Shown piece by piece: positions 1 through 48,065 of a DNA stretch of 48,065 nt. The DNA lies in the NCBI GenBank assembly GCA_046316935.1, contig JBKCXA010000347.1:1-48065 (forward strand). The letters run 5' to 3'. The notes beneath the pieces were generated by a model. It saw only the letters and a list, made by a program, of their open reading frames with translations. It was not told the origin of the DNA and did not search any database. The translations under genes were made by a program, and so were the position numbers. How positions within the stretch are numbered: position 1 is the stretch's first letter; the number at the start of each line of letters is the position of its first letter. The DNA comes from Prosthecobacter sp. (GTDB taxonomy: Bacteria > Verrucomicrobiota > Verrucomicrobiia > Verrucomicrobiales > Verrucomicrobiaceae).

Positions 1-1509
1 AAAGGTCACGGTGTGGCCGACAAAGGCTTCAAGGTCCTTCACATAGCTGCCGAAGAGCACCATGGCGGCGAGGCCGGCGCTGGCGATGGCGTAGCCTTTG
101 GTGACAGCCTTCATGGTGTTGCCCACGGCGTCGAGCTCGTCGGTGATGGTGCGCACTTCCTCAGGCAGGCCGCTCATGACGGCGATGCCGCCGGCGTTGT
201 CGGTGATCGGACCGAAGGCATCGAGCGAGATGATGATGCCAGAGAGCGAAAGCATGGACACAACGGCGATGGCGATGCCGTAGAGGCCGGCGAGGTCAAA
301 GCAGCACCAGATGGAGGCGGCGATGGCGAGCACGGGAAGCAGCGTGGCGTGGTGACCAATGCTGATGCCGGCGATGATGTTCGTGGCGTGACCAGTTTCG
401 GAGGCCTTGGCGATGTCGCGCACAGGCTTGTGGTGCGTGCTGGTGTAGTAATTGGTGATCCAGACGACGAGCAGCGTCATCACGAGGCCGACGAGGGCGC
501 ATTGGAAAAGGGCGCTGCTGGCGATGCTGGCTCCATTGAGCATGACGGTGGCTCCGAAGATAGCCTGCGTGGCCCACCAGAAAAGACCGGCGCTGATGAT
601 GCCGGAAACGGCCACGCCGCAAACGAGGGCGGTCGTCGGGGTCTGCTTCACGAAATTCACCCAGCCGATGCCGATGATGGAGGAGATGATCGAGAGGCCG
701 CAGAGCACAAAAGGATAGATGACGGCCGCATTGGCCGATTCCGCACCGGCGGTGAGGGCGCCGACGAGCACGCCGCCGATGAGAGACACCGCGTAGGTCT
801 CAAACACATCCGCCGCCATGCCGGCGCAGTCGCCCACGTTGTCGCCCACGTTGTCGGCGATGGTGGCGGGATTGCGTGGATCGTCTTCGTTGAGGTTTTG
901 CTCGATTTTGCCCACGAGGTCAGCGCCCACGTCAGCAGCCTTCGTGTAAATGCCGCCGCCGAGACGGGCGAAGACGGAGATGAGCGAGCTGCCGAGGGCG
1001 AGGCCGATCAGCGAGTCGATGGCGTGCTTGCCTTCCGGGTGCATGCCTTTGACCACCATGTAGAAAACGCCAACGGAGAGCAGGCCGAGCGCCACGACGA
1101 GCAGACCAGTAACGGCACCACCATTGAAGGCCACCTTAAGAGCCGAGTGGCTGCTCACGGAGGCGGCCTGGGCGGTGCGGACGTTCGCACGCACGGCGAT
1201 CATCATGCCGATGTAACCGGCGGCGAGGGAGCAAACGGCCCCGACGATGAATCCGACGGCCGTCACCGCATCACGCAGATACCAGATGGCCGCGAGGATG
1301 ACGAGGGCGATGGGCACGATGGCCATGATCTGGCGGTTCAGGTAGGCTTTGGCGCCGGCCTGAACGGCCCCGCCAATCTCCTGCATTTTCGCGTTGCCCG
1401 GTGAAGAGGCCAGAATCTGGCGGATGAGGATCAGAGCCACAACGAGACCCACCGCAGCGAGGGCGATGGAGATGTTGAGTCCGTTTTGGAGCAGGAAGGC
1501 AAGAGGCAT
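1..1509 (-). CDS. hppA: Membrane-bound H+-translocating pyrophosphatase, K+-independent type (partial, 3' end runs off the window)
   Basis: Manual minus-strand translation from ATG at 1509: [17 protein letters not shown]...[20 protein letters not shown]...[25 protein letters not shown]...DNAGGIA...[14 protein letters not shown]. Absent from the ORF track because no stop lies inside the window. Confidence 0.95.
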
Positions 1510-1701
1510 TGTCAGGGTGCGAGGTGTCTAAGGTTGGGTGCCCGGTGACGGGTAAAGCGGCGCAGTTTAGCGGGAGCCAATTTCTAGGCAAGACTTTTGC
1601 TGCGTCCGGGGGCGCAAACATACGGCCGGGGCTCTCGGAGCTTTCCGGCCCACACGAGAAGTTTTAAGTCCGTTGGCAATCCCCTGCCGCGTGATACGGC
1701 C

Positions 1702-2649
1702 TCAATGCGCCTCCTCGATGGTGGAGTCCAGCTTCTTCAAGGCGGCCCACAGGGCGGGATCCTCCGGGTGGCCGTTGAAGAGCACCTTACCCTCGGGGCT
1801 GATGAGGATCATGCGGGGGATGCTGTCGATCTCGAACTGCTTGGTGAAGGGCCGCTCGGCCGGCTCGATGAGCCAGGGAATTTTCATGTCCTGCTCCTTG
1901 CGGATGCGCTCGGCAATGCTCAGGGCGTTTTCGTCATCCTTGTTCATCGCGGCCACCACGATGCCGTGGGCGGGCAGGCTGTCGCCTTTCTTCTTCAGAG
2001 AGGGCATGAGCTGCATGCATGGGCCGCACCACGAGGCCCAGAAGTCGATGAGAATGGCCTTCTTGCCCGCGACGAGGTCGCCCAGCGTGGTGGCCTCGCC
2101 CATCGAGTCGGAGAGCGGCAGTTTCATGTCCACGGTCAGCGCGGCCATCTTTTCCTCGCGCCGGGTCTTTTCGATGGACTGGATGAAGACACTGGCCTGG
2201 CCGGGCTGGAGCCAGATGGCCACCAAAATGTGCTTTTTGAAACCTTCGGCGTCCTTGTCGTCCTGCGCCTTCAACGCCCGGATGTAGGAGGCAAAGGACT
2301 TGATCGCCTCGGCGTTCGTCATCGCGGCAGCCTGGGAAGGGTCAAAATTCGCGGCGAGCACCTCCACCTCCGGCAGCATCTTCGTCAAAAAGGCCGTGTC
2401 CTGATTCCGCAGGCCCCAGACGAGTCGTGCCTCAATGATCTGCTGACGGGGGACGCCGAGCTTGTTCGCCTCCTTCGCCAGTTCGGCGAGTTCTTCAGCG
2501 GAAACCGTGGCCGCGAAGAGCTTTTGTAGCGCTTCTTTCGCGGCCGTGGCAGCGTCGGCATCCGGTTTGCCCGTGTCTTGGGCGACGGCGAGGGGCGCTG
2601 ACAGGGCGAGAAGGGTGGAAACAAAGAGCGTGCGGAGGGAGAGGCGCAT
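1702..2649 (-). CDS. Secreted TlpA-family thiol:disulfide oxidoreductase
   Basis: Signal peptide MRLSLRTLFVSTLLALSAPLAVA; C-terminal thioredoxin-like domain with DFWASWCGPC. Start trimmed to ATG 2649. Confidence 0.88.
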   Translation of the reverse strand: MRLSLRTLFVSTLLALSAPLAVAQDTGKPDADAATAAKEALQKLFAATVSAEELAELAKEANKLGVPRQQIIEARLVWGLRNQDTAFLTKMLPEVEVLAANFDPSQAAAMTNAEAIKSFASYIRALKAQDDKDAEGFKKHILVAIWLQPGQASVFIQSIEKTRREEKMAALTVDMKLPLSDSMGEATTLGDLVAGKKAILIDFWASWCGPCMQLMPSLKKKGDSLPAHGIVVAAMNKDDENALSIAERIRKEQDMKIPWLIEPAERPFTKQFEIDSIPRMILISPEGKVLFNGHPEDPALWAALKKLDSTIEEAH

Positions 2650-2764
2650 GGTGCATGAATCGTCCACGCCGCGCCGCATTGTGTCGAGAGGAAAGTCCGG
2701 CCCCGTGAAAGATGCGCGGCTCCGGGGGCGACTCCTCGGCCCGTTTTATCAGCCAACCTGACCC

Positions 2765-4204
2765 ATGAAATTGAAACACTCGCTGCTCCTCACGCTCGCC
2801 ACGGCCTCACTCGGCCTCGCTGCGGAAAACAACACGCCACCGGAAGTCTTCACCGCCCTCTTCTACGGCAAGGACCTCTCCGGCTGGTATGGCTGGGGCA
2901 CGCAGGACCCCACGGACCTGTGGAAAATGACGCCCGAGCAGCAGGCCGAATACAAAAAGAAGTCCGTCGAAGGCGGCCTCACCGATGCCAAGGGCAACGA
3001 CAAGGGCGACCACATCAACGCGCACTGGAAAGTCGAGAACGGTGAGCTCGTGAACGATGGCAAAGGTCTGTACCTCACCACCGACAAGGACTACGGCGAT
3101 TTTGAGCTGTGGGTCGATTACAAGATGCTCCCGCTGGGTGACAGCGGCATCTACCTGCGCGGCATCCCGCAGGTGCAAATTTGGGACTTCACCGAGAAGG
3201 ACGACAAGGCCGTCTCGCTCGGCAAGCCCTTCGGCTCCGGCGGTCTTTGGAACAACAAGAACCCCGAAGGCAAGAACCCGCTCAAGCTCATGGACAAGCC
3301 GCTCGGCGAGTGGAACCGCTTCCACATCAAGATGATCGGCGAGCGTGCCACGATCACCTTCAACGGCGAGGTCGTCGTGAAGAATGCCGTGCTCGAAAAC
3401 TTCTTCGCCAACCGCAAAGCCGGTTACCAGGCATACGGCAAGGTGGAGGCCAAAGATGCCGGTGAGAAGAAGCCGAACGGATGGATGGTCGATCCCGCCT
3501 TCGCCAAAGGCCCCATCCAGCTCCAGACCCACGGCAGCGAGATCCGCTGGCGCAATGTCTTCATCCGCGAAATCCCTGCCGAAGAGGTGAACAAGGAACT
3601 CAATGCCCGCTGGGCCGAGGATGGCTTCGTCGAGCACATCAACGGCAAGGACCTGAGCAACTGGCAGGGGGCTGTGGACAGCTACGAAGTCGTGGACGGT
3701 GCCATCACCTGCAAGCCCGGCAAAGGCGGCGATCTCCTCACGAAGGATGAATTCGAAAACGGCATCATCCGCGTCGAATTCAAGCTGCCGAAGGCCGGCA
3801 ACAACGGCATCGCACTTCGCACGCCGCTCGGCGGCCACTCCGCCTCCGACGGCCTCGAACTCCAGGTGATCGACAGCGATGGCTACAACGAGAAAATGGC
3901 CGCCGCCGGCAAGAAGGGCCTCGAACCTTATCAATACCACGGCTCCATCTACCACTGCGTCGGAGCGAAGCACGGCTACCTCCGCCCCGTCGGCGAGTGG
4001 AACTTCCAGGAGATCGAAATTCAGGGCCAAAAGATCAAAGTGACCCTCAACGGCACCAAGATCCTCGATGCCGACATTTCCACCTTCGAACGCAGCCAGA
4101 TCAAGCATCCGCCCAAAGGCCTCGATCGCACCCGCGGCCACATCGGCTTTGCTGGTCACAGTGATCCGGTCGTCTTCCGCAGCTTCAAAGTGAAGAAGAT
4201 GTGA
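2765..4204 (+). CDS. Secreted tandem DUF1080 (3-keto-disaccharide hydrolase-like) protein
   Basis: Signal peptide; two repeats of the DUF1080 pattern (LFYGKDLSGW...DSGIYLR...GEWN...IQLQTHG..I.WRNV and INGKDLSNW...NNGIALR...GEWN...GHIGFAGH). Confidence 0.88.
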   Translation: MKLKHSLLLTLATASLGLAAENNTPPEVFTALFYGKDLSGWYGWGTQDPTDLWKMTPEQQAEYKKKSVEGGLTDAKGNDKGDHINAHWKVENGELVNDGKGLYLTTDKDYGDFELWVDYKMLPLGDSGIYLRGIPQVQIWDFTEKDDKAVSLGKPFGSGGLWNNKNPEGKNPLKLMDKPLGEWNRFHIKMIGERATITFNGEVVVKNAVLENFFANRKAGYQAYGKVEAKDAGEKKPNGWMVDPAFAKGPIQLQTHGSEIRWRNVFIREIPAEEVNKELNARWAEDGFVEHINGKDLSNWQGAVDSYEVVDGAITCKPGKGGDLLTKDEFENGIIRVEFKLPKAGNNGIALRTPLGGHSASDGLELQVIDSDGYNEKMAAAGKKGLEPYQYHGSIYHCVGAKHGYLRPVGEWNFQEIEIQGQKIKVTLNGTKILDADISTFERSQIKHPPKGLDRTRGHIGFAGHSDPVVFRSFKVKKM

Positions 4205-4216
4205 GATTGAAGGATT

Positions 4217-4255
4217 CACAAAAAGGCCGGGAGGAAACTCCCGGCCTTTTTTGTG
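4217..4255. terminator. Bidirectional rho-independent terminator
   Basis: cacaaaaaggccgggag-gaaa-ctcccggccttttttgtg hairpin with A/T tracts, just after the DUF1080 stop. Confidence 0.85.
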
Positions 4256-4298
4256 GACGAGTATTCGTGCGGTTGAGGATTTGAGCCACATTGAGGCA

Positions 4299-4508
4299 CC
4301 CCTCACCTAACCTCTCCCCGCAGCCATGCCGAGCAGATGATGTTCACCTTAAGCGGGGAGAGGGACTGCTTCGCACAACTCAAGGCCATAGCCTAAATTC
4401 GTATTCGCCGTGCTCTTTCCGTTCTTCGGTATTCTTGGCAGTCCTTCTCCCCGCTGAGGGAGGTTGCTAGGTCTTGAGCATGATGGCGGGGAGAGGTTAG
4501 GTGAGGGG
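4299..4508. repeat. REP-doublet/MITE-like element with 23-bp perfect terminal inverted repeats
   Basis: cccctcacctaacctctccccgc (4299-4321) is the exact reverse complement of gcggggagaggttaggtgagggg (4486-4508); internal half copies at 4353-4365 and 4441-4455. Confidence 0.85.
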
Positions 4509-4597
4509 CACAGACCATGCTTTATCCGCACTCACTTCCCGTTTGAACCCGTTGTTCGTTAGCTAGCCGGTCGATTTCACGCTCCACCGCCGGACCA

Positions 4598-4810
4598 TCA
4601 AGCAACTGTGCGAAGTCGCGCTGGCTGATTGTGGGCGGCATGGAGCTGGGCTTTCATTTGCACGGACATGCCGCCTTCCTCATCATCGCGCAGGTGGCGG
4701 CGGACTTGCTGATACTTCTCCTGATAACTTAGCTCCCGCTCATTCGGTGGCGGGAGGCGCAGCTTCGCTCCGGGGGGAGGAAGCTGAATGTTGGAAAGGT
4801 CGTCCGTCAT
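4598..4810 (-). CDS. Small hypothetical protein (70 aa)
   Basis: ATG start preceded by TTGCGT-16nt-TAGCAT promoter-like motif ending 6 nt upstream; fills the gap after malQ. Confidence 0.6.
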   Translation of the reverse strand: MTDDLSNIQLPPPGAKLRLPPPNERELSYQEKYQQVRRHLRDDEEGGMSVQMKAQLHAAHNQPARLRTVA

Positions 4811-4859
4811 GCGAGGATGCTAACTCCCGGCATCGGAAACGCAACCTGTGATCCAGCCC

Positions 4860-6506
4860 TCACGCCCGCCGCGTCTCCTTCGCCAAATCACGAAACTTCA
4901 CCGCCTCGGCACTCAGCTCGGCTTTGTCTCGCATCTGCTGCGTGGAATACGGGAAGCGGGTGCGCCAGTTGGCATCGCTGACGACGCCGGGGACGTTGAA
5001 GCGGTCGATCATGCTGAAGAGATCGGTGATCATGATGGCGGCGTAGCGGCTGGCGCTGGCGAGCAGGCCGCGCATGAGCTGCCATTTGATCGTGTCGTTG
5101 TAGGGCGGGTAATCGCTGGTCGGCGGCATGCTGGCGAATTCGGCGAGCAGGCGCAGCTCGCGACCAGCCTTCATGCGGTCCTCGTGCTCGTGGGCGTGGT
5201 GCATGTTGTGGCGGCAGCCATCCCAGATCGCGGCCATCGGCGGGTGATCGTGCGTGGCGTAGGTGGTGAAGCTGCACTCGTCGTAGGTGAGGCCGGAGAT
5301 GGCCTTGTCATCGGGCGTGACCTCCCACTGCGGCACTTTGAAGCCGGGAATGCCGCGTTCGAGCAGGTGCGGGCGCACATAGTCCGGCACCGCGCCGAGA
5401 TCCTCGCCCACGACTTCCGCCCCCTGAGCGGCGTCCTGGATCATGCGCAGGTATTTGTCGCCCGCGGCGCGATTGGCGGCGCAGTGTTCCGGGGTGTCGT
5501 CCGCGTGCTCGATGTAATGCGGCAGCGGGCCGCCGGTGCGGGCTTTGGCTTCTTCTTCGGTGAGCGGGAGGAATTCGGCATTGCGCTGCGGACGCCACGG
5601 GAAGCCGTAGATGCGGTAAAAGCCGAGCACGTGGTCGATGCGGAAGATGTGGAAGACATCGGTGAGCTTCGCGATGCGCTGACGCCACCAAGCGAAGCCA
5701 TCCTGCTCCATCACATCCCAGCGGTAGAGCGGGATGCCCCAGTTTTGACCCCACTTTTGGACGAAGAGATCGTCTTTGAAGATCTTCTCCGGCGGAGCGC
5801 CGCCGCTCCAGCCGAGGTCGAAGAGGTGCGGATTCGCGAAGACATCGGCGCTGTAATAGTTCACGCCGATGGGGATGTCTCCCATGAGGCGCACGCCGAT
5901 CTTCGTGCCGTATTTGTTCAGCTCCCGCCACTGCGTGAAGGCGATCCACTGCACCCACGCAGGGTAGGTGGCCTCCGGTCCGTCGGGATCGACGCTGCTG
6001 CGAGCATCGGCGGGCCAGTGGTCCCAGAGTTCGTTGCCGTGCTTGTCGATCAGCGTGCGGAAGATGGTGTAATCCTTCAGCCATGCGGCCTCCGCCTTGC
6101 AGAAGGTGGCAAAGGCCTTTGCGCGGGTTTTGTTTTTGCCAAAGCGGGAGAAGGCGAGCTGGAGGAGCTTCGTCTTTACGCGGCGTGCCGCGGGGAAGTT
6201 CACCAGATCGCCGCTGAAGTCCTCGCCCGCCTTCGCGGCGGCTATGTCGGCGGTGGTCAGCTCCGGCAGCGTGTAGAGTGAGATTTCCAACAGCACCGGA
6301 TCGAGCGCCACGGAGCTGATGGCGTTGTAGGGGCTGTTGTCGGGGCCGGTTTCGTTGATGGGCAGCAGTTGGACAAAGCCGATGCCATGCTCCGCCGCCC
6401 AATCCATCAGCTCCCGCAGCGCCCGGGTATCGCCAATGCCGAAGTCATGGTCATGGCGGAGAGCAAAAACAGGCGCGAGGATGCCGGCGGAGCGTTTGGG
6501 ATTCAT
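4860..6506 (-). CDS. malQ: 4-alpha-glucanotransferase (amylomaltase, GH77)
   Basis: Motifs QLLPIN...SPY, GDIPIGV, GQNWGIPLY, FRIDHVLG, VGEDLG, ATHDH, NVPG. Confidence 0.95.
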   Translation of the reverse strand: MNPKRSAGILAPVFALRHDHDFGIGDTRALRELMDWAAEHGIGFVQLLPINETGPDNSPYNAISSVALDPVLLEISLYTLPELTTADIAAAKAGEDFSGDLVNFPAARRVKTKLLQLAFSRFGKNKTRAKAFATFCKAEAAWLKDYTIFRTLIDKHGNELWDHWPADARSSVDPDGPEATYPAWVQWIAFTQWRELNKYGTKIGVRLMGDIPIGVNYYSADVFANPHLFDLGWSGGAPPEKIFKDDLFVQKWGQNWGIPLYRWDVMEQDGFAWWRQRIAKLTDVFHIFRIDHVLGFYRIYGFPWRPQRNAEFLPLTEEEAKARTGGPLPHYIEHADDTPEHCAANRAAGDKYLRMIQDAAQGAEVVGEDLGAVPDYVRPHLLERGIPGFKVPQWEVTPDDKAISGLTYDECSFTTYATHDHPPMAAIWDGCRHNMHHAHEHEDRMKAGRELRLLAEFASMPPTSDYPPYNDTIKWQLMRGLLASASRYAAIMITDLFSMIDRFNVPGVVSDANWRTRFPYSTQQMRDKAELSAEAVKFRDLAKETRRA

Positions 6507-6585
6507 AGAAGAGCCGCGATGATGCGGTGGACGGCCTCAGATGCAAATGGCGTGCCGGGTGTTTGGTGAATTGGAGAAGGGGAGC

Positions 6586-6636
6586 GGCGAAGCCGGTCAA
6601 GGAGTCAAGGCTTCGCCGGTCAAGGCTTGGTCAAGG
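6586..6636. repeat. Short repeat cluster: 4x GTCAAGG with GGCGAAGCC/GGCTTCGCC hairpin
   Basis: GTCAAGG at 6596, 6604, 6619 and 6630; inverted 9-mers at 6586-6594 and 6609-6617. Confidence 0.7.
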
Positions 6637-6672
6637 TGAGCACCGACAGGCTTTTGGAACCAACGGGACGAG

Positions 6673-6721
6673 CGGAATCGGCGATTGCACGGACAAAGCT
6701 GGCGGGGCATTTTTCGAGATG
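6673..6721 (+). promoter_or_regulatory. Repeated promoter-like module, copy A (TTGCAC-17nt-CATTTT-5nt-ATG)
   Basis: 41/49 identical to 7885-7933 by manual alignment; ends at the ATG of the 6719 ORF. Confidence 0.75.
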
Positions 6722-7105
6722 CATAAGTTTTTGCCTGCATTCTCGTTCCTGGCCGTCTTGGCGCTTGGTAGTTGTGATCCTGCCCCACGGTGGATCAGCG
6801 GAAACTATGAGGTTTACGCGATTGATGATTCTCAACTCCTCAAGTTTGGAGTCGATATTGGAGGTGGCACTCTAGCTCTCGTCCGTCCCAAGGTAGTCGG
6901 TATTGGAGAGGATGAGCGTTGGATCGTTGTCGAAAGGCATCTCGACGGAGATCAGACGAGGCCTGAGTTCTACTATTTGGAGAAGCTCGACGTCATCGAT
7001 CAACGGAATGGCAAGGACGTGGCGCATGGGCCGTTTCCACAGGCAGAAATGACCCAGAAAAGAGTCGAATTGAAGCTCCCTCCGATAAGTGAGCGGTTTG
7101 ATTGA
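6719..7105 (+). CDS. Hypothetical lipoprotein (DUF3997-like)
   Basis: MHKFLPAFSFLAVLALGSC lipobox-type signal; 128 aa. Family resemblance is tentative. Confidence 0.75.
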   Translation: MHKFLPAFSFLAVLALGSCDPAPRWISGNYEVYAIDDSQLLKFGVDIGGGTLALVRPKVVGIGEDERWIVVERHLDGDQTRPEFYYLEKLDVIDQRNGKDVAHGPFPQAEMTQKRVELKLPPISERFD

Positions 7106-7145
7106 ACAGTCGGCGGTAACTAACCCTACAACCAATCCATCAACT

Positions 7146-7730
7146 ATGATCGACCAGATCAATCAGACGCTTGCGCTTGTCAAAGACACCACAGATGCAA
7201 ACGCCATGTGGCCTCACTTGATCGATATCTGCCGTCGTGTTCATCCAGATCTTCCATGGCATGAAATGCCATCGCCTGAAGTGCAGCTTGATCTGCACGA
7301 GGGATGGCTGTGGCTGCAAAACGATCTCAGCGAACACGATGAAGCGGTTGGCATCTATCTCGGTCTGGACACGTTGAACATGCAAGGTGGCAGAGGCACG
7401 AATATTGAGTTTGGAGCCACATCAGAATGTGATCCGAATTCAGGCAGACCTGATTGGGCCTGGGATGCAGCGTTGCACTATGGCTCACGTCATTTAATCA
7501 AAGGATTGGTTGGGATGCGGGCCTGTTATTCGCGTCCAGCATGGCGAGAATCTCTCGAATTGTGCGACTATGTGTTCTTCCTCGGTTACTCAGGCATGAT
7601 CTTGGCAGAGGTATTCGAGAGTTTCACCCTGCCGCGCACCTTGATGCCAGTGTGGGGGTTCCACGACGGCGATCTGTTCACACTGGGGCGCTATCAGAGC
7701 GGGGAATTCACGAGATTGTGCGCTGGATAG
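7146..7730 (+). CDS. Hypothetical protein (cassette cargo)
   Basis: 194-aa ORF from ATG 7146 after an A/C-rich leader; ends with WGFHDGDLFTLG; no family recognised. Confidence 0.75.
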   Translation: MIDQINQTLALVKDTTDANAMWPHLIDICRRVHPDLPWHEMPSPEVQLDLHEGWLWLQNDLSEHDEAVGIYLGLDTLNMQGGRGTNIEFGATSECDPNSGRPDWAWDAALHYGSRHLIKGLVGMRACYSRPAWRESLELCDYVFFLGYSGMILAEVFESFTLPRTLMPVWGFHDGDLFTLGRYQSGEFTRLCAG

Positions 7731-7768
7731 ATTTGCCATCTTTGCAGAGGAATCCTTGACCTTTGGCT

Positions 7769-7859
7769 TTACTCCCCGCCCGCAAACAGCGTCCTGAGCT
7801 CCTCTAGCACTTCACCCTCCGCACACACCTCGGTGAGGTTGGCGATGGCGGAGGGGATG
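7769..7859 (-). pseudogene. Diverged duplicate of the amgK 3' end (copy 1)
   Basis: 85/91 nt identical to 9176-9266; encodes IPSAIANLTEVCAEGEVLEELRTLFAGGE*. Confidence 0.95.
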
Positions 7860-7884
7860 GTGCCCTTTGAACATCTGGAAGACT

Positions 7885-7933
7885 CGGAATTGGAGATTGC
7901 ACAGACAAAACAGGGGGCGCATTTTTCGATATG
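7885..7933 (+). promoter_or_regulatory. Repeated promoter-like module, copy B
   Basis: CGGAATTGGAGATTGCACAGACAAAACAGGGGGCGCATTTTTCGATATG; homologous to 6673-6721; ends at the ATG of the 7931 ORF. Confidence 0.75.
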
Positions 7934-8281
7934 CTTCCCATCATCTTGCTCGTCCTTGGCTGCGCGTATCTGGCTCTGAAAGCAGTGGGTTGGCGTCGAA
8001 AGCGGAGATTGGCCAAAGATGGCTACGTTTTCGATTTTGTGAGTCCCAGTGTTCTGCGTGGAAATGACAACGAATACGCTTTCGTCTATCGGACCCGTGA
8101 TCACGAGGTTTGGTTCGTGGGCATACAAGATCACACCCCGCTCTCACCTCGATTCGGTGACCATTCAGAGAAGTCTCAAATGTTTTTCGAAGAGAATCGA
8201 AAGCTGATCATGGACAGGCTGCGGCACGAAATTCAATCGAGATGGACCAAGGCTCGTTTTCGTGTCGAGGATGAACCATAG
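7931..8281 (+). CDS. Hypothetical membrane-anchored protein (cassette cargo)
   Basis: N-terminal TM segment MLPIILLVLGCAYLALKAVGW followed by basic RRKRR; 116 aa; start coincides with the shared promoter module. Confidence 0.72.
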   Translation: MLPIILLVLGCAYLALKAVGWRRKRRLAKDGYVFDFVSPSVLRGNDNEYAFVYRTRDHEVWFVGIQDHTPLSPRFGDHSEKSQMFFEENRKLIMDRLRHEIQSRWTKARFRVEDEP

Positions 8282-8329
8282 GCCGTTTTTGAAACAGCAA
8301 TTGCTGTTTCGCTGGGTAGTCAGCGCCAG

Positions 8330-8414
8330 CGTCTTGGAGTGCGCCGGCCCTCCGGCGCTTTCGAGTGGTCCAAGGCACACGGAAAGCTCCAGAGGGCTGG
8401 AGCACTCCAGGACG
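8330..8414. repeat. REP-like inverted repeat pair
   Basis: cgtcttggagtgc-gccggccctccggcgc-tttc ... gaaa-gctccagagggctggagc-actccaggacg; each arm has its own internal hairpin. Confidence 0.8.
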
Positions 8415-8449
8415 GCAAGCGCTCTTGGATGCCATGCAGCGATTCCAAC

Positions 8450-8601
8450 CTACACCCGGCCCGCAAACAGCGTCCTGAGCTCCTCCAGCGCCTCCCCCTC
8501 CGCACACACCTCGGTGAGGTTGGCGATGGCAGCGGGGATGTGCTGCTCGAAGTGGGGTTTGCCGAGGCTGCGTAGGCACCGAGGACCAGCATGAGGCACT
8601 G
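8450..8601 (-). pseudogene. Diverged duplicate of the amgK 3' end (copy 2, with 13-nt deletion)
   Basis: 116/123 nt identical to 9176-9298, then loss of actgaggttggcg, then 29 nt of further homology; encodes ...SLGKPHFEQHIPAAIANLTEVCAEGEALEELRTLFAGRV*. Confidence 0.95.
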
Positions 8602-8651
8602 CCAAGGATTCACGCATCTTGAGTTTGGCTAGAATGCCTCGAAAGTGGCGA

Positions 8652-9161
8652 ATGACATGGAAATGCCAGATTTGTGATTCGGTCCACGACGAGATGCCAA
8701 CGTGCTTTGGCTGCGAAGCTCCGTGGAGAGAACTCGTGGAGTCTGAGCAGGAGTTTGAGCAGGAGTTTGAGCAGAGAGTCGAACTCACCCGCGACCAATG
8801 TGTCGTGGATGAAAAACACTTCTTCATTCGAGGACATTTGGAGATTCCCATTCTGGGACGCTCTGAAACTCTGGCGTTGGCAGTTTGGTCATCTCTCAGC
8901 GAAACAAGCTTCTTGCATATGACAGGCCGGTGGAATGACGCCGACAGGGAAAACGATCCACCCTATTTCGGATGGCTCAGCTCACGACTGCCTTTTTATC
9001 CTGACACTGTGAATCTGAAACTTTCGGTGCAAAGCCAGGCACCTGGATGGGTTCCCCTTTTCACCACGGAACCGACAAATCATCCACTCTCGGTCGATCA
9101 GCATCAGGGCATCACCATCGAGCGCTGGCATGAACTCGCCCACAGCTTCATGGGGCATTAG
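8652..9161 (+). CDS. DUF2199 domain protein (cassette cargo)
   Basis: N-terminal WKCQICDSVH, D.CVVD..HFFIRG.LEIP, WSSLSE.SF, YFGWLS..LP.YPDT, HPL..DQ..GIT. Confidence 0.82.
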   Translation: MTWKCQICDSVHDEMPTCFGCEAPWRELVESEQEFEQEFEQRVELTRDQCVVDEKHFFIRGHLEIPILGRSETLALAVWSSLSETSFLHMTGRWNDADRENDPPYFGWLSSRLPFYPDTVNLKLSVQSQAPGWVPLFTTEPTNHPLSVDQHQGITIERWHELAHSFMGH

Positions 9162-9175
9162 TCTTTCGTTCATCC

Positions 9176-10168
9176 CTACACCCCGCCCGCAAACAACGTC
9201 CTGAGCTCCTCCAGCGCTTCACCCTCCGCACACACCTCGGTGAGGTTGGCGATGGCGGCGGGGATGTGCTGCTCGAAATGGGGTTTGCCGAGGTTGCGAC
9301 TGAGGTTGGCGTAGGCACCGAGGGCCTGCATGAGGCGCTGGGCGGCGCAGAGATAAAAGACCTCGCGCAGCTCCGCGAGGTCGAGGCCGCGATGGGTGGC
9401 GTAGAAGCTGAGGAGCTGGTTGCGCTCGGTGCGGGTGAGGGTGACGTAAGGATCGTAGAGCAGGCTGGCGAGGTCGTATTCGGCGAGGCCGAGGCGCAGT
9501 CCCTGGTAATCAACGAACCAGGCGTCTTCGCCGCGAATGAGGACGTTTTGACTTTGGAAATCGCGATGCACGAGGCACCTCGGAAGACGTGCGAGGCGAC
9601 GGCGGAGACGGCGCAGCGTCTCGTGGGCAGCGTCGAATTCTTTGTCGAGAAACTCGCGACCTAGGAAACCGCGGACGTAGTGATCGAGGAAGTAGTTTTG
9701 CTCCCACTCGTAGAGCGCCTCATCGAACTCCGGCTCCAGCTCCGCGTGATCCGTGCGGGTCAGGGCATCCTCGGTGACGCCGTGGATCTTTGCCGCCTCG
9801 CGGAGCGTGGCCTCATAAAGCGGTTGGCGGTCGCTCCAGGGGCGCTCGCGGAAGCTGTGCAAGTCCACGCGGCCGAGATCATCCAGCCAGACGCAGAGAC
9901 GCTGCTCGTCAAAGGCCTGAATGCCGGGCACATGCACGCCGAGCTTCGCGAGGCGTCGGGTGGCGGGGACGAACTTCGGATTGTCACGCCGGGCCATGGT
10001 ATAGACCATCAGGATCATCGGGGCGTGGGCGTCGCTGGCCCAGTTCAGTCGGTAAAAATGCCTGTCCGAGCCGCCTTTGACGATGGGCTCGACCTCGCAC
10101 GCGAAGTCACGGAGCGCCGGAAATTGCTCGCGGGTGAGGATGAGGAGCGCTTCGTGTTCGGGAGGCAT
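9176..10168 (-). CDS. amgK: APH/choline-kinase-like phosphotransferase, AmgK (anomeric MurNAc/GlcNAc kinase)-like
   Basis: GGSDRHFYR, LDDLG, LVHRDFQSQN, VDYQG..G..EYDLASLLYDPY, QRLMQALGAY; directly downstream of a murU-like gene. Confidence 0.8.
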   Translation of the reverse strand: MPPEHEALLILTREQFPALRDFACEVEPIVKGGSDRHFYRLNWASDAHAPMILMVYTMARRDNPKFVPATRRLAKLGVHVPGIQAFDEQRLCVWLDDLGRVDLHSFRERPWSDRQPLYEATLREAAKIHGVTEDALTRTDHAELEPEFDEALYEWEQNYFLDHYVRGFLGREFLDKEFDAAHETLRRLRRRLARLPRCLVHRDFQSQNVLIRGEDAWFVDYQGLRLGLAEYDLASLLYDPYVTLTRTERNQLLSFYATHRGLDLAELREVFYLCAAQRLMQALGAYANLSRNLGKPHFEQHIPAAIANLTEVCAEGEALEELRTLFAGGV

Positions 10169-10175
10169 GCGGTGA

Positions 10176-10210
10176 AATGACGAATGAGGAATGCGGAATG
10201 ACGAATGAGG
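10176..10210. repeat. Five tandem heptamers AATG(A/C)(C/G)G
   Basis: aatgacg-aatgagg-aatgcgg-aatgacg-aatgagg, just upstream of the amgK start. Confidence 0.85.
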
Positions 10211-10222
10211 CGGGAGTGTCAG

Positions 10223-10282
10223 GTTTCAGGTTCCAAGTTTCAAGAGGGGAGTGGTGGGGGCTTGGAACTTGGAACCTGAAAC
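10223..10282. repeat. Hairpin built of GTTYCAR heptamers
   Basis: gtttcaggttccaagtttcaag-16nt-cttggaacttggaacctgaaac; 22-bp stem with one G-U pair. Confidence 0.85.
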
Positions 10283-10292
10283 TGTCCCGGCT

Positions 10293-11213
10293 TTAGAAAT
10301 CGACGTCCTCGAATGTGCCGGCGGCGGTGACATTTGAACGCACGATGCATCGCGTGAGGCGGGCGCCGGTGACGACGCGGGCGTGGGGCCAGAGGATGCA
10401 GTCCTCGAGCTGGCAGCCGGGCTCGACGGTGGCTCCGGGGCCGATGACGTTCGTGCGGCGCAGGATGGCATCGGGGGCGACGTGAGCCTCGGGATGAATC
10501 GCCGGGCCGTGCATGCCATTGAGGGCGGCGTGGGCGGCGAGGTATTGCGTGCGGCTACCGAGATCCCACCACTGGCCTTCATCGAGCACCACCGCGCCGA
10601 CTTTGACGCCGCGACGGATCATTTCGAGGAAGATGGGGATGACGGACTCGACCTTGCCCGGCGTGAGCCAGTCGTGGATGGCGGTCGAGCAGGCGTAGAT
10701 GCCGGTGAAGAGGTGCGTGCCTTCATCGCCGGTCTCGAGCTTGTTGCGGATGTCGGTGACGCGACGACCCGCCGCATCGTAGGCGATGTGCAAGGCCGGC
10801 CCGTGGCTGCGCAGAGCGAGCGTGATGATGTTCCCGCTGCGCTGATGCTCCTCGATCAGCGGGGCGAGCGGGAGGTCCGTGAGGATGTCGCCATTGTAAA
10901 CGAGGAAGGGCTCGTCGTGGAGCAGGTCGCGCACGTTGGCGATGCCGCCGGCGGTTTCGAGGCGCACGGGGCTTTCATTGCGAAAGGCGATCGGCATGTC
11001 GCGGTAGCGATGGTCGGGAAAGGCCTTGTCGTATTCGCCGGGCAGGTGGTGCGTGTTGACAACGAGACGCCGCACACCGGCCGCATGCAGATGATCAAAC
11101 GCATGCGTGATGAGCGGTCGGTGGAAGACGGGGATAAGCGGCTTCGGGAGCTGCTCCGTCAAAGGACGCAACCGCTCGCCGAGGCCCGCGCCGAGAACGA
11201 AAGCCTGATTCAC
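10293..11213 (-). CDS. murU: Nucleotidyltransferase, MurU (MurNAc-alpha-1-P uridylyltransferase)-like
   Basis: AFVLGAGLGERLRPLT..LPKPLIPV, LETAGGI, VYNGDI, WWDLGS, short C-terminal hexapeptide-like region; GTG start preceded by TTGCGC-17nt-TAGGAC. Confidence 0.75.
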   Translation of the reverse strand: MNQAFVLGAGLGERLRPLTEQLPKPLIPVFHRPLITHAFDHLHAAGVRRLVVNTHHLPGEYDKAFPDHRYRDMPIAFRNESPVRLETAGGIANVRDLLHDEPFLVYNGDILTDLPLAPLIEEHQRSGNIITLALRSHGPALHIAYDAAGRRVTDIRNKLETGDEGTHLFTGIYACSTAIHDWLTPGKVESVIPIFLEMIRRGVKVGAVVLDEGQWWDLGSRTQYLAAHAALNGMHGPAIHPEAHVAPDAILRRTNVIGPGATVEPGCQLEDCILWPHARVVTGARLTRCIVRSNVTAAGTFEDVDF

Positions 11214-11258
11214 GGCGGCGGTCCTACCAGCCAGCGGCGAAAGGCGCAAATGGGAAGT

Positions 11259-11981
11259 TCACGCCTGCTTCCGCTTCGCTCGCAGGACGAAGAAAGCGAC
11301 GATCAGCGCCACGCCGGACAGCATCAAAAGCATGTTCCGATCATTTGGGCTGCCGCCGGATGCCTCTGGGGCAGGTGCAGGCTCGGCGGCAGGTTCATCA
11401 TCCTTTGCCTCGATCACCGCGGGCGGTGGCGTGCGGGGCTGCCAGGTCTTCAAATCGAGGACGTAGCTCGTTTCACCAGGGAACAGCACCTGAAAGCGCT
11501 CCAAGGCCGTGCCGCGCACCACATTCCGCAGGATGACGCTGAGTTGGCCAGCCTTCGTCGCCTCGATGGAGAAGCCGGTGGCGGCGGGCGGGAGCTTCAC
11601 GCTGGCGGTGCCGGTGAGCACCACCACGTCGTCGTCGTTTTTCAAAGGCACGTTTTCATGCGTGGTGAAGGTCCACTCAAACACCGGCTCCAGCGGCGGG
11701 GCACCATCGAGGAGGAAGTGAACTGTTTTGCGGATGTACTCGCTGGCCTGCGTCTTCCACTGCGCCTGCTGAGCGGCAGGCGTGACGGCAAAATCGGCCT
11801 TCGTCACGGACGGGGCCACGTTTGGATCGGGCTCAAAGCAGCGCGGGTCCACCTCCGTGCGGAAGCTGAGGCCGCCCTGGCCATCGAAGGAGGCATGAAT
11901 GGGGATTTCCGGCAGCGGATGGGCATGGGCGAGACCGCAGAACGCGGCGAATGCCAAGGAAGATAAGAGCGGGAGACGCAT
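11259..11981 (-). CDS. Hypothetical secreted protein with C-terminal membrane anchor
   Basis: Signal peptide MRLPLLSSLAFAAFCGLAHA-H; Pro/Ala-rich linker; C-terminal TM plus RAKRK. Confidence 0.78.
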   Translation of the reverse strand: MRLPLLSSLAFAAFCGLAHAHPLPEIPIHASFDGQGGLSFRTEVDPRCFEPDPNVAPSVTKADFAVTPAAQQAQWKTQASEYIRKTVHFLLDGAPPLEPVFEWTFTTHENVPLKNDDDVVVLTGTASVKLPPAATGFSIEATKAGQLSVILRNVVRGTALERFQVLFPGETSYVLDLKTWQPRTPPPAVIEAKDDEPAAEPAPAPEASGGSPNDRNMLLMLSGVALIVAFFVLRAKRKQA

Positions 11982-12146
11982 CCGGCCAGTCTGCCACGGG
12001 AGCCGGGGCTGAGACGAGCGCTTTCTGGCCACCCCACAAAAATTTTGATAGCCAAAGGACCTTCCCCCCGTGTTTAATGCTGCATTCCGCGATTTTGGCG
12101 TCCCGAGACCGGTCCGCCGCACGGAACCCTCCACTCAAACACATCC

Positions 12147-12392
12147 ATGAAATCCATCCTCACCACCCTCGTGATCGCCGCCCTCGCTGCTCCTGCCTTC
12201 GCTGGCTGCGGCAAAACCGAAGACGTCACCGGCAAGCTCAAGAAATTCGACGCTGAGAAGAAAACCGTCGAGATCGGCAGCAAGAGCTACAAGCTCGGCC
12301 CATCCGCCTCCGTCGATGAGAAGCTCGTCGGCAAGGAAGTGACCGCCAAGGTCGGCCACAACAAGGTCGAGTCCATCGCCGCCAAGAGCTAA
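12147..12392 (+). CDS. Small secreted hypothetical protein (OB-fold-like)
   Basis: Signal peptide; Lys-rich 81 aa; strongly biased codons; followed by a terminator. Confidence 0.8.
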   Translation: MKSILTTLVIAALAAPAFAGCGKTEDVTGKLKKFDAEKKTVEIGSKSYKLGPSASVDEKLVGKEVTAKVGHNKVESIAAKS

Positions 12393-12425
12393 TCGGATCA
12401 TCGCATCACGATTCAACAATCTGAG

Positions 12426-12453
12426 CCCGGAGGTTTCCCCTCCGGGTTTTTTT
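12426..12453 (+). terminator. Rho-independent terminator
   Basis: cccggagg-tttcc-cctccggg-ttttttt. Confidence 0.85.
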
Positions 12454-12550
12454 ATGGACACGCGTGGCGTGGGAGGAGTCAAATCGTGCTGGAACCGCCG
12501 CCTTATCAGACGGCGGCTCCACATAGATAAAACATAGACATACCCATACC

Positions 12551-13348
12551 ATGAAAACAAACACACACAGGAGGGACGTCGGCTTCACGCTGATCGAACT
12601 GCTGGTGGTGATCACCATCATCGCGATTCTCGCGGGGCTGGCGATCCCTGCCGGGCAGGCGGTCTTGAAGACGGCACGTCAAAATCAGGCGTCGAACAAT
12701 TGCAGACAGGTCATCATGGCCTTGAAGCAGTTCGCCGCTAAAAATCAGTCGCAGTACCCTGACTCGGTGCTGAACCCGCTCACCGGCGGCACGGCTCAAA
12801 ATGCGAACGAGGCATTCCACCTGCTCTTCCAGCAGCATGTGGTGGCCGATGAGCGCATCTTCGGCAGTCCCGCCGGCTACAACCCGGATGGCGTCATCGG
12901 CAAAGCCCCCGCGTTTGACCGTGCGGTGACCGCCAATGAAAACCACTGGGCCATGACCGCCGGCCTCACGGACACCAGCGCCAGCAATGTGCCGCTCGTG
13001 TTTGAAAACCCCGTCGCCTCCGCCTGGCCTCCGCAATGGAACGCCAGCGTGGCCGGGCAGATCCGCCCAGGCCGCACCTGGACGGGCGGGCAGGTCATCA
13101 TCGGCCGGCAGGACGGCAGCGCGGAGGTCGTCGATCTCAATGCCAGCACTGGCCTGGTCACCGTGCCGCAAAAAGCCGGCGGGATGGACATCTTCACGCA
13201 AGCCACCGATGGGCAAACGCAGGGCATCCTGCTCCCCGTGGTGAAAAGCGGCGTGACGAAGACGAAGAAGGAGGATCTCATCGACCTGCCCGGCACGCAG
13301 CCAAAGGCCGAGGATCTGCTCAAGCCAAGCTCTCCAATTGAAAACTGA
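12551..13348 (+). CDS. Prepilin-type N-terminal cleavage/methylation domain protein (T2SS/T4P-like)
   Basis: GFTLIELLVVITIIAILAGL motif; degenerate X9-DG motif near C-terminus (TGGQVIIGRQDG). Confidence 0.9.
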   Translation: MKTNTHRRDVGFTLIELLVVITIIAILAGLAIPAGQAVLKTARQNQASNNCRQVIMALKQFAAKNQSQYPDSVLNPLTGGTAQNANEAFHLLFQQHVVADERIFGSPAGYNPDGVIGKAPAFDRAVTANENHWAMTAGLTDTSASNVPLVFENPVASAWPPQWNASVAGQIRPGRTWTGGQVIIGRQDGSAEVVDLNASTGLVTVPQKAGGMDIFTQATDGQTQGILLPVVKSGVTKTKKEDLIDLPGTQPKAEDLLKPSSPIEN

Positions 13349-13370
13349 TCGCTGATTGAAGCTGTCTCAC

Positions 13371-13404
13371 ACCGCCGGATGCCCTGTGTGTCCGGCGGTT
13401 TTTT
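13371..13404 (+). terminator. Rho-independent terminator
   Basis: accgccgga-11nt-tccggcggt followed by a T-run. Confidence 0.75.
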
Positions 13405-13411
13405 GTTGGGA

Positions 13412-13476
13412 GAAAGTGGAACAGGTTTTTAACCTGTTTGATCGAAGCCGAACAGGTTAAAACCTGTTCCACTTTC
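13412..13476. repeat. Nested palindromic REP-like element
   Basis: gaaagtggaacaggtttttaacctgtt ... aacaggttaaaacctgttccactttc; each arm contains an AACAGGTT/AACCTGTT palindrome. Confidence 0.85.
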
Positions 13477-13477
13477 C

Positions 13478-14773
13478 TCACTTCGCCATCAAACCGAGCA
13501 CGGCGGACGTCATCGCTTTCACACCGGTTTCGATCGTGGGCTCGGGGATCGGTTTGAAGTAAGGTGAATGCAGCGAGGGCAGCGTGATGCCTTTCGCTTT
13601 GGCTTCGGCCACAACCTCCGATGGCTGCGTGCCGAGCCAAAACATGCACAGCGGCACTTTTTCCTTGGTGAGGCCGTATTCGGCAAAATCCTCCGCTCCC
13701 ATGATGGGTTCGCGGGTGAGCACTTTCGAGGCTCCAAGAGCCTTTTCGAGGTGCTGACGCACTTCGGCGCAAAGTTCGGGCTGATTGTAGAGAGCAGGAG
13801 ATTGATCATCGGAGACAAGCACCTCGGGCATTTTCTCCGCCGGCATGCCCGCGGCCTCCGCCTGGGCTTTCACGATGCGCTGGATGGAGGTGATGAGGTG
13901 CTTGCGAGTTTCCGTTTTGTAGCTGCGCAGCGTGAGTTGGAGGCGCACTTCATCCGAGATGATGTTGCTCTTTGTTCCGCCATGGATGCTGCCGACGGTC
14001 ACCACCGCCGGATCGCCGGGCTTCACCTCGCGGCTGACGATGGTCTGCAAGGCCAGCACGATCTGCGAGGCGAGCACGATGGGGTCTTTGCACAGATGCG
14101 GCATGGAGCCATGGCCGCCCACGCCTTTCACGATGATCTCGACGCTATCCACATTCGCCAGCGCATAACCTTCGACGATGCCGACGGTGCCGTGAGCCAT
14201 GTCCGAGGAGCAATGCAGGGCCAGCGCCTTGTCCGGCTTGGGGAATTTGGAGAACAAACCGGCCCGCAGCATCAGCCGGGCGCCCAGCACCCGCTCCTCG
14301 GCCGGCTGACCAATCAAAACGAGCGTGCCTTTCCATTGATCGCGCAGCTTGGAAAGCACGCGAGCCGTGCCGATGAAGCTCGTCATGTGGATGTCGTGCC
14401 CGCAGGCATGCATGACGTTCACCTCGCGACCGGTGTCGTCCTTCACCACCTTCGTGCTGGCATACTCAGCGCCCGTTTGCTCCTTCACCGGCAGCGCATC
14501 AAGATCCGTGCGCACCAGCAGCGTGGGGCCGTCACCATTCTTCAACACGCCAACGAGGCCATGACCGCCCACCTTCTCCGTGACCTCGAAACCCGCCGCT
14601 CGCAGCTCCTTCGCCACCACTGCCGAGGTCTCGACCTCATGCATCGAAAGCTCCGGATTCGCATGCAGCTCTTTGTAGAGCGTGACGAGGGAGGGCAACT
14701 CGCTCTTTGTCACCGCCGTGAGATCTGCGGCGAGGAGCGAGGTGGAGACGAAGAGCAGCAGGAGGTGTTTCAT
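13478..14773 (-). CDS. M20-family amidohydrolase (secreted)
   Basis: LHANPELS, RTDLDALP, MHACGHD.H, QPAEE, GGHGS.PH, MGAEDF, LHSP.F. Confidence 0.92.
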   Translation of the reverse strand: MKHLLLLFVSTSLLAADLTAVTKSELPSLVTLYKELHANPELSMHEVETSAVVAKELRAAGFEVTEKVGGHGLVGVLKNGDGPTLLVRTDLDALPVKEQTGAEYASTKVVKDDTGREVNVMHACGHDIHMTSFIGTARVLSKLRDQWKGTLVLIGQPAEERVLGARLMLRAGLFSKFPKPDKALALHCSSDMAHGTVGIVEGYALANVDSVEIIVKGVGGHGSMPHLCKDPIVLASQIVLALQTIVSREVKPGDPAVVTVGSIHGGTKSNIISDEVRLQLTLRSYKTETRKHLITSIQRIVKAQAEAAGMPAEKMPEVLVSDDQSPALYNQPELCAEVRQHLEKALGASKVLTREPIMGAEDFAEYGLTKEKVPLCMFWLGTQPSEVVAEAKAKGITLPSLHSPYFKPIPEPTIETGVKAMTSAVLGLMAK

Positions 14774-14782
14774 TGAGGAAGA

Positions 14783-15619
14783 TTAGTTTGGAAGCCAGCC
14801 CATGGACGCCATCCAATCGGCGCAGCGTTGAGGCCAGGCATTGATGGGTTTGTTCTCGGCACGCATGCCGAAGCCGTGGCCGCCTTGGGTGAAGAGGTGA
14901 AGCTCACAGGGGATCTTGTGCTTTTTGTATTCGAGGTAGAGCACGGCCGAGGCAGTGGAGTTCTGGCCGTCGTTGTGAGCACAGGCGAGAAACATGGGTG
15001 GCGCATCGGCAGGCACAGTGAAGCCTTGTTTGAGCTTCGTGGGTTCTTTGGAGTCCATAAAGCCGCCGCCGTAGATCATGACGCCGAAGTCGGGACGCTC
15101 CAAAGGTTGGCCGCGATCACAAGCGAGATGGGCGAGGAGGTTTCCACCGGCGCTGAAGCCGAGGAGGCCGACACGTTTTGGATCGAGATGCCATTCGGCG
15201 GCCTTTTGACGCACGAGTTTGATGGCCTGCGCGGCATCGGCCACGGGTTTTTCGTGAGCAGCGGCATCATCGCGGGTGGGGGTGCGGTATTTGAGGAGGA
15301 TGCCGGTGACGCCGATGCTGGCGAGCCACTCACAAACCTGCGTGCCCTCATGCACCGCGGAGAGAAACACATAGCCGCCGCCAGGTGCCACGATGACGCT
15401 GGTGCCATTTGGCTTCGCCGGATGGAAGACGGTGAGCGTGGGCTCGTGGATGTTCGTGATGGTGGTCTTGCCCGCTTTGGTGCGAAGAAACTCCTGCGTG
15501 GCAGGCGAGGGCGGCGTCATCTGCCCAGGCGCCCCTTCAGGCCAGATTTTGATCTCCACGGGATCCGCGGCGTGGAGGGTGAAGGAGGCAAAAACAAGGA
15601 TGGAAAGGAGTCGGAGCAT
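14783..15619 (-). CDS. Alpha/beta hydrolase (carbohydrate esterase-like)
   Basis: APGGGY, LLKYR, GFSAGG nucleophile elbow, GGHGFG; signal peptide from ATG 15619. Confidence 0.88.
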   Translation of the reverse strand: MLRLLSILVFASFTLHAADPVEIKIWPEGAPGQMTPPSPATQEFLRTKAGKTTITNIHEPTLTVFHPAKPNGTSVIVAPGGGYVFLSAVHEGTQVCEWLASIGVTGILLKYRTPTRDDAAAHEKPVADAAQAIKLVRQKAAEWHLDPKRVGLLGFSAGGNLLAHLACDRGQPLERPDFGVMIYGGGFMDSKEPTKLKQGFTVPADAPPMFLACAHNDGQNSTASAVLYLEYKKHKIPCELHLFTQGGHGFGMRAENKPINAWPQRCADWMASMGWLPN

Positions 15620-15634
15620 GCGTCGGCGGGAAAC

Positions 15635-15709
15635 AACCACGGAATACACGAAACACACGGAACTCATTCAAACCATCCCAATTCCGTGTTTTGCGTGTGT
15701 TCCATGGCT
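15635..15709. repeat. Hairpin built of 9-nt CACGRAA-type repeats
   Basis: aaccacggaatacacgaaacacacggaa ... ttccgtgttttgcgtgtgttccatggct, imperfect inverted repeat. Confidence 0.75.
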
Positions 15710-15773
15710 GGATGATCTGTGGCGGATTGCACGATGTGCGATGGCGGGCAGGAGTGCCCGCCTCACTGAAAAC

Positions 15774-15805
15774 AAAAGAGCCTGCGAGGCATCTCGCAGG
15801 CTCTT
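15774..15805 (-). terminator. recA terminator
   Basis: aagagcctgcgag-gcat-ctcgcaggctctt 13-bp stem with flanking A-run (U-tract on minus strand). Confidence 0.8.
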
Positions 15806-15829
15806 GAAAAGGTGCCACGGGATGGTGGC

Positions 15830-16918
15830 TTATTCGTCGGAGGAGGCTGCGCCACCGCCCTTCGGAGCCGCGCCTTCTTTTTTCTCGGCAAGCTTCTGCT
15901 TCACCGCGGCCTCGATCTCCTCATAGACGCTGCTGTCGTTACGGAGCACTTCCTTGGCGGCATCACGGCCCTGGGCGAGCTGGGTGCCCTTGTAGCTGAT
16001 CCACGAGCCGCGTTTTTGCAGGATGTCGAAGTCCATCGCGAGATCCAGCAGGGAGCCGACATTGCTGATGCCTTCATTGTACATGATGTCGAACTCCGCC
16101 TCGGTGTAGGGAGGGGCGAGCTTGTTTTTGACGATTTTGACCTTCGTGCGGTTGCCGGTGACGGTGCCATCGGTCGTTTTGATGGCACCGATGCGGCGGA
16201 TGTCCACGCGAACGCTGGCGTAGAATTTGAGCGCCTTGCCGCCGGGGGTCGTTTCGGGGTTGCCGAACATGACGCCGATCTTTTCACGGATCTGGTTGGT
16301 GAAGATGCAGGTCGTGCGGGCCTTGCTGATGATGGCGGTGAGCTTTCTCAGCGCAGCGCTCATGAGGCGGGCCTGGGCACCGACGGTGCTGTCGCCAATC
16401 TCGCCTTCGAGTTCCTGGCGGGTGACCAGGGCGGCCACGGAGTCGATGACGACCACATCGAGAGCATTGGAGCGAACGAGGGTCTCGCAGATACGCAGAG
16501 CCTCTTCACCGCTGCTGGGCTGGGAGACGAGGAGTTCGTCCATCTTCACGCCGAGGCGGCGGGCGTAGTTCGGATCAAGGGCATGCTCCACATCAATGAA
16601 GGCGGCCAGACCACCGGCTTTTTGAGCCTGGGCGATGACGGTGAGGGTAAGCGTCGTCTTACCGGAGGATTCAGGGCCGTAAATCTCGACGACACGACCG
16701 CGGGCGAAGCCGCCGACGCCGAGCGCCTGGTCGATCAAAAGATTGCCGGTGGGGATGACGGAAACGTCCGCCTTGTGCTCTTCTCCCATGCGGAGGATGG
16801 CGCCTTCTCCGTAGTCTTTTTGGATTTGCTGGATGGCCAGGTCCAGGTTCCGGGCACGTGCCTCGGCGACTTTGTTGGTGGCAGATTCGGAGGCGGATTC
16901 TTTGGGGGCGCGGGCCAT
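15830..16918 (-). CDS. recA: Recombinase RecA
   Basis: [63 protein letters not shown]; start ATG 16918. Confidence 0.99.
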
Positions 16919-16946
16919 GATGGTATTGCTTGAGTGGTTAAAATGC

Positions 16947-16960
16947 TGTTCGCCAGAACA
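16947..16960. promoter_or_regulatory. LexA-binding (SOS) box, Verrucomicrobia type
   Basis: Perfect TGTTC-gcca-GAACA about 30 nt upstream of the recA start; matches the published Verrucomicrobia LexA motif TGTTC-N4-GAACA. Confidence 0.88.
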
Positions 16961-17029
16961 GAAAACGCATTTTCGGGATGCCGTAAAGGCTTTTTCCTGC
17001 CGGGACGGAGATTTATGGGCCACCCGCCT

Positions 17030-17812
17030 TCACTGACCACCCTTCGCGGCATTTTCATCGTAGCGATGCAGTGGGCGGACCCAAATGTTCCGGTAGCGGG
17101 TGGGGTTATGGTGATCCTGGAGGGCGAAACCGAACTCCTGCACCTTGGTGTCGAGAGCGACGGCGTGATGCACCAGGATGCCGTTGTGCAGGACGGTGAG
17201 ACGGGCTGGCTGGATGACCTTCCCCGCGGCATCCAGCCGGGCGCATTCACAGATGATGTCGTAGCTCTGCCACTCGCCGGGATTGCGGCAGGCGTTCACG
17301 AGCGGCGGATACTGATGGTAGATGGCGGCGGCCTGACCATCGGGATACGTGTCATTGCCATAGGAGTCGAGCACCTGCACCTCGCCCCAGCCATGGAGTA
17401 GCACCCCGCTGTTTCCCCTGCCCTGCCCCTTGCCGCTGACCTCGGCGGGCGTGGCCCATTCGAGGTGGATCTGGCAGGAGCCAAACTTGTCCTTCGTCTC
17501 GATGCTGCCGGATTTGCCGACGATCTCGGCGTAGCCGTTTTCGACCTTCCACTTCGGCGTGTCCGAGGTATCCGCATCGTCCTTGCGGGGCTGGCGGCGG
17601 AACTTGGAGAGGTCTTTTCCATCAAAGAGCACCACGGCATCACTCGGCGCGGTGGTGGCACCCGGTGGGGTGATGACCGTGGGGCGCGGGCGGTTCATAT
17701 CGCCCTGCGGGTAGATGCCGCCAGGGGTGAGCGGTTTGTCTTTTTTCGGTTCGGCCGCGGAAAGCGTCAGAGCGAGTGATGGTAGCAGAAGGATCGAGAG
17801 GCGGGAGGTCAT
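17030..17812 (-). CDS. Secreted DUF1080 protein
   Basis: APSDAVVLFDGKDLS, QIHLEW, GNSGV, EVQVLDS, GEWQSYDI, LQDH.N..RYRNIW; start ATG 17812. Confidence 0.9.
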   Translation of the reverse strand: MTSRLSILLLPSLALTLSAAEPKKDKPLTPGGIYPQGDMNRPRPTVITPPGATTAPSDAVVLFDGKDLSKFRRQPRKDDADTSDTPKWKVENGYAEIVGKSGSIETKDKFGSCQIHLEWATPAEVSGKGQGRGNSGVLLHGWGEVQVLDSYGNDTYPDGQAAAIYHQYPPLVNACRNPGEWQSYDIICECARLDAAGKVIQPARLTVLHNGILVHHAVALDTKVQEFGFALQDHHNPTRYRNIWVRPLHRYDENAAKGGQ

Positions 17813-17909
17813 GGTGGGAAGCCAACGCCACTGCTGCGCTGGCTGTTTCACGCGGTGGCGATGACGGCGCTTGAACTCCCCCGCGTCCTGATTCAGACCT
17901 CCACACACT

Positions 17910-18722
17910 ATGTGGACCCCCATCAAGACCTTCACCGACATCAAACTGGAGAAATCCGAGGACGGCATCGCCAAGATCACGATCAACCGCCCGGAGGTGC
18001 GCAATGCCTTCCGTCCGCTCACGGTGCGGGAGATGCTGGAGGCCTTTGACATCGTGCATGAGGACCGGGACGTGGGCGTCATCATCCTCTGCGGCGAAGG
18101 CCCGCTGGCCTTCTGCAGCGGTGGCGATCAAAAGGTCCGCGGTGACGCGGGCTATGTGGGTGATGACGGCGTGCCGCGCCTGAACATCCTCGACGTGCAG
18201 CGGAAGATCCGCACGCTGCCAAAGCCGGTCGTGGCGATGGTGGCGGGCTACGCCATCGGCGGCGGGCATGTGCTGCATGTCGTGTGCGATCTGACCATCG
18301 CCGCGGACAACGCGAAATTTGGCCAGACAGGCCCGAAGGTGGGCAGTTTTGATGGCGGACTCGGCAGCAGCTACCTCGCCCGCATTGTCGGCCAAAAGAA
18401 GGCACGGGAAATCTGGTATCTCTGCCGCCAGTATGATGCGCAGCAGGCGCTCGACATGGGCCTCGTGAACACCGTGGTGCCGCTGGAGAAGCTGGAGGAG
18501 GAGACCGTGAAATGGTGCCGCGAGATGCTGCAGCATTCACCGATGGCGCTGCGCTGCCTCAAAGCCTGCCTCAACGCCGATTGCGACGGCCAGATGGGCC
18601 TGCTCGATCTCGCCGGCAATGCCACGCTGCTTTACTACATGAGCGAGGAGGCCCAAGAGGGTAAAAAAGCCTTCGTGGAGAAACGAAAGCCGGACTTCTC
18701 GAAGTTCCCACGTTATCCCTGA
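17910..18722 (+). CDS. menB: 1,4-dihydroxy-2-naphthoyl-CoA synthase
   Basis: [51 protein letters not shown]. Confidence 0.97.
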
Positions 18723-19426
18723 TGACCATGCGCGTCCTCGTCCTCCTGTTTCTGTGTTTTCTGAGCGTCATTGATGCAGGCCGTGCCGGCACGCTGGACG
18801 CGATCACCTTTGCCGCCGAGCCTGGAAAGCTCTTCATCCCCGTGAATGAGGCCGTGGATGAACTCGGCTGGCCGATCGCTCGGGACGACCAAGGCCGGAC
18901 CATCCAGCTAAACGCTTCCGACGTGAGTCCCGGCACGCTCAAGCAACTGCTCGACGGCACGGAACTGGTCAGCACCGCGCAACTGGCCGCCGCAGGGGCC
19001 GCGGTCGCGGACAAGAACGCCGAAGGCGAAGTAAGAGTCGGCGGCTTCTTCCGCGGCTTCACCCTCCGGGCCGGAGCGCAACGGGTCGAGGTGAGCCTGA
19101 AGAACCAACGGCTCAAGGGCTGGCAGGGAGATCGGCTGGTGATCGAGACAAAGATCAGCTCCGGCCGCAACGGAGCCACTCCCGCTGGCGAGTTCCGAGC
19201 CGGCCCCTACCGTTCGAAGCTGCATTTTTCGAGCCTTTACAACAATGCCCCGATGCCTTGGAGCGTGCAGATCAACCGCCACATCTTCATCCACGGCTTC
19301 AGCAGCGTGCCCGATTACCCGGCCTCCCACGGCTGCATCCGAATGCCCCTCACCGGAGGCAATGCAGCCCGCTTCTTTTACGAGTGGGTGCTCTCAGGCA
19401 CGCCAGTGAGTGTGAAGAAGGATTGA
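18722..19426 (+). CDS. L,D-transpeptidase (YkuD) family protein
   Basis: ISSGR..ATP.G.F, PMPWS, IHGF...PASHGCIR catalytic motif; N-terminal signal peptide. Confidence 0.88.
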   Translation: MTMRVLVLLFLCFLSVIDAGRAGTLDAITFAAEPGKLFIPVNEAVDELGWPIARDDQGRTIQLNASDVSPGTLKQLLDGTELVSTAQLAAAGAAVADKNAEGEVRVGGFFRGFTLRAGAQRVEVSLKNQRLKGWQGDRLVIETKISSGRNGATPAGEFRAGPYRSKLHFSSLYNNAPMPWSVQINRHIFIHGFSSVPDYPASHGCIRMPLTGGNAARFFYEWVLSGTPVSVKKD

Positions 19427-19433
19427 TCTCCCT

Positions 19434-20960
19434 TCACTTCGCGAAGTGCTTGCGGATGGCTTCGACGAGGCCGGGGATGGTGTAGGACTTGGCTTCGACG
19501 GCGATGGGCAGCTCGTGCTTTTTGAGCGTCTTGCTGGTGACGGGGCCGATGCTGGCGATCTCGCAGTTCTCCGGGATCGGCACGCCGAGCTCGAGGAAGT
19601 GCTCGACGGTGGAGGAACTGGTGAAGGTGATCATGTCCGCGCCTTCGTTCTTCAGGCGGGCGAGGGCTTCGAGGTTGTCCTCACGCTCGGCGACGGTGCG
19701 GTAGGCGATGGCCTCATCGACGATGGCACGCAGGCCGGTGAGTTCGTTGGCGATGACCTCGCGGGTCTCCTCGGCCTTCACCCAGAGAATCATCTGGTTT
19801 TCGATGTCGTGGTTGTCCTTGAAGGCTTTCACGAGGCCTTCGGCGACGAAGTCCTTCTCCGGCATCAAATCGACGGCGAGGTGACGTGCCTTCACCTTTT
19901 CCGCGGTGCCGGGGCCGATGCACGCGATGCGGGCGGCGCCGATGGAACGCGTGTCGCTGTAAAGCTTGTCGAACATTTTGAAGAAGGCATCGACACCGTT
20001 CGGGCTGGTGAAGACGATCCAGTCATATTTGTGGCAGTCCTGCACCAGCTCGCCAAAGCCGAGCAGGTCGTTGGGCTCCTCAATCCGGATGGTGGGCAGC
20101 TCGATGACATCCGCGCCGAGCTCGATGAGCTGGCGGCTAAGCACGCCGGCCTGCTGGCGGGTGCGGGTGACGACGATGCGCTTGCCAAAGAGCGGGCGGT
20201 TTTCGAACCAGTTGATGTTCTCACGCTCGGTGACGACATCGCCGACGACGGCGACGGCGGGCGCTTTAAAGCCGGTCTCCTTCACCTTCTGCGCCATGGT
20301 GCCGAGCGTGGCGACGAGGGTCTGCTGGCGGCCGGTGGTGGCCCAGCGGACGAGCGCCATGGGCGTCTCCGCCTTGGCACCGTGCTTGATGAGCTCGCCG
20401 GTGATCTCTTCCATGCGCTCGACGCCCATGAGGAAGACCTTGGTGCCCTCCGCCTGGGCGAGCTTGGCATAGTTGAGCGAGGTCTCGCTCTTGGTGGGGT
20501 CCTCGTGGCCGGTGAAGATGGTCAACTGGGAGGCGTGGGAGCGATGCGTGACAGGAATGCCCGCGTAAGCCGGCCCGGCGATGGCGGAAGTGATGCCTGG
20601 AACGATCTCAAAGCGCACGCCGGCCTCCAGCAGTTCCGCGGCTTCCTCGGCGCCGCGTCCGAAGAGGACCGGATCTCCACCTTTCAGGCGCGTGACGACC
20701 TTGCCTTCCTTGGTGAGCTTGACGATGAGCTTGTTGATCTCGTCTTGAGAGAGGGTGTGATCCCCTGCCTTTTTGCCCACGTAGATGCGCTCGGCACCCG
20801 GTTTGCCATGGCGGAGCAGGTCGGCATTCACCAGGTAATCGTAAACCAGCACGTCCGCGGCGGCGATGCACTCCTTCCCTTTGATCGTGAGCAGGCCGGG
20901 ATCGCCCGGGCCCGCGCCGACGAGGTAACAAATGCCAGTGGAAGGAGTCTTTTTAGCCAT
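19434..20960 (-). CDS. cobA: Uroporphyrinogen-III C-methyltransferase / uroporphyrinogen-III synthase fusion (CobA-HemD)
   Basis: LVGAGPGDPGLLT, RLKGGDP..FGRGAEE, GIPVTHR; second domain PLFGKRIVVTR, FTSPNGV, FTSSSTV, SIGPVT. Confidence 0.95.
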   Translation of the reverse strand: MAKKTPSTGICYLVGAGPGDPGLLTIKGKECIAAADVLVYDYLVNADLLRHGKPGAERIYVGKKAGDHTLSQDEINKLIVKLTKEGKVVTRLKGGDPVLFGRGAEEAAELLEAGVRFEIVPGITSAIAGPAYAGIPVTHRSHASQLTIFTGHEDPTKSETSLNYAKLAQAEGTKVFLMGVERMEEITGELIKHGAKAETPMALVRWATTGRQQTLVATLGTMAQKVKETGFKAPAVAVVGDVVTERENINWFENRPLFGKRIVVTRTRQQAGVLSRQLIELGADVIELPTIRIEEPNDLLGFGELVQDCHKYDWIVFTSPNGVDAFFKMFDKLYSDTRSIGAARIACIGPGTAEKVKARHLAVDLMPEKDFVAEGLVKAFKDNHDIENQMILWVKAEETREVIANELTGLRAIVDEAIAYRTVAEREDNLEALARLKNEGADMITFTSSSTVEHFLELGVPIPENCEIASIGPVTSKTLKKHELPIAVEAKSYTIPGLVEAIRKHFAK

Positions 20961-21053
20961 GAGGGCCGCCACTGTGCCGAGTGGGAGAGAAGCCGCAAGG
21001 GCGGTGATGCTTTGGAAGCAGCCGCCCTTGCAGAAAAGATTCTGTCCGCCGCA

Positions 21054-23054
21054 TCACGGCGTGGCGATGCTGGCGCTGGTCCTCACATTTCGCGTGGGAG
21101 CGTAGGTGTAGCCAGACAGCGTGATGCCGGTGACGGTGAAGGTGAACGTGCCTCGGTTCTTCGTGCGGGACGAGGTGAAGGCCGCGTTGCCGCTGGTGTT
21201 GGTGGTGCGTGAAACGGTGCCAGTGGTCAGACCCGACCACTGTCCTGTGACGGTGGCACTTGGCACGACGGCACCATTTTGATTGCGCACGGTGACCGTG
21301 GCCGTGGCCGAGTAACCCTGCCTCGTGCTGCTGAGGGTCATGGTGATGTTGCCGACATAGACCACGTTGTTGTTCTGCACGACGATGACGACGGTGTCCG
21401 CGACGGAGGAGAGGCCGCTGTTGTCCACCACGACGAGGGAGGCGGTGTAGGTGCCGGGATTGGCGTAACTCTTCACCGGGTTGGCGGCTGTGGAGGAGGT
21501 GCCATCACCGAAATCCCAGTCGTAGGCGACGATGGTGCCGTCCGGATCGTAGGAACCGGTGCTGGAGAAGCTCACGGCGAGAGGCGCGGCACCACTCGTC
21601 GGCGCGGAGGCATCCGCGACAGCGATCGGGGCCTGACCATTCACCGGCACGACGGTGCCGGTGAGGCTGAACTGCCCGAGGCTGCTGTAGTCGTCGTAGG
21701 CGGTAAGGGGATCGCCCGTCCCGACGCCATCGACTGCGAGGTAGTAGGTGCCCTGGGCGAGCGTGGTGCTCAGCGTGGCATCGAGCGTGGCCGGATTGGC
21801 GGAGGTGACGAGGTTTCCGAGGCCGTCGTAGAGGGCGAGCTGGATGTCGAGGTTCGGCGAAGGCGCGGCGGGCAGCGCGGTGAAGCTCACAGGGCCGGCA
21901 CCGGTGGTAAACGAAAACAGATCCGCGTCCGTGCGGCGCTCGATGATGCCGCTGGCACTGAGCGAAGTGCCCGTCAACGAGGTGGCGTTCACAATGCTGT
22001 CCCCATGGGCATCCGTGCGGTAGCCTGTGACACCGGCGATGATGGCGGTGTCATCCTGGAGGTTGTTGGCATAAGGATAGTCACCCTTGCTCCAATGGAC
22101 GATGTCCTTGTAGTAGCCCACGCCCATGATCGGAGCCCAATTGGCATGGCCCTGGTAGTATCCCACTGCCGCCGTGGTGCCATAGGCCACCTGGCCGTCG
22201 TGGCTGAGATTGAAGGTGTGACCCGCCTCGTGGCTGGTGGCCTCGGCAGTGTACTTGGCGTTGCCATTGCCGAGCTGGGCGGTGAACACAAAGCAAGGCG
22301 TGTCGGAGTTCCAAGTGAAGGAGTTGAGGTAGGCCACGCCGCCTGCACCCGCGCCATACCAGTCGTAGCTGCTGCCGCCGATGCACACGCGGACGCCGAA
22401 CTGCGTGTCGGTGGTGGTCGTCTTGCGCAGCGCCTCAAGGCCCGGATCTTGGGTCGTCACATCCACATCAAAAGGGGCGTAGTCCTCGGCCACGCGCTGC
22501 CAGATCGAGTAGATGCTGTCGAGCTCCGATTGAGAAAAAGCCGTGCTGACCGTGGCATCATTCGAATAGGGGGGCGTCACAATGTTAGCTCCGCCCGTGA
22601 AACTGCTGTTCCATGAGGTGCCCGTGGTAGTGTGGCCATCAAAGTCGAGATAGATCACCTTGGAAGCCCCCGGCTTGCTGTGCAGGGCAAAGGCGTCCGT
22701 GACGGTGATGGCGGCCGCAGTGCCCCCGCTCGTGGCAGTCGTGGCATTGGCCACCGCGTTTTGCAGGGGAAGCAGCCCTTCGCACACGAAGTGCAGGCGG
22801 CCCTGACGGTCGCTACGAAGCGTTTTTTCCTGTGCACAAAGCTTCACCAAATCCGCGGCACTCCGGTCATACCAAGCGGCAACGTCATTCAGCTTGGCAC
22901 CAAGGAGCGCGGGGATCTCTTGGGAACGGCCCTGCCTTGGGAGGTTTTGTTGCGGAAAAGCTTCTCCGCGATGGTTTGTCTGAGCCTGAAGCGTGGCAGA
23001 GGTGATCAGAACAACCGCCAATCCGATCGAGTTAGTGAGGGTGGTGAGGCGCAT
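21054..23054 (-). CDS. Secreted zinc metalloprotease (metzincin) with PPC and PKD domains
   Basis: Signal peptide; IYLDFDGH, VAEDYAPFDVDVTT, HEAGHTFNLSHDG, Met-turn APIMG; PKD DPDGTIVAYDWDFGDG. Confidence 0.88.
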   Translation of the reverse strand: MRLTTLTNSIGLAVVLITSATLQAQTNHRGEAFPQQNLPRQGRSQEIPALLGAKLNDVAAWYDRSAADLVKLCAQEKTLRSDRQGRLHFVCEGLLPLQNAVANATTATSGGTAAAITVTDAFALHSKPGASKVIYLDFDGHTTTGTSWNSSFTGGANIVTPPYSNDATVSTAFSQSELDSIYSIWQRVAEDYAPFDVDVTTQDPGLEALRKTTTTDTQFGVRVCIGGSSYDWYGAGAGGVAYLNSFTWNSDTPCFVFTAQLGNGNAKYTAEATSHEAGHTFNLSHDGQVAYGTTAAVGYYQGHANWAPIMGVGYYKDIVHWSKGDYPYANNLQDDTAIIAGVTGYRTDAHGDSIVNATSLTGTSLSASGIIERRTDADLFSFTTGAGPVSFTALPAAPSPNLDIQLALYDGLGNLVTSANPATLDATLSTTLAQGTYYLAVDGVGTGDPLTAYDDYSSLGQFSLTGTVVPVNGQAPIAVADASAPTSGAAPLAVSFSSTGSYDPDGTIVAYDWDFGDGTSSTAANPVKSYANPGTYTASLVVVDNSGLSSVADTVVIVVQNNNVVYVGNITMTLSSTRQGYSATATVTVRNQNGAVVPSATVTGQWSGLTTGTVSRTTNTSGNAAFTSSRTKNRGTFTFTVTGITLSGYTYAPTRNVRTSASIATP

Positions 23055-23087
23055 GGTGAGGAAGGCATTTTTGCCTATTATTATATA

Positions 23088-23115
23088 ATTATCATAAAAC
23101 GGAGTTCGTCGTCAA
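23088..23115 (-). promoter_or_regulatory. Putative sigma70-type promoter of the metalloprotease gene
   Basis: Minus strand TTGACG-16nt-GATAAT within an AT-rich patch that also contains TATAAT. Confidence 0.5.
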
Positions 23116-23207
23116 CCTTCGCGATGGGTTACAACGCACAATTACGAAGATGCTTCGCATGCCTTGAATTTCCTTGGCAGCCAGTCCCTTGCGAGCCAGA
23201 GAAAGCC

Positions 23208-23651
23208 ATGCCGGATGTCTTCAGCAAAGCCAAGCGCAGCGAGGTGATGAGCCGCATCCGCTCGCATGGAAACAAGGACACCGAGCAGCGTCTGGCGGCG
23301 GTTTTCCGAGCGCATGGCATCACCGGTTGGCGGAGGCAGGTGGCGATCCGGTTCCATGTTTCAGGTTCGAAGTCCGTGCGCCCGGACTTCATTTTTCGCG
23401 CTCAAAGGCTCGCCGTTTTCGTCGATGGCTGTTTTTGGCACGGCTGCCCGGAACATTTTCGTCGGCCGCAGACCCGCCAGAAGTTCTGGGATGCCAAAAT
23501 CACCCGCAATCAGGCCCGTGATGCCGAGGTGACCAAGGCCCTGCGCAAAACCGGCTGGAGGGTGCTGCGCCTGTGGGAACATGATTTGGTCGCGAAGCGT
23601 GAAAAATGGCTGATCGCGAGGCTGCGGCGGCTGGGATTGCTCGACGCGTGA
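23208..23651 (+). CDS. vsr: Very short patch repair endonuclease
   Basis: MPDVFSKAKRSEVMSRIRS, RPDF, FVDGCFWHGC, FWDAKI.RN..RD, GWRVLRLWEH. Confidence 0.93.
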   Translation: MPDVFSKAKRSEVMSRIRSHGNKDTEQRLAAVFRAHGITGWRRQVAIRFHVSGSKSVRPDFIFRAQRLAVFVDGCFWHGCPEHFRRPQTRQKFWDAKITRNQARDAEVTKALRKTGWRVLRLWEHDLVAKREKWLIARLRRLGLLDA

Positions 23652-23681
23652 CACCTTTCGCGGGGCTCTTCGGATAATATC

Positions 23682-23770
23682 GAATATCGAACAAGGAACT
23701 CCGAATGATGAAGGCTGACGCTTCGCGGCCTGACGAAACTTCAGACTTCGACATTCCTTGTTCGATATTC
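23682..23770. repeat. Intergenic hairpin with perfect 17-bp inverted repeat (heptamer-type)
   Basis: gaatatcgaacaaggaa (23682-23698) and ttccttgttcgatattc (23754-23770). Confidence 0.85.
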
Positions 23771-23783
23771 CGCCTCCCGCCTC

Positions 23784-24131
23784 CTACTTCACGACTTTCC
23801 CACCAAGCGAAAGGATGCGTGCTTTGGACTTCGCGTCTTCCGCCTCGGCAATCTGTTTGTTCCTCACATACATCTGCGAGAGCGCCGTCCAGGCGAGGAG
23901 GTCATTCGGACGCAACGTGGTGGCCATCAAACCGGCACCGATGGCTTCGGTGACCTGCTCATTCTTCAGCAAAGCCATGCCAAGGGCATGCCAGCCGTCG
24001 AAAAAGCCGGGCTGAAGCTCCACGCACTTGCGGAACAGCGGGATCGACTCCGCCAGCTCGCCCAAGGCGACGTGGCCGTTGGCCTCGTCGAAGATTTCCT
24101 CCAACTCAGGACTGGGCGGAGTCTCGATCAC
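23784..24131 (-). CDS. Tetratricopeptide repeat protein
   Basis: TPR-like helices (PGFFDGWHALGMALLK, PNDLLAWTALSQMY); GTGA overlap with the upstream gene. Confidence 0.85.
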   Translation of the reverse strand: MIETPPSPELEEIFDEANGHVALGELAESIPLFRKCVELQPGFFDGWHALGMALLKNEQVTEAIGAGLMATTLRPNDLLAWTALSQMYVRNKQIAEAEDAKSKARILSLGGKVVK

Positions 24132-25666
24132 GCGGCGGTGTCGGTGCGCACCGGAACTTCGATGCGAGCTTCCTCGACCTTTTTGGCGAACCAGGCTTCG
24201 AAGATGCCATCGCCCTCTTTGCTGGCGAGGCTGTCAGCCTGCTGCTTGCGGAGGCTGGCGGCGTTGTCGCTCTTGCGCAGTTCCTTGGCATTTACATAGA
24301 CGAGCACGGTGCCCTTGTCGGTATCGACAGCTTGCGAGATTTGGCCGACACCGGTCTTTTGCGCCTCACGGGCGATCTGCGAGCTGTTCGGAATGTTCGG
24401 AGCGGGCGTGGCGGCATCGAGTTCGATCACCGGAGCCAGCGTGAGCTTCTTGTCCTTCACGAGGTCCTCGATCTTCTTTTTGTCCTTCAAACCAGCGACA
24501 AGGAAATCACGCGCCTCGTTCACCGCCTTCGTGCGGGCCTCGGCAGCTTTTTTCTCGACGATGCCGTCCTTCACCTTGTCCTTCACGGCGGCGAGTTCCT
24601 GCTGCGTCGGCTCCTCAATGGCGGAGACGGTGAAAACATACCATCCCTTGTCCGTCTTCACGGCGTCAGAGACCGGCTGGGACTTCGGCTGCGAGAAAAT
24701 GGCTTCCACGAGGGCGGCTTCCGTTTTCAGGGCTTCCGGCGGCGTGGCCTGCTCGAAGGCGGCGATGGTTTCGACCTTCTCCTTCAGCTCGGCGGCGAGT
24801 TTTTCGAGATTGGCCTCACGACCGGCGGCGAGCGCCTTTTCGGTGAAGGCATTCAAACGATCAGAGACGGCCTGTTGGAGCTTCGTGCGCTCTTCGAGAG
24901 GCTTTTTGTCGAGGTCCTTCGGCGTTTCGAAGAAGACATACTTCACCGCACGCTTCTCGATGGTCATGTAGCTTTCCTTGGCCTCGTCGTAGGCCTTCTT
25001 GATCTCGTCGTCGGTGACCTTGATGTCTTTTTTGAAGGCTTCTGTATCAAACGCGATGGTCGAGACCTTCATCGTTTGCTGATTGCTGGCATACTGCTTT
25101 TCCGCGGCGAAGCTGGAGGCGGCGTAGTTCTTCGTCACGAGCTCCTTGATCTTGTCGAGACCGATCTTGAGGCGCATGATGTCGAGCAAGTCGGCGGTGT
25201 TGAGGCCATACATGCCAGCGGTTTCTTCCACCTGCTGACCGCGGGACGGATCGAAGATGCCGTTCGGGCCTTGCATGTTCGGCAGCTTTTTCAGCGCTTC
25301 GACGGCTTCCGCATCGCTGGCGCGGATGCCATTGTCTTCGAGCACCTGCTTCAGCACGAGCGCGGTGCCGACGATGCCGCCGCCGCTGTTCGAGCCGTCC
25401 TGCTTGCCGAGGCTGCTGAGGCCGATGTAGAGATCAAACATGCTCAGGTGCTGCATCGCGAACTGCAGCGAGCGGCCCACCTGGCCCACCTCGGCATTCG
25501 TGTAGTCCTTGCCATACACAGTCATGGCATGATCGCTGGGCAGCGCCTGCGGGACCCCGGCGGTCTTGTCGAAGCGCCAGCCGCCCCAGACGGAGAAGGT
25601 GATGATGATGACGATCGTGAGGACGATCAAGAAGGCTCCACGATGGCGGCGAAAGAACTCAAGCAT
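24128..25666 (-). CDS. SurA N-terminal domain / PpiD-like periplasmic chaperone
   Basis: MLEFFRRH plus TM anchor; VTDDEIKKAYD, VSDAVKTDKGWYVF rotamase-like segments; start ATG 25666. Confidence 0.8.
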   Translation of the reverse strand: MLEFFRRHRGAFLIVLTIVIIITFSVWGGWRFDKTAGVPQALPSDHAMTVYGKDYTNAEVGQVGRSLQFAMQHLSMFDLYIGLSSLGKQDGSNSGGGIVGTALVLKQVLEDNGIRASDAEAVEALKKLPNMQGPNGIFDPSRGQQVEETAGMYGLNTADLLDIMRLKIGLDKIKELVTKNYAASSFAAEKQYASNQQTMKVSTIAFDTEAFKKDIKVTDDEIKKAYDEAKESYMTIEKRAVKYVFFETPKDLDKKPLEERTKLQQAVSDRLNAFTEKALAAGREANLEKLAAELKEKVETIAAFEQATPPEALKTEAALVEAIFSQPKSQPVSDAVKTDKGWYVFTVSAIEEPTQQELAAVKDKVKDGIVEKKAAEARTKAVNEARDFLVAGLKDKKKIEDLVKDKKLTLAPVIELDAATPAPNIPNSSQIAREAQKTGVGQISQAVDTDKGTVLVYVNAKELRKSDNAASLRKQQADSLASKEGDGIFEAWFAKKVEEARIEVPVRTDTAA

Positions 25667-25927
25667 GGGAAAACGGGGGGCTGGTAAGAAGGGAGGGCGG
25701 ATTAAGGCGCTGCCAGCCGGGGCGGCAACCGGAAAGTCGGGCCAGTTGTGAAAGAGCCATGGAGCATGATTCTCTGTTGTGCCTGGGCTCTCCTGCGGAA
25801 CCCCAAGGCCATTTGACCGTTTCTGTGCAGGCGGACCAAGGCCGGCCTTCCCGCTCGCAGGGCCTGTTCTTGAGTGGTTGACGCTTGGGCGTCTTCGTGC
25901 AACCTGCGCCCCCTTTCCACCTCCCGA

Positions 25928-26650
25928 ATGAAACACAGCTCACCGATCGCCTATTCCTTGAGGCACCCTGCCAAAGCCGCCTGGAAACTGCTGCGTGTGG
26001 TGCTCGGGCAGGTGGCCAAGGCGCGTAGTGTGGCGGATTCCAGGCTGCCTGAGGGCTTGGAGCCGCTTTTTCTGCTGCCGGACGAACGCCGCCATAACGC
26101 AACCTGCGAGAACATGTACATCTTTGGTGGCAGCCTCCAGCGCCAACGCCTCGACAACTTTGCCCGCTGGTCCGCCGCACGCTATCCCGGCGATTTTGTG
26201 GAGATCGGCGCTTTTAAGGGGGAGACCAGCAAACTGCTCGCCAAGGCGGCTGCTGAAACCGGCCGCCGCCTCATCGTCATTGACCCGTGGATGACCGGCA
26301 CGATGGACTGCGATGGCACGGAGCATGAGCAGTTCCTCGCCAACATCGCCCCCTGGAAGGAGCATGTGGATGTCTGGCGCGAATCGTCACTGGCTCCAGG
26401 CATCATTGCCCGGCTGAAGGAACGCCCCCTCTGCTTTGCCTTTGTGGATGGACTGCATACTCTGAAGGCGTGCTTTTCGGACATCATGGCGGCCGGGCAT
26501 GCCCAGGGCATCATCGCCACTGATGACGTGCGCTACAATCAGGACCTCGCTTTTGTCCATTGCCACGCGGCGCGGCTTCTTGGACGCGAGGCGGTCATTG
26601 ATCCTGACATGCGAGAAGCCTACATCCTGCCCCGTTCCGCCTCGAAATGA
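25928..26650 (+). CDS. Class I SAM-dependent methyltransferase
   Basis: FVEIGAFKGETS motif I, VIDPW, FAFVDGLH. Confidence 0.8.
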   Translation: MKHSSPIAYSLRHPAKAAWKLLRVVLGQVAKARSVADSRLPEGLEPLFLLPDERRHNATCENMYIFGGSLQRQRLDNFARWSAARYPGDFVEIGAFKGETSKLLAKAAAETGRRLIVIDPWMTGTMDCDGTEHEQFLANIAPWKEHVDVWRESSLAPGIIARLKERPLCFAFVDGLHTLKACFSDIMAAGHAQGIIATDDVRYNQDLAFVHCHAARLLGREAVIDPDMREAYILPRSASK

Positions 26651-27459
26651 CGCCTGCCGTGCCCACGTCCAGCCCGTCGTGCGCGGTGGTCATCTCCTCC
26701 TGTGATGCCTACAGCGACCTGTGGCCCTATTTTTTCCACTTTTTCTTCAAGCACTGGCCGCAGGTGCCGCAGCCGGTCTATCTGATCGCAAATGAGCGCA
26801 GCTACCGCGATCCACGGGTGAGGACGATCCGCGTGGGCCCGGACCTGCAGTGGGGCAGCAACACCCGCGCCGCGATCGAGCAGGTGGATGCCGAACTCGT
26901 GCTGCTACTGCTCGATGACTTCTTCTTCGACGCCCCGTTTCCCCAAGAGACGTTTGGGCGCACGCTGGAGCAGTTCGAAGCCCATGAAGGCAAATTACTG
27001 GAAATGCGGCTGCATGGCAGCGCGGGCGAGCCGGTGGAAGGCACCTGGTTCCGCCGTGCCGATCCACAAAACCTCTGCGCTGGCATCAACTCGAACCTCT
27101 GGCGGAAGGATCTGCTTCTGGACATCGCCCGGCCCGGCCTAAACATCTGGCAATGTGAAAGCCAGGTGCGGCAAAAGCTCCGCGAAGGCGAGCGGAGCTT
27201 TTTCTTCATGGATCAGGAGGCGCCGAAGCAGATTTCCTTTGTGGAAGGTGTGCGCGGACGATTCTGGAAGCCGGAAGGCCTGGCCTACATGCGCCAGAAC
27301 GGCATCCAGCCCGATCTCGTCTGGCGCCCCTGCCCGCCGCAAGGGAACAGCTTCTTTGCCAAGCTCATCCGAAGCTGGCAAAAACGCCGCATGGACCGCC
27401 GCCGCGCCGCGATGGTGACTCCGCCGGACATGGAGATCCTGCCGTTGGACCAGTCATGA
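26647..27459 (+). CDS. Hypothetical glycosyltransferase-like protein
   Basis: ISSCDAYSDLW, LLLLDDFF acidic motif; ATGA-coupled in a three-gene operon. Confidence 0.7.
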   Translation: MTPAVPTSSPSCAVVISSCDAYSDLWPYFFHFFFKHWPQVPQPVYLIANERSYRDPRVRTIRVGPDLQWGSNTRAAIEQVDAELVLLLLDDFFFDAPFPQETFGRTLEQFEAHEGKLLEMRLHGSAGEPVEGTWFRRADPQNLCAGINSNLWRKDLLLDIARPGLNIWQCESQVRQKLREGERSFFFMDQEAPKQISFVEGVRGRFWKPEGLAYMRQNGIQPDLVWRPCPPQGNSFFAKLIRSWQKRRMDRRRAAMVTPPDMEILPLDQS

Positions 27460-28616
27460 AACGCGGAAGCCTCAAGCACCTCGCCGAGCGGGCCATCCAC
27501 GATGCCCACAGCAGCCTGCGCAGGCCTCCCGCGATGATCTCGTCCGACGAGAAGTCTGGCGGCGAATGCCATCTTCTCGTCGAGGCAGGCAGCGCCTCGG
27601 TGATGCTCGACGACGAATGCGTCTTCCACGTCATGGACCTCCCGCCCTCGATCACACGATGGAGCAAGGCCTGCTGTCACATCTTTCGCGATGCCCACGT
27701 CGTGGGCGATCAAGGGCATGTCTTCACGAGTAATGGCTCGTTTGTGAATCTATGCCCGAGTTTTGCCCGGCTGGACCCCGCGAAGATCCGTCATCCGATT
27801 CCGATAATGGCGAAGAGATTGGAAGGCCCCGTTTTCCACCTCACAGGCCGCGATCATGAAAATCACGGGCACTTTTTGATGCAGCATCTGCCAAGGCTGA
27901 TGGCGGCCAGCTCGTTCCTCGAAGCGAACCGCCTAACGCCCACCATTCTGACAGCCACAGGCCATGAGAAATGGCAGGGCAGGTATCTGGGGACCTTGGG
28001 TGATCTGGGGGCCAAAGTGGCCCCGTGCAGGAAGGGCACCCTCAGCGTGCCGCATCTGATCTATGTGCCGATGCTCTGGCAGGAAGGCTATCTCGGCCCG
28101 CCCATCTACTACCAGCAGATGCAGAGGTACTTCCGCGCTTTTGCGGGCGTCAGCGACGCAGCTCCGCCATCAGGCAGGCCCGTCTTTGTGACCCGCAGGG
28201 ATGCCCCCACGAGACGCCTGGCGAATGAAACGGAGATCCTTGCGGTCTGCCGCGAGAGGCTGGGCGAGATCGATGTGGTGGACCTTCCCAAAACGCCCTT
28301 CCTCGAGCAGATCCGTCGCTTTGCGGACGCCCCGCTCGTCATCGGCCCTCAGGGCCAGGGCCTGACGAACATCATTTTCTCCCGCCAGAGCCGCCTGCTG
28401 ATTCTCGAGGCCGGCACCTCACCCGTCACGCATGGCTGGGTGAACGCCTACCGTGACTTTGCGTGCATGACGGGCAATTCCGCGCTCCGTCTCTTTTCCG
28501 GACTGCCCTGGCCTGACGATGGCGACTGGCTATTTCCGGCAGAGGAGTTTCGCAGGCAGCTCGACCGGGTGGTCTCTCTCGGGCTTCATGAGCACCGGCC
28601 CGCCAGACTCCTCTGA
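27456..28616 (+). CDS. Glycosyltransferase family 61 (DUF563)-like protein
   Basis: NHGHFLMQHLPRL, VFVTRRDA..RRLANE, FLEQIRRF..A.LVIGPQGQGLTN. Confidence 0.82.
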   Translation: MKRGSLKHLAERAIHDAHSSLRRPPAMISSDEKSGGECHLLVEAGSASVMLDDECVFHVMDLPPSITRWSKACCHIFRDAHVVGDQGHVFTSNGSFVNLCPSFARLDPAKIRHPIPIMAKRLEGPVFHLTGRDHENHGHFLMQHLPRLMAASSFLEANRLTPTILTATGHEKWQGRYLGTLGDLGAKVAPCRKGTLSVPHLIYVPMLWQEGYLGPPIYYQQMQRYFRAFAGVSDAAPPSGRPVFVTRRDAPTRRLANETEILAVCRERLGEIDVVDLPKTPFLEQIRRFADAPLVIGPQGQGLTNIIFSRQSRLLILEAGTSPVTHGWVNAYRDFACMTGNSALRLFSGLPWPDDGDWLFPAEEFRRQLDRVVSLGLHEHRPARLL

Positions 28617-28617
28617 C

Positions 28618-29322
28618 TCACGGCCTGAAATAGAACGCGTTGGCGTAAATCATGACGCCCTGCTCGTTCCTGCGGAACTCCTGCATGAAGGCCAGCTTGA
28701 ACCCGGCCTGCTCCAGGAAGACATGCGTGTCACAAAACACCGCGCCACCTTCGTAAAGGGAGCAAAAATTCACCTCGATGTAGATCGACTGGATCCGCTC
28801 CAGAAGATCCCCGCATCCGCGCAGCACCTTCAACTCCGCGCCCTGCACATCGATCTTCGCGATGTCGAAGTGCTTGATGTCCCGCAGGGCGGGCAGTTCA
28901 TCGAGGCGGCGGGTTTCGATGCGTGTCTCCTTCACGGCATGAAAGGGCCGCTGCAGCAGCCCGCCGGCATTCCCCACCGGAGCGAGCAGCGAGCTGGAGT
29001 CCGCATGATTGAGCACCTGGAGCGTCGTGCTGCCGGATTCGTCCGAAAGCGCATACGGCAGCACCTGGCAGCGCGGGTCGGCCTGGTAGTGTTTTTGCAG
29101 AAAAGCCACCGAATCGGCGAAAGGCTCGAAGAGGAAAACCTTGTCCACTTCATGGTGCCGCAGCATGCGGTCGGTGAACTCGCCATGATAGGCACCGATG
29201 TCCAGAATGGTCCGGAAAGGTCCCGGCGGGAACTGGCGGAAGAAGCGGAAGTCCCGTCGGCTGTCCTTGTTCAGGCAGAGCAGCGCTTTGCGGAGGGAGG
29301 AGGCATGGATTTGGGGCTTCAT
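28618..29322 (-). CDS. FkbM family methyltransferase
   Basis: ILDIGAYHGEF, FEPF, ALSD..G, AKIDVQGAELKVL.G; ATGA overlap with upstream gene. Confidence 0.9.
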   Translation of the reverse strand: MKPQIHASSLRKALLCLNKDSRRDFRFFRQFPPGPFRTILDIGAYHGEFTDRMLRHHEVDKVFLFEPFADSVAFLQKHYQADPRCQVLPYALSDESGSTTLQVLNHADSSSLLAPVGNAGGLLQRPFHAVKETRIETRRLDELPALRDIKHFDIAKIDVQGAELKVLRGCGDLLERIQSIYIEVNFCSLYEGGAVFCDTHVFLEQAGFKLAFMQEFRRNEQGVMIYANAFYFRP

Positions 29323-30296
29323 GAGCGTGCGGCGGCGGTCCGGCGGAAGATTTTGGCCCACCGTCGCGCGGCGGCCTCGGCGGTAAACTGGGATTCAAAC
29401 CTTTCACGGCCTGCCATGCCCATCCGGCGGCATAGGGCAGGGTCTCCGGCAAGCGCGAGCAAGTGCTTCGTCCACGAGCTCAATTCGGCCGCGTAAAGCC
29501 CGCTGCCATGCTCTCCGAGCATCTCCACCGTGCCAGACAAGGCGGAGGCCACGCAGGGAATGCCGGCCGCCATGTATTGCAGGGCCTTGATGGGCGATTT
29601 GCCATGATTGAAGGGCGTGTCCGGGAGCGGAAGCAGGCCGATGGTGAAAGAGTGCAGCACCTCGATCTGCCTGGGGGCGTCAAACGGCACAAAATCAATC
29701 TCCACATCCAGTTCCGGCCGCACGCCGCTGAAAATGCGGATCACCACCTCCGGCATCGCGGCTTTGACCTCCTGCAGTGCTTTTTCGATGCTGCGCAGTT
29801 GAAAGTGATTCCCCGGTGCTCCCGCCCAGCCGATTACCGCCGGGCCATTCACCGGCTTGGCAGCGTTCCATTCCCTCGCGGGCAACGTCATCGGAAGAAC
29901 CTCGACAGCCGTGTGCCTCCTCAAATGCGCGGCCAGATACTCGTTCGCAGGCACCGCGAGCTTTGAGAGCTTTAAACAGGCAGCGAGGCGGTGGTTCGTG
30001 CGCCAGCGGGTGAGGAAATGATGCTTTTTCTCCAGCGGATGCCAGGTGGCGTCATCAATATCGAAGATCACCGGCAGCCCCGACCGGATCAGACGCTGGC
30101 GGCGTGAGCGGGAGAGCAGCTTTTTCTGAAGCAGAATGCCATCGTATCCTGCAAAGTCCGCTATGTGGTCCATCTTCGATGCCTCACGACATACCAGCTC
30201 GATTCCCTCCTCACGGAGCAGCGGCACATACTGATGAATGCGGAAGACCGTGCTGGCGCATTTTTCATCTCCAAAGGTAAGGGCCAGCCACTTCAT
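29319..30296 (-). CDS. Glycosyltransferase family 4 protein
   Basis: IFDIDDA, IGWAG, GKSPIKALQYMAAGIPCVAS. Confidence 0.88.
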   Translation of the reverse strand: MKWLALTFGDEKCASTVFRIHQYVPLLREEGIELVCREASKMDHIADFAGYDGILLQKKLLSRSRRQRLIRSGLPVIFDIDDATWHPLEKKHHFLTRWRTNHRLAACLKLSKLAVPANEYLAAHLRRHTAVEVLPMTLPAREWNAAKPVNGPAVIGWAGAPGNHFQLRSIEKALQEVKAAMPEVVIRIFSGVRPELDVEIDFVPFDAPRQIEVLHSFTIGLLPLPDTPFNHGKSPIKALQYMAAGIPCVASALSGTVEMLGEHGSGLYAAELSSWTKHLLALAGDPALCRRMGMAGRERFESQFTAEAAARRWAKIFRRTAAARS

Positions 30297-31312
30297 GACA
30301 CGTTGGAAAGCATGCGTTCACAGGCGGCGATGACATCCTGCCCGGTAATGTCGAGCATCGAGCGCTGCGCTGCCTCCTCGACAAAGGCGGGAAACTCTCG
30401 CGGAAGGGGCCCTCCAGCCCGCACGATCTCGTGGCGGCACTTCCACGGCCCCCAGTGGGACTCGATGGACTGCGCAAACAAGGCCACCACCGGTGTCTGG
30501 CATGCCGCCGCCAGATGCATGGCGGCGGTGTCGAGGCCGGTGAACAGCTTCGCCCCTTTGATCAGGCGGGCGAGCTCGCTCCAAGACCGCGTTCCCCGCG
30601 TGCATCGGGCATCCTCACCCAAGGCGTGGGTGATCTCCTCCGCCATCCGCACCTCCACAGGATCCGGCCCCGAGGAGATCACACAGCGCAGCCCGCGGCC
30701 AGCCAGCCATCGTCCGACGCTGACCCACCGTTCCACCGGCCATGCTTTCCGCTTCCAGCGTGAAACAGGATGGATGACCACATAGTCAGCACCTTCCGCC
30801 ACGAGCGGGTCCACACCCTCCGGCGCGTCAAAAACAAGCGGTGGAACCTCATCACCCAGCGGCAGAAACTCGGACACCAGACGGTAGTCTTTTTCCACGC
30901 GGTGCATCAGCTGCCAGTCCTGCGTGCTGGTGCCGGTGAAGGCATTTTCGAAGTGCTTTGGCACCACCCAGCCCCAGCGGCTCGCGATGCGGTTTTTCGC
31001 ACCGCTGAACTTTGTGATCCAGCGTCCTCTATCCCCATCCCCAAGCTCGAAAACCCAGTCAAAGCCCGTCGTGCGGATGTGGATCATGTTTTTGAGATCG
31101 TTCCACCACCCAAACCCGCGCTTGTGTCTCTCAGGTGCTGCGGACACGAGAACCTCGTCGATGTCTTTACATCCCGCGAGAATGCCCTCCGTGCCCGCAC
31201 GCACGAGCACGCTGATGCGCGCCTCGGGGTGACGTTCCCGGATGCCTCGAATCGCAGGCGTCATGATCAGCACATCACCGATGTTTTTCAGTTTGATAAG
31301 CAGGATCTTCAT
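30293..31312 (-). CDS. Glycosyltransferase family 9 (LPS heptosyltransferase, RfaQ-like)
   Basis: MKILLIKLKNIGDVL, VIHPVSRWKRKAWP, FTGLDTAAMHLAAA...PVVALF; alternative GTG start at 31327. Confidence 0.9.
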   Translation of the reverse strand: MKILLIKLKNIGDVLIMTPAIRGIRERHPEARISVLVRAGTEGILAGCKDIDEVLVSAAPERHKRGFGWWNDLKNMIHIRTTGFDWVFELGDGDRGRWITKFSGAKNRIASRWGWVVPKHFENAFTGTSTQDWQLMHRVEKDYRLVSEFLPLGDEVPPLVFDAPEGVDPLVAEGADYVVIHPVSRWKRKAWPVERWVSVGRWLAGRGLRCVISSGPDPVEVRMAEEITHALGEDARCTRGTRSWSELARLIKGAKLFTGLDTAAMHLAAACQTPVVALFAQSIESHWGPWKCRHEIVRAGGPLPREFPAFVEEAAQRSMLDITGQDVIAACERMLSNVS

Positions 31313-31327
31313 CTGCGACGGCGGCAC

Positions 31328-32290
31328 TTAAGATGCCATGTGCGAAACACGTTCAAAATCAGCATCAACCATGAGGCGGATCATCATCTCAAAACTGGTG
31401 ACGGGCTGCCAGCCTGTTTCCCGGTGGATTTTATCAGAGCAGCCGAGCAGGGGGACCTGGGTTTCAATCCTGCCGTAAGCGGGGTTGACACGCACATGGT
31501 TGTTCCAGTCGAGCCCGAGGTGCGAAAACGCCACCTGGCAAATATCGCGCACAGAATGCAGGACCCCGGTTGAAACCACATAGTCGGAGGGTTCTGGCAG
31601 CCGGATGATGGCCCGCATGGCTTTCACGTAATCGGGCGCGAACCCCCAATCGCGTTTTGCATCTAGGTCTCCCACTTCGACAGTCTGGCGAAGACCTGCT
31701 TTGATCTCGGCCGCCGCCGCGGTGATTTTCCGCGTGACGAACTCCCGGGGGCGCCGCGGGCTTTCGTGATTATAGAGGATGCCCACGGCACAATACATTC
31801 CGAAATCATCCCGGTAGTTTCTCACGATGTGGTAGCTGGCCAGCTTGCTGATTCCATAGGCGCTGCGCGGCGTGAATGGCGTCTGCTCCGTTTGCGGGGC
31901 GGTCTGCGGCCGGCCAAACATCTCGCTCGACCCGGCAAAGTAAACGCGGCAGGAAGGTTGGAACTGGTGAAGCGCGGCCATCAAATGATGGGTGCAGGAG
32001 ATGTTGTTCTGAATCGTGTGCCACCCGTCGGCGAGCTTCTCACCGACAAAGCTGGATGCCGCCAGATGATAGCACTCGTCGAATTGAGTTTGTGAAAGCA
32101 GCGAGCAGATCAGCGGCATGTTGTCGAGCCTGGCCACATGCAGGGTGCATTTGTCATACAACGGGTCTTTGCGAGTCTCGATCTGCGGCCGTTGTATGAA
32201 CCCGTGCACCTCACAACCATCTTCGATGAGCTGGCGGGCCAGATAATATCCGTCCTGGCCTGTGATTCCTGTGATCAGCACCTTCTTCAT
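31328..32290 (-). CDS. gmd: GDP-mannose 4,6-dehydratase
   Basis: LITGITGQDG, HLAASSFV, SSEMFG, YGISK, NHESPRR..FVTRKI, KRDWGFAPDYV. Confidence 0.88.
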   Translation of the reverse strand: MKKVLITGITGQDGYYLARQLIEDGCEVHGFIQRPQIETRKDPLYDKCTLHVARLDNMPLICSLLSQTQFDECYHLAASSFVGEKLADGWHTIQNNISCTHHLMAALHQFQPSCRVYFAGSSEMFGRPQTAPQTEQTPFTPRSAYGISKLASYHIVRNYRDDFGMYCAVGILYNHESPRRPREFVTRKITAAAAEIKAGLRQTVEVGDLDAKRDWGFAPDYVKAMRAIIRLPEPSDYVVSTGVLHSVRDICQVAFSHLGLDWNNHVRVNPAYGRIETQVPLLGCSDKIHRETGWQPVTSFEMMIRLMVDADFERVSHMAS

Positions 32291-33408
32291 TGGTTTCTCG
32301 TTTCTGCGGGTTCGCGATACGAGCGCAGTCGGCTGACGATTGAAACGACTTTTTCGGGCACGGAGGGGATTGGAGGCATCGGCAGGGAAGATCTACCGAG
32401 AGCGAGCAGACCGGCCTCATCTTCGAACACATGAACCCCGGTGTGGTGGCCGGTGCTTCGGGCCGCCACCGGGTTTGCGATGACGGGCACGCCGGCCATG
32501 AGCAATTCCGCAACGCGGGTCAGCGCACCGGTGGCGAGAGGCTGGTGGATCAGCGTGGCACTCGCCCCCGCGAGGAGTTCGTCCAGCTTTTCAGCGGAGA
32601 CTCGTCCATGGAAGTGGAAGCGAGGATGGCTGAACTCGGAGCGCATCGTGTCTGTCCCGGTTCCGATGACGTCAACGGCTGGTGAGTCCGCGGCTTGATC
32701 CTGTGAGAGCATCTTCAGAAGTGCCACCATTCCCTGGCGGGTGGGAGGATTCGTCGTCGTCCCCATGATGAGAAAGCGCCCGCTGTCAGGTTTCTCGATG
32801 CGCTGCTGCCGGACCTTGAGCATCTGCTCTCTCACCGGCCGCGGTGGGTGGTAGGGCAGAAAACCTGCCACGATGCCGTGATGCGCCATGAACCACTGTT
32901 CCGTCTGGCAGATCGCGTCCACATGGTCGGCCAACCGCAGCGCCGCCATCTCGGCGCACACCTCGGCGAGGGGATAGTCCGAGGGACGGCGAATGATCCT
33001 GCCTCTGGCGAGGGCCTCGATGTTTTGTGGCGCGGCATAAACCGGGAGACCGGCCTCTCTCGCCAAGAGTGGTGAAAGGTATCCCACAGGCCGCGTGTTC
33101 TCCCAGAGGAGCAGGCGGAGGTCTTTTCCAGTCTTCAGAGCATTTCGGAACCGCAGGCTGTTTCTCCCCCAGCGCCGCAGCCACCTCCAACCGCTGCCCG
33201 GAGGCATGCGATACCTCAGCAGTGCTTTCAAGCCAGCGGCATAACATGCCACGTTTGAGACCGCCAATGTCACCGGCATGACCATGGCCTCAAAGCCGGC
33301 CTCCTCCACGATCTCCCGAAGTTGCAGCGAGCGATGCCTCCCGCCATGGCCGGGCTCTGTGTTCGAATAAATGAGGTCGCAGAGGACCGCTGGACGATGA
33401 TCTGTCAT
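32287..33408 (-). CDS. Hypothetical glycosyltransferase-like protein
   Basis: Coupled in the operon; GT-B-like C-terminus (GALTRVAELLMAGVPVIAN). Confidence 0.7.
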   Translation of the reverse strand: MTDHRPAVLCDLIYSNTEPGHGGRHRSLQLREIVEEAGFEAMVMPVTLAVSNVACYAAGLKALLRYRMPPGSGWRWLRRWGRNSLRFRNALKTGKDLRLLLWENTRPVGYLSPLLAREAGLPVYAAPQNIEALARGRIIRRPSDYPLAEVCAEMAALRLADHVDAICQTEQWFMAHHGIVAGFLPYHPPRPVREQMLKVRQQRIEKPDSGRFLIMGTTTNPPTRQGMVALLKMLSQDQAADSPAVDVIGTGTDTMRSEFSHPRFHFHGRVSAEKLDELLAGASATLIHQPLATGALTRVAELLMAGVPVIANPVAARSTGHHTGVHVFEDEAGLLALGRSSLPMPPIPSVPEKVVSIVSRLRSYREPAETRNQ

Positions 33409-34295
33409 TCAGCGAACAGCCGGGTGCGATGTTGGAAAAGCAGGGAGGCCAAGGCTCGCAATGATGTTAGCATTCCTGCCTTCTTGCTCCGGCACAATGT
33501 CCAGAACGCCTTCAATGCCAGCCGTGTCCTGCCGCCCTCCGGCAGCGATGCATAAAGAGGCTGCTTCCGAATGTCCTCGAAAGCCTCCAGTGCGATGGCC
33601 AGGTAAGGACTCCGTGCGGCAAACCCCTCGATGCCCTGGCTGCGCGCGATACGATCAAAGCTCGTGGCATTCCAGTTGTAGTCCCGATGAATGATCGTGT
33701 CGTCGAGAGCGCGGATTTTCCCCTGCCAGGCCATGCCGGCCACGAAAAACCAGTCTGTGCCCATCACCACCCGCTGCGGGACCTTTTTCACCTGCTCAAG
33801 GCGCATGAGGCTGTAGTAAATGCCATTGTCACCCACGGCCTGGTAGTAGGAGAGAAGGCGATGCTCCGGGGCATCCTGATCGAGCGTGATGACCCGCCCT
33901 TCATGACTGTAAACCCCCTGCTTGTAGTAACGAACTCTTCCGTAGGCACCCACGTGATCCGGGTGCTGGTCAAGAAACCCGGCGCAGGTCGAGAGATAGC
34001 CTTCCCCAAGCCAGTCATCATCCGCCAGCCACATGAAATACTCTCCGCGGCAATGCGGCAGGCCGGACATGAAGTTGGCGATGGACCCCATGTTCTCAGG
34101 ATGCCTGAGGTAACGCACACGCTCATCCTTGGCACACAGATCGCGGGCCACCGAAGTGGTGTCGTCCGAGGAGGCATTGTCACAGATGATCAACTCAAAC
34201 CGCGGATAGTCCTGGGACAATACAGACTCCACCGCGTGCCGCAGCCCCGCTGAACGGTTGTATGTTGTCAGGCAGATGCTGATAAGCGCAGGCAT
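33405..34295 (-). CDS. Glycosyltransferase family 2 protein
   Basis: ISICLTTYNR, IICDNASSDDT, YFMWLADDD. Confidence 0.92.
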   Translation of the reverse strand: MPALISICLTTYNRSAGLRHAVESVLSQDYPRFELIICDNASSDDTTSVARDLCAKDERVRYLRHPENMGSIANFMSGLPHCRGEYFMWLADDDWLGEGYLSTCAGFLDQHPDHVGAYGRVRYYKQGVYSHEGRVITLDQDAPEHRLLSYYQAVGDNGIYYSLMRLEQVKKVPQRVVMGTDWFFVAGMAWQGKIRALDDTIIHRDYNWNATSFDRIARSQGIEGFAARSPYLAIALEAFEDIRKQPLYASLPEGGRTRLALKAFWTLCRSKKAGMLTSLRALASLLFQHRTRLFAE

Positions 34296-34300
34296 CTCTT

Positions 34301-36202
34301 TTACGCGACCTCCACCTCCGCCACGGCATCCTCGCTGCTGAACTGGAGGTTGTACAGCTTCTGGTATAGCGGATTGCGCTCCAGCAGCTCCGCGTGCGTG
34401 CCGCGATCCACGATTAGCCCCTTTTCCATCACCACGATCTGGTCAGCCTCAAGGATCGTCGAAAGACGATGAGCGATGGCGACGACGGTCTTGCCCTCGG
34501 AAAGCGTGTGAATGGCCTCCTGGATGATTTTTTCGCTCTCTGTGTCGAGAGCGGAGGTGGCCTCGTCGAGCAGTAGGATGGGAGCATTGCGCAGGATGGC
34601 ACGGGCGATCGAGAGACGCTGCTTTTGACCTCCCGAGAGCTTGCAGCCGCCCTCGCCGACAACGGCCTCATAGCTGCCGACGATCTCCTCGATGAACTCA
34701 TGCGCGTGTGCCTTCTTCGCCGCCTCGATAATCTCCTCGTCCGTGGCATCCAGGCGCCCGTAGCGGATGTTTTCCTTGATGGTAGCGTGAAACAGGAAGG
34801 TGTCCTGGCTGACGACGCCGATGTTGGAGCGGAGCGATGTCTGGGTGATGCTGCGGATGTCGTCGCTGTCCAGGAGGATCGCGCCTTGATCCGTGTCATA
34901 AAAGCGTAGGATGAGCGAGTAGAGGGTGCTTTTCCCTGCGCCGCTCGGGCCGACGAGGGCGTAGAACTTGCCAGGCTCGAGCTGGAGATTGATGTTTTTG
35001 ACAGCCGGAACGTCCTTCTTGGTCCCGTCAGGCTCCGTGTAAGCGAACGTGACATCACGGAACTCCACCGCCCCGTAGGCCCGCCCGACCGTGCGGGCGT
35101 CAGGCGCGTCCAGGATGTCCGGCACGGTCTCCAGCAGCTTGAAGACCAGCTCGGCTGCAGCTCCCGTGCGCTGAAGGACCATCTGCACGCGGCTCAGCTC
35201 CTTCAAGGGAGGGTAGATCTGGGTCAGTGCCAGGACGAGGATGAAAAAGTTTTCGGCCTCAAGGCCCCGGTGCCAGGCATAGACAAGACCCGCCCCGATG
35301 CCGATCGAGGCCACGGACTCCACGATGGGGCCGATCATCTCCGAGTGCTTCGTCCATCTCAGCATGAAATCCACCATGCTCTCGTTGCTCCGGCGGAACC
35401 GCTCGCACTCATGCGGCTCGCGGGCGTAGGACTTCACCAGGCGGATGCCGGCGAAGGACTCATGCAGCACGACCATCATGTCACTGGCCTCATTCAATTC
35501 GCCCTCGCCGCTGGCCCGTGCCCGCTTGCCCAGGCGGATAATCGGCCATAGGCACGCCGGGAAGACAAACAAGGCCACCGATGTGAAAACCCAGTCCTGC
35601 GCAAACAGCACCACCAGGATCGAAATAATGGTCACCGGACGCTGGACGACGATCTGGATGAGCATCATCGCATTGGTATGCACGGCGGTGGTCATGTTGA
35701 TGACCGTTTGCATCAACTCACCCGTCCGCGCATTGCTAAAGAAGGCGGGCGACTGGCGCATGATGCTTGAGTAGGTGTCGTTGCGGATCGCGTAAACCAC
35801 CTTGCTCGCCACCCATGCCTGGAGGTACACGGAAAGATAACCTAGGAATCCCCGGATGAAGATCAGCACCGGAATGCACGAGCAGGCGAGGATCACCCCG
35901 ATGATCCCCACCGGGGTATCCGCCGACAGGCCGAGGATCTCCGCAGGGTTCAGTTTACCGATGATGGGAAGATTCACCTCCTCGCCCAGCGTACGGGTCT
36001 GCCCCTTGAGCACGAGGGAGAAGATCAACTGGAAGCCGATGAGCATCAGGCCGTTGAACGCGGCGCTCGCCGCCCCAAGCAGCACGCTCAGCAGCAGTCT
36101 CCATTTGTAAGGGAAGACATAAGTGCTGATCGACCCCATCGTCCGCCACAGAATGCGAAAGGCATCAGAGGCACGAATCGAACTAATCCATTTAGAGAAC
36201 AT
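34301..36202 (-). CDS. MsbA-like ABC transporter (permease + ATPase)
   Basis: N-terminal TM domain; Walker A GPSGAGKS, LSGGQKQR, LLLDEATSALD, IAHRLST. Confidence 0.92.
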   Translation of the reverse strand: MFSKWISSIRASDAFRILWRTMGSISTYVFPYKWRLLLSVLLGAASAAFNGLMLIGFQLIFSLVLKGQTRTLGEEVNLPIIGKLNPAEILGLSADTPVGIIGVILACSCIPVLIFIRGFLGYLSVYLQAWVASKVVYAIRNDTYSSIMRQSPAFFSNARTGELMQTVINMTTAVHTNAMMLIQIVVQRPVTIISILVVLFAQDWVFTSVALFVFPACLWPIIRLGKRARASGEGELNEASDMMVVLHESFAGIRLVKSYAREPHECERFRRSNESMVDFMLRWTKHSEMIGPIVESVASIGIGAGLVYAWHRGLEAENFFILVLALTQIYPPLKELSRVQMVLQRTGAAAELVFKLLETVPDILDAPDARTVGRAYGAVEFRDVTFAYTEPDGTKKDVPAVKNINLQLEPGKFYALVGPSGAGKSTLYSLILRFYDTDQGAILLDSDDIRSITQTSLRSNIGVVSQDTFLFHATIKENIRYGRLDATDEEIIEAAKKAHAHEFIEEIVGSYEAVVGEGGCKLSGGQKQRLSIARAILRNAPILLLDEATSALDTESEKIIQEAIHTLSEGKTVVAIAHRLSTILEADQIVVMEKGLIVDRGTHAELLERNPLYQKLYNLQFSSEDAVAEVEVA

Positions 36203-36278
36203 GAAATCGGTGGTTGTGTGACAAACTTGCGGGCCGGAAAAAACCTTCTGCGGCGACCTTGAGTATCATGAAGAGGAG

Positions 36279-36417
36279 CCGGCTTAAACCCATCAATGTG
36301 CCTTTAATCATACAAAGCCAGATGTTTGCCAATTCAATCATCCGTCACCACCAGAGAACCGAGGTCAGAGGACTTCCGCATGAATTCCTCGATCGGGCCA
36401 AAGTTGGGGATCTCCCG
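36279..36417 (-). pseudogene. Degenerate duplicate of the 3' end (plus ~25 nt downstream) of the 39839-41017 glycosyltransferase
   Basis: Reads EIPNFGPIEEFMRKSSDLGSLVVTDD*IGKHLALYD* versus KIPNAGPVEVFMRKSSDLGALALMDDCIRKHVALYD*; about 93/114 nt identical to 39839-39952; internal TGA. Confidence 0.9.
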
Positions 36418-36436
36418 GCGACGAGGAGGAAGGTAT

Positions 36437-37918
36437 TCATGAACGCAAAGCATGAAGCAGTTCCGCCGTCGTGAGGGGGGTGTTACCGATGCGGGATACC
36501 TGACAGGATGCGGCGATGGAGCCGAGAAAAGCCGCTTTCCAGATTTCGCCACCGAGGGCAATAGTGATGGCAGACGCGGCAAGGAGCGAGTCACCCGCTC
36601 CAGCGGTGTCCTTCGGCAGATGATTGAAGGCGGGGAGCTGATCGGTGAGCCACTGCTCCTGCTCGGCAGCAGCATGAATCATCACGCCTTCGGCCCCCAG
36701 TTTTAACAGGACGTTTCGCGCACCTGCCTGCTGGCGGAGCTTTTCAGCCAGGACGACAAGACCATCCTCATGATTGCGAGTGCTCACCCGTGCCTCCATT
36801 TCCGTGGGGGTCAAAATATCCGCATTTTTGAAGCGGGAGACATCGCCGATCTGCGAGGAACACTGACTGTCCGCCATGATGACTACGCCACGCTTGCGTG
36901 CCTCGGAAGTGATCACGTCCACGAGGGCCTGGGGCAGGCAGCCGTAGTTGAAATCAGAGAACACGAGGATGTCTAGATTATCGAGCAGCGGCACGAGGCG
37001 CTTGAGAAGTTGCTCTTGAAGGTCGCGGCGGATGCCATGATGGCGCAGGTGGTTTACCCGCAACAGAGTCTTGCCCGCCGCACGGAATCGCTGCTTGAGC
37101 GTCGTCGGCCGGGTATCATCAATTATCAGATGACCGGTTACTTTGTATTCTTTGAGCTTTTTATCGACGAATTCATGCAGCGCATCTTCTCCGGTAACTG
37201 AGAGGTAACTAACCTCGGCACCCAAGCCGGCACAGTGAGCCGCCACGATGGCCGCTCCGCCAAGGAAACGGTCCGAGCCCACTGGCGTGACGACGATCGT
37301 CGGGTCTTCTTGGGACATGCCGAGGGGATCACAGGTGATATACTCGTCGATGATGACATCACCAATGACGCAGATTCGGGCTTTGCCTGCATTGTGAAGG
37401 ATGCTTTCGAGTGAATCGAGGGTGAAACCGTGGCGGGCAGGAAAATCGTTCGGGATGGTCACCGGCAGGGCATCGGCTTGCTGGGAGAGTTCCTGGCGCA
37501 GCAGCGTCGAAGCGGAGAAGACCGTGTCACCGGAGCCGAACTGCAAGGCACCGCCGTAGGAGGCTAAAACATCAGCCTCGGGGTTCCGGCGGTTCTCATG
37601 TTCTTTGCCTTTGACTACTACATCAGGCTTCATTGCGGCGACAAAATCCTCCGGCGGCACATCGAGCAAGAAAGCACGTCCCACCCAGTTATTCGCCTTC
37701 ACAGCCTCCAGACGGTGCTCCTCATCCAGCAGAGCCGCACCGGCAGCTATACTGTTCGTATACACGCCAACGACCAGGAAGTCACCGCACTCGCGGGCAA
37801 ACTGTAGCAGCCGGAGGTGGCCTGGATGCAGGATATTAAAATTACCATGGACAAAGACCACCGTGGCACCTTCGGGCACCTGGCTCTGGATTTCTGCTAT
37901 GATTGCTTCGAGACTCAT
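36437..37918 (-). CDS. Bifunctional nucleotidyltransferase / PfkB sugar kinase (HldE/RfaE-like, reversed domain order)
   Basis: N-terminal HGNFNILHPGH (HxGH) and VKGKE; C-terminal IGDVIIDEY, LGGAA.VA, FSDFNYG, TPTEME, DTAGAGD; start ATG 37918. Confidence 0.88.
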   Translation of the reverse strand: MSLEAIIAEIQSQVPEGATVVFVHGNFNILHPGHLRLLQFARECGDFLVVGVYTNSIAAGAALLDEEHRLEAVKANNWVGRAFLLDVPPEDFVAAMKPDVVVKGKEHENRRNPEADVLASYGGALQFGSGDTVFSASTLLRQELSQQADALPVTIPNDFPARHGFTLDSLESILHNAGKARICVIGDVIIDEYITCDPLGMSQEDPTIVVTPVGSDRFLGGAAIVAAHCAGLGAEVSYLSVTGEDALHEFVDKKLKEYKVTGHLIIDDTRPTTLKQRFRAAGKTLLRVNHLRHHGIRRDLQEQLLKRLVPLLDNLDILVFSDFNYGCLPQALVDVITSEARKRGVVIMADSQCSSQIGDVSRFKNADILTPTEMEARVSTRNHEDGLVVLAEKLRQQAGARNVLLKLGAEGVMIHAAAEQEQWLTDQLPAFNHLPKDTAGAGDSLLAASAITIALGGEIWKAAFLGSIAASCQVSRIGNTPLTTAELLHALRS

Positions 37919-38502
37919 GAAGGGGAACAAAGGGACGCTTGCAGGAGACGGCTTTGCACGGACTGCCATGCAAGCAAAGCTGTAATCGTCATGCTGTCCA
38001 TGATTCTGCGGCTGAACACCATGTCGAGGCATTCCTGAAATGGCAGCCAGGCCTGCCCTTCGATCTCATGCGGGTCCCCGTGAGCATCGCCATTTGAATC
38101 GGCATGGAAGTCATCGCACCAAAAGACATGCGTGGGATTGTCACAGGTATCCAGGCCGGGAATGAAGAAGACCAGCGGATGCAGCACGCGCCCACGGAGG
38201 CCAGTTTCCTCCAAAGCCTCCCGCCTCGCACCTGTCTCCGGTGCCTCGCGGGCCTCGATGCGTCCTCCAGGAATCTCCCAGGCCATGTCACGCGGCAGCA
38301 GACGATACTGCCTCACCATCAGCACCTCAGTTCCACGCACAAAGAGCACACCGGCACGGATACCGTGGTCATTGACGAAGATTTCCTTCTCAAAGCTGCC
38401 GAAATTTACCCGCACTGCCGTCACGGTTTGGTACTTGTTTTGGTACACAACACGGCTAGGCCCAATCTCCGGGCTGATCGGCGATGGAAGGTCTAGCGTC
38501 AT
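37915..38502 (-). CDS. NUDIX hydrolase
   Basis: VRQYR, EIPGGRIE......GARREALEETGL Nudix box. Confidence 0.9.
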   Translation of the reverse strand: MTLDLPSPISPEIGPSRVVYQNKYQTVTAVRVNFGSFEKEIFVNDHGIRAGVLFVRGTEVLMVRQYRLLPRDMAWEIPGGRIEAREAPETGARREALEETGLRGRVLHPLVFFIPGLDTCDNPTHVFWCDDFHADSNGDAHGDPHEIEGQAWLPFQECLDMVFSRRIMDSMTITALLAWQSVQSRLLQASLCSPS

Positions 38503-38510
38503 GAATCAGT

Positions 38511-39662
38511 TCACAATCGGGGCACCACCAGGGAGAAACGCGAGTTGGAAAGTCGTTCATAGACGGATGCCTCCACGGCAGGTGCCAGCGGGACAAACAC
38601 CGTCGCTCCATCAGGAATCTGGTCCGGTGTTATGATCGGCTTTCCACAGTGCGTCAAGCCTTTGCGGCTCGGGTCTTCATCCACAAAGAAATCCACCGCA
38701 TCGGCACCAATGACGCCTAGCAGCCAGTTTGCGGCGATGGAGGTGCCAAAGATGGCAAACGGCTTCTTCGTCATGAGCTTCCGAGCTTCCGTGGAGACCA
38801 TCTCCAGCCATTGCAGACTCTGGCGCACAAAAGCGGCAGTTTCCTCGATTTCCGCCTCCGAGGGCTTTTCACGTTCGGGCGCACCACACTTGGAGGCCAA
38901 GAGGCTGAGCTCCTTCGGTAGCCAGCCCAGCTCCTCATGCGTGGCATGGCTGCCTGCCGCACGCATCACTCGCAGGAGCTGCCTGGCTGAAAAGTGTGTG
39001 GAGTGATCCGCCACGACAAGCTCGAAGGGATTTTCCTCATAAGAGGGCACCTGGATGAAGAAAAGACCGTCTTCAACCAGATGGCGGCTGAGTGTGGCGA
39101 GGTTTTGGGAAGGTGCCGGGATGTGCTCAAGCACATGAATCATTGTCATGAGGGCGTATTCACCCGTTAGCTTGTCCAGCGACACTGGTTGAAAGTCCAC
39201 CACACCGGGCAGTGAACGAATTTTCTCCTCGTACCTCGCCGCCTGCTCCAGGCCAACGAGCTCCCAGCCGGGCAAATGCTGGCCACATGCAGCGAGGAAG
39301 GCACCACTGCCACATCCCAGATCCACCAGCCTACGAGCAGGCGGAAGCAGCTTGCGTTCGACGAGCGTGCTCAGGAGCTTGTCCGAGCGTTTGATGGGCT
39401 GGCCGCTCTTTGGGTCATAGACGGCCTGATCCACACCACCAGATTGGTAATGGCAGTCATACTCCGCATAGATGCGGGTGATCTCGTCGATCCAGAAGGT
39501 ATTCACTCCAGATTGGAGCAGACCGCAGGAACGGCAGAGTTGGAGGCAGCCGCCAGCAGGCCAGGGCTTGCAGTCCGAGGTCACACGAGTGAGACGTTCG
39601 TATTCTTCGAAGACGATGACGTCCTCGCTCTGGCAGTCATGGCAGGGATGTTTCTGGGTCAT
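38511..39662 (-). CDS. Class I SAM-dependent methyltransferase with N-terminal CxxC Zn sites (C-methyltransferase-like)
   Basis: CHDC...CRSC, VDLGCGSG, HVLEHI, IQVPS; C-terminal AIFGT...FFVDEDP..KG; start ATG 39662. Confidence 0.85.
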   Translation of the reverse strand: MTQKHPCHDCQSEDVIVFEEYERLTRVTSDCKPWPAGGCLQLCRSCGLLQSGVNTFWIDEITRIYAEYDCHYQSGGVDQAVYDPKSGQPIKRSDKLLSTLVERKLLPPARRLVDLGCGSGAFLAACGQHLPGWELVGLEQAARYEEKIRSLPGVVDFQPVSLDKLTGEYALMTMIHVLEHIPAPSQNLATLSRHLVEDGLFFIQVPSYEENPFELVVADHSTHFSARQLLRVMRAAGSHATHEELGWLPKELSLLASKCGAPEREKPSEAEIEETAAFVRQSLQWLEMVSTEARKLMTKKPFAIFGTSIAANWLLGVIGADAVDFFVDEDPSRKGLTHCGKPIITPDQIPDGATVFVPLAPAVEASVYERLSNSRFSLVVPRL

Positions 39663-39838
39663 GGGATGGGTGAGGTGGAAAGAATGAGATGGGAGCCACG
39701 GCAGAGGTGCTAAGCGGTTCGAGGCCCGGCAGTGCCGTGGTGCGGCACAGCCCAAGGCGCTGTAACTCGGGCGGAAGCGCTGGGAAACTCCTTTGGTGGC
39801 GGAATTGGTTCGACCGGTTTGCGCTCATCAATGGGCTT

Positions 39839-41017
39839 TTAATCATACAGAGCCACATGTTTGCGAATGCAATCATCCATCAGCGCCAGAGCACCGAGGT
39901 CGGATGACTTTCGCATGAAAACCTCGACCGGGCCTGCATTCGGGATCTTCCCCGCATACCAGCTTTTGCCATACTGCTCGATCTTTTGGCCGGCCTCTTC
40001 AAAACATCTGGAAGCGTCCGCCTCTTCAAAGTGCTCTTTGAGAGTCTCCCCGAGTTTGGCGAGAACCATCAAAAAGTCGCTTCTTTGAAGCGCGTCATCG
40101 TGCGGACTGGCTGAGTGCCCGAGGCTTGCTGCCATGGCTTCCCTTCCTATCCAGAACATCGGCAGAACCACATGATCCCCCCAGACGACCGAGCAAAACG
40201 CCTGTCCCATCTCAATCAGATCCGGACGTCTTATGAACACCTCCTTCGGGATGGCGGGAAGAACCCGGCAGAAACAGTCTTTCGCAGCAGCGGTGCGCTG
40301 TAACGCATAGAAGTTGTTCATATACAGAGTGGATTGCTGGGCCAGCCTTTGCGCGGCGTTTTCCCCCTTCACCCGGTAGCTTTTGGCAAAAAGATGTCCC
40401 GCGCTCCAGCATGGCATCCGGTTTTTGATCACAAAACCCGCATGCCAGCCCTGTGCGCTGGCGCACCCCGGGTTGCTCCGCATGTAAGCCAGGGCACCGA
40501 GGACGCCTTTCACTGAGATGAAATCATCATCGGCGGAGAAGAGCACATAGGGCGTGTCCACCAGTGACATGGCGTGACTGGCCTTTTCGGCAAAAGTGAG
40601 GGTTGGAAGATGAAGATAGTTCACCAGCCCGGGGATTCCCTTTGCATACGGAACACTCGTGGAGTCGAGCACCAGGATTTTTATGTTCCACCTACCGTAG
40701 TAACTGAGCGATCTCTCCAATCTCGAATGCCTGTTGTGCGTGGGTATGACGAGCGTGATCTCGGCCAGTTGATCGCTGGCCTCGTCTTTCTTGAGCCTGG
40801 CCACCGCCCGCTTCCGCCACCGACGCCGGATGGATTGCTGGAGCCGAGCATGATGGGCGGAACCCGGAAAACTGGCACCTCCCGCCTTCTCCTCCCATTC
40901 CAGCTTGAGATGATTGAAAGCCTGGATCATCCGAAGGCGCTGCTTCCTCACATAGGAAAACAATCCCAAAATGAGCGCCAGGATGAGGAGGCTGTTGATG
41001 AGAAGGAGGAGTTGCAT
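39839..41017 (-). CDS. Glycosyltransferase (GT2-like, TIGR00180-type)
   Basis: N-terminal TM; ITLVIPTHNR..RLERSLSYY, ILVLDST, TPYVLFSADDDF. Confidence 0.78.
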   Translation of the reverse strand: MQLLLLINSLLILALILGLFSYVRKQRLRMIQAFNHLKLEWEEKAGGASFPGSAHHARLQQSIRRRWRKRAVARLKKDEASDQLAEITLVIPTHNRHSRLERSLSYYGRWNIKILVLDSTSVPYAKGIPGLVNYLHLPTLTFAEKASHAMSLVDTPYVLFSADDDFISVKGVLGALAYMRSNPGCASAQGWHAGFVIKNRMPCWSAGHLFAKSYRVKGENAAQRLAQQSTLYMNNFYALQRTAAAKDCFCRVLPAIPKEVFIRRPDLIEMGQAFCSVVWGDHVVLPMFWIGREAMAASLGHSASPHDDALQRSDFLMVLAKLGETLKEHFEEADASRCFEEAGQKIEQYGKSWYAGKIPNAGPVEVFMRKSSDLGALALMDDCIRKHVALYD

Positions 41018-41048
41018 GTGGGTTGTCGTAAGTTTAGTCCGGCGCTTT

Positions 41049-42452
41049 TCAGGCCAACGGGCCTGTGTTTTCAGGCATCAGATGGTGGTAACGCTTGAGA
41101 AAGGTGGGACTCACCGCGCCGGCCGAGCAGTAACCAAAATGCCCTGGCTTGAACAGCCGGTTGTAGCGCTTGCTCAGCGCGGAGGATTCATCCCCGGCGC
41201 TTCCAGGCTCCTCAAACACCTTCGCCAGCATCTCCAGGGTGGCCTCCAGGATATCGCGCTCATCATTGTCCACCACCCGGATGCCATCCCGCTTGAACAG
41301 GTTTCCAAACCTGTAGTTCGAGGCGGGATGCGAAAACGCCTCGTCGAAGCGGAGCAGCCGCCCTTCCTGCTCGCTGTAATAAAGCTTGGGCAGGGCGATG
41401 TCCTTCGAGGTGTAGGCATGCATCGAGATGGGCGCCAGATTCACATTGAGCACCGGGATACCAAAGGCCGTCGAGACGAGCGAAAGCCCGGAGCTGCATC
41501 CGATCATGAATTTCGCGGACGCGCAGAGCAGGATGTCCAGCCTAGGCGATCTCCGGGAGGAATGGGCGTAGTCGATGATCTTGTCCGATGACTGGATGGG
41601 GGACATCGAGGGATCTCCCATGCGGAAGACCCAACCTCCGCGCCTGACAATCTCCTCAATAGCTGGGAAGTAGGTCTCGATGGCCGCATTCCGATAGTCG
41701 TGAATATCGTCATCCTTGGCCGAGTAACCTCTTTCGCGATTGTGCAGGCAGACAAACCAGTCTTTTTCACCAAGCCCCCATTCGGCGAGCTCTCTGTGCA
41801 GAAACTCCTGATCCTCTGCGGTCATCTGGAATAGCGGAGGCCGTTCCCCCCAGGCAGCGAAGACCGGAAAGCAGGCGGCGGACTCGTCATAGGCATGAAA
41901 GTAATCATACCTGCACTCAGCAAAGCCACCCAGTTCAGGATAGGAGCGCTTCAACTCGTTCCATGCAGGCAGGGAGATGGTCCAGTCAAACAGCGGCCGC
42001 GTGTAGGTCCAAAAATGCTTGTTCGCCACATCATCCTCCGAGAGGGCCAGGACACTGAAAGTGGCGTCAGCGGGGGCCAGTCTCTTTTCACGAAGCCAGA
42101 CATCCAGCTCTCCCACCTGATGACCGATCCGCACCGGGTTCGTGATCTCGAAAACCCGGATTTTCTTCGCCTGGAAGAGCCTCACCAGCTCGATCTCGGT
42201 GCTCCGCGAACCTGTGCCCTGCGGCTTCTGATCGGCCGCCCCGGCGCTTCGACGCTTGGAATGGCCGGTGAGAAACATTCGCGGATGCCTGGTGAGATAG
42301 CGGAAGACATCCCGCGGCGATTTGAGAGCCAGCTTGATAAAGCCCAGCGGATGGAGCAGCACCCAGCCCAAGGTCAGTTTGGTGCCTTGACTGCCGTCCA
42401 CATAGCCATCTTTGACCGTGGGAAGAGGTTTCCAATGTTCCGGCAGTTTCAT
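41049..42452 (-). CDS. Putative glycosyltransferase (TIGR04372-type)
   Basis: RIGHQ, FVCLHNRE.GY, YRNA.I..Y..AI..I..RGGWVFRMG, DYAHS, LDILL.A.AKFMIGCSSG. Confidence 0.8.
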   Translation of the reverse strand: MKLPEHWKPLPTVKDGYVDGSQGTKLTLGWVLLHPLGFIKLALKSPRDVFRYLTRHPRMFLTGHSKRRSAGAADQKPQGTGSRSTEIELVRLFQAKKIRVFEITNPVRIGHQVGELDVWLREKRLAPADATFSVLALSEDDVANKHFWTYTRPLFDWTISLPAWNELKRSYPELGGFAECRYDYFHAYDESAACFPVFAAWGERPPLFQMTAEDQEFLHRELAEWGLGEKDWFVCLHNRERGYSAKDDDIHDYRNAAIETYFPAIEEIVRRGGWVFRMGDPSMSPIQSSDKIIDYAHSSRRSPRLDILLCASAKFMIGCSSGLSLVSTAFGIPVLNVNLAPISMHAYTSKDIALPKLYYSEQEGRLLRFDEAFSHPASNYRFGNLFKRDGIRVVDNDERDILEATLEMLAKVFEEPGSAGDESSALSKRYNRLFKPGHFGYCSAGAVSPTFLKRYHHLMPENTGPLA

Positions 42453-42498
42453 CGTGTGGGGTAAAAAATGAAAGGTGGGGCCAGCCAGGCCCCTCGAA

Positions 42499-43221
42499 CT
42501 ACTTTTGAACGAGACGCCTCACGGCATCCCCGTGCTCGTCACAGGCGCGTGAGAGGCTCTCCGGCGTCCCGATGTCCACCAGCGCCCCCGCATTGTGCCA
42601 GGTGTAGATGCGTCCCAGCAGGCGGGGCAGCACCTGCGTGCTGATGTCCGAGACCTCGCTCATGGTCTCCGCCACGAGCCGCATGAATTCCGGCTCCACC
42701 AGGTAAACCGCGGCATTGGCGAGGTTCCCGGGAGGATTCGCACTCTTCTCGAAGAACTCCCTGACGATCCCTTTTTCATCCGTCTTGATGATGCCGCAGG
42801 TTTGAGGAGTGGGAGTGATGAAGGTCATCATCGTCATCACCGCCTCCGCCGGACGGTTTTGATGCGCCTCGACGAACGCCTGCCAATCGCACAGGCAAAG
42901 ATTGTCCGCATGGGCGATCAGAGTGGTTCCTTCCAGAAGAAAATCTTGGTTGGCGAGAAGTGTCCCGGCGGTGCCGAGGAGCTGAGGCTCCGCCACCAGC
43001 ATCACCCGGTCCCGCAGAGGATGATTCGCGAAATGGGCCGCCATCTTCTCCGGCAGGTAATGAGTATTGATCAGCACCTTCCCGACATGCTGCGATGAAA
43101 GCATGTACAGCCAGATGTCCATCAAGGGGACGCCGCCGACGGGCACCAGGCACTTGGGCACATGGTCTGTGAGAGGGCGGAGCCTCGTGCCGAGGCCGGC
43201 GGATAGCAAAAGAGCATTCAT
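42499..43221 (-). CDS. Sugar-1-phosphate nucleotidyltransferase (HddC-like)
   Basis: ALLLSAGLGTRLRPLT..VPKCLVP, LLGTAGTL, HADN, EK...P.NLANAAVY, DIGTPE. Confidence 0.88.
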   Translation of the reverse strand: MNALLLSAGLGTRLRPLTDHVPKCLVPVGGVPLMDIWLYMLSSQHVGKVLINTHYLPEKMAAHFANHPLRDRVMLVAEPQLLGTAGTLLANQDFLLEGTTLIAHADNLCLCDWQAFVEAHQNRPAEAVMTMMTFITPTPQTCGIIKTDEKGIVREFFEKSANPPGNLANAAVYLVEPEFMRLVAETMSEVSDISTQVLPRLLGRIYTWHNAGALVDIGTPESLSRACDEHGDAVRRLVQK

Positions 43222-45077
43222 TGGCGTGTGGCTTGGACCTCTTTCTCGTCAATACGAATGACTCCAAGAGCATGTGTCATCAGCAGGGTGCCGTGCTCCT
43301 TCCGCCTCTTTTTTGACATCCAGGTGACTACGTTCTGCACCACGAGATACATGAGGCTGAAGACGCCAAACAGATGCTTCAGTCTCACCCGACCGTTCGG
43401 AATCCGGTTGCTGACGTACTGCCCAATACTCCGGCACCGCCAGGTGGACCTGCCGCCGACTGAAGTGACCCTGACATCCGCATTCGGGCTTCTGGCGCTC
43501 AAAAAGTCCGCGATTTCCACCACGAAGTCGGTGCTCGTCATCTGGGTTTTCGGATGAACAACGATCAACAGCTTTGCCCCAGCGGCCAGGCCAGTCTCCA
43601 CAGCCGCCAGCAGCCTACGAACAGACTCGCGGTCGGTTTTTTCACAGAAAACAAGGGCCTTTCGGGGGGGCTGATACACGGCTTCGGGCCTGGGCGGGCG
43701 GGCGGCGTTGGCGGGCGTCTTTTTAGTGCCCGGTATCACGGTTTGAAGGGTGGCACCAAGTCCATCAACAGCCTCAGCGAGCACCATTTTGAAGAGAGGA
43801 TTGTGGTCGCCGGCCACCAGAACCTCATCGCCCTGATTTACAAAGCCACGGACGGCCTTCCTCATGAAGTCCAGGGTGAAATAGCAGCCCGAGTACTGCA
43901 GCATGGTCCGGAACCTGGCGAGGCTGCGTTGAAAGGCAGACTCCTGCTTTTTCGGAACCGGCTCCAGCTCGGCGGGTGGATCTGGCAGCAATCTGGCGGC
44001 CATCCATCTTTCCACGCCCATCTGCCACACCGTGTGAGAATCATGGCACAGCACCGGGCCGAGTTGTGCGAGGATCTCGTCGATGAAGGACTTCGCCGCC
44101 TGCCTGGTGGTGCCGATGCTGCCCGGAATGCCCTCCGAGTGGAACAAAAGATCATGCTGTGCTACCCTGCGGTGCTCGGTGGTCGTCCAACTCGAGAGGC
44201 TGCGGACGGCGGACGGAGTATGATACGCCCCCAACTGGATCAGGTGCGCCTCCGATTCACGATTCTGCAGCTCAAGCATGAAAAAATCGTCTGAGTCATC
44301 CAGGATATGCTCCTTGACCGAAGGGCAAAGCTCCGGGATGAACCCATAGTCGCTGAATGAATTGATGCCTTGCTTGAAGCAGCCGGGCTTGATGCACATG
44401 ATCCACATCAGGAAGACTCTGCCCAGCCAGGTATGCTCGTCATGCTTCCAAAAAAACTGGTTGGGATGCGAGGTGTGAGTCACCGTCTGGTTCTTCAGTT
44501 TCGCCACATGCGTCCGCTGCGGATGCTGCAGGGCGATGCGGACTAGGTCACGCGGCTCCAGATCGAGCGCCAGGCCAGTTTTCATCCTCTCCTTGAGCAG
44601 CGGCTCGACGTCCTCGGACACAGACCTGATGCTAGAGACGAGGATCAGCTCCTCGCCCTTAAGGATCAGCCTGGCGAGCGTCTTCAAAGCCCCGTTTGCC
44701 AAGATGAAATCCGCGTTCATGAGCATGAAATAGGTGTTCTTCATGTCCTCACCGCACGAGCTCATCGCCCGCTGGTAGGCGAGCGTCAGAGTGATGCCAT
44801 AGAGATGGGAATCAGAGGTGATCAGATCATCGATTTCGATGAACTTCGGCTCGCAGAGCTGCCTCAGCTTTTGAAACGCCGGAAACCCGTCAAACAGCCC
44901 GACCGATGTCTTCACGGTGAGGATCACGAACTCAAAATCGAAGACCTCCTTGTCCAGGAGCGCCTCAATGTTGCCGGGGCCCAGGAAGGAGGGCAGCGAG
45001 ATGTCGCAATACATCTCGATGTATTCAAACCCCCAGACGGGCGTGACCAGTTTAACTTTGGGCTTCGGGCGGTTCAA
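43218..45077 (-). CDS. Large hypothetical protein of the polysaccharide cluster
   Basis: 619-aa ORF (TTG start) coupled to the next gene by ATGA; TPVWG..Y...Y....LPS.L.PGN and MNADF motifs suggest a GT-A-like N-terminal domain. Confidence 0.75.
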   Translation of the reverse strand: MNRPKPKVKLVTPVWGFEYIEMYCDISLPSFLGPGNIEALLDKEVFDFEFVILTVKTSVGLFDGFPAFQKLRQLCEPKFIEIDDLITSDSHLYGITLTLAYQRAMSSCGEDMKNTYFMLMNADFILANGALKTLARLILKGEELILVSSIRSVSEDVEPLLKERMKTGLALDLEPRDLVRIALQHPQRTHVAKLKNQTVTHTSHPNQFFWKHDEHTWLGRVFLMWIMCIKPGCFKQGINSFSDYGFIPELCPSVKEHILDDSDDFFMLELQNRESEAHLIQLGAYHTPSAVRSLSSWTTTEHRRVAQHDLLFHSEGIPGSIGTTRQAAKSFIDEILAQLGPVLCHDSHTVWQMGVERWMAARLLPDPPAELEPVPKKQESAFQRSLARFRTMLQYSGCYFTLDFMRKAVRGFVNQGDEVLVAGDHNPLFKMVLAEAVDGLGATLQTVIPGTKKTPANAARPPRPEAVYQPPRKALVFCEKTDRESVRRLLAAVETGLAAGAKLLIVVHPKTQMTSTDFVVEIADFLSARSPNADVRVTSVGGRSTWRCRSIGQYVSNRIPNGRVRLKHLFGVFSLMYLVVQNVVTWMSKKRRKEHGTLLMTHALGVIRIDEKEVQATRQ

Positions 45078-45119
45078 ATGCGTGGGATGATAAGGTTTCC
45101 GACGAGGCGAAGCCGCGCT

Positions 45120-46385
45120 TCAGACATTTAAGCGGGCATCCAGCGTGACGAGCTGCGGCTCGGGGCAGAGGATGACGAAGGTGCCGCCCTTCTTGAGATA
45201 CTCCTGGTTTGATTCCACGATCTTGGCAGCATGCACCCAGGCCAGTATGACTGTGTATTTCGGCATTCTCTGGCATAGCTCCGAGGTGGGCACGATGGGG
45301 ATTCCATCTCCTGAGGAATACCGCCCGACTTTTTGCGGGTGGTCATCGACGATGAAATCGATCGCCCCGGTCAATCCAAGCTGCGAGATCAGAGTGGGGC
45401 CGCTGCGGGCGGCTCCATATCCGGCCACCAGGACGCCTTCCTCCTTCCACTTCGCGGCCAGGCCGCTGATGCGCTCACGCAGCGAGCCGATCACGCCGGC
45501 GAATTGCTTGAGAGTAGCGGTCTTGTCGAGGCCACGGGATACCTCCAGGTCCAGCAGGCGGCGGACGCTGGCATCCTGCGAACGTTTTCCGCCTTTCAAC
45601 TGGACGACTCCGACGAGCGAGCCGTGCTGGATGGGCACCCGCTCCACGCTGACAAACTCCAGGCCGTGCAAATCGAAAAATTTCGTCAGCGAGACCATCG
45701 AGTGATGGCTCATGTGCTCGTGAAAGATGGTCGCGATGAGCACTCGGTCAATGATGTCGAGCAGATACTGGCACTCGAAGACAAAGATGCCGTCATCCGC
45801 CAGCATCTCGCGAATGCTCTCGGCGATCTCGCCCATGTTATCGGCATGCGCGAAGGCGTTGAACATGCACACCACGCTGGCTGGACCACGCTGCTGGCGG
45901 ATCTTCCGGGCAAGATCGAGGGACATGAGTTCCGGAAGGGTCTCCAGACCCGCCTCCGTGGCCATACGGGCGATCTCGCGGGCGGGATCAATGCCGAGCA
46001 CCGCGTGACCGGCCTCTTTGAAGGGGCGCAAAAGGGAGCCGTCGTTGCTTCCGATGTCGATGACGAGCGATCCGGCGGGCGGGGCGTAATCTTTGATGAT
46101 CTGCGCAGCGACCTGGCGGAAGTGCTCCGGCATGCCCTTCGCATCGCCGGAGTAGTAGGTGTAGGCATCCCAAAGGCTCTTCGAGTCGATGACATCGAGC
46201 TGATGCACATGACCGCAGTCAGCGCACATGTAGAGATCGACCGGGTAACGCGCCGCCGAGCGTCCGGTCTCTGCGTCGTTGCAGTAGTTCTCGGAAAGCG
46301 GGATGGGCTGAAGCTTGACGACAAGCTCGACCTTCGGCGAATCGCAAAGGCGGCAGGTGGTGCGGTGGAAGAGTTGAACGCTCAT
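45120..46385 (-). CDS. NDP-sugar C-methyltransferase family protein
   Basis: CRLC...CADCGHVHQ Zn site, IDIGSNDG.LL, NAFAH, IFHEH, GYGA, IVDD.PQKVG. Confidence 0.9.
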   Translation of the reverse strand: MSVQLFHRTTCRLCDSPKVELVVKLQPIPLSENYCNDAETGRSAARYPVDLYMCADCGHVHQLDVIDSKSLWDAYTYYSGDAKGMPEHFRQVAAQIIKDYAPPAGSLVIDIGSNDGSLLRPFKEAGHAVLGIDPAREIARMATEAGLETLPELMSLDLARKIRQQRGPASVVCMFNAFAHADNMGEIAESIREMLADDGIFVFECQYLLDIIDRVLIATIFHEHMSHHSMVSLTKFFDLHGLEFVSVERVPIQHGSLVGVVQLKGGKRSQDASVRRLLDLEVSRGLDKTATLKQFAGVIGSLRERISGLAAKWKEEGVLVAGYGAARSGPTLISQLGLTGAIDFIVDDHPQKVGRYSSGDGIPIVPTSELCQRMPKYTVILAWVHAAKIVESNQEYLKKGGTFVILCPEPQLVTLDARLNV

Positions 46386-47287
46386 GAGGGGGAGTGGATC
46401 GGAAGGGTGGCGGGGACGATGTCTTCGACAACCGACTCGAGCGGCTGAGGCGTGAGGCCGGTCATCGCGGTGGTGCGCTCCATGCCGATACCGGAGAAAC
46501 GGGGCTTGAAGGCGATTTGAATGCCTTTCGCCTCGGCGCTGCTCGGCTGAATGAGCGCAGGGGCGATGCCGGCCCGTGCGGCGATGGCCCGGGCGAGGTC
46601 CACATACGAGACATTCTCCGCGCCGGAGAGGTGCAGATTCCCGGGCACCCGCTTCTCACCCAGCGTGGCAAGCGCCTCACCGACAAAGCGGGAGGACATC
46701 GGGGCAAAGATCAGATCTTCGAACGGCTCAATGGTCCTGCCCTGGCTCCATGCATCAAACCAGGCCGGAAGCGGGGAGGTCGTGGTGTCGAGGATTTTTG
46801 TCAGGCGCACGATGTTCAGATGCGCCTCCATACCAAGCCCGGCGGCATGGGCTTTCACTGTGCTCTCGGCACGGCTCTTCTGAATGGCGTAAGGGATACG
46901 GGGATCATGTGGCGAGTCCTCGTGAGGCCAGGGCCTCTCGCCGCCGAACACGGAATTGGTGGAAACGAAGGTGACGAACACCCCCTGCTTGAGCAGGCTC
47001 TGGATGGTCCTGGGAATCAGCTCCTCATTGATCACCCGCGCCATGGGATCGCTGGCGCAGCGGTCATAATTGGTCGCCGCAGCGACTACGAACGCGTAAC
47101 CGGCATCCTCTGGCGCAATGAAGGCCTCCTCGGATTCGAAGTCGAGGAAAAGGGTGCCGTTCCCCGCCCGCTCTTTTCGTCTGGTGGTGCCATAAGCCGG
47201 CTGGCCGCGGCGCTTGAGCGCGGCGAGGAGACTGCCGCCGACAAGGCTGTCGGCACCTACCACCATGTATGCTGGACCTTTGGACAT
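46382..47287 (-). CDS. RmlD-like NAD(P)-dependent sugar reductase/epimerase
   Basis: VVGADSLVG Rossmann motif, VSTNSVF.G, YAIQK (YxxxK), IVRLTKI; start ATG 47287. Confidence 0.82.
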   Translation of the reverse strand: MSKGPAYMVVGADSLVGGSLLAALKRRGQPAYGTTRRKERAGNGTLFLDFESEEAFIAPEDAGYAFVVAAATNYDRCASDPMARVINEELIPRTIQSLLKQGVFVTFVSTNSVFGGERPWPHEDSPHDPRIPYAIQKSRAESTVKAHAAGLGMEAHLNIVRLTKILDTTTSPLPAWFDAWSQGRTIEPFEDLIFAPMSSRFVGEALATLGEKRVPGNLHLSGAENVSYVDLARAIAARAGIAPALIQPSSAEAKGIQIAFKPRFSGIGMERTTAMTGLTPQPLESVVEDIVPATLPIHSPS

Positions 47288-47334
47288 TCGATTTTTTGCG
47301 GGGGATGAAGGTGATAAACCGGCGGGGCAGGAAC

Positions 47335-47850
47335 TCAAGCGGCGCCGAATCGGCTTTTCAGTTGATTGAGATACTCCTCGGCAGCGGGGGTTCCTTCCCC
47401 AGGTGCCCAGGAGGCAAATTCAGTCTCCTCCTTGCGGAAGGGACCACGGGTGCATTCGTAAAAGACGACATGCTCGGACCATACGAGCTGCGTGTGATAC
47501 ACCGGGTGGGTCACCCGGTAGATAAAGGACTCTCCAGGACCACGGCCCAGCCGCTCTTCACGCTCCGGCGTCCCGTCGTCGTTGAAAAAGATCGCGGAAA
47601 CCTCTCCTTCCAGCAGATGAAATGACTCTGGCTTCCCAAGATGCCGGTGGGGGCGGATGTACACCCCTCCGCAGAGCACGATGAGCATCTCATGAACAGG
47701 GTCATCATTGCTGCGATGAAGGCAGAGACGCGCCCGTCGGAGCGGGCTGGCATCCGCAGCTCTCTTCAATTCCGCGATGATGTCACTCGAGACGACATCG
47801 GGGCTGTCCGTGAGGACAAAAACATTACTGCTGCGCTGGAGGACTGGCAT
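47335..47850 (-). CDS. WbuC-family cupin-fold metalloprotein
   Basis: A..SPLRRARLCLH....D.VHEMLI, YIRPHRH..K.ESF.LLEG, YHT, E...GPF. Confidence 0.88.
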   Translation of the reverse strand: MPVLQRSSNVFVLTDSPDVVSSDIIAELKRAADASPLRRARLCLHRSNDDPVHEMLIVLCGGVYIRPHRHLGKPESFHLLEGEVSAIFFNDDGTPEREERLGRGPGESFIYRVTHPVYHTQLVWSEHVVFYECTRGPFRKEETEFASWAPGEGTPAAEEYLNQLKSRFGAA

Positions 47851-47866
47851 AGGGAGGTGGCCGCGT

Positions 47867-48064
47867 TCAGGCTTTCAGATGCTCCCACGCCAGGGGGCTG
47901 CGAGGGTAGATGCTGGCAAATCGGCCGCCATTGTCCGCGTAGGCTTGGTTTTTGCCCACGATGGCTTTTTCACTGTCTGGGCTTGCGGCCAAGAGGCAGA
48001 GCGTCGGCTTCTCCGAATGCAGATGCGCGGAGGTGACTATCGGGAGCTGGCAGCCAGGCAGATA
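47867..48064 (-). CDS. C-terminal end of a probable further C-methyltransferase (partial)
   Basis: Manual translation YLPGCQLPIVTSAHLHSEKPTLCLLAASPDSEKAIVGKNQAYADNGGRFASIYPRSPLAWEHLKA*; resembles the C-terminus of the 45120-46385 product. Confidence 0.65.
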   Translation of the reverse strand, partial: YLPGCQLPIVTSAHLHSEKPTLCLLAASPDSEKAIVGKNQAYADNGGRFASIYPRSPLAWEHLKA

Positions 48065-48065
48065 C

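Follow-up and report, generated by a model that had tools for sequence, protein, structure and literature searches.

Four accessory genes stacked behind one kinase gene

A 48,065-nt stretch of Prosthecobacter sp. DNA (hereafter the window) carries a row of four small accessory genes. Behind each of them lies a tail of one and the same kinase gene, either a leftover or the intact one (Table 1). Ordinary recombination with DNA of relatives, without an integrase, likely added the four units in succession. The kinase gene had been named amgK in the original prediction; its APH family and a neighbouring nucleotidyltransferase agree with this name, whereas AmgK HMMs score it far below their cut-off (62 vs 550 bits), and amgK is used here as a putative name. 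The tandem layout proposed earlier holds, but it comprises four units instead of three, because unit A resolves into A1 and A2, split by a third, 8-nt remnant of amgK at 7126-7133. This remnant, absent from the earlier annotation, is recognisable because the same A1 tail in the relative G055 runs into a longer decayed amgK copy (~84 nt). The window and G055 part right after these 8 nt, and the A2 ATG lies only 12 nt past them.

Table 1. Features of the array and its flanks, with positions in the window
Feature	Position	Strand	Evidence
malQ (4-alpha-glucanotransferase), left conserved flank	4860..6506	-	Pfam PF02446, E 4e-108; malQ-amgK adjacency in relatives
Left arm, dispersed GTCAAG-repeat family, often inverted doublets	6596..6635	+	45 clusters in genome, many inverted pairs
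Upstream module of A1, malQ side	6673..6722	+	84% to 7885-7934
Cargo A1, 128 aa, putatively oldest layer	6719..7105	+	92/128 aa identical to G055 cargo, dN/dS 0.24; GC 0.51
8-nt remnant of amgK terminus, Gly-Leu-TAG type	7126..7133	-	Comparison with G055
Cargo A2, 194 aa, hypothetical family	7146..7730	+	192 homologues; 3' part behind intact amgK in G105, dN/dS 0.23
Truncated right GTCAAG arm, abuts copy 1 stop	7750..7768	-	16 identities in 20-column local alignment to left arm
amgK 3' copy 1, 91 nt, Gly-Gly-Glu-TAA terminus	7769..7859	-	85/91 to resident gene
Upstream module of B, homologous to malQ-side module of A1	7885..7934	+	84% over 50 nt
Cargo B, 116 aa	7931..8281	+	G082 homologue, 55%
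REP-like palindromic repeat, dispersed	8323..8434	.	Matches on 9 other contigs; hairpin -37.8 kcal/mol
amgK 3' copy 2, last 165 nt with internal 13-nt deletion	about 8449/8450..8601	-	Alignment to resident gene
Leader of C, homologous to G111 allele up to copy-2 joint	8602..8651	+	35/53 ungapped; 0/2000 shuffles reach score
Cargo C, DUF2199, putatively newest layer	8652..9161	+	PF09965, E 2e-42; behind intact amgK in G111, G100 (90%)
Intact amgK-like kinase gene, anchor	9176..10168	-	APH family; mosaic among 10 clade alleles

The genome is assembled in 983 contigs (5.9 Mb), and no single Logan or JGI contig runs across the whole array. Logan contigs from 8 runs and 7 studies bridge all of the A1-A2, A2-copy 1, copy 1-B, copy 2-C and C-amgK joints, and two JGI contigs agree with the array (L042, 100% over 1112 nt; L043, which runs from C through copy 2 and the REP-like repeat into B, at 98.8% over 1089 nt); one of these runs or contigs may be the source of the assembly itself. 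A chimeric assembly of co-occurring strains that differ in cargo, to which the fragmentation and the several alleles within the runs (among them a joint that skips the array) might point, is hardly credible, since contigs of independent runs and several studies bridge the joints, the copies show private decay, with the 13-nt deletion of copy 2 present in run X9 too, and G096 and G055 carry arrays of their own.

No family was assigned to cargo B, and none in Pfam or NCBIfam to A1. In the ESM Atlas A1 and A2 fall in hypothetical clusters only, DUF3997 in 26% of one cluster being at most a lead. Among the 104 other genomes of the genus, B has a homologue in one (G082), at a different gene junction, and the DUF2199 gene is frameshifted in both G111 and G100. 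An upstream module had been predicted for every unit; A1 and B have it, whereas C has its own 48-nt leader. The A1 module may be a promoter directly 5' of the ATG, although a sigma-70 consensus scan returned 0 sites, and a related leader stands before cargo F in L041. Both GTCAAG arms flank that cargo, and they partly flank A1-A2 in the window. The REP-like repeat has no Rfam family, and the 2 Rfam hits obtained were set aside as chance.

Gene-end copies carry alleles found in relatives

The two longer amgK copies are present as predicted, with 85/91 and 116/123 identities, the latter ending at the 13-nt deletion, beyond which homology resumes up to 8601 and thereby covers the last 165 nt of the gene. 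Homology of both copies stops at the amgK stop codon, and both read CTG where the intact gene reads TTG. Against the terminal 91 nt of the intact gene, copy 1 has 6 differences, 3 of them silent when the TAG/TAA stop change is counted, and 5 of the 7 differences in copy 2 (8450-8572) are synonymous. This amounts to a silent excess over the 24% expected (5/7, p=0.010; 8/13, p=0.004). Later gene conversion could produce such an excess as well. The copies have no other match anywhere in the assembly. Copy lengths vary (8, 91 and 165 nt in the window, about 127 nt in G096), and the termini are of three types, Leu-TAG, Glu-TAA and Val-TAG, each of which is an intact terminus in relatives.

When nine other alleles were compared, 7/13 of the differences between copies and gene turned out to be alleles of intact amgK in kin, while 4/6 of the private differences are non-synonymous. 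The last 90 nt hold too few sites for a tree, and we used difference counts in its place. A local duplication had been expected to leave copies nearest to the resident allele and free of synonymous bias; copy 2 is indeed nearest to the resident (7 differences vs 9 or more to others), copy 1 is only marginally nearer to G105 (5) than to the resident (6), and the silent excess is present. Allele trees alone are thus no proof of donor origin. The proposal that the copies are gene ends of other functional alleles is supported by the G105 match described below and by the kin alleles at 7/13 differences. The gene itself is a patchwork among clade members, with four-fold divergence minimal at codons 271-300 (0.10 vs 0.25-0.39 at codons 31-240) and low as well at codons 1-30 (0.135).

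The malQ-amgK interval varies among relatives

We compared 40 loci, taken from 40/104 genus genomes and several of them short. Full-length malQ stands next to amgK in 5/40, all of the close clade, and the five intervals (354, 738, 1522, 1919 and 7025 nt) differ from each other and from the 2670 nt here. A single invariant interval, which would have spoken against serial capture, was not seen: cargo and length both vary, with at least 8 unrelated cargos, among them an SMI1/KNR4 protein in one relative. These variable intervals, together with the matches of individual layers to kin, support the idea of a serial capture site. Copy 1 plus A2 matches the intact amgK end of G105 (96% over 379 nt), where amgK is followed directly by the A2 tail, an empty site with one repeat; the intact amgK end plus DUF2199 matches G111 and G100; A1 plus the 8-nt remnant corresponds to the G055 copy; and copy 2 with its spacer and the REP-like repeat matches the intact end of G055 (82.6% over 281 nt). 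The G105 state is derivable by excision between repeats too. Stepwise intermediates are present in relatives, and a cassette D with its copy precedes three different older cargos in G096, G055 and L044. Among the relatives no donor is identical to any layer, C being only 90% alike to G111 and G100.

A genus-wide amgK array was rejected, as own-end copies occur in 2/40 loci, both of the close clade, and in none of 33 loci outside it; a metagenome pattern scan returned only 4 loci. Joint microhomology (3-10 bp) could be sought at one joint with a donor-type allele (G111), whose leader is 66% alike and too diverged for a call.

The same scar lies behind other genes of the genome

A genome scan for further gene-end duplications revealed eight other genes whose own 3' end is repeated in the same way, so amgK is no special anchor. 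The same recombination route likely left this scar behind all eight. The scan gave 15 matches at score >=20, of which 6 were dropped on inspection, the controls not being curated likewise and the 5'-start control being weakened by crude start calls. Of the matches set aside, C948 and C526 reflect long paralogy, C658 and C678 are likely spurious ORFs that share a repeat, C22 is a short tandem repeat, and C347:39839 is ambiguous, in a multi-gene spacer. The silent excess is weaker at the eight other anchors, with 15 synonymous vs 20 non-synonymous codons. At a gltD-like gene, the copy in G055 is followed by the DNA that follows the intact gene of G105 (90.8% over 1515 nt), which makes G105 gltD the empty counterpart of the G055 site. 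The starts of the two gltD copies almost coincide (-52 and -51), and each copy resembles the allele of its own genome. A second gltD-like fragment upstream of the G055 copy suggests that the shared start came from a deletion between short repeats.

A proposed route of addition and its rivals

We regard the array as probably built up in four steps, each a RecA-type recombination of the resident amgK 3' end with DNA of kin. The incoming fragment would derive from a relative whose own amgK was followed by a different small gene. Pairing on the amgK side would rely on homology. The far end, cut just 5' of the cargo, would need no homology and would be linked to a position within amgK, either directly, as in homology-facilitated illegitimate recombination (HFIR), or by trimming, circularisation and a single crossover. 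Either route would leave amgK intact and displace the old tail with its cargo towards malQ, with A1, A2, B and C as the order of addition. Leftover tails would then decay through point changes and short deletions and would likely act as second homology arms for swapping or losing layers. The scheme starts from alleles that already have cargo, the first entry of a foreign ORF lying outside it.

That the fragments came from the same locus of kin is indicated by the C leader, whose homology ends at the copy-2 joint, and by the second malQ-side module, that of B. The anatomy, the variation in interval and joint position, the layer matches to kin alleles and the lack of a local recombinase are observations, from which we infer the donor origin, the order of events, RecA dependence and the route of uptake; recA lies inside the window and comEC in the genome, a gene that alone does not show competence. 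Several observations run against the scheme, namely the nearness of copy 2 to the resident allele, the lack of identical donors, the low divergence at codons 1-30, the weaker silent excess at the eight other anchors and the near-equal gltD starts. Classical HFIR usually deletes rather than duplicates (PMC3240628).

Resident sequence might instead have been duplicated, either by insertion with long target duplication in the strict sense, where a foreign gene enters and a long stretch of the resident gene end is doubled, or through a tandem duplication of the interval and a later cargo swap by double crossover. We consider this unlikely: the closeness of copy 2 to the resident allele and of each gltD copy to its own genome's allele would fit, as would the variable long duplications across stop sites with no other mobile element reported by Furuta et al. 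(PMC2853133), but the C leader follows a kin allele as far as the joint, where a resident spacer is lacking, the three types of termini are all intact in relatives, and kin alleles stand at 7/13 differences.

Another reading, compatible with RecA-type stacking but quite improbable, holds that the breaks which first admit cargo are made by hairpin repeats, either the GTCAAG doublet or REPs that a RAYT/Y1 nuclease cuts, and that anchor recombination only spreads and stacks the alleles. The placement of GTCAAG arms around cargo F and A1-A2, the REP-like repeat beside copy 2, and Y1-transposase-like cargo at the gene-end locus C866 and at a weaker candidate, C641, point this way; against it, the 5' joints of the copies do not lie at repeats, the right arm was not found after most other alleles, and most GTCAAG doublets of the genome contain no gene.

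It is very improbable that the units are eroded integrative elements or integron cassettes, for which the amgK end served as attachment site and a site-specific recombinase acted in trans. Small hypothetical ORFs and toxin-antitoxin pairs, the kinds of cargo observed, are typical of cassettes, the genome has 4 tyrosine-recombinase matches and, at the end of contig C546, an integron-integrase-like N-terminal fragment below cut-off, and the gltD copies have a common start, for which, as noted, a deletion between short repeats is suggested. In an attC motif an inverse core follows the stop and the core comes 40-140 nt later; in a scan with this motif, 0/10 cargos had a core of integron type ahead of the ATG or an inverse one at the stop, and 6500-9200 contained no attC-like pair. 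No recombinase family, and hence no IntI next to the array, was detected among the 52 window ORFs scanned, nor was an integrase found among the cargos, the two Y1-transposase-like ones lying at other loci. The constant att crossover expected of an integrative element is absent, given the range of copy lengths.

Relation to known systems

The prediction of an array without attC sites or an integrase in the window is borne out by both the motif and the ORF scan, while the term integron-like is too strong, as attC cores and a fixed crossover point are missing. Integrons and CALIN (integrase-less attC clusters) hold small accessory ORFs in one orientation with the newest at one end. The array shares this train of same-orientation ORFs but differs in having no attC/attI cores, fixed crossover or adjacent integrase, and in having pieces of a host gene as spacers. 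It is best read not as an integron but as a variant, stacked and anchored on a housekeeping gene, of both insertion with long target duplication and T6SS/Rhs displacement arrays.

Insertion with long target duplication was reportedly described by Nobusato et al. in 2000. The array has its features: a repeat >30 bp, an insert <20 kb and no other mobile element. Furuta et al. 2010 describe inserts between direct repeats that vary in length above 30 bp and are accompanied by no other mobile element, the repeats often spanning the stop site and leaving the gene intact, mostly in competent species; the inserts are restriction-modification genes, and the authors link them to double-strand breaks (PMC2853133). 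The variable repeats across the stop and the intact gene are common to both, whereas here no restriction-modification family occurs in the cargos scanned, four layers lie at one gene end, and same-locus fragments of kin are indicated.

For Vibrio cholerae T6SS effector-immunity modules, Kirchberger et al. 2017 describe sequential displacement arrays, propose HFIR, compare the arrays explicitly with integrons and cite Rhs/CDI orphan arrays (PMC5361080). A conserved anchor, older modules pushed back, intermediates in other strains and the lack of an integrase are shared. There, however, the anchor is a toxin locus and the cargo its effector and immunity genes, while here a metabolic gene retains its C-terminus and its end anchors unrelated, convergent cargo. 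A polymorphic-toxin anchor with orphan tips and immunity genes is absent, the anchor being a kinase and SMI1/KNR4 cargo occurring in one relative only. Amarir-Bouhram et al. 2011 obtained anchor duplications of 109-950 bp in E. coli through trimming, circularisation and a single crossover, as seen in 14 sequenced clones from a class that made up 56/60 (PMC3240628). One homologous arm likewise yields a partial anchor duplication of variable length; that was a single event with a laboratory plasmid, whereas the events here would be natural and repeated, with shorter tails. Minimal mobile elements of Neisseria, alternative short gene sets between conserved genes (PMC1797815), and replacement or additive flexible islands (PMC5217437) also place alternative gene sets at syntenic positions, but vary by replacement or site-directed recombination, and the available text of these sources describes no stacked gene-end copies. 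The main texts searched, mostly of non-subscription papers, give no direct description of stacked housekeeping gene-end arrays; Supplementary Figure 7 of Furuta et al. may hold closer cases.

Implications

How single small genes enter hotspots without mobile elements is an open question. HFIR in nature has been argued mostly from toxin loci, and here a non-toxin locus carries four layers; for three of them, related genomes have matching extant alleles. Tentatively, and with considerable doubt, the 3' ends of housekeeping genes could form a genome-wide, recombinase-free cassette system in this freshwater clade: once a tail is duplicated, the cargo between gene and tail would form a self-contained unit, able to excise, circularise and enter any allele again with RecA as its sole requirement. 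Arrays might then grow, shrink and trade layers between species much like integrons, and single genes would be gained largely in this way. The scar, a repeat of the final 30-230 nt of a gene beyond an insert that is mostly low in GC, is countable in any genome set, and donor linkage is readable from strain data. Since a genome-wide count of this scar can be set against controls, one-anchor gene gain becomes directly testable.

A resolved array of displaced amgK 3' ends

The 3' end of an amgK-like kinase gene recurs twice behind inserted cargo ORFs in the malQ-amgK interval (see the table), with the identities that the original prediction had described. Copy 1 covers 91 nt with 6 differences from intact amgK; copy 2 extends over the final 165 nt of amgK and comprises a 123-nt segment with 7 differences, 5 of them synonymous, next to a 13-nt deletion, and both copies terminate at the stop codon. 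Neither has further matches in the rest of the assembly, and GC is 0.50-0.53 in the cargo ORFs versus 0.64 in the flanks. The name amgK is putative, resting on an APH-family match and a neighbouring nucleotidyltransferase, with AmgK HMMs below cut-off. The tandem layout holds, whereas the predicted three units become four, because an 8-nt piece is kept of a decayed amgK copy that is seen at greater length behind A1 in the relative G055.

The array is real and well resolved. The stretch is present, whole or in part, in 20 runs from 11 studies; in the 8 runs examined, contigs bridge the joints A1-A2, A2-copy 1, copy 1-B, copy 2-C and C-amgK, and two JGI contigs, one crossing the palindromic repeat REP, are concordant, although this evidence is piecewise, no single piece covering the full array and one source possibly being the assembly's own. 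These bridged joints rule out an assembly artefact, including the strain chimera against which the prediction was to be checked. In one run, 6623 is joined to 9177 across a stretch of unknown letters, suggesting that an allele lacking the array exists. A 12-nt tandem unit inside DUF2199 is present in one or two copies depending on the run.

Features of the array and of related sites
Sequence	Position	Strand	Feature
Window	6596-6635, 7750-7768		GTCAAG arms
Window	6719-7105		Cargo A1
Window	7126-7133		8-nt remnant
Window	7146-7730		Cargo A2
Window	7769-7859	-	Copy 1
Window	7931-8281		Cargo B
Window	8323-8434		REP
Window	8449-8601	-	Copy 2
Window	8652-9161		Cargo C (DUF2199)
Window	8744-8767		12-nt tandem unit
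Window	9176-10168	-	amgK
Window	36291-36416, 39826-39951		126-nt repeat
L041	1645-1690, 2286-2325		GTCAAG arms
C45	8507-8590, 10901-10984		Repeated gene start
C546	7-372	-	Integron-integrase-like gene
C23, C138, C157, C320, C386, C674, C756, C766, C978			GTCAAG clusters

The malQ-amgK interval in relatives

amgK was present in 101/104 other genus genomes, and we compared 40 of these loci. Full-length malQ adjoins amgK in 5 of the 40, all within a close clade (amgK DNA identity 88-95%). The comparison proposed with the original prediction revealed that the interval varies in length among these five (354, 738, 1522, 1919 and 7025 nt; window 2670) and that cargos differ (an SMI1/KNR4 protein besides A1, A2, B, C, D, E and F), always oriented towards amgK, with own-end copies in 2/40 loci (G096, G055) and in the JGI locus L044. 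Shared cargos (dN/dS 0.20-0.24) are under purifying selection; cargo C carries a frameshift in both G111 and G100, and the single genus homologue of B is inserted at another junction. Cassette D with its copy stands before three different older cargos, suggesting that copies recombine.

A decayed malQ 5' fragment, a 5'-end equivalent of the duplicated-tail scar, lies behind cargo about 0.9 kb downstream of amgK in G111 and G100 (L021, L022), with intact malQ 6 kb beyond it in G111. In G082 (L025), a run of 7-nt tandem repeats breaks the contig about 230 nt past the amgK stop. The genome holds 45 clusters of a dispersed intergenic family of tandem GTCAAG units, frequently arranged as inverted doublets. 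An insert parts the arms at the malQ-amgK locus and, by about 460 nt, at C429, and arms of this hairpin family stand on both sides of cargo in two alleles.

Origin of the layers

One-anchor capture from kin is the simplest account of the array. Taken together with the 288 nt downstream of it, copy 1 shares 96% identity with the intact amgK end of G105, Glu-TAA terminus included, past which G105 has a deletion reaching into the malQ spacer. The intact end with cargo C matches G111 and G100 at 90%, and copy 2 with spacer and REP resembles the intact end of G055 at 82.6%, although REP is a dispersed repeat. A1 and its tail likewise match G055, where the tail continues as the decayed copy. The leader of cargo C is homologous to the G111 allele as far as the copy-2 joint and not past it (35/53; 0/2000 shuffles), and B brings a second copy of a module otherwise on the malQ side. 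We infer the layer order A1, A2, B, C. amgK itself is mosaic across the clade.

Resident duplication of the amgK end may also have supplied the copies. The nearest allele to copy 2 is the resident gene and copy 1 is one step nearer G105 than the resident, no more, which counts against a kin origin of the new ends. The predicted descent from different alleles is favoured by the G105 match and by 7 of 13 copy-versus-gene differences that recur in intact amgK when 9 other alleles are compared, and copy 2 speaks against it. Four of the 6 private differences are protein-changing.

The same scar elsewhere in the genome

Searching the last 60 nt of each gene within 4 kb downstream (score >=25) revealed recurrence for 12/2795 ORFs, compared with 2/2795 for mid-gene probes (p=0.013), 0/2359 for the same probe upstream (p=0.0007) and 3/2359 for gene starts upstream (p=0.066). 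At score >=20, inspection dropped 6 of 15 matches and kept nine anchors: amgK, pheT, a gltD-like gene, ahcY, a class III aminotransferase, an MFS transporter, DUF885, a uvrD-like helicase and a BNR-repeat gene. Copies there measure 26-230 nt; among the cargos are toxin-antitoxin pairs, DUFs and a Y1-transposase-like ORF. Among five relatives each, copies occurred at pheT (2/5) and gltD (1/5), and at neither ahcY nor the aminotransferase (both 0/5); behind the gltD copy in G055 stands the sequence that follows intact gltD in G105.

The genes that follow pheT, gltD, ahcY, the aminotransferase and the MFS transporter sit elsewhere in relatives of ~90% identity (L045-L049 versus G105, G096, G111, G108, G055), which makes these gene ends synteny breakpoints as well. 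On contig C45 a gene start is repeated as an 84-nt copy 2.3 kb upstream (spacer GC 0.54), which resembles a 5'-end version of the scar. Tails copied from amgK (window, G055, L044), pheT (C80) and gltD (G055) repeatedly show 10-50-nt deletions in their joint-proximal part, and their stop-proximal part stays near intact alleles. The 3' end of a 392-aa ORF in the window bears a 126-nt repeat (82%) that encloses three glycosylation-cluster genes.

Mechanism

In line with the prediction of no integrase in the window, no recombinase family was found among the 52 window ORFs scanned. Elsewhere the genome has four tyrosine-recombinase matches; on C546 the contig end truncates an integron-integrase-like gene to its N-terminal part, which is followed by 2 kb with GC lower in parts (0.47-0.55), and no attC-like pair was found on that contig. 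Both recA and comEC are present.

In one-anchor capture from kin, homology would pair incoming DNA on the amgK side and the other end would be joined non-homologously at a point inside amgK, so that the gene would survive and its old tail be displaced. Homology-facilitated illegitimate recombination (HFIR) was proposed by Kirchberger et al. for stepwise T6SS arrays (PMC5361080), and Furuta et al. described the single-step product for restriction-modification genes (PMC2853133). In E. coli, Amarir-Bouhram et al. reported that trimming, circularisation and a single crossover yield anchor duplications of variable length at about 10 times the frequency of HFIR (PMC3240628); our data do not separate these two one-anchor routes. 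Our searches of the open-access literature found no publication describing housekeeping gene ends stacked into arrays.

We propose that one-anchor capture accounts for the stacking of layers, not for the first entry of foreign ORFs. With integron cores at 0/10 cargos, the predicted integron-like array is not an integron by membership, nor is it a toxin array; it works like a displacement array.

Follow-up and report, generated by a model that had tools for sequence, protein, structure and literature searches.

Near-identical promoter DNA in front of unrelated genes has been described as promoter reuse. In the putative mobile promoters of Nijveen et al. (2012, PMC3575422), coding sequences that are not related to each other share 80% identity or more over 50 nt of their upstream DNA; their families are mostly pairs, and promoter capture has been proposed as the outcome. 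Three further systems bear on the locus described here. In Vibrio cholerae, homology-facilitated illegitimate recombination has been put forward as the source of arrays of T6SS orphan immunity genes (Kirchberger et al. 2017, PMC5361080). Insertion with long target duplication leaves direct repeats of more than 30 bp and of variable length, with no other mobile element involved (PMC2853133). In T4-type phages, the PeSL cassettes (Arbiol et al. 2010, PMC2839356) number about 50 per genome and include both a stem-loop and an SD sequence.

We analyzed a stretch of 48,065 nt from a Prosthecobacter genome (the window) and found one block of DNA placed in front of each of two small genes, here called A and C, that show no detectable homology. 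Positions 6673-6721 and 7885-7933 are identical at 41 of 49 sites without gaps, and with the next base included the two module copies (6673..6722 and 7885..7934, both on the + strand) agree at 42 of 50. Copy 1, the predicted leaderless promoter of gene A, has the -35 box TTGCAC at 6685-6690, the -10 box CATTTT at 6708-6713, and the ATG at 6719. Copy 2, the predicted captured promoter of gene C, has the same boxes at 7897-7902 and 7920-7925 and the ATG at 7931; in each, 17 nt separate the boxes and 5 nt separate the -10 box from the ATG. Identity falls to 7/30 right after the ATG and one further base and is 11/25 in the 25 nt upstream of the copies, which lie in the same orientation, 1212 nt apart, in one array. 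The first-pass annotation had reported this repeat, its spacings, and the end of homology within one base of the start codon, and our comparison agrees with it on all three.

Like the putative mobile promoters (PMC3575422), the block passes the 80% identity level across 50 nt (42/50), and no paralogy is detectable between the downstream genes A and C. Unlike them, it spans -46 to +4, where the published search window ran from -150 to -50 (PMC3575422), and it holds both boxes and the ATG and is confined to one local array, which places it outside that operational class. Judged by sequence statistics, the block appears to work like a reused promoter. It resembles the PeSL cassettes in being a repeated promoter block that runs up to the start codons of orphan genes within a variable region; unlike them, it is present in two copies, and neither an SD sequence nor a terminator-like site was found in it (PMC2839356).

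An ungapped scan of all 983 contigs gave no third copy of the 49-mer, the next best match being 31/49, and the best 49-mer direct repeat in each of 20 resampled slots reached 27-32/49. The block was absent from 104 other genomes of the genus (30-mer search, at most 3 mismatches), and the module was absent from the 1.5-kb flanks of the first 24 loci of the genus carrying amgK, the gene that bounds the array, and of the further loci examined. With two copies in the genome and none in the 104 genus genomes, a generic genome-wide repeat was rejected. A structured RNA was dropped as well, as no Rfam match came near the gathering score. The same module copies with the same genes were found on two metagenome contigs, and each ATG was crossed unbroken by contigs of two runs (X4 and X5), so an assembly artefact is unlikely. 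The runs containing the stretch were mostly from freshwater, and the single run recorded as RNA held 0.06 of the stretch's words. Among the matches listed, no other joint at the ATG appeared in the contigs of 4 of the 20 listed runs, a material that drops rare variants.

The 50-base block is likely, from its sequence, a leaderless housekeeping-type promoter of gene A. The counts behind this reading come from a crude self-made ORF caller (3256 ORFs). Among 2876 first ATGs, TTG[AC] peaks at -34 to -39 (53-68 per position, with 22 at -33), and the layout TTG[AC]NN, 16-18 nt, YANNNT, 3-8 nt, ATG is present at 62 of the 2876 starts and at 22 of 20370 internal ATGs. At the starts of this genome, -10 boxes of the C type show an 11-fold enrichment, and the shortest common distance from box to ATG is 5 nt. 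SD-like words are not enriched before the genome's starts, and the 5 nt before the module ATG contain no SD sequence. By these counts the block seems to fit the genome's own leaderless start-signal layout, and a -35 box at -34 with a 5-nt gap would place +1 at about the A of the ATG. As the tie between box and ATG is common in this genome, it is no sign of a swap system. An E. coli-type promoter scan found no promoter anywhere in the slot that holds the two copies, and neither copy contains a terminator-like site. Some Verrucomicrobia are listed as SD-scarce (PMC10783764); among the papers listed by our literature search, none dealt with leaderless promoters in Verrucomicrobia or with start-codon-precise swaps.

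Gene A (6719..7105, + strand; 128 aa, 51% GC) encodes a predicted lipoprotein whose Cys19 is invariant across 14 homologues. It has no Pfam match, and PF13162 was found in 0 of the 14 family members; an atlas neighbour cluster (score 0.94) carries PF13162 on 26% of its members, and a DUF3997-like identity is a lead only. The A-family is present in 13 of 145 genomes of the taxonomic family, the window's own included, and a close homologue (71%) is found in a Verrucomicrobiaceae bacterium record (L085). Fold searches with gene A gave no clear match (best E 0.53, best Z 4.0, model pLDDT 60). A-family lipoprotein genes also lie at unrelated loci (L088-L099), and in genomes G109, G004, and G137 they are followed by tails that we take to be attC-like. 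For the G004 tail there are 10 matching places, spread over 8 contigs of the window's genome, which suggests an integron cassette pool.

Gene C (7931..8281, + strand; 116 aa, 50% GC) has a predicted N-terminal membrane anchor and belongs to no family. No clear match came from its fold searches (best Z 6.5, rmsd 3.4, 78 aligned) and no usable one from an atlas search, and a C profile run over 400 genomes of the order turned up no additional member. Among 144 other genomes of the taxonomic family, the C-family was found in one (G082). Genes A and C are not detectably homologous, as had been claimed: there is no BLASTP match between the proteins (E 1.1), the profile-profile probability is about 1% with either 4 or 14 A sequences, and the fold searches gave no match common to both.

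The two copies stand in a slot between a 4-alpha-glucanotransferase gene on the left (4860..6506, - strand; Pfam Glyco_hydro_77), which we take to be malQ and which is 93-98% identical in close relatives, and an APH-family kinase gene on the right (9176..10168, - strand; Pfam APH), presumably amgK from its place after a nucleotidyl transferase and the likely recombination anchor. Four cassettes of 50-53% GC, against 64% in the flanks, fill the slot: module and A; B; module, C, and a REP-like repeat; and D. Gene B (7146..7730, + strand; 194 aa, no family, 53% GC) adjoins amgK with its 3' part in G105, and gene D (8652..9161, + strand; DUF2199, Pfam PF09965, 52% GC) adjoins amgK in G111 and G100. 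Pieces of the amgK 3' end follow the first three genes. After A there is a 10-nt remnant (7124..7133, - strand), which continues into a longer decayed amgK copy in G055; after B there is copy 1 (7770..7859, - strand; 90 nt, 94% to amgK); and after C there is copy 2 (8449..8601, - strand; 153 nt, 86% to amgK with a 13-nt gap). Gene D is followed by amgK itself. The REP-like palindromic repeat (8323..8430) occurs at 19 places in the genome and also beside amgK in G055, and by blastn a short intergenic repeat just left of cassette A (6596..6640) is dispersed in the own genome and many relatives of the genus. A 12-nt tandem repeat in the window's gene D is missing from one run's contig.

In five relatives with both flanks on one contig, the slot from malQ to amgK measures 360-7028 nt and holds different cargo: A' and E in G055, F and E in G096, the end of B in G105, a SUKH gene in G108, and D with others in G111. 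The flanks lie apart in G024, G051, G052, and G053. Genes B, D, A, and E adjoin amgK or a piece of it in G105, G111, G100, G055, and G096; copies of the amgK end occur also in G055 and G096, and copies of the malQ start in G082, G100, and G111. In G105, gene A and half of gene B have been lost, and the joint, in the middle of B, shows 3 nt of microhomology. On the slot's left, inserts at G082:C231, G100:C58, and G111:C3 are edged by 119-227 nt copied from the malQ start and its promoter; in G082 this copy opens a 96-aa chimeric ORF whose first 14 residues are those of MalQ. Gene D aligns in two pieces in G100 and G111 (L072 and L073) and looks broken there.

This slot is like the V. cholerae arrays in having small unrelated genes stacked at a conserved anchor with gene ends left between them, cargo common to several strains, and no integrase shown; unlike them, its anchor is the 3' end of a convergent housekeeping gene and it contains no effector gene, and an immunity role of A-D would be conjectural (PMC5361080). 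The amgK copies of 90 and 153 nt are also like long-target-duplication inserts, being direct repeats with no other mobile element. Unlike in those inserts, the cargo has no restriction-modification Pfam match, the copies are diverged and stacked, and no empty site was found (PMC2853133).

Across the genome, a survey of 2166 genes gave 12 end-only matches and 9 control matches. Six gene-end duplications were inspected, five of which look like an insert followed by a short gene-end copy and one like a tandem paralogue. Gene-end duplication is a recurring pattern, without clear enrichment. Contigs C25, C180, C716, C892, and C958 of G000 carry inserts of 0.6-1.6 kb, each with 41-80 nt of the preceding gene's 3' end repeated behind it, and the cargo at C25 and C716 looks toxin-antitoxin-like by eye. 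The window has a gene-end duplication of 138 nt at 80% in a sugar-modification cluster (36279-36416 and 39814-39951); the duplicated end belongs to the ORF at 39839-41017 and recurs 3.5 kb downstream.

The distribution of the block points to gene A as its owner. Of 14 A-family loci, only the window and G055 have it, the others reaching at most 20/49. In G055 it stands in the same place before gene A and matches the two copies at 24/46 and 25/46, against a mean of 14 for a background of 66 starts that likewise have their -35 box at -34, of which 1/66 and 0/66 reach 24; the G055 copy has no YANNNT box at the 16-18 nt spacing. The C homologue in G082 lies at another locus, directly after another ORF's stop, and is not preceded by the block; a match of 18/46 between module copy 1 and the DNA before this homologue was discarded, as it equals the top of unrelated pairs. 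The preceding ORF end (L082 1-141) lies at the contig edge and has no Pfam match, and its stop abuts the ATG, an arrangement typical of toxin-immunity pairs.

The N-terminus of gene C is 3 residues shorter than those of P0005, P0006, P0007, and P0010, which leads us to infer a junction near codon 4-5 between C-family DNA and the promoter and ATG of A. This fusion probably happened a single time, through an illegitimate joint that fell on the ATG or no more than a few bases from it. P0005 agrees with gene C at 6 of 20 residues before about codon 20 and at 94 of 96 after it; as the C alleles break there, joints in gene C are not confined to the ATG. When P0005, P0006, and P0010 are compared with window 7931-7990, the body of the protein is near-identical and its 20-residue membrane anchor is of two different kinds; variants inside the body that occur with both kinds indicate recombination among the alleles.

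We consider it probable that, as a whole, the promoter of A was captured by C through illegitimate recombination in an amgK-anchored slot. The observation is explained by known kinds of process, promoter capture and an array built by anchored illegitimate recombination, with a single event. What carries this reading is the repeat and its uniqueness, the stacked cassettes with their amgK pieces, the variable cargo in relatives, and the shorter N-terminus of C. Incoming DNA of a relative would pair on amgK and form an illegitimate joint at its free end; if this joint fell within the resident amgK, a 3'-end piece and a stacked cassette would be left, and one further left would delete resident DNA. 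In a related strain, C-family DNA would first have replaced A behind the promoter, either by amgK-anchored insertion-deletion or by deletion inside a stacked array. The resulting cassette (25 nt, module, C, REP, and amgK end) would then have come into this lineage by way of its amgK anchor, the joint of its free end, 90 nt within the resident gene, leaving copy 1, and cassette D would have arrived likewise, leaving copy 2.

Such a history would require no dedicated enzyme. The precision at the start codon can come from survival, because in a leaderless arrangement only joints near the ATG would be expressed and the ATG offers microhomology. Homology-facilitated illegitimate recombination leaves microhomology at the illegitimate joint, and the G105 deletion has it; for the single event at C, microhomology at the joint would be a supposition. 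Arrays of this kind would depend on DNA uptake and RecA-dependent anchoring, and the genome has a ComEC match. The proposed slot mechanism follows the published model (PMC5361080), and its outcome corresponds to promoter reuse (PMC3575422).

The differences between the module copies open another explanation. Read in the ATG frame, seven of the eight fall on the third base of a codon (P 0.0026 per frame, post hoc) and 13 of 15 residues are kept, a bias that a promoter does not predict and that may be chance or a trace of coding origin. The block could thus be the relic of a protein-coding gene, such as the end of an upstream toxin gene, derived from two diverged alleles, with the boxes incidental or secondary. 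It would suit this origin that the C homologue in G082 directly follows the end of another ORF and that the cargo in G108 is a SUKH-family gene, as in toxin-immunity loci. However, the frame is open with no stop before the ATG, which we count against a relic, and the bias is gone in the next 8 codons and in comparison with G055. A source gene was found in 0 of 144 family genomes, an exact-pattern source neither in genome_contigs nor in viral_contigs, and none among longer proteins, the last being a weak test. We regard a coding relic as unlikely. A prepilin-type leader in the in-frame peptide was dropped by eye, as such leaders have Glu at +5 and this one does not. Doubtful too is the idea that in this leaderless-rich lineage the start codon is itself a preferred recombination joint and the slot keeps a promoter socket where many unrelated secreted or immunity-like ORFs attach at the ATG, A and C being the two alleles seen to date; it is equally doubtful that the third-position pattern marks constraint on the block serving as that socket.

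A tandem duplication in this lineage, of a unit made of module, A, and amgK end with the second ORF later replaced by C, would account for two copies in one array, 1212 nt apart and in the same orientation, and amgK copy 1 is marginally closest to the own amgK (77/82, against 76/82 to G105). These pieces are too alike for donors to be assigned from them. The 45 nt beyond the amgK ends, however, match a different relative for each cassette, copy 1 at 44/45 to G105 and copy 2 at 34/45 to G055, and the 45 nt beyond the window's amgK itself match G111 and G100 at 43/45. Moreover, the modules differ by 16% where amgK copy 1 differs by 6%, and the second unit has no trace of A. This makes duplication within the lineage very unlikely.

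The first-pass annotation had gone further and proposed a defined exchange mechanism, a dedicated process that would replace ORFs exactly at the start codon while the leaderless promoter before them stays fixed. The end of homology one base after the ATG, the hypervariable slot, and the attC-like tails of A-family genes elsewhere, one of which has the 10 matches in this genome, would agree with it. Of that proposal, the leaderless promoter stands, as it fits the genome's start signals, but the platform is not fixed, the G055 copy at 24/46 still heading A; likewise one ORF change at or within a few bases of the ATG is retained, but two copies with two ORFs do not amount to repeated swapping. 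The defined mechanism finds no support in the other cargo: upstream DNA is unrelated for the five other slot cargo-gene families compared, that of gene D matching the modules at 7/46 and 9/46, and among 12 upstream 46-mers, taken from the slot cargo and from the G082 homologue, no pair rises above 18/46 except A-C and pairs of the same gene. Nor does the contig (C347) hold any of the genome's four PF00589 tyrosine recombinase matches. An integron cassette array was rejected, as the contig has no integrase; three attC-like tails gave no blastn match in the slot. Start-codon precision also fails as a rule, since the C alleles break at about codon 20 and the G105 deletion ends in the middle of B.

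Genome-wide, 31323 candidate starts gave 229 pairs with at least 35/46 identity upstream, 31 of which diverge downstream. Judged by eye, none of these 31 is a second convincing case of promoter sharing; the other pairs trace to ATGs inside or antisense to paralogues, or to dispersed short-unit repeats. Repeats of the latter kind abut real starts, including that of amgK (window 10169-10290), and produce high upstream identity between unrelated genes. A dedicated swap process is, on this evidence, highly improbable. Equally improbable is a very remote homology of A and C that dates from an old duplication, with promoters homogenised by gene conversion. A 28-30 column profile match (P about 0.05) and models that are both beta meanders with C-terminal helices speak for it; the profile probability of about 1%, the lipoprotein-type Cys of A and the long N-terminal helix of C, and A-family invariant residues that are not seen in C speak against it.

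Read as capture of A's promoter by C, the locus would be a natural case of promoter capture in a leaderless genome, and the relatives show a variable slot growing via anchored illegitimate joints. The case suggests a rule by which, where transcripts are leaderless, the surviving joints of gene replacement would cluster at the ATG. If many ORFs shared this joint, and only then, it would hint at a new route of gene exchange.
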